The position numbers and the translations under genes are program-made. DNA of 33,926 bases, from the IMG/VR virus record IMGVR_UViG_3300043449_000258, positions 1-33,926 of that record. One strand, 5' to 3'. A model generated the notes under the pieces. It made no database searches. It was not told the origin of the DNA and saw only the letters and a program-made list of their open reading frames with translations. The first letter of the stretch is position 1; the number at the start of each line of letters is the position of its first letter. Source of the stretch: a virus. Taxonomy: Duplodnaviria > Caudoviricetes. Shown in pieces: positions 1 to 33,926 of the stretch.

Positions 1-895
1 TAGACAAGTCGCCAATAGGGACAGACTTCTCAATCACCGTCCGAGCAAATGATCTGACACCAGAATTGGATAAAAACAAAACATCCTTGCCTGTGCCTTG
101 AATAGAGTCTCTGGCAATACAACCAATACCCGCTACAGTGTCAGCCAGCGTTATTGTTGACGGTGTAGTAGCACCAGAATAAACGAGTATTTGCCGCTGG
201 CCGAAGATAATCAGGAAGTTGTTGTGTGCCGCCAATCCTGTGATGTTATCTGCACCGTTTGGCCATACCTGGTTTACGTTCAGCGATCCAGATGTGCCGC
301 CCGTCCATACATGACCAGACAGCAGATCAGAGAAAAATACAGTCGTATTGTCTGTAGAAGTATCTGCCACCCATAAACGACCATAAGCACTTATTGCTAT
401 ATTCCCGCTAGGCACAGTTCCAGCATAACCCGTCTTTTCGCTAACCCTGCGGAATGTCGTAGTGCTGACAGCAGGATCAAAGATCAGCGGGTCAAAGCCT
501 GTTTGGAAGAAGTAAGTAATTCCGTTTAACGATGCACAAGCCCAATTGTTTGCCGTGATAGTCGGTGCAGTTCCACCACCGCCATAGGTCAATTCAACCA
601 CTGCGTTTGAACTATCCAGCTTGAATAGTTTGTTATTCCCGGAAAACAGGATTGTCAGTGTGCCATCTGTTTGCACCAGTTCATGGATCACGCCGGGGTT
701 ATTAGCCCCAAGATTACCGGAAGATGCATTGACTCTCGACCAGCCCTTGCGTGAGCCGATGCGCCCAAACTGGTCAATGACGCAATTCGTTGTAATCAGA
801 GCAAAGCCTGCCGCCAAATCCGTAGGCGAGTCTTGCGTATTCAGCCCTAGAAAGCCTGGTGCTGAAATACTGGCAGTTTGGAGGGCTTGGCTCAT
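1..895 (-). CDS. Tail nozzle / DNA stabilization protein (tail tubular B / P22 gp10-like), N-terminal 298 aa; continues at 33260-33926
   Basis: Not in the ORF track because it runs off the end. ATG at 895 overlaps the upstream TGA (ATGA). Translates MSQALQTASISAPGFLGLNTQDSP...YGRLWVAD...GIGCIARDSIQGTGKDVLFLSNSGVRS...IGDLS, beta-rich, and follows the adaptor gene. Confidence 0.8.
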   Translation of the reverse strand, partial: MSQALQTASISAPGFLGLNTQDSPTDLAAGFALITTNCVIDQFGRIGSRKGWSRVNASSGNLGANNPGVIHELVQTDGTLTILFSGNNKLFKLDSSNAVVELTYGGGGTAPTITANNWACASLNGITYFFQTGFDPLIFDPAVSTTTFRRVSEKTGYAGTVPSGNIAISAYGRLWVADTSTDNTTVFFSDLLSGHVWTGGTSGSLNVNQVWPNGADNITGLAAHNNFLIIFGQRQILVYSGATTPSTITLADTVAGIGCIARDSIQGTGKDVLFLSNSGVRSFARTVIEKSVPIGDLS

Positions 896-1539
896 ATCGC
901 TAAAAACTCTTGGTTCTCTGGATAACGAGTGCCTTCTAGTGCGATCTGGTCAGCCAACATGCCTCTGTAAAGCTGATACGCCTCGGATGAACTCAGACCG
1001 CCATCTTCACCACGCTCCACCAGCGCCCGCGCATAAGCGTTTTGGACAACTAGAAAGTCAGGGACAAGCACCGATGTGCCATCTGCTGACAATGTAGCTT
1101 GCGGCACAGTTAAAGAAAACGGTACGCTATAAACGCCATCAGGACGAGGAAAAAGCACTACCTTAGTGTCGCCGCTTCCATCTACGCCATCGAATGAATA
1201 ATACTGCGGGAGTCCGTCTGTAGTAGGAATAAGATTTTGATAGCGATTCATCTCGACAAAACTGATGTTTTGCATACCGATGTTTGAAGTCGTGTTGATT
1301 GCATCTAGCACTTGGAACTTTTGTCCAGCGCCCGTCATGGAATAGATGTAGGTCGCTGCTACCGTGGTAATCGTCACAGTCTTACCTAAGACGTTCCAGC
1401 TAAAAGAATCCTCAATCTGCCGCTTTGCATCGTTCACAAACAGGCCGATCAACGTCGAATAATCCGTTTCGTTGTTAGTCGATACTTGCGTTTCACGCAG
1501 TCGAATCAGCACATTGTTTATTAGCTGTAGATAAGTCAT
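892..1539 (-). CDS. Head-tail adaptor (tail tubular A-like)
   Basis: 215 aa. The N-terminus MTYLQLINNVLIRLRE...FVNDAKRQIED...W is typical of podoviral adaptors, and the gene lies directly before the nozzle gene. Confidence 0.75.
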   Translation of the reverse strand: MTYLQLINNVLIRLRETQVSTNNETDYSTLIGLFVNDAKRQIEDSFSWNVLGKTVTITTVAATYIYSMTGAGQKFQVLDAINTTSNIGMQNISFVEMNRYQNLIPTTDGLPQYYSFDGVDGSGDTKVVLFPRPDGVYSVPFSLTVPQATLSADGTSVLVPDFLVVQNAYARALVERGEDGGLSSSEAYQLYRGMLADQIALEGTRYPENQEFLAI

Positions 1540-1826
1540 TTTTTGTTCCTTGCGCTAATTGCCTTGGCCTTGGCTTTGGCATCTGCTTTGCTACTAGCCC
1601 CCCACGCATTCAAACTCAACAGCAACCTGGTGGGTTCACCGTCTTTGTATTCAGGGCCGGGATTGCCCGCCATTCGCGCTAGGAACGATGCCCTGCGCGG
1701 GTTGTCTCCAGACTTCACCGGCGCTTTGATGTCTTGGCCAGCGGCCTTCAGGCTGGCTCTCCCGGCAGCATTCAGCCCACCTTTGGGATTCTGTCCTTCC
1801 TTGCGCTGCCATGCCGGGGTTTTCAT
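1536..1826 (-). CDS. Small basic conserved phage protein (DUF6321-like)
   Basis: 96 aa with PAWQRKEGQNPKGGLNAAGRAS...RRASFLARM motif; ATGA-coupled on both sides. Confidence 0.7.
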   Translation of the reverse strand: MKTPAWQRKEGQNPKGGLNAAGRASLKAAGQDIKAPVKSGDNPRRASFLARMAGNPGPEYKDGEPTRLLLSLNAWGASSKADAKAKAKAISARNKK

Positions 1827-2056
1827 CTGTAAGCCTTTACCTTTGCTGCTATCTTTTTGGGCTGTTTGGAAAACTGCTTTCCCGCCTTTGTAGCCTCTCT
1901 TTTAGCTTTTGTGGTCGCCGCATACTCAGCCGAAGTCAGGGATTTTATAGCCTTGTCAGGTAGGTAGCGTTCGCCAGTCTCGGACGAAGGCTTACCAGAC
2001 TTAGTACGCCAGTCAGCTTTTGCCCAATCCTTCAGGCTTTTCTGCGGGTCTTTCAT
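1823..2056 (-). CDS. Small Lys-rich phage protein (DUF5872-like)
   Basis: 77 aa, QKSLKDWAKADWRTKSGKPSSETGERYLP; ATGA-coupled. Confidence 0.7.
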   Translation of the reverse strand: MKDPQKSLKDWAKADWRTKSGKPSSETGERYLPDKAIKSLTSAEYAATTKAKREATKAGKQFSKQPKKIAAKVKAYR

Positions 2057-2196
2057 TTTTTCTTAGGTAAAGTATGCGTAAGGTTCTTGCTCTGCGCTGT
2101 GTGTTTAGCGCCCGTCATCAAAGTAGCCCCAACTTTGTGCGTCGCGCCAGTATACGGTTTTCCGTTTGGCAGATAGTGAGTTTTAGTTTTGCTCAT
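2053..2196 (-). CDS. Small basic hypothetical protein, 47 aa
   Basis: Read manually: MSKTKTHYLPNGKPYTGATHKVGATLMTGAKHTAQSKNLTHTLPKKK. ATGA overlaps at both ends, GGAGG upstream. Confidence 0.75.
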   Translation of the reverse strand: MSKTKTHYLPNGKPYTGATHKVGATLMTGAKHTAQSKNLTHTLPKKK

Positions 2197-2372
2197 GTCT
2201 TGTAACCTCCACCTTTAGCTTTGTATTGTACAGCCAGCAACTGTGCTTTTCTGGCTGACCATTCACCAGGATCACCGCCTTTTGTGCCAGCTTTGATGCT
2301 CTCAAACAAAGCCTTCCGCATAGTCGGCTTGGTATAGTTCCCGGCTTCGTTGACTTTGCTTTTAGCTTTCAT
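2193..2372 (-). CDS. Small basic hypothetical protein, 59 aa (DUF5872-related)
   Basis: Read manually: MKAKSKVNEAGNYTKPTMRKALFESIKAGTKGGDPGEWSARKAQLLAVQYKAKGGGYKT; ATGA-coupled. Confidence 0.75.
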   Translation of the reverse strand: MKAKSKVNEAGNYTKPTMRKALFESIKAGTKGGDPGEWSARKAQLLAVQYKAKGGGYKT

Positions 2373-2509
2373 TTTTTCTTTCTAGATTCTGACAAAGCAA
2401 TTGCAATAGCTTGCTTTGGGTCTTTGACAACCTTTTTATTAGTGGTCAATTTACCAGCGCCAAACTCTTTCATCACCTTGCTAATCTTCTTTTGTGCTGG
2501 AGTTTTCAT
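2369..2509 (-). CDS. Small basic protein, 46 aa (DUF6496-like)
   Basis: Read manually: MKTPAQKKISKVMKEFGAGKLTTNKKVVKDPKQAIAIALSESRKKK, with the KQAIAIALSE motif. Confidence 0.75.
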   Translation of the reverse strand: MKTPAQKKISKVMKEFGAGKLTTNKKVVKDPKQAIAIALSESRKKK

Positions 2510-2547
2510 ATCAGCTCAGTATTAGGATCAAGCTGGAAGGTTGACAT
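2506..2547 (-). pseudogene. 13-codon mini-ORF MSTFQLDPNTELI, probable internally deleted gene remnant
   Basis: Starts in a TAATG overlap with the upstream stop and ends in an ATGA overlap with the downstream start, exactly filling the gap. Confidence 0.45.
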
Positions 2548-2690
2548 TACTTTCCTCGCTTGGCTTTGGTTTCCATTTTGTTAGCGGTGCTTTTGCCATT
2601 CTTAGGCATAGCTTTTGGCTTGCCGACAGCAATCATAATGGCTACAGGCATGGCTTTTTTCTGAGACATTTTCGGTGCTTTACCGTACAT
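2547..2690 (-). CDS. Small Lys/Met-rich hypothetical protein, 47 aa
   Basis: Read manually: MYGKAPKMSQKKAMPVAIMIAVGKPKAMPKNGKSTANKMETKAKRGK; AGGAG SD upstream. Confidence 0.7.
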   Translation of the reverse strand: MYGKAPKMSQKKAMPVAIMIAVGKPKAMPKNGKSTANKMETKAKRGK

Positions 2691-2701
2691 TTTATTAACT
2701 C

Positions 2702-2899
2702 CTAAATTGTAAACTTGCGAGGCCGCCCTCTCTTTTTAGAAGGTGCAATCATGGGCAGAGGTTTTATTTCTGGAGACTCTGGCTTCTCATCAACTACATC
2801 AACTCTTACGTATCCTGCATGACCACGCATCGAATCAATGTCATACGGCTGCGTAAAAGTTACGGTATTACCAGACTGCAAACAACGAAAGATTGCCAT
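2702..2899 (-). CDS. Hypothetical protein with C-terminal KKRGRPRK (AT-hook-like) motif
   Basis: 65 aa; GAGGT SD; follows a terminator-like hairpin. Confidence 0.7.
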   Translation of the reverse strand: MAIFRCLQSGNTVTFTQPYDIDSMRGHAGYVRVDVVDEKPESPEIKPLPMIAPSKKRGRPRKFTI

Positions 2900-2912
2900 T
2901 TTTTTACCTCAC

Positions 2913-2934
2913 AAAAGGAGGGCCGAAGCCCCCC
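2913..2934 (-). terminator. Rho-independent terminator-like hairpin with C(UUCG)G tetraloop
   Basis: Minus strand GGGGGGC-TTCG-GCCCTCC-TTTT, directly after the stop of 2941-3264. Confidence 0.7.
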
Positions 2935-2940
2935 GATTGT

Positions 2941-3264
2941 TTATACAAGACGAACAACAACACATTTAACGGTAGTGCTTGCCAAGTCCAACGTGCCGCC
3001 AGATTCGTTTTGGAAACGAATTGACACCACATCTGCGGCGCTGACATACGGAGTTATGCTAATACCAGAGACATCAACACCCATACTGATATTCATCACA
3101 ATGTCACCGAGGGCAACACCAGGAACAGCAATAGTGTTTGTTTCCCCGGCTCCATCAGCCAAAGACGATGCGTTAAGCGTTGCCTTAACCGACCAGGTAT
3201 CGGAAAACAGACCCCGAAATTGATCATTGCCACGCCGCGCAGTAATTGCAGTTGCTGCAGCCAT
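2941..3264 (-). CDS. Putative capsid decoration/cement protein
   Basis: 107 aa, beta-rich, immediately downstream of the major capsid gene; AAGGAG SD. Confidence 0.55.
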   Translation of the reverse strand: MAAATAITARRGNDQFRGLFSDTWSVKATLNASSLADGAGETNTIAVPGVALGDIVMNISMGVDVSGISITPYVSAADVVSIRFQNESGGTLDLASTTVKCVVVRLV

Positions 3265-3277
3265 AATTTAACTCCTT

Positions 3278-3304
3278 GAAAGAATACCCCCCATTTCTGG
3301 GGGG
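3278..3304 (-). terminator. Terminator/attenuator-like hairpin after the major capsid gene
   Basis: Minus strand CCCCCC-AGAAAT-GGGGGG-TATTCTTT. Confidence 0.6.
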
Positions 3305-3311
3305 AGTTGGT

Positions 3312-4253
3312 TTAGGCCGGAACAACCAGAGCAAACAGCGAAGCAGACTTAGCCGCGCCGACAGTCCCTGCAACACGCAAACCTGCAACACCATACAGCG
3401 TGTCGGAGGTAAACAGCGTCGAAAGGTAGTCTTGCTTGTACTGGATTTGCGAACGGATACCGATTTGCTCGACTAGCACCATTGAATCACGGTGCCCCAT
3501 CAAGCACACCCGCGCAGCAGCAGAACCAGAGGTTGTGTCTGCGTTGCTGGTGGTAAAGACCGGGATGCCATACAGGTTGCCGATTTCGCCATTGCGGATC
3601 GCATTGCCATTCCCAACAAACGCTTGCTCAGTGTAACGGGCAAGACCCATCAGCGTGTTACGGCTGGAAGGAGGAATAACAAAGAAACGCTGATCCATCG
3701 AAGTGTCGTTATCGTCCAGACGCTGAATGGTGCGACGAATGGCCGCATCAGTCAGTGCGCTTTCGTTGTTGCTCGCGGCAACGTAAGCAGTCGTGCCATC
3801 GCCGCCGATGAAAGCACCAGTGGCATAAGCATTGGTGCCAGCGCCACCGTTGGACGAACGACCCACGTTAATGAGGTCGGTATCTACAGCGCGGCTCAAA
3901 GCATAACCAGCGTCAGCAGTGTAGAACTGGCGCATCGAGGCCAGAGCTTGTGCTTCCGTGATGTCCTCGATGAAACGGCTGTATTCAAAGTGCCGATTGA
4001 TAGAAACTTGCACTTCGGACTCGGTATCGGCAATCAGCGTGACTGCGGTAGACGATGCCTTGAGCGAAGCAGAACCACGGGTCGGTGCGGGGATGTGAAT
4101 CACATCGCCTTTTTTGCCCTTGAAATTCATCTTCATAACAAGGTTCGCCATCACAAGATTTTTCTTGTAGGCGGCGATGATCTCGTCAGACCAAATCTCA
4201 GGGATAAAGGTTGCTGCGGTGGTATTAGTTACTTGCGGGGTAGGATATGCCAT
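3312..4253 (-). CDS. Major capsid protein (HK97 fold, P22-coat-like)
   Basis: 313 aa with FIPEIWSDEI, GKKGDVIHIP, GEIGNLYGIPV and DTLYGV motifs; follows the scaffold gene; GGAG SD. Confidence 0.9.
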   Translation of the reverse strand: MAYPTPQVTNTTAATFIPEIWSDEIIAAYKKNLVMANLVMKMNFKGKKGDVIHIPAPTRGSASLKASSTAVTLIADTESEVQVSINRHFEYSRFIEDITEAQALASMRQFYTADAGYALSRAVDTDLINVGRSSNGGAGTNAYATGAFIGGDGTTAYVAASNNESALTDAAIRRTIQRLDDNDTSMDQRFFVIPPSSRNTLMGLARYTEQAFVGNGNAIRNGEIGNLYGIPVFTTSNADTTSGSAAARVCLMGHRDSMVLVEQIGIRSQIQYKQDYLSTLFTSDTLYGVAGLRVAGTVGAAKSASLFALVVPA

Positions 4254-4277
4254 TTGTAATTCTCCAAAAAGGGTAAG

Positions 4278-5024
4278 TTATCGAACCCTTCCTTCTGCGT
4301 ACGCTGAGAGGATTTCATCGTTCAGCGAATCGTATCGGGAAGGATCATTCATCTTGAGCCGTATCAGGTCTGCCCTGCGGTAAACTCGTTTGGTACTTTC
4401 GCCACTTCCACCTATATCTACTTGTGCGGCTTTCATGCTCTTTGCCCTGGTAGCGTCAGACGCTTTTTCGGACTGTTGAGCTTTTACACCACGCAATTCC
4501 TTGTAGGTGGACAGCAATTCATTTGCCGAATCGTAATCAAAGTCGCCATCAGCTTTTGCATAAAGTCCCAGTCGAATGGGCGAAAGTTTCACCCAGTCTT
4601 GGAACCCTGTTTCATTCACGATCTGACTGAAATCAGGATGCTCTTTTGACAGCTTCTGTTGAATCTGCATCTTTTTAAAATCTTGCCCAGCTTGCCGAGC
4701 AGCAAGAACGTCTGGATGCTTGTCTATCGTTGCCTGAACTGCCTTTTGCGGATTCTCAAAAAAGTCTACTTCCGGCTCTGCTTCTGTAGGTTGTTGCTTT
4801 GAACTAAGGTTTTGCTTGAGCAACTCGTCAGCTAATTTGCGGACTTCATCAAATTCCTGGCCTTGCTTGCCAATATGCTTCTCAGCTTCTTGGTGCATCC
4901 GCACGATTTCTTCTAAACTTTTATCCTGATATTTCGCAGGAAGTTCAGGTTTTGCGGAAAGCTCAGATTTTTGCTCTTCTACTTCGAGTTCGCCTAGCGC
5001 CTCTTGTTCTTTGTCAATCAACAT
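4278..5024 (-). CDS. Capsid scaffolding protein
   Basis: 248 aa, acidic and helical; LPAKYQDKSLEEIVRMHQEAEK and C-terminal AYAEGRVR; directly upstream of the major capsid gene. Confidence 0.8.
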   Translation of the reverse strand: MLIDKEQEALGELEVEEQKSELSAKPELPAKYQDKSLEEIVRMHQEAEKHIGKQGQEFDEVRKLADELLKQNLSSKQQPTEAEPEVDFFENPQKAVQATIDKHPDVLAARQAGQDFKKMQIQQKLSKEHPDFSQIVNETGFQDWVKLSPIRLGLYAKADGDFDYDSANELLSTYKELRGVKAQQSEKASDATRAKSMKAAQVDIGGSGESTKRVYRRADLIRLKMNDPSRYDSLNDEILSAYAEGRVR

Positions 5025-5115
5025 ACGGTTTTACCTTTCTAGTAGGAGAATAACTCGGCAAAGTTGCTTATGAGTTAGATTCTTTATCCCAACTTGGGGT
5101 TTAAATAATCAACGC

Positions 5116-5343
5116 TTACGCGCTGGCCTTGCGTTCTGCTTTCAGCTTTTCACGATGTATCCGGTCAAATCTGCCGTGGGCAGAGGGAAAATGACCAGAC
5201 CACCCTTCCAAGCTAATTGCTGCTGCACTAATGATGCGCCGAGATTGCCCGCCGCACCAACACGGTAAATCTTTGACTTCGTAAGCCTCCAGACTTTCCG
5301 TTAAATGCCCACTTTCGCAGACAAATTCATACATTCGTCGCAT
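5116..5343 (-). CDS. FmdB-like zinc-ribbon protein
   Basis: MYEFVCESGH...CWCGG...RIIS pattern. Confidence 0.65.
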   Translation of the reverse strand: MRRMYEFVCESGHLTESLEAYEVKDLPCWCGGQSRRIISAAAISLEGWSGHFPSAHGRFDRIHREKLKAERKASA

Positions 5344-5566
5344 TTAATTCCTCGTATGCCTGCTCGCTGACACCTCTAAGGTTTTTCAGCCAAACCAAGA
5401 TAGACATCTCGCCTCGTCTAAAATGCAAAGTCTTATCGTCTGTAATGGAACTAATGTTATTGAGAGAATCTATCATACTTTCAATGTCGATAGTCAAATC
5501 CTTCCAGCCAGTGCTGCCCATCATGGCAAAGCGTTCTTCGTAGTATTTTTGGAGTTCTTTTTCCAT
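5327..5566 (-). CDS. Conserved small head-module protein
   Basis: 79 aa, YYEERFAMMGSTGWKDL...LHFRRGEMSIL; the type usually found between portal and scaffold. Confidence 0.65.
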   Translation of the reverse strand: MEKELQKYYEERFAMMGSTGWKDLTIDIESMIDSLNNISSITDDKTLHFRRGEMSILVWLKNLRGVSEQAYEELNATNV

Positions 5567-5838
5567 TACAAGTTTAATGCCTTTTTAAGTGCTGCAAGGT
5601 CAGCAGGACTTGCTAGTATTTGCTCTGCAAGCGTTGGCATCTTAGGCATGACCATAGGTTCTACCGGAGGCGTAGTGTCTACAAACTCACCGTTCTCGTA
5701 CAACCAGCCCGGACTTGCTCTGTCGGCTTGCACAGCAATATATCCATCGTCAAAGCCCGGTGGCGGTGTAGTGGGTTGAGCGTCGTATTCAATGATGTTC
5801 TCAACCAAGTTGCCTTTGATGATTGCGTAGGTTTGCAT
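5566..5838 (-). CDS. Putative fibre assembly chaperone
   Basis: 90 aa, YAIIKGNLVENII...PGWLYENGEF motif; TAATG-coupled to the upstream fibre gene. Confidence 0.55.
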   Translation of the reverse strand: MQTYAIIKGNLVENIIEYDAQPTTPPPGFDDGYIAVQADRASPGWLYENGEFVDTTPPVEPMVMPKMPTLAEQILASPADLAALKKALNL

Positions 5839-6986
5839 TAGTAGGACTCCATAACGATGATTAAGCCAGAACCGCCCGCTGATGGAGTGCCAGTTAGTGC
5901 ATTAGTACCGGCTGCGCCTCCCGCGCCAACTGCGTAAGAATAAGTTGCTGAAGGAGATGAAATTAGTTTTTCAACATACCCACCGGCACCGGCACCACCG
6001 CCAAAAACAGCCACGCCAGATGCGCCGCCAGACCCGCCGCCGCCGCCATAACTTGGAGTTGAAGCGGGCTGTCCATCACCACCACCACCAGCACCAGCAC
6101 CAAATGCACTATTTCCTCCGTTGTTGCCTGCCCGACCAGTACCAGCACATGCGCCTGCCGCACCGCCACCCGTTACGTTTACGTCGCCACCTGAAGCCCC
6201 GCCTCCAATACCTGCGGTAGCGTTGGCTAACCCCGCACCACCACCACTTGCGGTTAAGGAGCCAAACGTAGTATTGCCACCAGCCGCGCCTTGCTGCCCT
6301 GCGTTGTAGTTAGCATTACCTCCACAACCACCACCGCCTCCACCAACACAACGAATAAAAATAGCCTTGCATCCTGTCGGAGTCGTATACGTTCCAGACC
6401 CAGAGGCAAAGACCTGAACTGTTCTAGTGGCTAGTCCTACTGTCCCGGTTAGGGTTGGCAGCGTGAGAGTGCCTGTGTTTGTAATTGCAGATATAACTGG
6501 AGATGCAGTAAATGTAGCTACGCCAGTAACGCCAAGCGTCCCATTTACATTCAGCTTATAACTTGGCGAACTCGTCCCAATCCCCACGTTGCCGCTGGAG
6601 TCGATACGCATACGTTCTGATGCATTTGTATAAAAAGTCTGAACAGTTGCTGCGGGGACTGCTGAGTGTCTAAATTCAGATGCGGATGTTGTTATTGTTG
6701 CGTAGTTCGTGGTTCCATCATTTGCATAAAAATACATAGCCCCCAAGCTGTCTGATGAGCGCCCGTTAATCACAACCCCTAAACTATTTGAAGCCGCAGT
6801 TACTTTCAGCGTTGTGGCTAAAGTAGTTGCTCCGCTTGCACTCAGCGTCCCTGAAACCGCTGCGCCCGCAGTCGTCAGAGCCACTACCGTAGTGGTTCCC
6901 GCGAGCAGGTTCAGATTACCCGATGCGTCTGCGGTAGTGACAACGCCGCCACCACTGGTTGTAACTGCTGCTATTGTTGAGGCCAT
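5838..6986 (-). CDS. Fibre / receptor-binding protein with glycine-rich C-terminal domain
   Basis: 382 aa with ERMRIDSSGNVGIGTSSP fibre repeat and Gly-rich domain (SGSGTYTTPTG...VGGGGGG...GGSGLIIVME). Confidence 0.75.
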   Translation of the reverse strand: MASTIAAVTTSGGGVVTTADASGNLNLLAGTTTVVALTTAGAAVSGTLSASGATTLATTLKVTAASNSLGVVINGRSSDSLGAMYFYANDGTTNYATITTSASEFRHSAVPAATVQTFYTNASERMRIDSSGNVGIGTSSPSYKLNVNGTLGVTGVATFTASPVISAITNTGTLTLPTLTGTVGLATRTVQVFASGSGTYTTPTGCKAIFIRCVGGGGGGCGGNANYNAGQQGAAGGNTTFGSLTASGGGAGLANATAGIGGGASGGDVNVTGGGAAGACAGTGRAGNNGGNSAFGAGAGGGGDGQPASTPSYGGGGGSGGASGVAVFGGGAGAGGYVEKLISSPSATYSYAVGAGGAAGTNALTGTPSAGGSGLIIVMESY

Positions 6987-6987
6987 G

Positions 6988-7419
6988 TTAGATTCCTAGT
7001 GCTTTAAGTTCGTCAAGAGAGGCCAGCGCATCTACTTGTTTTGTAATATCCCGAAGGCGCTGCTTTTCCTTAATAATTTCCGCTGTATTTGCACCAGTTT
7101 CAAGGGCGCGTTGGAACGCTACATCTTGCGCTTCAAGCAGTGGCTTGCGTTCGTTACGCAAACGGTCTTTAGTTATGTCTTTGGCTTTACCCATATCAAC
7201 CTTGATTCCGCCCTCGTCTTTCCACGCGTTGCGGAAGGTGCGGTCTGTTGGGATTGCATCGGCTTCGACAAACTGCGGATTGATAGCGTCCTCTGGCAAC
7301 TTATCCCATGCCCGTTGCTCAATATCCGCATCCGTCGTAAGCGTTTCGCCCAGAGTATTCCTAACTGGATGCACTACGGAAATACCACCGTCAGGGCGAG
7401 TGAAAATTATTTTCCTCAT
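6988..7419 (-). CDS. Fibre assembly chaperone-like protein
   Basis: 143 aa, IPTDRTFRNAW...RKPLLEAQDVAFQRALE...KQRLRDIT; coupled to the upstream fibre gene. Confidence 0.65.
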   Translation of the reverse strand: MRKIIFTRPDGGISVVHPVRNTLGETLTTDADIEQRAWDKLPEDAINPQFVEADAIPTDRTFRNAWKDEGGIKVDMGKAKDITKDRLRNERKPLLEAQDVAFQRALETGANTAEIIKEKQRLRDITKQVDALASLDELKALGI

Positions 7420-8006
7420 TATTGATCCCCAAAGAAAATAGCGTAAAAAATATCGGGGTCTGTAAGAGAACGGCTACCAGCAACAAATCCAAGACCACAA
7501 GACCCAACAGCAGCCGCACCAGCAGCAGGGTACTGTTGCCCCCATATATCTGTATTGCTTGACGCTGTAACCGACATTGCATATGTAACAGCAGAAAACG
7601 GCACTGTGAAAGTAACAACCGTAGTCCCAACACTAGCGTCAGTAATTGAGGTTACGTTATACGAAGTACCTGTTGCCCCCGCCATATTCCCACGAACCCA
7701 CGCCTTCGCCGCGCTCGGATGGAATTGCTGGCGACCGGGAGTTACCGCAACCGTCAACGCCGAACCTGCCTCCTGTTGCGCTTGTGATGCAGCAAGGTTG
7801 GTAATGTCACCAGATGCAGGTGTGCCAAGAGCAGGCGCGGTTAATGTCGGGCTGGTCAAAGTCTTGTTCGTCAGCGTGTCTGTCGTAGCCTTGCCTACAA
7901 GCGTATCCGTAGCAACAGGTAACGTAAGAACGCTAGACCCAGAAGCAGCAGGAGCCTGTAGGGTTATAGTGCCGCTGGTGTCGCCAGCAATAATGACTGA
8001 ACTCAT
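7419..8006 (-). CDS. Short fibre/adapter protein, 195 aa
   Basis: Start moved to ATG 8006 (AAAGGA SD). Contains GDTSGTITLQAPAASGSSVLTLP, TDTLTNKTLTSPTL and an AAKAWV...YNVTSITD tip domain. Confidence 0.7.
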   Translation of the reverse strand: MSSVIIAGDTSGTITLQAPAASGSSVLTLPVATDTLVGKATTDTLTNKTLTSPTLTAPALGTPASGDITNLAASQAQQEAGSALTVAVTPGRQQFHPSAAKAWVRGNMAGATGTSYNVTSITDASVGTTVVTFTVPFSAVTYAMSVTASSNTDIWGQQYPAAGAAAVGSCGLGFVAGSRSLTDPDIFYAIFFGDQ

Positions 8007-8016
8007 GTTATTTCCT

Positions 8017-9855
8017 TTAAAGGACAACCCACCGACTGCCGGCAGAAAGAGTAACTGCTGCGCCGCCGGAAACTGTGATCGGGCCGGTTGACATACCTGA
8101 AAACCCCACCGCTATCGTGTAGCTGGTAGCCACGGTTTGACTGTTCACAGTTATGCCGTTACTTGCAACAGGAACCCTTGCTTGCAACTCCCCAGTGCTT
8201 GGTTTGTATAAATACTGTGCGTTACTTGTAAATATCGTTGTCGGTGTCCCGCTTGTCGCAGATGCAAACAATGGGAACAGATTGGTTGCTGTGGTTGTGT
8301 CGTTGCTTAGTGTTGCACCAGCAGTGCCATTTGCCGCAGCCGTAATCAGACCCTTGGCATTGACCGTAATGTTTGCTGCGGTGAACGAGCCTACATTGGT
8401 GTTTACAGTCGCAAGTGTGCCAGCAGCAGTGACGTTTGCCGATCCGTCAAAAGATGGGCTGGTGTAGGCCAGATCACCTGTAACAGCAATGGTGCGTCCT
8501 GTAGTCAGGGTGGCGGCGCTGCCAGTTGTGTTCTGGTTTAGCGTAGGAACGTCTGATGCGACAACTGCGCGGAATGTTGGAACACCAGCAGAACCGTTTG
8601 GTGCTGCTAAAACAAAGTTGGCAGTCTTGCTGGCGTAAGGGTTAAGCGTGTCTCCGTATGCCGTTGCAAGGCTGATGGCAGGAGTCGTGCCACCGGAGGA
8701 TACAACTGGCGAGGTTCCTGTAACTGATGTAACGCCGCCAGGAGACCCGCTAGCGGCGGCAGTAATAAGTCCTTTAGCATTGACGGTAATGTTGGCATTT
8801 GTAAATGCGCCAACGTTGGAATTAACCGTAGCAAGCGTTGATGCGTTACCGACAGAGGTTACATCGCCAGTCAAATTAGCGTTAATTGTGGCGGTGCCTG
8901 TAGCATTGCCAGTGCCGCCATTAGCAGTGGCGAGAGTTCCGGCCAATGTAATAGTGCCGGTTGTGGTAATCGGGCCACCGCTAGTGGTCAGACCCGTAGT
9001 GCCACCAGATACATCTACCGAAGTTACAGTCCCCGTTCCAGACGCAATCGTAAAACTTGGATAAGTGCCTGTAACAGTAGTTCCACCTGAACCTGTCAAC
9101 GCGACTACTTGGTCGGGCGCGGTATTGGTTATATTCAAAGTGCCAGTAGTGGTAATTGGACTACCTGTGACACTAATTCCAGTTCCAGCGGTAGCTGCAA
9201 CGCTTGTCACAGTTCCAGTTCCAGCACTGACGTTTACAGTGACATCATCACCAGATGCAGTAGCCGTTACTGTCGCACCAACAAAGTTGATGTTTTTTAC
9301 ACCAGTAGATACCGTGGTTCCTTCGTCTTTAATGCCCACCGCGCCGTTTGTGGACATCGTGGAAATAACTTTGATGTTGTTAGCCAACTCTTGCGAGACT
9401 ACTTCGCCAACGTTAATCACACGGCCATTCGACAAAGTAATAACGAGAGAGCCATCAAAGTCGATGCTGGCATCTGTTACCGATACGCCATCAACACCAT
9501 CTACCCCGTCACGGCCTGGCAATCCATCTTCACCTTTTTTGCCAGCCAGTCCATCACGCCCTGCTCGTCCATCTTTACCAGCACGACCATCTGAGCCGTT
9601 GCGCCCGTCCTGGCCATCTTTGATAGAGGTGATCCGCTCAGATAGTTTGTCGGCAACATCGCTGTACTCGCTACGCAGATCAGCCTCCATCTTACGCAAG
9701 GCTTGAATTACAACATTGACGTTCTCGCCTATGCGTTGCTTCTGAATGGTTTTGGCTTGAGCGACAGAATCTTTTATAGACTCAAGCAAAGAAGCCTGCT
9801 GTTCTTCAGTGATACCCTTCAAAAGAACGTCAATAGCAAGTTTATCTGCGTCCAT
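8017..9855 (-). CDS. Long fibre protein with coiled coil, collagen-like segment and Thr/Gly-rich repeats
   Basis: 612 aa; 15 Gly-X-Y triplets; GTGTVTSV x2; TLATVNxNVGxFTxANITVNAKGLITAA x2; C-terminal GSRWVVL. Confidence 0.8.
   Translation of the reverse strand: MDADKLAIDVLLKGITEEQQASLLESIKDSVAQAKTIQKQRIGENVNVVIQALRKMEADLRSEYSDVADKLSERITSIKDGQDGRNGSDGRAGKDGRAGRDGLAGKKGEDGLPGRDGVDGVDGVSVTDASIDFDGSLVITLSNGRVINVGEVVSQELANNIKVISTMSTNGAVGIKDEGTTVSTGVKNINFVGATVTATASGDDVTVNVSAGTGTVTSVAATAGTGISVTGSPITTTGTLNITNTAPDQVVALTGSGGTTVTGTYPSFTIASGTGTVTSVDVSGGTTGLTTSGGPITTTGTITLAGTLATANGGTGNATGTATINANLTGDVTSVGNASTLATVNSNVGAFTNANITVNAKGLITAAASGSPGGVTSVTGTSPVVSSGGTTPAISLATAYGDTLNPYASKTANFVLAAPNGSAGVPTFRAVVASDVPTLNQNTTGSAATLTTGRTIAVTGDLAYTSPSFDGSANVTAAGTLATVNTNVGSFTAANITVNAKGLITAAANGTAGATLSNDTTTATNLFPLFASATSGTPTTIFTSNAQYLYKPSTGELQARVPVASNGITVNSQTVATSYTIAVGFSGMSTGPITVSGGAAVTLSAGSRWVVL
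9481..9615 (-). repeat. Collagen-like (Gly-X-Y)15 coding repeat
   Basis: GQD GRN GSD GRA GKD GRA GRD GLA GKK GED GLP GRD GVD GVD GVS. Confidence 0.85.
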
Positions 9856-11887
9856 CGATCAACTCCTTCGTCAACTGATCGAGGAAATCTTCTTCCATGC
9901 CAGCGACTTTGTTGCGCTTTTCAGCCATCTGAAGTTCAACAATCTTGCTCTTGTTCTTCATGTCAGCTTCTTTCAACATAAGCTCGGCAATCTTAACGCG
10001 CTTGTCAAACTCGTTAGACTCGTTGCCTTGTGGAAGATTCTTGGTAGTCGAGGCCAGTATCTTGGCCTGTGTTTCCTGCGGCATCAGTTGCGTCTCAGTC
10101 ATCAGCTTAGTAGCCTCTGCACGATTCTGTTCTGCCTGCGTCGTATCCACAGCAATAGCGGCCTGTGCTGCTTGTAGCGCGAGCTGCTGCTGCGCTTGCT
10201 GTAATTGCTGCGCTTCAGGATTAGGTTGACTCATCTGATCTAGCGCCGCGATTAACTCAAAGCGGTTGGTCAGGCTACTGTTGTTCAGAATGCCCTTGAG
10301 AATCAGCGGCAGAACTGGCGTATTGGGGCCAAGTGTCTGCAGCAATCCGATAAACTGCTGTTGCTCATATTCTCGCGCAATAATGCCCAAAGTCGCCGTT
10401 GGAATGAAGCGCATGTCCACCGATGGGTATCGCTCCGGGTCAAACTGCATAAACCGGAATGCAGCTTTCTGGATAAACGGAATCAGGAAATCTTCCTGAA
10501 AGTTGACCAGTGTGCGCTTGTACTTCTTGATGATCGTTGCTACGGCCATGCTCATACCGGCACCATCGCGGTTGCCTTGGCTAACCATGCCCTGACTGTC
10601 CATAGTGCCGGTGGCTTGCAGCAGCATTCTCTCAAAGTCTTTGGCAGTCGCCATGTTGTTCAGGCTTGTCTCACCAAACTTGAAAGGGTAGAGAATCTCA
10701 GCAGGGTTGCCGTTGACCATAAACGCTTTGCCGGGCTTTACCTCAAACTTGGCGCCCCGCGGCAGCCTGGTTGCATCTAAGCCCATCATGGGGCTGGTGG
10801 TCAGTGCCAAGCTATCCAGATGGCTACGCACTTGCGCGTCAATCGCCTTCTGCATGTTGTAGGACTTCTCGACCGTCCCGCGTCCAAGCAGACGGTTAGG
10901 CACAGTGTCATCCTGATAACTGATGATCGGACGATCTTTCATCATGTACGGATTGGCTTCTGCCTTCAACAAAACACCTTCGTTGGCGATAACCACAATG
11001 GCCTCGACCATGTTGGAATAGTCATCGGCAACGCTACTTTCTGGAAACAACTCAACAACTTCTTTGTTTTCCTCAAGATTATCAAGATACTCTTTAGGCA
11101 CCAGGCCGTAGTAGGTCAGCAGACGCACTTTCTGGTCACGATACTGCGTCACTTCCTGCGTCGGTTCCAGGTCGGTGTCCTCAGAAGCTGTGCCTAAATC
11201 CACCTTGCGATAGATACCCAACTCCATGCCCTGCACAACCTTGTGAATGCCGACATACTTCTCGACTGCTACGCCCATACAGTCGTCAATGCTCGTTCCA
11301 TTCGGGTCAAACAGAAAGTTTTTAGGGTTTACAGGGATAATCTTTACCGCAATCCGGCTTTTTTCCACAACACCTATAGCTGCCTGCCCCATATCGCCCG
11401 GAATCTGCTGTGTCGCTGGTTCAAATATCTGTTCCGTCTTGACAATGATCTCGCCAATGCCAGTTCCGTAGATTTCAGCCATCAATTCAATCTGATCGAT
11501 GGATTTTCGTATCTTGTCTACCTTGAAATCCTCCATCATCTGCGCTTTGAGGGCTTCAACGTCCAGCGGGTTACCGTTTACATCTCTCAGATCGTCTTTA
11601 ATGTCGAAAAAGTCACCTTGACCGAAGATCGCTTCCATAATTTCAGCGTGTCGAGTCTCAACTGCCTGTTGAGTGGCAGGAGTTACAATCCGGCTCCGCT
11701 CGGATTCCCGCGTCTTATCTTCAGATGCCCATTCACCACGAAAAATACGCTCGTACTCAAGGTACGCAGTCATAAAATTCGTGTTTCGATAATCCCGCCA
11801 CCGGTCGCAGTGGTCAACGACAAACGCTGTCAGTTCTTTGTCGTTCTCGGTCGGCTCTTGATACTCATTCTGTTCTAATTCATCCAT
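9842..11887 (-). CDS. Portal protein
   Basis: 681 aa directly after terL; YGTGIGEI, NPKNFLFDP and GRGTVEK motifs; Gln-rich C-terminal helical barrel. Confidence 0.9.
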   Translation of the reverse strand: MDELEQNEYQEPTENDKELTAFVVDHCDRWRDYRNTNFMTAYLEYERIFRGEWASEDKTRESERSRIVTPATQQAVETRHAEIMEAIFGQGDFFDIKDDLRDVNGNPLDVEALKAQMMEDFKVDKIRKSIDQIELMAEIYGTGIGEIIVKTEQIFEPATQQIPGDMGQAAIGVVEKSRIAVKIIPVNPKNFLFDPNGTSIDDCMGVAVEKYVGIHKVVQGMELGIYRKVDLGTASEDTDLEPTQEVTQYRDQKVRLLTYYGLVPKEYLDNLEENKEVVELFPESSVADDYSNMVEAIVVIANEGVLLKAEANPYMMKDRPIISYQDDTVPNRLLGRGTVEKSYNMQKAIDAQVRSHLDSLALTTSPMMGLDATRLPRGAKFEVKPGKAFMVNGNPAEILYPFKFGETSLNNMATAKDFERMLLQATGTMDSQGMVSQGNRDGAGMSMAVATIIKKYKRTLVNFQEDFLIPFIQKAAFRFMQFDPERYPSVDMRFIPTATLGIIAREYEQQQFIGLLQTLGPNTPVLPLILKGILNNSSLTNRFELIAALDQMSQPNPEAQQLQQAQQQLALQAAQAAIAVDTTQAEQNRAEATKLMTETQLMPQETQAKILASTTKNLPQGNESNEFDKRVKIAELMLKEADMKNKSKIVELQMAEKRNKVAGMEEDFLDQLTKELIDGRR

Positions 11888-11902
11888 TGTGCGACCTCGT
11901 AT

Positions 11903-13165
11903 TTATACGCCACTTAAAATATCCATTGGCTTCCAGACGTAATCCTCGTTCTCTTCTTCAAAATAGCTTGTCACCGCCAACTGGTCAATGTAGCTCAACG
12001 CATCCGGCAAATCGTCGTGAACCCCTTGCGCCGGGAACATCAGAAGCTGGTCGGTAAAGTCAGACCAGTCTTTCTTGCTGTTAAGAATAATCCTGCCGTG
12101 TTCAAACCGGCCTTGCAATGACCAGATTATTCTATCAGCTTTCTTTCTGTTGCCATGCGTCAGGTCAATGATGTGGCTATATACATTATTCTTTCTCATC
12201 AAGTCTGACAAGTAGGGCAGAACTGCATTCTTCAAAGCTCCGCGTTCAATTCCAACGCTGATAGGTCGATAGTCACGCATCTTCATCAGTATCTTGGAAG
12301 ATGTCTCGCGTATATCCCAACGCCCATGCTCGATCTCTTCTACGAACCACTGGCCATCATCCGTGACCTTTACCACTGCGATAGCAGACTCGTCCAATCT
12401 CTTTTTTACATTCGCAGCTTGCTTGGCAACTTCCTCAAATCCAGCCAAGTCAACTGCAACGAAGTGGCTTCCAATCGGCGGTGCCTCGCCATACTTAATC
12501 CACTCTTCTTTGAAGATGTCAGACCCGGCATTGCTGAAACTTGCCATGTATTCTTGCCGGAAAGAAAAACTGGAAAGCGTTTTTTTCGCAGACTCGATCT
12601 CAAGTGCGTCTATCAGAGGGTTATCGGCAGTTGTAAAGTGCCAAGACTTCCAGTCGTTGTCATCTTCAGACTGCCCCAAGTTCCACAGGTCAAAAAACCA
12701 GTTCCGGCCTTTAGGTGTGCCGATGAACATGGCTGCGCCTTTCTTGTCCGACAGACTGGCTCTTATGACCTGCTCCCAAGCCGCGGGCTTGATGTCTGCC
12801 ACTTCGTCTAGCACAGCATACGTCAGGCTAACCCCGCGTAGGGTATCTGGTCTGTCAGCACCGCGCACATAAATCCTCGCCCCGTTAATCATCGTGATGT
12901 CTAGGTTGTTCACATGTGCAGACTGGATCACCTCCCGCCCCAAGTCTAGCAGCAAGTCCCAGATGATCTGCCGAGACTGTCCCATAGTCGGACTGACATA
13001 CAGCACCGCACTTCCAGCAGGGCAACGCAGCGCCTCGATCAGCAGGATGGTTGCCGCCAGCCGAGACTTACCGCATCGTCTGCCAGCAGCGATGACCTTG
13101 AACCTTGTTTTGTCTGTATAGACCGTCTGCTGCCAGGGGAGAAGCTGGAAGTTCAGGTCAGACAT
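11903..13165 (-). CDS. terL: Terminase large subunit
   Basis: Walker A AAGRRCGKS, Walker B AVLDE, coupling motif IGTPKG, nuclease acidic residues VAVDLA and HDDLPDAL. Confidence 0.95.
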   Translation of the reverse strand: MSDLNFQLLPWQQTVYTDKTRFKVIAAGRRCGKSRLAATILLIEALRCPAGSAVLYVSPTMGQSRQIIWDLLLDLGREVIQSAHVNNLDITMINGARIYVRGADRPDTLRGVSLTYAVLDEVADIKPAAWEQVIRASLSDKKGAAMFIGTPKGRNWFFDLWNLGQSEDDNDWKSWHFTTADNPLIDALEIESAKKTLSSFSFRQEYMASFSNAGSDIFKEEWIKYGEAPPIGSHFVAVDLAGFEEVAKQAANVKKRLDESAIAVVKVTDDGQWFVEEIEHGRWDIRETSSKILMKMRDYRPISVGIERGALKNAVLPYLSDLMRKNNVYSHIIDLTHGNRKKADRIIWSLQGRFEHGRIILNSKKDWSDFTDQLLMFPAQGVHDDLPDALSYIDQLAVTSYFEEENEDYVWKPMDILSGV

Positions 13166-14376
13166 CAGTATGTCGAGCCAAAAGGGTCTTTATACATAAG
13201 CGATGGCGCAGGAACGGTCTGCTTCATCATGTTCCCAACATTTTGATTGTTGCGCTCCAATATATTAAGCATACTTTCGCTGCCGGGGAATACGACGAAG
13301 TTGCTTGTGCCTTTGCCGCCAACGCGGGAGCCTTCATCTAGGTAGCGGATGCCGGGAATGCCTGCATCACGCATGAACTCGCTAACCTTTGCTTGACTAC
13401 CTCCGAATTGAGACAGCATACCTTCGTAAAGTTGCCTGCCAGTTACCTCGCTGCCTCTAGCATTGGCTTTTGCAATCAGCCTTGCATAATCATCAACACC
13501 TTTGCCTGCTCCCTTGTATTCCTTCACAACGTCAGCCACCGGACGATACCAACTCTGCTGACTCAACGGCTTATCCCAGTCCAAAAACTTTGCTATCTGC
13601 GCGTCGGGGAGGTCTACTTTGTAGAGGGAGCCAGAAGGTGCGTTTTTAATTTTTGCGCCCTTTAATGCTTCAATTTGCTTTGCAAGTGCTGCCGAATGTG
13701 CGCGACCTTCTGGTGTTAAGAATTGTTCAGTAGCCCCGCGCCGCGCCATTGCCAAAGCAGTGTCGTATCCATTTGCAGAAATTGATGATGCAGCAGAAAA
13801 GTTTGGGTCTATAGGAAAAACTTTTTTACCGTTGAGTAAAGTGTCCGTGGTTTGCAAGGCATCTCGATACCCCTGCGCCACCCCCGGATTCTCCGCAAAA
13901 TACAACCCATGCCCGTAAGCCTGCGCTCCCTCACCAGTCCCGATCTTGCTGGCATCAAACTTGTCAAACTTGTGCGGAGAACCGTGATACACATCCAACT
14001 GCGATACCGGCCCAACCTGCTTGCCACCACGCATCGCACCTATCATCTTGCCAAACGGTACAAGCGACAATCCAGCCAGCGCCATACCCAACGGATCATC
14101 GTCACGGCGCGCTCGCTCGATGTCCCGCACCGCCATCGCCTGCCCAACGCCAGGCACAAAGCCTAAAGCCATCTCTGCCGCCATCGTGCCATAGCCCTGG
14201 TCAGGCTGCTGGTCAAAAGAAACGAATTGAGTCCCAAACTCCGACACCGGCCCAGGCACCTGACGCGCAGGTAGGTTCATCCGCCGCCCCTGCCGCATCA
14301 AGTTAGGGTTTCCGAAAGCAGGCTGCATCGCCCGTTGATACTCTAGCGCGGCCAGAAGTCGATCTTCATTAGTCAT
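13165..14376 (-). CDS. Putative ADP-ribosyltransferase-fold (ART-PolyVal-like) protein with pre-toxin TG-like helical motif
   Basis: GFVPGVGQAMAVRD...LGMALAGLSLVPFGK, then VYHGSPHKFDKFD...GTGEGAQAYGHGLYFAE and GIPGIRYLD...NFVVF. Confidence 0.6.
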   Translation of the reverse strand: MTNEDRLLAALEYQRAMQPAFGNPNLMRQGRRMNLPARQVPGPVSEFGTQFVSFDQQPDQGYGTMAAEMALGFVPGVGQAMAVRDIERARRDDDPLGMALAGLSLVPFGKMIGAMRGGKQVGPVSQLDVYHGSPHKFDKFDASKIGTGEGAQAYGHGLYFAENPGVAQGYRDALQTTDTLLNGKKVFPIDPNFSAASSISANGYDTALAMARRGATEQFLTPEGRAHSAALAKQIEALKGAKIKNAPSGSLYKVDLPDAQIAKFLDWDKPLSQQSWYRPVADVVKEYKGAGKGVDDYARLIAKANARGSEVTGRQLYEGMLSQFGGSQAKVSEFMRDAGIPGIRYLDEGSRVGGKGTSNFVVFPGSESMLNILERNNQNVGNMMKQTVPAPSLMYKDPFGSTY

Positions 14377-14387
14377 TTGTTCCTCGC

Positions 14388-14969
14388 TCAGACATCGGTT
14401 ATGTTATCCGCGTCAATAGTAGCTGGTTCAACCACAGCGCCTAACCCAGTGATGTTGATAGTCACCGCACTTCTATGTTGCCTGTCCTTCTCAAACAGGC
14501 TTACAGGCAGTGTTCTGTCCATACACAGCTTAATCATCGCAGCCTGTGCCGGGTGAGCGTCGTTCATGGCGATCTCGATGGCCTTGTTCACCACCAGCTC
14601 GCCAGCGCCATCCAGCAACAGCTTCTTCAGTTCGTTGATCTTCTGGTGGTCTGTCTTTGCCAACATCGTTGGCGGGCGACCAATCATCTTTGTGCCTAGC
14701 GGTCTGCCGACGTTTCGCTTGATCTTGGTCTGGTTCTCAGTCCACAGCTTTAAAGATGTACTGTCGCCATCCAATGCCTTGTTGTAAATTGCTTTGGCAA
14801 TCTGCCCGTTGGCTTTAGCCTGCCCGATCTCTATCTCGCGGCTGTAATGCTCGAACAGCGTTTTCTCATCAACATTGATAAGGGCTGCAATCTCGTTGTA
14901 CGGTAATCCTATCCCACTGGTGGACTCCACCAAGCGGCGATGGTCGGGGTTCGGAGTGTAGTCAATCAT
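14388..14969 (-). CDS. terS: Terminase small subunit (apparently two TerS-like modules)
   Basis: HTH-like GLPYNEIAALINVDEKTL...ALDGDSTSLKLW, then GRP...AIEIAMND...AMIKLCMDRTLP...VTINITG; upstream of terL. Confidence 0.65.
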   Translation of the reverse strand: MIDYTPNPDHRRLVESTSGIGLPYNEIAALINVDEKTLFEHYSREIEIGQAKANGQIAKAIYNKALDGDSTSLKLWTENQTKIKRNVGRPLGTKMIGRPPTMLAKTDHQKINELKKLLLDGAGELVVNKAIEIAMNDAHPAQAAMIKLCMDRTLPVSLFEKDRQHRSAVTINITGLGAVVEPATIDADNITDV

Positions 14970-16167
14970 TCTTGAAAGGCTCGCCAGTTGATTCCAGCGT
15001 TGCTGTCTGTCCTGTGAATTCCTGCCAGCGTTGGACGATTACATCGCAGTATTTTGGGTCGAGTTCCATGCTGCGGTTGATACGGTTTGTTTTCTCACAG
15101 GCGATCAGGGTGGAGCCGCTGCCGCCGAATAGGTCAACAACTATGCGTTTGTCGGCCATCGAGTAGTAATCAAAGAACCAGCACACCAATTCAACAGGCT
15201 TTTGCGTAGGATGAACGCGCTTTTTTGTGTCATCTTTTTGCATTCCATGATGCCCAGACCACAAGATTCTTGCCACCATTCGCTTGTGTTTTGCCCTTGA
15301 CCAGCAAAGTTCAAACGTGTTTCCCACGACCTTATCCATGTTCTCACCACATCGCTTGTCCCACACCACCCATGAACCGGCATTTCGGTTAGGTATCAGG
15401 TCAACGTAATAATCAGCCCCCCAAAGAAAAATTTCCTTGCAATAGTCAAACATGGAAAAAATCGTGTTTATAAACTCAGGGTTGAAGTCTTCATGGTCGC
15501 CCTTAACCGCGTCGAATCGCTTGCCAGTTTTTCGATGCTTGGCATCGCTGCTAAACATGCTGTCGTAGTCTGTATTTAAAAACATCCCATAAGGCGGGTC
15601 AGTAAACACCATGTCAGCCTTCTGCCCATCCATCAGCTTCTCAACCGCATCAATGCTGGTCGAGTCGCCGCAAAGCAGCCGGTGTTTACCCAGCAGCCAA
15701 ACGTCCCCCAGGACGGTCACAGGGGCTTCAGGCACATCCGGCACAGCGTCATCGTCTGTCAGGCCAACCTCTACCGGCTTCAAGGCTGCTATCTCATCCA
15801 ACGTGAACCCGGTCAGTTCCAGATCAAACCCTAACTCTTCCAGCTCGCCCAGCTCCAGCCGCAACATCTCATCGTCCCACCCGGCATCCAGCGCCAGCCG
15901 ATTGTCGGCAATGACGTATGCCCGTCTCTGAGTCTCTGTTAGCTCACTCAACTCGATGGTAGGAACCTCGGTGTGGCCTAACTTCCGCGCTGCCAGTAGC
16001 CTTCCATGCCCGGCAATCACCACCCCTTCAGCGTCAACCAGGATAGGGTTTGTCCAGCCAAACTCTTTGATACTCGCTGCAATCTGCGCTACCTGCCCAT
16101 CTGAATGCGTCCTGCTGTTCCTAGCGTACGGAATCAGGTCAGTTACGTTGCGGTGAGTGATCTGCAT
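14962..16167 (-). CDS. ParB/Srx N-terminal domain + beta-class N6A/N4C DNA methyltransferase, 401 aa
   Basis: ParB domain LIPYARNSRTHS...EFGWTNPILVD...IAGHGRLLAA...IADNRL; MTase motif IV FTDPPYG, HPTQKP, motif I DLFGGSGST. Start placed at ATG 16167. Confidence 0.9.
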   Translation of the reverse strand: MQITHRNVTDLIPYARNSRTHSDGQVAQIAASIKEFGWTNPILVDAEGVVIAGHGRLLAARKLGHTEVPTIELSELTETQRRAYVIADNRLALDAGWDDEMLRLELGELEELGFDLELTGFTLDEIAALKPVEVGLTDDDAVPDVPEAPVTVLGDVWLLGKHRLLCGDSTSIDAVEKLMDGQKADMVFTDPPYGMFLNTDYDSMFSSDAKHRKTGKRFDAVKGDHEDFNPEFINTIFSMFDYCKEIFLWGADYYVDLIPNRNAGSWVVWDKRCGENMDKVVGNTFELCWSRAKHKRMVARILWSGHHGMQKDDTKKRVHPTQKPVELVCWFFDYYSMADKRIVVDLFGGSGSTLIACEKTNRINRSMELDPKYCDVIVQRWQEFTGQTATLESTGEPFKND

Positions 16168-16172
16168 GGCTG

Positions 16173-16181
16173 AATGTAGCA
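16173..16181 (-). promoter_or_regulatory. Candidate extended -10 element (TGcTACATT) 5 nt before the MTase ATG
   Basis: TG-N-TACATT, then CAGCC-ATG; no clear SD. Confidence 0.3.
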
Positions 16182-16273
16182 TATTTCCATTTTTACTTTT
16201 TTTGTGGGGGAGAGGGTACAGCAATATTTCTGCCGAGCGCCGACCCCTCCCCCCCCTACTTTGCATCCTGTGG

Positions 16274-16301
16274 ACTTTACATAATGCACATTATACGAAG
16301 T
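16274..16301 (-). other. XerC/XerD dif-like recombination site (11-6-11)
   Basis: Minus strand ACTTCGTATAA-TGTGCA-TTATGTAAAGT versus E. coli dif GGTGCGCATAA-TGTATA-TTATGTTAAAT; the XerD arm matches 9/11; lies in non-coding DNA. Confidence 0.75.
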
Positions 16302-16322
16302 TGCACTGCACCAACCTATAAT

Positions 16323-16335
16323 AATCAATGACTTA
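16323..16335 (+). promoter_or_regulatory. IHF binding site
   Basis: AATCAATGACTTA is an exact match to WATCAANNNNTTR, 21 bp from the dif-like site. Confidence 0.6.
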
Positions 16336-16428
16336 CAGCGCACCGATTGCAGATCACCGACTGCGTTTCGTGCATAATCGCATGTTGCACTGCATTCTGC
16401 TGCAAAAATCCACCATGCGAGCCAGCGG

Positions 16429-16467
16429 ATGTGACAAAAATTGTCACAATGTGACAAAAATTGTCAC
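16429..16467. repeat. Tandem 20-bp repeat of the palindrome TGTGACAA-AAA-TTGTCAC(A)
   Basis: ATGTGACAAAAATTGTCACA followed by ATGTGACAAAAATTGTCAC; four alternating GTGACAA half-sites. Confidence 0.9.
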
Positions 16468-16547
16468 TTTCTGACCAAAAAAAAGACATTTGAAGAGCGA
16501 TTGGATGCTAACTCACCTACTTAACTCCCATATTTAATAACATACCT

Positions 16548-16805
16548 CTAGAACCCTCCAGAACGCTCACCATCGCGTTCATCTGACTCCACCGTAGTCA
16601 TGCCTACCTGTATGCTCTCCAGCCCCATGTATGGCCTATAACCGAGGTTGTGGGCATGGCTATAAAGGTTCAGCACTACCAGGAACCCTGCCGAGATGTC
16701 GCCTTCACCGGCAGCCAGCAGAATCTGCCTCTCTGCATCTTTAAGAGTTCGCTGAAAGTACTTTGTGTTGAGTAGTGCTGGCCTGCCAACTCCGTCAATC
16801 GCCAT
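16548..16805 (-). CDS. Hypothetical protein
   Basis: 85 aa, TAATG-coupled; last gene before the non-coding control region. Confidence 0.65.
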   Translation of the reverse strand: MAIDGVGRPALLNTKYFQRTLKDAERQILLAAGEGDISAGFLVVLNLYSHAHNLGYRPYMGLESIQVGMTTVESDERDGERSGGF

Positions 16806-17113
16806 TACGACAAATCCACAATTCTCTGAACATACCGGCCACGCGCATTCTTTCTCCAGCCATGCACTTCAATCCTCACTCCAGCTTCCCTGACCCTGCC
16901 GACTGTTTCAGATGCCGCTACCTTGGCAACTCTATTTGCCACCCCTTCACTTGTCACCTGCACAGCAAGCACCTCGTCTCTCCGGATCGCCAACAAGTCT
17001 GCCCATCCCCAAAGGTCTTTACGGGTTCTTGTGAAGCTGTTCCACTTTTCCACGACTTCCACCAGGTAACCCAATTCCCTGAGAGCTTTCAAACTTCTTT
17101 GTGTCGGCGTCAT
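16805..17113 (-). CDS. PD-(D/E)xK-fold nuclease (resolvase/VRR-NUC-like)
   Basis: LRELGYLVEVVE...DLWGWADLLAI...VLAVQVT pattern; AAGGGAG SD. Confidence 0.65.
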   Translation of the reverse strand: MTPTQRSLKALRELGYLVEVVEKWNSFTRTRKDLWGWADLLAIRRDEVLAVQVTSEGVANRVAKVAASETVGRVREAGVRIEVHGWRKNARGRYVQRIVDLS

Positions 17114-17237
17114 TGGAAAACTCCCTTTCTATTTTTCCTGCGAGTTTCTTTTCTTTCTGCGTTTTGTTTCGCAATGCACGTTTAATCCCCAATTCTATTA
17201 CGTGGTCTGCGTAACTTCCTCTGAATCCTGCGGGCAT
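17019..17237 (-). CDS. Possible small basic protein overlapping both neighbours
   Basis: ATG 17237 has an AAGGA SD and fills an 84-nt gap, but the ORF overlaps the next gene by 95 nt. Confidence 0.35.
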   Translation of the reverse strand: MPAGFRGSYADHVIELGIKRALRNKTQKEKKLAGKIEREFSNDADTKKFESSQGIGLPGGSRGKVEQLHKNP

Positions 17238-17509
17238 ATTAAATCCTTGGTTTTTAACAATAATTCCCATTCTGTTCCATATCGCGCTTCAAATTCTCGT
17301 CGGAACGGGTGCCTGGACACCGCAATAGCATTTCGGATACCCGACTCATGGTGAGTTGGGCAAAGACCAATTGTATTTAAATGCCCTGACCTTTTCCCAT
17401 TTACAAGAATGTGATGCACATGACACGGCACAAATCCATGCTCATCGAGACAGACAATGCAGCCAAGATCAGCGACCGCGGCCATCCACTTTTTTTCTTC
17501 TTTCGTCAA
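17198..17509 (-). CDS. Ref-like / DUF968-type HNH recombination nuclease
   Basis: VADLGCIVC...HVHHI...TIGLCPTHH...FEARYGTE motif. Confidence 0.7.
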   Translation of the reverse strand: MTKEEKKWMAAVADLGCIVCLDEHGFVPCHVHHILVNGKRSGHLNTIGLCPTHHESGIRNAIAVSRHPFRREFEARYGTEWELLLKTKDLICPQDSEEVTQTT

Positions 17510-17832
17510 AATTCCTCCGGTGCCGGTACTTTAATTCCCGCATGATGACTTTCCGCATTCAGCCAGTCCAACCATTCTCCGAACTTTGTTTTTCCATACC
17601 GGCTGGTTCTTCGGCCGAGCATTACCATTCCACCATGTAATCCCGGCGTAATTCTAGGGTTTACATCGTTTTCAAAGGCCGCCGTGAGAATATCCTTCCA
17701 TTCCTCCGCTGAAATATCGCTGAGGATGCCGTTAATGGGCCACTGGCGCTGTTCTGACCACGCCTTGAGGATTGGCCATTGCGCGGCGTTTGCAGACGCG
17801 CTACGGCGTTCCTCGCAGGTTTGGCAGATCAT
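17506..17832 (-). CDS. ninB: NinB-family recombination protein (short N-terminus)
   Basis: RSASANAAQW...SAEEWKDILTAA...PGLHGGMVMLGRRTSR motif. Confidence 0.7.
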   Translation of the reverse strand: MICQTCEERRSASANAAQWPILKAWSEQRQWPINGILSDISAEEWKDILTAAFENDVNPRITPGLHGGMVMLGRRTSRYGKTKFGEWLDWLNAESHHAGIKVPAPEEF

Positions 17833-18449
17833 GGTGTCATTGCCTTTTCAACCGGCCAGCCAGAAACGATGCGGTTACGCAATTTTGACTTTTCTATTCC
17901 AGTCTCAATCGCCCATTCGGTTATCGTTTTAATCGCTCCGCGCCATTCAACGAGATGGTTGTTTCTTTTGTTCCTGGCCTGTTGCGTAAAAGACTCCCAT
18001 TGGCAGTTATCCGGCCCATAACCAAAATTGTTGTCTTTTCGTCCTAAAGTCATTCGTTCCGGCTTTATTCCCATGTCTGCGCGAAACTTAGCGAACGAGT
18101 ATTTCCATGTCGCGCATACAATAATACCTCGGCCACCATAGTGCGCGTAATCGCGCCTTTTTTGGTTGTAGCAACGCCACAGCATGGATTGCCAAGAAAT
18201 GTACGTGCGATATTCCGGTGAATTGTTTTTGACGCTACAGCCGTGAGTTGTCCGCGCCTCCCTCAACAGCCCAATTTTCTTGCAGCCGCAGGACTTGGTG
18301 GGCCGTTTTGCCCCATGAAGCTGCGAATGCTGAACGTACTTTTGCGTTCCACACTCGCAAAGCACAACCCACATTCCGCGACCGTTAACCATTTCCTTCC
18401 GAATAACTTGCAAAAAGCCAAAAGTCATGCCGGGTTCAATTGCAGACAT
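17829..18449 (-). CDS. HNH-type homing endonuclease
   Basis: GMTFGFLQVI...CECG...TKSCGC...WQSMLWRC...YGGRGIIVC...DNNFGYGPDNCQW...QQARNKRNN. Confidence 0.8.
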   Translation of the reverse strand: MSAIEPGMTFGFLQVIRKEMVNGRGMWVVLCECGTQKYVQHSQLHGAKRPTKSCGCKKIGLLREARTTHGCSVKNNSPEYRTYISWQSMLWRCYNQKRRDYAHYGGRGIIVCATWKYSFAKFRADMGIKPERMTLGRKDNNFGYGPDNCQWESFTQQARNKRNNHLVEWRGAIKTITEWAIETGIEKSKLRNRIVSGWPVEKAMTP

Positions 18450-18799
18450 TATTTTGCCTCCATCGTTTTTCCAGCAAAGCCTTTAAAAGCGGTTTTAACA
18501 AAGTGTCTCATCCGCTTGATGTGTTGCTCAGAAGTCTCGCCGTGGCTGCGATCCATTCCCCACCCGGCAAGGTTTGACAATGCTTGGTCAGTAAAATGCG
18601 CATCGTAATGTTGCTGGCACAGGTTTGCAAATCCTGTTGTTTTCAAAATCTTGTAAAGCGCCGAAGTCTTGCAACCTTTACCCGAACATAAAACATGAGC
18701 GTCGGCATGGTATTGCTCTGACGTATCTGCTCGTTTCTTCCAGCCGCAGCCGCAATACCGACCGTTATTGATCTCAGACCGACATTTAGGACACTGCAT
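18449..18799 (-). CDS. Zinc-finger hypothetical protein, 116 aa
   Basis: CPKC...CGC and CSGKGC...CQQH; start placed at ATG 18799 (GGGAG SD). Confidence 0.6.
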   Translation of the reverse strand: MQCPKCRSEINNGRYCGCGWKKRADTSEQYHADAHVLCSGKGCKTSALYKILKTTGFANLCQQHYDAHFTDQALSNLAGWGMDRSHGETSEQHIKRMRHFVKTAFKGFAGKTMEAK

Positions 18800-19514
18800 T
18801 GATTTCTCCCAGGTATTGTTCAAATTTCGTTGAATTAAATAAGGTTGCTGGCCGCAGGTATTCAGACATCACCGGGTCTTTGCCCCATTGTTCGCACTTG
18901 TTGAAGATCACCTCGCGGCATTGCAAGTCAGTAGCACCGGACTTCAGCCGCGCTGCGATGAGCTTAAGATTGCTATCAACTGGTCTGTAATTGCGCTGCG
19001 TGTTCGCATTCAGGTATTCAAGAATTTCGATTGCTTGTGATTTAAATTGATCCGATGCGTCGGGCTTGCCCGACAATGTAGTTGATGTTTTATTTAGGTT
19101 TATAGGTTCTTTGGTTGTTAGGTTAATAGGTTCTTTGGTTAGCATACCGTCCGCATCATCATCGCAATGCGGTGGCAATGCGTTCGCATCTGGTAAGTCT
19201 TTGATTTTATTCCATCTTGTTTTTGCGCTATCAGTTGCCTTGCTAGACTTGTCTTTGTACCTAGAAATTTCAAAGTCGCACCGTTTGTGAAAATACTTGC
19301 CCTTGCGTTCATGAAAAAAGTCAGCAAGAACACGTTTGTATGCTTGCTCCTCTTCCGCACTGCGAACGCATACCAATCGCATCGCAGACGCATCTAGCGG
19401 CTTTTCAGTGATGTAATAAAGGTCGATCAGTTGTCGGTAGATTCCGTGTTCCAGCAGGGTTAGATGCCCTGTGTCGCGGCGGTAATCGCCTATGTGATGC
19501 TGAAAATAAAACAC
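18786..19514 (-). CDS. Replication initiator (DUF1376/YdaU N-domain + Phg_2220_C-like C-domain)
   Basis: YFQHHIGDYRRDTGHLTLLEHGIYRQLIDLYY; C-terminal ILEYLN...YLRPATLF...KFEQYL; GTG start with AAGGAG SD. Confidence 0.8.
   Translation of the reverse strand: MFYFQHHIGDYRRDTGHLTLLEHGIYRQLIDLYYITEKPLDASAMRLVCVRSAEEEQAYKRVLADFFHERKGKYFHKRCDFEISRYKDKSSKATDSAKTRWNKIKDLPDANALPPHCDDDADGMLTKEPINLTTKEPINLNKTSTTLSGKPDASDQFKSQAIEILEYLNANTQRNYRPVDSNLKLIAARLKSGATDLQCREVIFNKCEQWGKDPVMSEYLRPATLFNSTKFEQYLGEINAVS
19094..19140. repeat. Iteron-like tandem repeat inside the initiator gene (candidate origin)
   Basis: TTAGGTTWATAGGTTCTTTGGTT x2 with period 24; GGTT six times at 8-nt spacing. Confidence 0.6.
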
Positions 19515-19616
19515 AACAGTCTCCTTTGGTGCTGGTCTATCCGGTGAGTTTCCGGAGCATCAGCACCCATTGCGGGTTTAATAACGGTCAGATAGACCAG
19601 CCCAAAAGAGACTGTT
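19515..19616 (-). ncRNA. Structured cis-regulatory RNA leader of the initiator gene
   Basis: 26-bp outer stem (one G-U, one bulge) enclosing small internal hairpins; the 3' arm contains the SD. Confidence 0.65.
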
Positions 19617-19655
19617 TTACCTGATACTCTATGCGCTTCTCACAACGCAAATAAA

Positions 19656-19895
19656 TCATAAAGCGTTTTTTTGCCTTTGTAAAGCAATCATTTCCTGCCG
19701 CAACTCCTGCCGCGCCGCCTCACCACGTTTCTTGCCAATGGCTTCCAGGTAATCGCGTTTTTCATCATTCGGCTTTGTCAGCACATGCCGAGCTTCGCAC
19801 TCAAACCGCCAGCACTCGCAGGATGAGCAGACAATGCGACCGTCGCGCAGGGTCACTGGCGAGGTTTCGATCAAGTTGCAGCCGAGGCAGTCCAT
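19656..19895 (-). CDS. Conserved small phage protein
   Basis: 79 aa, CLGC...CSSC..WRFECEARHVL...RDYLEAIGKKRG. Confidence 0.65.
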   Translation of the reverse strand: MDCLGCNLIETSPVTLRDGRIVCSSCECWRFECEARHVLTKPNDEKRDYLEAIGKKRGEAARQELRQEMIALQRQKNAL

Positions 19896-20089
19896 GATTT
19901 TCCAAACAAAACCACGTGGCAGGAATGATGCAAACTGCTGTTTGCGCGCTCGTTTTGTTTCCGCACTAAATACTGTATCCCGCCGGGTGTTGCGCGTTTA
20001 ATTTCCATCATGGTGTATTCCTCATTTGTGCGTATTAGCAGGAATCTATGCCCCACTGGAACGTGTCTTACGCATATTTGTGTGTTCAT
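19871..20089 (-). CDS. Hypothetical protein, 72 aa
   Basis: Start placed at ATG 20089 (ATGA overlap, GAGGA SD). Confidence 0.55.
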   Translation of the reverse strand: MNTQICVRHVPVGHRFLLIRTNEEYTMMEIKRATPGGIQYLVRKQNERANSSLHHSCHVVLFGKSWTASAAT

Positions 20090-20259
20090 CTCGTTATCCT
20101 CGTCCGATACTCGCACCAGTCGCGCACTGTCCACATCGAAACATGATAGATCGCTGCAATGATGCTATACGGCTTGCCGAACCGCTGCCGCTGGTGGCGG
20201 GCTTCCTGCACGATCGTAAAAGGTATTTTTGCTTTGTGATGCATCATTGTTTTTTGCAT
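20086..20259 (-). CDS. Small HTH protein, 57 aa (CII position)
   Basis: Read manually: MQKTMMHHKAKIPFTIVQEARHQRQRFGKPYSIIAAIYHVSMWTVRDWCEYRTRITR; HTH pattern YSIIAAIYHVSMWTVRDW. Confidence 0.65.
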   Translation of the reverse strand: MQKTMMHHKAKIPFTIVQEARHQRQRFGKPYSIIAAIYHVSMWTVRDWCEYRTRITR

Positions 20260-20265
20260 GACTTG

Positions 20266-20469
20266 TCACGTGACAACTGATTTGTCACGACCTGTTGCAT
20301 ATAGTGCCTCGTCGATCTTCAGTACCCCGTTTGTCAATCTGTCGATGCGCCACGCCTGCTTTTGCGGAATGATTGATTTCCACGCTTGAACAGCTTGAGT
20401 TGATAGCCCCAAAGCCTCCGCAGTCGCTCGTTTTCCACCGAAATGCGTCAAAACGTCGTTAGTTTTCAT
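20266..20469 (-). CDS. cro: Cro-like transcriptional regulator, 67 aa
   Basis: MKTNDVLTHFGGKRATAEALGLSTQAVQAW...IPQKQAWRIDRLTNGVLK (P22/N15 Cro, YdaS-like); first gene of the leftward unit. Confidence 0.8.
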   Translation of the reverse strand: MKTNDVLTHFGGKRATAEALGLSTQAVQAWKSIIPQKQAWRIDRLTNGVLKIDEALYATGRDKSVVT

Positions 20470-20503
20470 ACGTAACCCTTTGATTATGTTGAGGAATAAA
20501 TAT

Positions 20504-20555
20504 ATCTTAATTATTTGCAAATAAATGTTGCAAATGTTTATGAACGCATTATAAT
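20504..20555. promoter_or_regulatory. Divergent sigma70 promoters with palindromic operator candidate
   Basis: Rightward TTGCAA(20528-33)-N16-TATAAT(20550-55); leftward TTGCAA-N18-TAAGAT; perfect palindrome TTATTTGCAAATAA at 20511-20524. Confidence 0.7.
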
Positions 20556-20602
20556 CCTTTACATACCCGCTTGCAAACGAACCACCAACCAGGAGCAACA
20601 AA

Positions 20603-20791
20603 ATGAACGACTTTCTAATCATCCACGCAGAATTTTCCGCAACAGAATTTACGATTGAACCGGCAAGCGAGAAAGGCATAAAAGAATTTCATCGCAGGTT
20701 TGGAGAAAGCTGTATTTCTGTCAACGTTAAAAAATCGCATCTTCCGCATTACGTCGGAGAAATAAAACGCGCTGGATTTTTGATTGCCTGA
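20603..20791 (+). CDS. Early hypothetical protein
   Basis: 62 aa, AGGAG SD, first gene after the rightward promoter. Confidence 0.7.
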   Translation: MNDFLIIHAEFSATEFTIEPASEKGIKEFHRRFGESCISVNVKKSHLPHYVGEIKRAGFLIA

Positions 20792-20862
20792 TTCTCCTGC
20801 CCCTGCCCACGCGGGGGCTTCGGAATACGCCGCCAGAGCGCGTCTGGCAAATAAAAGGAGAA
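20792..20862 (+). promoter_or_regulatory. Two-hairpin RNA element closed by an anti-SD/SD helix
   Basis: GCCCCTGC-CCAC-GCGGGGGC and GCCAGA-GCGCG-TCTGGC; TTCTCCT(20792-98) is complementary to AGGAGAA(20856-62). Confidence 0.5.
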
Positions 20863-20867
20863 GCAAA

Positions 20868-21287
20868 ATGAAAATCAAAATAGTAGAAGCAAATCGCCGC
20901 GCCATCAACATCCTGCTGGGCGAAATCAACGGAAAGTCAATGTCGCATACAGCCCACGACAAGCATGTTTTTGAACTCGCTGAACTGATGGAAATGAAGC
21001 TGGAAAAATTCGGCATTCCTAAAAAAGATCGCAACGGTGCGAAAGCATCGGGGATGTCCGGTGGCAATGTGCCGAGTGCTTACAAATATTCGCGCATCGT
21101 CAACACTTACCAAATCAGTCGCGGAACATCAGATTGGTTTTTGATTGACGCGCAACGCACTGAAGTTTGGGGCAATGCAGACAAAGATCAGCTCAGTTTG
21201 ACACCTTCTCACCGGGATATTGCGGTCAGTAAATTCACGAAGCAGTTTTCGGTGCAACCTGCTGTTGAACTTGCTGTAGCGGCGTAA
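20868..21287 (+). CDS. Early hypothetical protein, 139 aa
   Basis: Start placed at ATG 20868 (AAGGAG SD). Confidence 0.75.
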   Translation: MKIKIVEANRRAINILLGEINGKSMSHTAHDKHVFELAELMEMKLEKFGIPKKDRNGAKASGMSGGNVPSAYKYSRIVNTYQISRGTSDWFLIDAQRTEVWGNADKDQLSLTPSHRDIAVSKFTKQFSVQPAVELAVAA

Positions 21288-21323
21288 GACTTGCACCCGA
21301 CTTATAAAAAAAGGAGAACGAAA

Positions 21324-21482
21324 ATGCAATTATCAGATGCAATTGAGCATGACCTAGCAACACTTGGCTGGAACGCACAGCCCGATGGCTGGCAATGGTG
21401 CGACTACGGTTTTGTGTGCGCTTGGGTCGATCCCGAAGCCGTGGAGTTAATCGAAGGGCGTATTGAATGGGAGAAAGCATGA
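21324..21482 (+). CDS. Early hypothetical protein, 52 aa
   Basis: ATG 21324 with AAGGAG SD; Trp-rich. Confidence 0.65.
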   Translation: MQLSDAIEHDLATLGWNAQPDGWQWCDYGFVCAWVDPEAVELIEGRIEWEKA

Positions 21483-21655
21483 ACGCAAACGCGCAACTCA
21501 GAATTAGTGAGGCAGTAGCAAAGGCAAAAAACGCAATGCTTGAAGCTGCAAGGATTGCTCAAGAACAGCCACGGTCTTTAGGAATTTGGAAGAAGCTGGA
21601 CAAGATGACTGGCAAGATCGAGGCGCTACAACGCACAGTATGGGGTGTGAAATGA
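21479..21655 (+). CDS. Early helical hypothetical protein, 58 aa
   Basis: ATGA-coupled, GGGAG SD. Confidence 0.6.
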   Translation: MNANAQLRISEAVAKAKNAMLEAARIAQEQPRSLGIWKKLDKMTGKIEALQRTVWGVK

Positions 21656-22011
21656 ACGAACGCTGCATGTGCGGTGCTACGGATTGCCCGCGTTGCTACC
21701 CCGGCCAATCTGCAAAGCCCACGGCTCGGCACTACGAACTCGCTTTAGAGTCAGTAGTTGAAACCGTGATGGACTACGGCCAGTGGCCGCACAAAGGCAA
21801 AGCAGAATTTGATTTATACGATTACCTGCTGGAAGAACGCGATCCGTCCTACGCCCACGAAATGTATGTCGCGTCCATGTCATCCAACACCCGCGCTTTC
21901 GAGGATCGCATCGAGCGCGAGCGCAAGACAGTAACCTTAATGTTGGAAAAGCACCTGAAAAATTCAGATTTTGTGGCAGAACTTGCCGCCGAATATGCGG
22001 GGGAAGAATGA
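21652..22011 (+). CDS. Hypothetical protein with N-terminal CMCGATDCPRC zinc motif, 119 aa
   Basis: ATGA-coupled start at 21652. Confidence 0.7.
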   Translation: MNERCMCGATDCPRCYPGQSAKPTARHYELALESVVETVMDYGQWPHKGKAEFDLYDYLLEERDPSYAHEMYVASMSSNTRAFEDRIERERKTVTLMLEKHLKNSDFVAELAAEYAGEE

Positions 22012-22094
22012 GCATCTCTGAAGTTTGTTTTTATATTTGCGTCGTCGGCGCAATCGTGTGTTTTTCAATCTTAATTTGGGGCAACAATGAATAA
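22008..22094 (+). CDS. 28-aa single-TM membrane peptide
   Basis: MSISEVCFYICVVGAIVCFSILIWGNNE; ATGA-coupled and overlaps the erf start. Confidence 0.5.
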   Translation: MSISEVCFYICVVGAIVCFSILIWGNNE

Positions 22095-22668
22095 ATCAGA
22101 AAGTATTGCAGGACTGGCGGCAGCACTGGCGGCGGCGCAAGGCGTGATGAAAGGCGCACTTAAAGACTCTGCAAACCCGTTTTTCAAGAGTCGGTATGCT
22201 GACCTTTCCAGCGTCGTGGAAGCCATCCGCGCAGCGTTTAGCGCAAACGGCCTGTCCTACATCCAGACCTTAGAGCCAAGCGACAAAGACGAAGTGCGCG
22301 TCGAAACGACCTTGCTGCACTCATCCGGTGAGTGGATTTCCTGCGGTATCCTGTCTCTGCCGGTGAGCAAAGTCGATGCCCAAGGTTACGGCTCGGCACT
22401 TACCTATGCTCGCCGTTACAGCCTGTCTGCCGCCGTTGGAGTGGCACCAGAGGACGACGATGGCAACGCAGCCAGCCTTGCAAAGCCGAAGCCGACGATG
22501 GATTGCACAGACCACATCAGCGCATTCCACGCCGCGGCAACGCTTGATGACCTGCAAACAGCCTTCAAAACGGCCTACAAAGAGGCTCAGACGCTGCAAG
22601 ACTCGATGGCAATGGCAACGCTCACAAACGCTAAAAACAAGCGCAAAACCGAACTGGCGGTGGCATGA
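22087..22668 (+). CDS. erf: ERF-family single-strand annealing protein
   Basis: KDSANPFFKSRYADL...ETTLLHSSGEW...QGYGSALTYARRYSLSAAVGVAPEDDDG signature. Confidence 0.92.
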   Translation: MNKSESIAGLAAALAAAQGVMKGALKDSANPFFKSRYADLSSVVEAIRAAFSANGLSYIQTLEPSDKDEVRVETTLLHSSGEWISCGILSLPVSKVDAQGYGSALTYARRYSLSAAVGVAPEDDDGNAASLAKPKPTMDCTDHISAFHAAATLDDLQTAFKTAYKEAQTLQDSMAMATLTNAKNKRKTELAVA

Positions 22669-23279
22669 AAATCATTGATGCGGTTCAGGGAACGCCGGAA
22701 TGGCTCGCAGCCCGCGCCGGACGGGTTACGGCCAGCATGATTTCTGCTGTGCTGATGAAGCCGGAAACGGCTGGATTTCGGGACTACCAGGCACAGCTCG
22801 TCGCAGAAATCCTGACCGGCAAGCCTCAAGGGTCGGATTACACAAACGCGGCGATGCAGTTTGGCACCGAGACAGAGCCGCTTGCACGAAGCGCCTACGA
22901 AGCCGAGACAGGGTTTAGTGTTGATGAGGTGGGGTTATGTATCCACGAGACCATTGACCGCGCTGGCGCCAGTCCTGACGGTCTTGTAGGCAATTCGGGA
23001 TTGGTAGAGATCAAGTGTCCGAAGGTTGCAACGCACCTTGCTTATCAGATTGCCGGAGTAGTCCCGTCAGGATACAAGAACCAGATGATGTGGCAGATGG
23101 CTTGCACCGGCAGGGACTGGTGCGATTTCGTCAGCTTTAGACCTGACTTGCCGGAACATTTACAATTGTTCGTTGTTCGTTTTAAACGCGATCCAGCGCG
23201 TATTCTTGAACTGGAAACTGCGGTTGTCGCCTTTTTGGACACCGTGGACAAAATGTTATCTCAACTCAAAAAGGTATAA
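22665..23279 (+). CDS. YqaJ / lambda-exonuclease family recombination exonuclease
   Basis: QGTPEWLAARAGRVTAS, GASPDGLVG, VEIKCP, QMMWQM, WCDFVSF motifs. Confidence 0.92.
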   Translation: MKIIDAVQGTPEWLAARAGRVTASMISAVLMKPETAGFRDYQAQLVAEILTGKPQGSDYTNAAMQFGTETEPLARSAYEAETGFSVDEVGLCIHETIDRAGASPDGLVGNSGLVEIKCPKVATHLAYQIAGVVPSGYKNQMMWQMACTGRDWCDFVSFRPDLPEHLQLFVVRFKRDPARILELETAVVAFLDTVDKMLSQLKKV

Positions 23280-23281
23280 AC

Positions 23282-23587
23282 ATGCACATTTCTATAGTTT
23301 GGCACGACCGTAGCTTTAACATCAACCTGCATTCGTCAGAAGGCAAAGATGCGTTTCTGGAGTTGAAAGGCTGTCGAATCCAGCAGTCCCAGAAAGGTGA
23401 GTTTGTCTCGATGCCAAGCACCAAAAATGCGGCCACAGGAAAATACTGGAATCACGCCTACATCAACGCTGCGTTTCAGGCGAAAGTTTTGGAGTTGGCA
23501 AAAGCAGCGCAGCCGGTCGAGCAAAAAATAGAACCTAAAAAAGAGCTTAAAACATTTGCCGACATTGACGACGACATAGCATTTTAG
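23282..23587 (+). CDS. SpoVG-like putative ssDNA-binding protein with acidic SSB-type tail
   Basis: LKGCRIQQSQKGEFVSMPS...GKYW; C-terminus DIDDDIAF; follows erf-exo. Confidence 0.65.
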   Translation: MHISIVWHDRSFNINLHSSEGKDAFLELKGCRIQQSQKGEFVSMPSTKNAATGKYWNHAYINAAFQAKVLELAKAAQPVEQKIEPKKELKTFADIDDDIAF

Positions 23588-23595
23588 GAGCCAAA

Positions 23596-23745
23596 ATGAA
23601 AGTTAATACAGAGTTCGTCAATCCTCCGATATACAGTCGTGATTTCGACTGGAGCGCCACGCACGACGGTTACGACGATGGCGATCCTATGGGTTGGGGT
23701 CGCACCGAGGAAGAATCAATATCGGATTTGGAAGCGCAGCAATGA
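23596..23745 (+). CDS. Small acidic hypothetical protein, 49 aa
   Basis: Read manually: MKVNTEFVNPPIYSRDFDWSATHDGYDDGDPMGWGRTEEESISDLEAQQ; AGGAG SD. Confidence 0.7.
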   Translation: MKVNTEFVNPPIYSRDFDWSATHDGYDDGDPMGWGRTEEESISDLEAQQ

Positions 23746-24326
23746 AAGAGTTTAGGTTAAAAGTTAGCGTCCGCAATAATCTGCTTTTGTCGGCAATCGA
23801 AGCACAAGGTTACGTTTCGGTTGCCGAATTCGAGCGGGCTTGCGGCTTGAGCTTGGGCAGGATTAACAACCTGGTGGCAATGCGAGAAGCGCCAATCTCA
23901 ACGTCCGGTGAATTCTCAAAGAATGCAAAACTGGTCATGGAGGTGCTAGGCGCGGCGCCTACAGACCTTTGGACAGAGCAGCAACTTACTATCAAGCTGA
24001 AAACCAATAGCGGTGAGCGAGACATTGATGCCGACATTGTGCAGCACCTGTTGGAGCAAAAGAGCAGAACCGATTACCTGCCATCGCCTGAAGATTCGCT
24101 ACTGGCGGCAGAGACATCGGCAATCGTACAGCAGGTTTTAGGGACTATCAGTCCACGCGAGAAAGACATTTTGCAGGAACGATTTGAAAAGGATTTAACC
24201 CTTGAAGAAGTTGGGAATCATCACGGAGTATCAAGAGAAAGAATCCGAAGTATCGAGGCAAAAGCATTGCGAAAATTACGCGACCCGACACGTTCGACAA
24301 TTTTGAAGGAGTTGTTTAATGAATAA
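23742..24326 (+). CDS. XRE-like HTH + sigma70 region 4 fusion protein, 194 aa
   Basis: Start at ATG 23742 (ATGA overlap). N-terminal [19 protein letters not shown]...[10 protein letters not shown]; C-terminal [13 protein letters not shown]...[31 protein letters not shown]. Confidence 0.8.
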   Translation: [194 protein letters not shown]

Positions 24327-24582
24327 TTTTATGAATGCGTTGCTGCCTCAATTCCACGTAGTGCGCGGAGCGAGGAAAATATCGTTTTGGGTTCCAGCAG
24401 AAGAAGTGTCGGAAACCGGGATGACGTATTTGCAGGAGGTCGAACATGACTTAAAGATATTTCAGCGGCGGCTGGACAAAGCAATTGCAACTGGTGTGTG
24501 CGGCCAGCGGCTGGAACTCATACGGCGGCAGCGGGATTACAAACGGAAAGTCTTTATCAAATTAAGAAAGGCTACGAAATGA
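24319..24582 (+). CDS. Hypothetical protein
   Basis: 87 aa, AAGGAG SD, overlaps both neighbours. Confidence 0.6.
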   Translation: MNNFMNALLPQFHVVRGARKISFWVPAEEVSETGMTYLQEVEHDLKIFQRRLDKAIATGVCGQRLELIRRQRDYKRKVFIKLRKATK

Positions 24583-24806
24583 GCGAGCAGACTAGACGGT
24601 GCGAATGGTGCGGCGAGATTGCGCAAGGCAAATGCGGATGCGCGGCAGAAACAGAGATAGCGCGGCTGCGTGAGGATGCTGAACGCTATCGGTGGCTGCG
24701 GGATGACAAACGCGGCAGGATGTTGTCTGTCTCTTCGTTAAATTGGACTGGCAACCCTGAATTGAGCGATGCCGCAATCGACGCGGCGAGAAAGGAAACT
24801 AAATGA
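24579..24806 (+). CDS. Ead/Ea22-like small protein, 75 aa
   Basis: LREDAERYRWLR...DAAIDAA motif; ATGA-coupled start. Confidence 0.65.
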   Translation: MSEQTRRCEWCGEIAQGKCGCAAETEIARLREDAERYRWLRDDKRGRMLSVSSLNWTGNPELSDAAIDAARKETK

Positions 24807-24976
24807 AATTCTGTTGGCACGATTGGGGGAAATGGTCTGCGCCGATTGATACGGCCCACAGCTACGAAAAAGTGCAGTCACGATACTGCGTGAAATGTAA
24901 CAAAGCGGAAGTAGCCAAAATAAAACAGCCGTGGAATATTTGGTTTTTGTCAGACAAGATAAAGGATACGAAATGA
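24803..24976 (+). CDS. Small zinc-binding hypothetical protein, 57 aa
   Basis: Read manually: MKFCWHDWGKW...RYCVKCNK...; ATGA overlaps at both ends. Confidence 0.65.
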   Translation: MKFCWHDWGKWSAPIDTAHSYEKVQSRYCVKCNKAEVAKIKQPWNIWFLSDKIKDTK

Positions 24977-25122
24977 AAATTGAATTAACTCAAGCGGTAA
25001 TTGATTGTCTCAAACGCGGCCTGAATTGCTGGCCTTTGCAGAACTTTGCAGATGGTGCGGAAATACGGGAGATATTGGAAAAAGCCGAGGAAGTGAAACT
25101 TAGGATTGGGGAGGATGTATGA
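24973..25122 (+). CDS. Hypothetical protein, 49 aa
   Basis: ATG 24973, AAGGA SD, ATGA-coupled. Confidence 0.55.
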   Translation: MKIELTQAVIDCLKRGLNCWPLQNFADGAEIREILEKAEEVKLRIGEDV

Positions 25123-25391
25123 ACGAGACAACGCACTACGAAGGATGCTGGGACAGCGGGCCGAAACATTACGAGTGCGCGTTGCTGGAGGTAAAAAAGT
25201 TGAGGGGCAAGGCTGATGCGCTTGAGAGTATTTTGCACAGTCTCGAACGGATTGAAGACAAACAAAATAAGCCGTGGGTTAGCCTGACGCATGATGAGGC
25301 AACTGAAATATGGGAGCGTGGCGCGCTATTTGACAGCTGGGAGTTAGTCATGCAGGTGCAACAGGCATTAAAGGATAAAAACGGTGGTTGA
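25119..25391 (+). CDS. Hypothetical protein
   Basis: 90 aa; THYEGCW...HYECA and PWVSLTHDE...LKDKN motifs; GGAGG SD. Confidence 0.65.
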   Translation: MNETTHYEGCWDSGPKHYECALLEVKKLRGKADALESILHSLERIEDKQNKPWVSLTHDEATEIWERGALFDSWELVMQVQQALKDKNGG

Positions 25392-25479
25392 CCTTCTCGT
25401 GGAGTTCTCGCCAGCAGTCGGTCTGCTCGCAGTCATCGGTGTCATGGCTTGGGCAGTGATTACGATTTTGAGGAGATAA
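25384..25479 (+). CDS. 31-aa single-TM membrane peptide
   Basis: GTG start, MVDLLVEFSPAVGLLAVIGVMAWAVITILRR; fills the intergenic gap. Confidence 0.45.
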   Translation: MVDLLVEFSPAVGLLAVIGVMAWAVITILRR

Positions 25480-25480
25480 A

Positions 25481-25675
25481 ATGAAATTCTTAGAATGGAT
25501 TAAACGAATGTATGAACCCGCGACTTGTGAAGAACTCATGGTGCGGGAACTGGATACAGCGCGGCGTGATTTGCTGCTGGCTGAGACAGCGCAGGATTAC
25601 GCTGAGAGTATGGTGCTGTATAACAACCAACGAATACAGAGACTGACAGAAGCACTCAAGGAGCGGTTGCAATGA
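25481..25675 (+). CDS. Hypothetical coiled-coil protein
   Basis: 64 aa, AGGAG SD. Confidence 0.65.
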   Translation: MKFLEWIKRMYEPATCEELMVRELDTARRDLLLAETAQDYAESMVLYNNQRIQRLTEALKERLQ

Positions 25676-25833
25676 CGTTAGCTAAGGAAGTGGCAGACGC
25701 AGCGGAGAAGTTAACTCAAAGACGGTGGTGTTCCAACTGCCAGGCACACAAAAATACAGCAGGTGGCGTGTACATTCCGATAAACAAGGGAAAACAGCGC
25801 CGGTGGAAATGCGAGGCTTGCAAATTACCCTAG
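25672..25833 (+). CDS. Small C4 zinc-finger protein, 53 aa
   Basis: Read manually: MTLAKEVADAAEKLTQRRWCSNCQAHKNTAGGVYIPINKGKQRRWKCEACKLP; AAGGAG SD. Confidence 0.65.
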   Translation: MTLAKEVADAAEKLTQRRWCSNCQAHKNTAGGVYIPINKGKQRRWKCEACKLP

Positions 25834-26340
25834 CATTCCCTCGGCAGTTTTTTTACCTTCTGCAACCCGATTAAGCCAACCCTTACCGAATGTAGGAAAA
25901 TTATTAAGGCTACGATAAAAACTTTCTTTAGCTGCTGAGAACACACGTATAAAATCTTCTGCATTTGCGGTCAGTAATGCCTGCGTAGTTATGGGGCCAA
26001 GCGCCCCGTCTGCGTTAATACCTAACGACTTTTGGGCTGTCTTAATTGCGCGGGATGCGCCAGCATTAACAGCAAAATCAAACAGCAGATAGTCACAACC
26101 AGCAGGCAGGACATCCCCGCAAACAACATCCCAGTAATTCTTTTTATACAACGGTGCCACAAGTTCTTTGGTGAGGCTACGCATGGTTGCTTCGTCAACT
26201 GGATGACCGACATATTCCTCCCACACCCTTTGAGTTACTCCGAGATTCGTCCTGCCACCTGGGTCTGATGGATGATTAACATACCCACCTTCGTGCTGCA
26301 ATACCAGCGCCAGCGAGCGTTCAAAGTTACTTTGCATCAT
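25825..26340 (-). CDS. Endolysin, glycoside hydrolase family 108 with C-terminal PG-binding domain
   Basis: HEGGYVNHPSDPGGRTNLGVT, FDFAVNAG, ADGALGPIT, FGKGWLNRV. Confidence 0.92.
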   Translation of the reverse strand: MMQSNFERSLALVLQHEGGYVNHPSDPGGRTNLGVTQRVWEEYVGHPVDEATMRSLTKELVAPLYKKNYWDVVCGDVLPAGCDYLLFDFAVNAGASRAIKTAQKSLGINADGALGPITTQALLTANAEDFIRVFSAAKESFYRSLNNFPTFGKGWLNRVAEGKKTAEGMLG

Positions 26341-26548
26341 CTTCCTTACTAAATTTTATACCTGCCAGCAGTCCGATAAAGCCACCAATGATTGTCTGAA
26401 ACGCTGGCCCAAGCAGCTTGAATATATCTTCGTTATTAACTTCTTTGTCAAATAATCCAAAGCACAGGGCAAACACCATACCGCCGATTACCACGCACAG
26501 CGTAAAACTTACCATCGTTGTAACCACAAACGTTAATTTGTCGTTCAT
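26327..26548 (-). CDS. Small two-TM membrane protein
   Basis: 73 aa with two hydrophobic segments, in the lysis cassette. Confidence 0.65.
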   Translation of the reverse strand: MNDKLTFVVTTMVSFTLCVVIGGMVFALCFGLFDKEVNNEDIFKLLGPAFQTIIGGFIGLLAGIKFSKEDDAK

Positions 26549-26988
26549 CTGTTGCCTTCTACGTTCTTTACCTTCTCAACAGTTCTTAACCCGCCAAGCC
26601 CAAGCATCCCAAGCAGCACTGGCATCATTTCAGACAACTCCAACCTTGGCGCTAGAGCTAATTGCTCTGCCATCGCAGTAGTGCCAAACGTAAACACAAG
26701 AAACTGAGCAAACGGCAGCAGGACGTAGCTGTAAGCAAACGCCGCAGCACAGCACCAGCCCACGGCAGGTCGCCAGCCACTCACAAAGATGTTGGCGTTT
26801 TTAGCTTCTTCAACGTTTGTTTGAATCTGGAGTTTCGCAAGATCAGTCTCGGCGGCGAGCTGGGCGAGATCACCTGTCATCTGCATTTCAAGGAGCTTGA
26901 GTTTGGCCTGTTCAGCCTGTGCAGGATCGGGGATAAACTTGTCGATCAGTTTGGAACCGATACCTAGAATTGCTGCAAGTGGAAACAT
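26545..26988 (-). CDS. Holin (3TM gene-transfer-agent type)
   Basis: KLIDKFIPDP...FVSGWRPAVGW...VLLGMLGLGGLRTVEK signature. Confidence 0.8.
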   Translation of the reverse strand: MFPLAAILGIGSKLIDKFIPDPAQAEQAKLKLLEMQMTGDLAQLAAETDLAKLQIQTNVEEAKNANIFVSGWRPAVGWCCAAAFAYSYVLLPFAQFLVFTFGTTAMAEQLALAPRLELSEMMPVLLGMLGLGGLRTVEKVKNVEGNR

Positions 26989-27143
26989 TATTTACCCGCC
27001 CTGTTATTCCAGAGTTCAAAGAGGGTTCGTACTTTTTCTTCGATAATAGCTACGCGCAAGTCGATTTTGGACAACACGATGATAAGCGTGATAAGGGCAA
27101 GCAGAATAGGCCAAGCCTTCACCAGCATATCAAACGTGTCCAT
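26988..27143 (-). CDS. 51-aa TM + coiled-coil membrane protein
   Basis: Read manually: MDTFDMLVKAWPILLALITLIIVLSKIDLRVAIIEEKVRTLFELWNNRAGK; TAATG-coupled at both ends. Confidence 0.7.
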   Translation of the reverse strand: MDTFDMLVKAWPILLALITLIIVLSKIDLRVAIIEEKVRTLFELWNNRAGK

Positions 27144-27364
27144 TATTTATCTACCTTGTCGTCTATCTTGATAAATATTTTGTCCAGCATTTCATAGACA
27201 CGCTTCAGGTCGTCTTTATAGTCGTTCTTAGATACGTAATCTATCGGCACCGCGTTCAGCTTATCTTCGATCTTATCAATCGAGCGAGTGATAGAATTTA
27301 TCATCCAGCCTGCAAAGAAAGCCGCACATCCAGCGATAATATTGATTAGCGATTGGGCTTCCAT
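27143..27364 (-). CDS. TM + coiled-coil membrane protein of the lysis region
   Basis: 73 aa; N-terminal TM, then YVSKNDYKDDL...LDKIFIKIDDKVDK. Confidence 0.7.
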   Translation of the reverse strand: MEAQSLINIIAGCAAFFAGWMINSITRSIDKIEDKLNAVPIDYVSKNDYKDDLKRVYEMLDKIFIKIDDKVDK

Positions 27365-27930
27365 TACTTTGCACCTTCAGGTTTATAAGGTAAAGAGACT
27401 GGATGTTTATAACAGGCTTTCGGGTCGCCCTGCCCTGCTTCAGTCAAAAACGCTGTGTTAGCAGGAACCTGACCAGAAGGACAGTGGCAGATAGCGATTC
27501 CATCAGCACCACGCTTGCAGTTCCAGCTAAAGCAGTTACTCGCTCTAGCACCCTGCTGGATGCTGGCCGGGCAAGCCTGGATAACGACATTCATATCCTT
27601 GGGCTTGTGGCTGAAATTACTTGCTTCCTGAGGATAGACCATCTTCGGCCAGAATGTTGACCATACGTGATTGCTGTCAGTAGGCGCACACGTTCCCTTC
27701 ATGTTACCCATAGCCGTGTCTGCGATGTTCTTGCCGGTCAGGATGGGGCAGCGGCAAACGACCTCTGGATACGCCACACCGTTGTTTCCGGTGATCGTCT
27801 TGCCAGTAGGCTTACAGGTAGATGCAGCGCACAGAGCAAACTCTCCGTTGCAAATGGTGAGTCCCTGCGCGAAGCTGGCTGTAGGGACAAGCATAACGAT
27901 TGTTAGTGCAATTTGCTTTAGCCAGTTCAT
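27364..27930 (-). CDS. Secreted cysteine-rich protein (signal peptide, 12 Cys)
   Basis: MNWLKQIALTIVMLVPTASFA|Q Sec-type signal; AGGA SD; TAATG-coupled to the lysis genes. Confidence 0.75.
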   Translation of the reverse strand: MNWLKQIALTIVMLVPTASFAQGLTICNGEFALCAASTCKPTGKTITGNNGVAYPEVVCRCPILTGKNIADTAMGNMKGTCAPTDSNHVWSTFWPKMVYPQEASNFSHKPKDMNVVIQACPASIQQGARASNCFSWNCKRGADGIAICHCPSGQVPANTAFLTEAGQGDPKACYKHPVSLPYKPEGAK

Positions 27931-27939
27931 TTCAATGTC

Positions 27940-29895
27940 CTATCTGTCGGGTAAGATCATTTCTCGTAGATTTTGGGCTGGAACATTAAACAGACCAGGT
28001 GATATGCGAGTAAGGCTGCTGCCAATTGTCCTTACTTTTTTCTGAATCTCGTCCCACTTTGAATTATCCGTCAATGCTTTTTTAATCAAATCTTTGTCTG
28101 TAGAAATTAGAATTCTAACAACTTCTTGTTTTTGCTCTGGTGTCAAATTTGGCTCATTTTTTCCCACCCATTTCCCTAAAATTCTTGCAGCACTAAAAGC
28201 ATTGCCGCTGAGAACAGATGAAATTTCTTCGCCGGAAATGTTAATACCTTGTTGCTTTGCTTCAGCTTGCATTGCAAAAGTGTCTGATCCTCCCATAACT
28301 TTTGCAGCAGCACGTTGCGACTGTGCGGCAGTCGAAGCCAGTTTCAATATGTTATCAACCTTGTCTTGAGGATAAATTATCCTAAAAATTGCACCCTCTT
28401 TTGTATTGGCATCTTCCAATTTGCTCATCATTGTAGTTCTGCCGCCAGATGCCATTTTTGAACGCAACTGATCCATTAAGCCAGCACGATATGCTGACAC
28501 TGCATCGGTGCCTTTTGCCATAACAGATTGAAATTCAATCTCAATTTCATCTGGACTTTTCCCAAATGCTTTTTTCCCAGAGTCAAACGATTCTGTTGTG
28601 GTTTTATTGCTGGCGGCAGTTATTCTTGCATCTTTAAGTTTCTGAGAAGATTTGTCGATCTCATCTCTTAATGCTTTTTCAAAAGGCTTTAGCTCTGTCC
28701 CAACATCACCTTGGCCAGATTTGAATTTGTTGTTAATTGTTGTTTGGATGCCTCGCCTAGCCGTTTCCATATCCTGAATGTTTGGCGCTCTCACAAATTG
28801 AATCTCACCAGCATCATCAATTTTGAAGAATGGTTTTTGACCAGTTTTTGCTAAATGTAGAGCGTTAATATTTTCAACAGAGTCAGGCGCTCTTTTCAAT
28901 GCCTCTTTAAGAGAGGACAGCATTGTTGGGGTAATAATTCCACCAGACTCGTAGGCTTGCTCATATAGTTGATTCCTTGCCTCTTTCCGTTCTACTTCGG
29001 ACGCTTTAAATCCACGCAAAACATTGGGGTCTTTAATATCACCAGTCAATGTTTGTTGAATGTCTGAAACTACGCGCTCACGCAAAGCCGCTGGCCTAGT
29101 TCCTAATGACTCTCTCAAAATGTTAGATGGTTGACCTCCTTGGGCATAAAGCAATCGCACCGCGCTAAGTAACGATTGGTTTTCTGACAGAGGCTCTCCG
29201 TTAGCAACTCGTTGCACAATCTCATCTGGTGTTAGCCGCGTGGCTTCAGTGATGCGCCTTATTTCTGTTTCAACTGACTTTGAAAATTTATCGCCAAACT
29301 TTCTTGTGGCAAAATCTATAACTGGGTCAGCTAAAGTACCAAGAGACCTTATGCCAAAATACGCTAACGGCGCTATTGCTGCGCCTGTTGCTGCACCGGC
29401 TACTGCTGGCAAAAGTCGATCAATAGTATCGCCCTCGGCTCGCCCAAAGCCACTGCCTGCACCCATAACAGCACCAACCCCTGCAAGCTGTGCGCCAGTC
29501 CTCAATAATGTTGCCCTGGCTGGTGGTGCGCCAATATACGCTAATGGCAATGAACCAACGATCTCTGCGGTAGTTGATGCAATTGGGTTTGATTCTTGGT
29601 AGTTCTTTAAGTTAATTCTTATATCACGCAAGGCTGCCTCTCTATCACCGCCGCCAAGCGTTTTTAGATAAGCCTCAATTTCATCTGCCGTGTTTAGAGT
29701 TAAACCTTGTGCCATTGATCGCAAAATTTGCGATGGTGGTTGAGGCTGATCTGTAGCCATCACCGACCTAGAGAATGTTCTAGCCAAATCCAATTGCTTA
29801 ACATGCTCATAAATTTGTGCATCAGTGAACATTCTCTCCCCATCAGGAGTTTTCATCGCCTTTGCTTGTGCAATTTGATCTTCACGCAATCCCAT
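27940..29895 (-). CDS. Large internal virion / DNA ejection protein
   Basis: 651 aa, helical, AQGLTLNTADEI and Ala/Gly-rich hydrophobic segment; last of three ejection-type genes. Confidence 0.65.
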   Translation of the reverse strand: MGLREDQIAQAKAMKTPDGERMFTDAQIYEHVKQLDLARTFSRSVMATDQPQPPSQILRSMAQGLTLNTADEIEAYLKTLGGGDREAALRDIRINLKNYQESNPIASTTAEIVGSLPLAYIGAPPARATLLRTGAQLAGVGAVMGAGSGFGRAEGDTIDRLLPAVAGAATGAAIAPLAYFGIRSLGTLADPVIDFATRKFGDKFSKSVETEIRRITEATRLTPDEIVQRVANGEPLSENQSLLSAVRLLYAQGGQPSNILRESLGTRPAALRERVVSDIQQTLTGDIKDPNVLRGFKASEVERKEARNQLYEQAYESGGIITPTMLSSLKEALKRAPDSVENINALHLAKTGQKPFFKIDDAGEIQFVRAPNIQDMETARRGIQTTINNKFKSGQGDVGTELKPFEKALRDEIDKSSQKLKDARITAASNKTTTESFDSGKKAFGKSPDEIEIEFQSVMAKGTDAVSAYRAGLMDQLRSKMASGGRTTMMSKLEDANTKEGAIFRIIYPQDKVDNILKLASTAAQSQRAAAKVMGGSDTFAMQAEAKQQGINISGEEISSVLSGNAFSAARILGKWVGKNEPNLTPEQKQEVVRILISTDKDLIKKALTDNSKWDEIQKKVRTIGSSLTRISPGLFNVPAQNLREMILPDR

Positions 29896-29904
29896 GATTT
29901 TTCC

Positions 29905-31251
29905 TTATTTGCTTGGAGGTGCAGTGATAACCGTATTTAAAGTAACACCAGGACTTGGTATTGGAGTCTGTATTTTTTGCCTGCCAGATGCAATTTCTGC
30001 AGCTACTAATATGTTTTGCAGTCTTTCTCTTTTTGCAACCACATTTTCAGGCTTGTCACCAATTTGGGGGAAGTATGACTTGCGGTATCCATCAAGTTGT
30101 TCTCTTGTATAAGCAGCACCAGTTCCAAGAGTTAGGGCAGCGTCCAAAATATCCAATTGTGCAGATTCTACAATTTGACGTTGTACCGGTGTAAGTCGCT
30201 GTGGAAGAATGTCGTTGCGGGTCAAAAATCTTGCAATTTCTGCACCTGTATTTGGCATTGCCGCAGTTGGGTCTATGCTAACTGCTTTATTAATTTGGCC
30301 AACGCTAAAGTTCAATCTTTGAGCCAAAACCCCGGATTTTCTTTCACTCTCATTTGGCATATTGATATTTGTTACTGGGCGGTTAGCAGCTGCAAGTTCT
30401 CTTGCTTTTGCAGCAACTTGGTCAATCCCAGCCTGACCAAAGTCTTTAAAGATTTTTGTTGGATTAGTTGTTTGAAACAAAAGATTAGACGCATTGGCCA
30501 TTTCGCCAGTAAAAGGCGTTGGCTTGTCCCCACCAGCCAAAATCTGCTTGTAAGCGCCGCCTGGTGTAGTCGGAACGCTAAAAATAACGTCACCTTCTTT
30601 GACCGTAACTGTTTCTGGCTTGAGTGATTTTTGTGATCTTATCAATTCTTCCAACTGCTTTCTGCCAGCTGACGTCCGCATCAACTCAGGTGCTACACGC
30701 GGAAGGTAAAAATAAGCCGGTTGCGCGGCTATCGTTACCGGCTGACCTTTATCATCGATCATCACAGTCGGTTGTTGTTCAGGCGTATACGCACCCTCCG
30801 CAATTTTTTGCGCTTTGAGGTCTTCTAGTCTTGCCAATTCCGCTGCTCTATAAACACGCTCTTGTTCTAAGCGGGCACGAGTTTGCTCTGCGCGGGCGAA
30901 TGCTTGCTGCTTGTATTTATCTGATTCTTGTAGCAGCCCAAACGCAAGCTGTGGAATACCAGCATTTTTGGCCATCTGCGCCGCCTGGTCGAATGTCTCA
31001 GGACGATTAGGATCAATCATGCCGAGGATTTGCTGGCTTACTGTGCGCCGTTGCAGCTCAGGGTCTGTCCCACCAAGCGCCCCACCTATCGCACCGGCCA
31101 AGCCATAAGCACCGCGCCCTATGGAGTAGTTGGCTTGCTGCATTGGGGTAAGTTGTGCAAACCGCAAAGCTCGCTCACCAGCTTGATCCTGCTGCTGTTG
31201 TTGATACATTTCCGGCGTTAAGCCGAACAGGGATTGGACAATTTCAGCCAT
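29905..31251 (-). CDS. Internal virion / DNA ejection protein
   Basis: 448 aa, Gln/Ala-rich N-terminus, LTLGTGAAYTREQL...YFPQIGD motif. Confidence 0.65.
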   Translation of the reverse strand: MAEIVQSLFGLTPEMYQQQQQDQAGERALRFAQLTPMQQANYSIGRGAYGLAGAIGGALGGTDPELQRRTVSQQILGMIDPNRPETFDQAAQMAKNAGIPQLAFGLLQESDKYKQQAFARAEQTRARLEQERVYRAAELARLEDLKAQKIAEGAYTPEQQPTVMIDDKGQPVTIAAQPAYFYLPRVAPELMRTSAGRKQLEELIRSQKSLKPETVTVKEGDVIFSVPTTPGGAYKQILAGGDKPTPFTGEMANASNLLFQTTNPTKIFKDFGQAGIDQVAAKARELAAANRPVTNINMPNESERKSGVLAQRLNFSVGQINKAVSIDPTAAMPNTGAEIARFLTRNDILPQRLTPVQRQIVESAQLDILDAALTLGTGAAYTREQLDGYRKSYFPQIGDKPENVVAKRERLQNILVAAEIASGRQKIQTPIPSPGVTLNTVITAPPSK

Positions 31252-31262
31252 GATCTGATCCT

Positions 31263-32297
31263 TTACGGTCGATACGGTGTGAAGTTTTGAGAACTTGGAT
31301 CGTATTGCGTTGATCGATCAAAAGATGGAGCAGGGTTCTGAGTTCCAAACAATTTACCAAGCCCAGATTGAAACTGAGGATTCTGACCGGCCTGCATCAA
31401 TAGTTGAGCATACGGATTATAAGCATTCGCGGCAGTTGTTTGAGCAGATGCCATGCCTCCTTGATATAACGCCTGTGCGCCTGCTGTACTTTGCCCTTTC
31501 GCGCCGATGTTGATGCCGATGTTCAATGGGTCTTGGCCTAAACTTTCAAGTTGCCGCATCTGCGTCAGATACGCCTCATATGGGCCGAGCGCAGCAGCTT
31601 GACCTCTGTAGCCTTCAGTCAGCAGGTTGCCACCAGTGCCGAACAGACCGGCACCGAACGCTGTTTGTTGCTGACCGGCTTGCATGGCTTGAGCAGCCAA
31701 TCCAGCGTCCTGCTGCGCCAAAGCGTTGTAGTATGCCTCCATCTCAGGACTAGCTGCGCCGAGGCCAGCACCGCCGCCTGGACGCATTCCTGTGGCTCCT
31801 ACAGCCAATCCACCCCTGCCGGTCTGGAACAATTGGTTTTGCAGTTGAGCAAACTGACGTTCACGGCTCGGAGCCAAAAGATTCTGCTGGCCAGCCATGT
31901 ATTTCTGCGCTGCTTGCTCTGGTGACTCAGCGAGGTATTGCTGGCCAAGCCCAAACAGCCCTTGAGCAGCCTGCCCCAGAGGTGCGAACTGCTGCTGTGC
32001 CATCTCCGCTTGCGACAAACCGCCACCAGCCAGCCCCATGAAGCGGTCTTGGTAGGCACGAAACGCAGGGTCTAGCGTGTAGCCTGCGCCACTGACTCGA
32101 CCATCTGCATCTGTCTGGAACTGCGACTGGCCGAAGCGTGTCGTGACTCCGACTGGTCGGAATCGAGCTTCTTCAGCCGCAAATTTTGCAGCGGCAGCTT
32201 GTGCGGCAGCTTGCTGTTGCGCTGCTTTATTTGCGGAACTGCTACCCATCAAACCGCCGAGTAAGGACGCACCCGCCGAAATCCACGATGCTGGCAT
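31263..32297 (-). CDS. DNA transfer / pilot-like ejection protein, 344 aa
   Basis: Start at ATG 32297 (GGAG SD); N-terminal AGASLLGGLMGSSSANKAAQQQAAAQ resembles P22 gp7-type proteins. Confidence 0.7.
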   Translation of the reverse strand: MPASWISAGASLLGGLMGSSSANKAAQQQAAAQAAAAKFAAEEARFRPVGVTTRFGQSQFQTDADGRVSGAGYTLDPAFRAYQDRFMGLAGGGLSQAEMAQQQFAPLGQAAQGLFGLGQQYLAESPEQAAQKYMAGQQNLLAPSRERQFAQLQNQLFQTGRGGLAVGATGMRPGGGAGLGAASPEMEAYYNALAQQDAGLAAQAMQAGQQQTAFGAGLFGTGGNLLTEGYRGQAAALGPYEAYLTQMRQLESLGQDPLNIGINIGAKGQSTAGAQALYQGGMASAQTTAANAYNPYAQLLMQAGQNPQFQSGLGKLFGTQNPAPSFDRSTQYDPSSQNFTPYRP

Positions 32298-32298
32298 A

Positions 32299-32592
32299 TT
32301 AAACTCCAATCAAAATTTGATCTACTTTAGACGGGTCTTTCTCGTCAGTAGAATGAATACAAAACCACACGCAATCCGTTAAAGCCTTAACGCCATGTGT
32401 CATTCCAGCCTTGATTTCAACGCAAGCTGGCGCTTCAATTACTTCCACCTCTTGACCCTTCATCACCGCAACCTTGCCATGAGCAAGAATAGACAAGTGA
32501 CTGAAGTCATGCGTGTGCTTCAAGATCGCCATGCCTGCGCTAAACCGCGACTCTTTTGCGTAAAGACCATCACTAAAGTGGTGAGTAATCAC
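32299..32592 (-). CDS. Cupin-fold protein
   Basis: HHFSDGLYAKE...HTHDFSHLSIL..G...HGVKALTDCVWFCIH; GTG 32592 is GTGA-coupled (alternative ATG 32607). Confidence 0.75.
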   Translation of the reverse strand: MITHHFSDGLYAKESRFSAGMAILKHTHDFSHLSILAHGKVAVMKGQEVEVIEAPACVEIKAGMTHGVKALTDCVWFCIHSTDEKDPSKVDQILIGV

Positions 32593-33263
32593 GCTGTGCG
32601 TTTCCACATATAAACTGTAATGTAAGGCTGGTAATTAGCGTTTGTCGCGCTTGCGCCTTCTGTGCTGTTGGCTACAGTGATTCCGGTAACTGCTGTGCTT
32701 GTATTTGTAACGGCGGCGCTCCACGCAGTTCCACCACTTACTGCGGTTGTTGCATTCGGATCAAAAGGGAAAGTATGAAAGTGTCCAGGATCAGTAACTG
32801 TTGCAGTATGCGTATGGCTTGGCAAAGTAGCATTCGCAGTGCCGCCAGTTTCTTCAGCCGTATCAAATAAAACATTGCTGGAGTCAAAGCCAACAGGCAC
32901 TCGTCCTGCACCGAATGCTGTCCAAGTGCCGAAGCCTAAGAGCGTGCCGGGGTTGGTCGCATTGGTCGCGTTGATGTAGATTGAACCAACAGGATGCAGA
33001 GCCGCCATTGCCGCCTGCACAAATGCAGTCGTAGCAAGGGCTGTGGTGCTGTTACCAAATGATTGCGTAGTCCCAATAGTTCCAGTTGGCAGCGTTGGAG
33101 TTCCCGTAAACGTAGGCGATGCCAAGTCAGCCTTGGTCGCCACGGCCACTGCAATATTCACAAACTCGGTGTTGATCTCTGTACCCTTAACAATCTTCAG
33201 CGGGTCGCCAGAGGTTAGCGCGTCTTTAGTGGCAAAGTTGGTGCTCTGTACATAATTGCTCAT
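32589..33263 (-). CDS. Short tail fibre/needle protein with Gp10-C-terminal-like domain
   Basis: KADLASPTFTGTP, ATTAFVQAA, HPVGSIY...NPGTLLGFGTWTAFGAGRVPVG, QPYITVYMWKRTA. Confidence 0.75.
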   Translation of the reverse strand: MSNYVQSTNFATKDALTSGDPLKIVKGTEINTEFVNIAVAVATKADLASPTFTGTPTLPTGTIGTTQSFGNSTTALATTAFVQAAMAALHPVGSIYINATNATNPGTLLGFGTWTAFGAGRVPVGFDSSNVLFDTAEETGGTANATLPSHTHTATVTDPGHFHTFPFDPNATTAVSGGTAWSAAVTNTSTAVTGITVANSTEGASATNANYQPYITVYMWKRTA

Positions 33264-33926
33264 ACTGTTTTCCCGTCCTTCGATTGAATCTCAATTCGCT
33301 GAATGGATAACGCAGACCCGTTTATATCTGCCTCATAACCAGTCTGCACGATTTTACCGCTTCCACTAGCAGACACACTTAAAGTCTGCAATGCCACGCC
33401 GTTTGCGTATTCTGATACTACTGTAGCATTTGCACCGTATTCAGCAATGTTGTATTGGCTAACTTTCTGCGTTGGTATTTGAGCGTTGGCTGACAGATAG
33501 TTTGTTGTGAAATCGAACGCCCATTTCATTGTTAAAAATTGATTGGTGCCACCAATCACAACCACCTTCAGCCGTTTGAGTAGAGAGGTTACATTAGCAT
33601 TACCTAAGTCAGCATGGTTGGTGTAATACTGAAAGCGATATGACACCGTGTCGTCTTTTGCGCCGGTATATTTTGCAACATAACCAGTCTTGCCAAGAAA
33701 CAGATCACCATTGCGCCTCGACAATAGCGCCGATGGGTCTATTGAATCCCATGTCGTTATCCTGAAAGCTCCATCTTGCAACTGGCCGCGAGTATCAAAG
33801 CAATATACCTCTTTGACAAACGGCAGCACAAGAAGATAAAAAGCCTCAGTTTCAGAATAAACAGACTTGATGTTTGCAAGTGTTTCACCAGCAATGGTAT
33901 TCATCAGATCGCTACGCACGTTCTTA
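33260..33926 (-). CDS. C-terminal part of the tail nozzle/stabilization protein begun at 895
   Basis: Frame is open to the window end (K-N-V-R-S-D-L...) and joins ...GDLS from position 2; total about 519 aa. Confidence 0.8.
   Translation of the reverse strand, partial: KNVRSDLMNTIAGETLANIKSVYSETEAFYLLVLPFVKEVYCFDTRGQLQDGAFRITTWDSIDPSALLSRRNGDLFLGKTGYVAKYTGAKDDTVSYRFQYYTNHADLGNANVTSLLKRLKVVVIGGTNQFLTMKWAFDFTTNYLSANAQIPTQKVSQYNIAEYGANATVVSEYANGVALQTLSVSASGSGKIVQTGYEADINGSALSIQRIEIQSKDGKTV

Follow-up and report, generated by a model that had tools for sequence, protein, structure and literature searches.

A dif-type Xer site beside the terminase genes of a tailed phage without recombinase genes

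Why should a tailed phage that encodes no site-specific recombinase carry, close to its terminase genes, a sequence laid out like the sites on which bacterial XerC and XerD act? The question is raised by IMG/VR virus record IMGVR_UViG_3300043449_000258 (Duplodnaviria; Caudoviricetes), a stretch of 33,926 nucleotides analysed here at full length and called the window. A first-pass annotation, made from the letters alone, had described a non-coding 11-6-11 dyad at 16274..16301. It had proposed that the phage borrows host XerCD, either to integrate at chromosomal dif or to resolve circular dimers, and had regarded such a lifestyle as unusual.

The Xer core and the genome that carries it

On the minus strand the 28-bp dif-type core reads ACTTCGTATAA-TGTGCA-TTATGTAAAGT. 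Two 11-base arms enclose a 6-base spacer, and the inner bases follow ATAA-N6-TTAT, given as the inner motif of Xer cores in the consulted part of PMC11705084. The core is located in the gap between a ParB-methylase gene (start 16167) and an 85-aa ORF (16548-16805). Two short program-called ORFs overlap the 28-mer, with no support as genes. The XerD arm is conserved, the XerC arm is more variable and the position is non-coding, in line with the description of dif and xrs sites in the portion of PMC2731167 consulted. A degenerate dif pattern (at most 3 mismatches), composed with the site already known and hence a measure of rarity only, matched the window once and 0 of 100 shuffles. The dyad is thus confirmed by the sequence. 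The identical 28-mer is also found in L001, L083, L467 and L468; in L001, a close relative, the 28-mer is kept and the methylase gene is absent. Judged by its sequence, the 28-mer is a real Xer core of plasmid style, in a tailed phage that lacks an integrase and keeps the core in its packaging region. The elements of the region and of the genome are as follows.

11903..13165, minus strand: large terminase gene (terL), by protein-family match
13165-14376: ORF with an ART-PolyVal (ADP-ribosyltransferase) domain, between terS and terL; other inserts replace it in relatives
14388..14969, minus strand: probable small terminase gene (terS), from a weak phrog_309 match (E 1.5e-4) and its position before terL
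14962..16167, minus strand: ParB-like domain and DNA methylase, an optional insert between the Xer core and terS
16196..16256, minus strand: G-run element, conserved throughout the clade on the upstream side of terS, whether or not a dif is present; holds one KOPS-type octamer
16274..16301, minus strand: Xer core, with XerD-type arm 16274-16284, 6-base spacer 16285-16290 and XerC-type arm 16291-16301
16323..16335, plus strand: IHF-consensus site WATCAANNNNTTR, 22 bases beyond the XerC arm, a predicted accessory site
16429..16468, no strand assigned: two tandem copies of a 20-base dyad, kept in L001, a candidate distal accessory site
16548..16805, minus strand: orf85, a conserved small ORF with no family found, marking the far side of the gap in the clade
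16805..17113, minus strand: ORF possibly akin to Hjc-type Holliday junction resolvases, a weak lead (feature scores 0.90-0.91)
18786..19514, minus strand: replication initiator gene, with internal repeats at 19094-19140
22087..23279, plus strand: ERF-like annealing protein and exonuclease, an alternative way to join redundant ends

The ends of the window overlap by 2 bases and then read through as one open 519-codon gene, and CheckV gives 96%. Because its ends close into one open gene, the genome is complete, as it had appeared to be at first pass. It encodes capsid, portal, terminases, tail, lysis, replication initiator, ERF, exonuclease and a Cro-like protein, a content that suggests the label of podovirus. 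The initiator gene may contain a lambda-O-like origin. The ORF at 23694-24326 has a sigma-70 region 4 domain and is a candidate transcription regulator. The Hjc lead of ORF 16805..17113 comes from PF01870, present in 39-60% of the members behind the features; PHROG and Pfam searches with this ORF gave no match. In the phage collection, no cultured close relative was found (best terL identity below 60%, capsid about 33%) and orf85 had no match.

The previously noted absence of an integrase, resolvase or Cre-like gene was borne out. No recombinase was found among the 58 window ORFs scanned in PHROGs, a six-frame search of the window for tyrosine recombinases (PF00589) returned 0 matches at E<=1, and serine resolvases (PF00239) also gave 0 matches in the window. 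A likeness to loxP was ruled out by the lack of a Cre-like gene and by the 6-base spacer. One contig of sequencing run X1 equals window 15625-18671 with zero differences; it is not independent, as the run may be the source of the window. Depth in this run is 17-18 over 15025-18671 and 8.5-12.8 on the flanks. Contig depth is not copy number and strains are mixed in the run, and a possible repeated end was therefore not counted as evidence. Among the joints listed for this run, none falls at the site. The sequence makes up small shares of the other runs, which say nothing about habitat.

The arms carry a host signal. Compared with eight published beta-proteobacterial dif sites (from the consulted parts of the tables in PMC2731167 and PMC3025954), the window arms show 2-3 differences in 22 positions from five, which upholds the likeness to dif, and 5-9 from three. 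The nearest five are those of Methylobacillus, Thiobacillus, Bordetella, Nitrosomonas and Polynucleobacter. The XerD arm is 0-2 mismatches away from eight host dif sites. The arms ending in ...ACAA or ...ACGA of relatives are near the dif sites of Rhodoferax, Acidovorax, Polaromonas and Variovorax. The window host is probably one of the Betaproteobacteria; arms like those of the window also occur in Lactobacillus. The exact spacer of the window is the published spacer of Variovorax chromosome I dif, which counts against our reading. Arms also track the host group in cultured phages: EdH4 has both E. coli dif arms exactly, with a different spacer, and the arms of RpT1 and Maja resemble published Ralstonia and Burkholderia dif. 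Xer arms offer a host-prediction signal for uncultured phages. Octamers of the type that we take to be KOPS show no bias towards the site, and the nearest one in the window points away from it.

The gap upstream of terS in related phages

Conservation was followed in the best 80 of 596 terL-matched loci, drawn from about half of the collection. In these relatives the XerD-type arm occurs 20 times in the 154 kb lying within 3.5 kb upstream of terL, against 2 times in 610 kb elsewhere; two of the 20, more than 3 kb away, are probably there by chance. Among the 46 relatives with at least 1.5 kb of upstream DNA, 17 have a full site in the gap between orf85 and terS (13 recognised by pattern and 4 diverged ones by profile, several loci being near-duplicates), 4 have a lone XerD arm and the others have no site. 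Within the clade the site is always between orf85 and terS, in most relatives in the orientation opposite to that of the window. Conservation of the site in relatives is thus partial: 17 of 46 keep a full site in the same gap and 29 do not, so that Xer joining would be dispensable in the clade. The 28-mer is also intact in two metagenome contigs whose identity to the window is 83% and 89%, and phage sequence continues on both sides of it.

In the relatives examined, the gap ends with the G-run element, a candidate packaging-start or late-promoter signal. Contig ends fall within 250 bases upstream of it in 14 of 91 cases, against 3 downstream; they are scattered, and contig-end mapping gave no sharp terminus in the clade.

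The sequence upstream of the G-run behaves as a slot for varied motifs, which we name parS, DnaA, Fur-like and SlmA on the basis of assumed consensus sequences. In 81 non-redundant loci out of 120, selected by the G-run and compared over 280 bases on each side, the upstream part holds XerD arms in 27, DnaA boxes in 15, parS in 11, Fur-like boxes in 28 and IHF motifs in 9, and an unnamed GGGTAAACCC-type repeat is present in 38 of 81. By a strict rule 11 of the XerD arms belong to full sites, and more look full with other XerC arms. At least one motif is found upstream in 70 of 81 loci, against none in the downstream 280 bases of 79 and 0-1.5 in shuffles, the motifs having been defined after viewing overlapping loci and the downstream control being partly coding. 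parS and the XerD arm never co-occur in the 81 loci (p=0.013, kin not corrected). SlmA-like 12-mers, with 2 mismatches allowed, are found upstream in 13 of 109 loci and downstream in 0.

Several of these arrangements deserve mention in their own right. XerD arms are lone or tandem in L338, L395, L359, L380 and L440; in L359, L380 and L440 a tandem pair is separated by 2 bases and the XerC arm is missing. Two other phage records (G042:C1:38489-38617 and G022:C1:5706-5758) have two or three XerD-type arms in a span of 130 bases. The parS-type 16-mer (L330, L341, L353, L378, L382, L391 and others; 11/81) is always accompanied by GGGTAAACCC-type repeats. L017, L022, L044 and L064 have arrays of SlmA-like 12-mers upstream of the G-run, which could affect host division.

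Unrelated phages, spacers and flanking motifs

The 28-mer of L083 is identical to that of the window, yet its terL is just 24% alike over 194 residues. At least 120 loci match the degenerate pattern, and their number in IMG/VR is estimated at about 500; when the spacer was left free in a second pattern, at least 120 loci matched and the estimate was about 270. Of 21 annotated loci chosen for having no match to the window terL, 18 have a terminase gene close to the site. Four cultured phages carry the site within their terminal repeats, of 208 bases in RpT1, 236 in RpY2, 459 in EdH4 and 519 in Hena1 (the annotated 519-base direct terminal repeat), so that terminal redundancy duplicates it. It adjoins terL in EKP1, PSTCR3 and phiITL-1, is upstream of terS in Bacillus phage Mgbh1 and is accompanied by DnaA boxes in Burkholderia phage Maja. 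For Mgbh1, the consulted part of PMC5135824 reports predicted headful packaging, clear plaques and a putative integrase elsewhere in the genome. In EG103P3 the site is about 590 bases from the record end, and the ends overlap by 55 bases only. Terminase adjacency was not seen in the stretch viewed, or could not be placed, for Enterococcus phage 9181, Vibrio phage K303 and Pseudomonas phage M1; K303 has ParA near the site. A blast search with an rV5-like region gave at least 120 records covering at least 80% of the query, several K-12 isolates among them. In one rV5-like phage, Fur-like boxes adjoin a dif-like site in a non-coding region (L457:1400-1600).

The feature is thus common in tailed phages, cultured ones included, and the view of it as an unusual lifestyle has to be abandoned. 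The dif users described in the consulted parts of the literature are filamentous, DJR and micro-phages and islands (PMC5357621, PMC7062461, PMC12715192, 10.1101/633727). We found no paper on dif-like sites at the terminase genes or terminal repeats of tailed phages; subscription journals were thinly covered, and a prior mention may exist. Among site-bearing records, mostly picked for having the site, a tyrosine integrase is encoded in 1 of 50 (a provirus with a chromosomal spacer) and in 1 of 15 of an overlapping set, and a serine resolvase in 0 of 29. The window arms also occur at L084:4709-4736, near one end of a low-GC provirus record and adjacent to a gene resembling those of tyrosine recombinases; this site is probably a chromosomal dif unrelated to the window clade.

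Spacers separate these sites from chromosomal ones. Among 77 loci with long flanks, including four added from earlier sets, the spacer TGTATA is found in 0 of 29 terminase-adjacent sites against 23 of 48 others. Non-chromosomal spacers end in CA in 31 of 58 cases and start with TGT in 1 of 58, counts from a pattern that forced CA being excluded.

The 13-mer located 22 bases beyond the XerC arm is common to the window and the unrelated phage L083, and fits what we take to be the IHF consensus. With at most 1 mismatch allowed, 60 non-chromosomal sites with unrelated flanks include 11 that have an IHF-type motif at this offset (+/-1), against a background of 0.2 per offset; leaving out the two discovery loci gives 9 of 58. 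Other offsets show smaller peaks, among them one of 6 at -20 for the opposite strand. In 35 chromosomal-type sites, this offset is not among the top ones. A joint pattern of core and IHF motif, allowing 20-24 bases between them, retrieved 16 loci, four pairs of them near-duplicates; terL is no more than 3.5 kb away in 9, and the spacing is 21-22 in 15. As in cer and psi, a flanking motif is therefore in fixed phase with the core, here IHF-type at 21-22 bases and of predicted accessory role. One of the 16 comes from A. baumannii: its circular plasmid pTS37365 encodes ParA as well as head, portal and terL proteins, has no tyrosine integrase and carries the layout about 10 kb from its terL. Two small Acinetobacter plasmids share the spacing and have an XerC arm equal to that of the window. 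At these plasmid sites (L486:1190-1262 and L487:1190-1262), which have a spacer ending in CCA, the motif 21-22 bases off the XerC arm is possibly an unreported accessory site. The 37-kb 'plasmid' L485 (CP042209.1), nearly all of it annotated as hypothetical, is a phage-plasmid of podovirus type; ParA, an antirepressor and an O-acetyltransferase are among its products.

A different flanking arrangement is found on the XerD side of the ...ACAA class, with 9-mers that are presumably DnaA boxes at +24, +65, +80 and +104. A perfect box is within 300 bases in 63 of 75 loci of this class. In 18 loci less than 80% alike, selected for two DnaA boxes, the box spacing is fixed and the intervening bases diverge. 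The array (L086-L205, +24 to +104 from the site centre) is tied to the XerD arm, inverts as a unit and occurs in two phage clades with different terminases. No DnaA box was found near the window site. The tandem dyad at 16429-16468 gave a weak blast match (E 3) about 290 bases from a dif-like site of the rV5-like phage ECP32.

Possible roles and comparison with known systems

The location of the site, its choice of spacer and the phasing of its flanking motif suggest that identical phage copies recombine with each other, as far as comparison of sequences can tell. Our leading reading, held tentatively and with somewhat less than even confidence, is that host XerCD joins two copies of the site on terminally repeated DNA into a circle. 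What the sequences show directly is the layout and position of the site, its conservation, arms of host type, a flanking motif in phase and the absence of a phage recombinase; the following steps are inferred. Packaging would start near the G-run and place the site within a terminal repeat or within the redundancy of the first headful, giving two direct copies per virion. With two direct copies supplied by terminal repeats, joining of ends would be the simplest use. Host XerC and XerD would bind both copies, and IHF would bend the DNA and aid synapsis. The unusual spacer would permit exchange between identical phage copies and disfavour exchange with host dif; it may also let cleavage proceed without FtsK. 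Acinetobacter sites with a T/CCGCCA spacer recombine independently of FtsK, and unlike spacers fail to recombine, according to the consulted part of PMC11705084. The product would be a monomer circle replicating from the initiator gene, or a head-to-tail junction when two genomes pair. The Hjc-like neighbour, a weak lead, could resolve a junction made by XerC; such genes are common at that place.

Several observations count against the joining of ends. Contig ends, though enriched upstream of the G-run, are scattered and mark no sharp terminus, the full site is lacking in the 29 relatives mentioned above, and the ERF protein and exonuclease could do the same job. In the 81 G-run loci this place is frequently taken by other host-type motifs, or by XerD arms that are alone or in tandem and incapable of recombining. 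The KOPS-type octamers, unbiased towards the site, likewise give no hint of activation through FtsK. Xer recombination under accessory control requires supercoiled DNA (10.64898/2026.02.23.706985, in the part consulted); freshly ejected linear DNA is not supercoiled, and this requirement therefore speaks against joining. Finally, the layout of pTS37365, about 10 kb from terL, fits multimer resolution equally well.

That last use, in which circular dimers made by ERF/exonuclease or RecA would be turned into monomers in a cer/psi-like manner, during circular replication or in a plasmid-like carrier state, appears unlikely to us. The IHF-phased layout of the phage-plasmid and of the two small plasmids is in its favour, as are the flanking motif on the XerC side and the replacement of dif by parS in relatives, both presumably plasmid-stability functions. 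However, neither ParA nor a CI-type repressor was found in the window, only the Cro-like gene, and resolution does not require a place beside terS or inside terminal repeats. Moreover, concatemers are the packaging substrate, and resolving them would be of no obvious help to lytic growth. A somewhat stronger rival, though still on the unlikely side, is that the slot is a docking pad, where XerC/XerD, or XerD alone, bind but do not recombine the DNA productively, the site being one of several kinds for host proteins that can replace each other beside the packaging start. Bound proteins would shield or anchor the DNA end, aid ejection, form a roadblock or soak up host chromosome-cycle proteins; XerD is known to unload SMC. 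The interchangeable motifs upstream of the G-run, the lone and tandem XerD arms and the SlmA-like 12-mers all agree with docking, and the T5 injection-stop region holds DnaA boxes (10.64898/2026.01.13.699316, in the part consulted). The motif survey has the limits given with its counts, and two arms, a 6-base spacing, a bias at the spacer end and strict phasing exceed the needs of mere occupancy; the central place in short terminal repeats also fits recombination.

Integration at chromosomal dif as a VGJ-type IMEX, with XerC swapping one strand pair through three shared spacer bases, is improbable. It would account for the lack of an integrase, and the window spacer shares three XerC-side bases with the common TGTATA; such matching is the pattern described for VGJ in the consulted part of PMC5357621. 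Variovorax chromosome I dif, moreover, carries the exact spacer of the window, and gokushovirus prophages excise from dif, which makes them rare in genomes (PMC7062461, part consulted). Against this, no integrated copy of the clade was found in 185,579 species genomes, in a search with a single protein that reaches close relatives only; its 5 matches are all short MAG contigs of 1.6-10 kb without annotation. The two metagenome contigs with the window flank stay phage on both sides, and spacers starting with TGT make up 1 of 58 non-chromosomal ones. Integration would also separate terS from its upstream region, and the sole provirus among the 50 records has its own integrase and a chromosomal spacer. 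An 'IMEX podovirus' is thus unlikely. Of the earlier proposal, the borrowing of host XerCD is well supported by layout, conservation and host-type arms; no prophage of close relatives turned up, and the contigs examined showed no junction with bacterial dif, leaving its use for integration unsupported. The link to the packaging region and to terminal repeats and the phased IHF-type site had escaped that proposal. Finally, the 28-mer contains TATAAT and lies upstream of late genes, as would be expected if it were a late-operon promoter or operator, or a site for a phage protein, that only resembles dif. We consider such a non-Xer origin highly improbable: most relatives carry the opposite orientation, and the arms follow host dif types in unrelated phages. 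The promoter reading in particular was rejected, no sigma-70-like promoter being called at the site.

If host XerCD does join the ends, the idea might extend further, although this is doubtful. Many tailed phages, lytic ones included, would then join their ends through host XerCD under a new accessory control, exerted by IHF bending the DNA 21-22 bases away from the XerC arm or by DnaA boxes phased beyond the XerD arm. The slot at the start of packaging would be a general dock for proteins of the host chromosome cycle, with a content that can be swapped: in related phages, parS, Fur-like or SlmA-like sites take the place of dif. End joining in lytic tailed phages without a recombinase is usually credited to homologous recombination or annealing, and the XerCD route would be a new host dependency. 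A Xer site gated by IHF or DnaA would extend the known controls (FtsK, PepA/ArgR/ArcA, XafT) and may explain the FtsK-independent Acinetobacter plasmid sites. In any case, a dif-like site in a phage should not be taken as a sign of lysogeny.

Compared with chromosomal dif of Betaproteobacteria, the window arms are within 2-3 mismatches of several published sites, whereas the spacer differs in most comparisons and the site is not at a replication terminus. IMEXs (CTX, VGJ, TLC, GGI, gokushoviruses and dif-type DJR phages) resemble the window in having no integrase and one non-coding dif-like site. In contrast, no integrated copy was found for the window clade, the spacers of relatives are unlike host dif, and the carrier is a tailed dsDNA phage. 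CTX uses two inverted sites that fold into attP on single-stranded DNA, whereas the window has one site; TLC and GGI have a degenerate XerD arm and a host-like spacer, whereas the window XerD arm is intact. The spacer of the window, set against TGTATA hosts, follows the VGJ pattern; among the non-chromosomal spacers, 1 of 58 does.

Phage P1 has loxP, the site of Cre, near pac and uses it for circularisation and dimer resolution. The proposed joining would parallel this arrangement with a host recombinase in place of Cre: a tyrosine-recombinase site is placed where terminal redundancy duplicates it, which in the window is presumed. Unlike P1, the window encodes no recombinase, its spacer has 6 bases and its XerC and XerD arms are asymmetric. 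The T5 injection-stop region is alike in holding host-protein sites (DnaA boxes) in terminal non-coding DNA; a recombination core is not described in the part of that source consulted, and the window has no DnaA box near its site.

Among plasmid Xer sites, Acinetobacter xrs/pdif, ColE1 cer and pSC101 psi share with the window an 11-6-11 core, host-type arms, a non-chromosomal spacer and a fixed motif on the XerC side. In contrast to these plasmid sites, that of the window is on a tailed phage beside terS. IHF was not found as a Xer accessory protein in the parts of the literature on Xer sites that we consulted. The consulted part of PMC11705084 reports no accessory sequence near the FtsK-independent sites and does not mention IHF. 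In place of the PepA/ArgR/ArcA system of cer and psi (PMC5357621 and 10.64898/2026.02.23.706985, both consulted in part), the flanking motif here is IHF-type or, in relatives, a set of DnaA boxes on the XerD side. What appears new is therefore the predicted IHF site 22 bases beyond the XerC arm, a spacing that recurs in unrelated phages, in a phage-plasmid and in plasmids.
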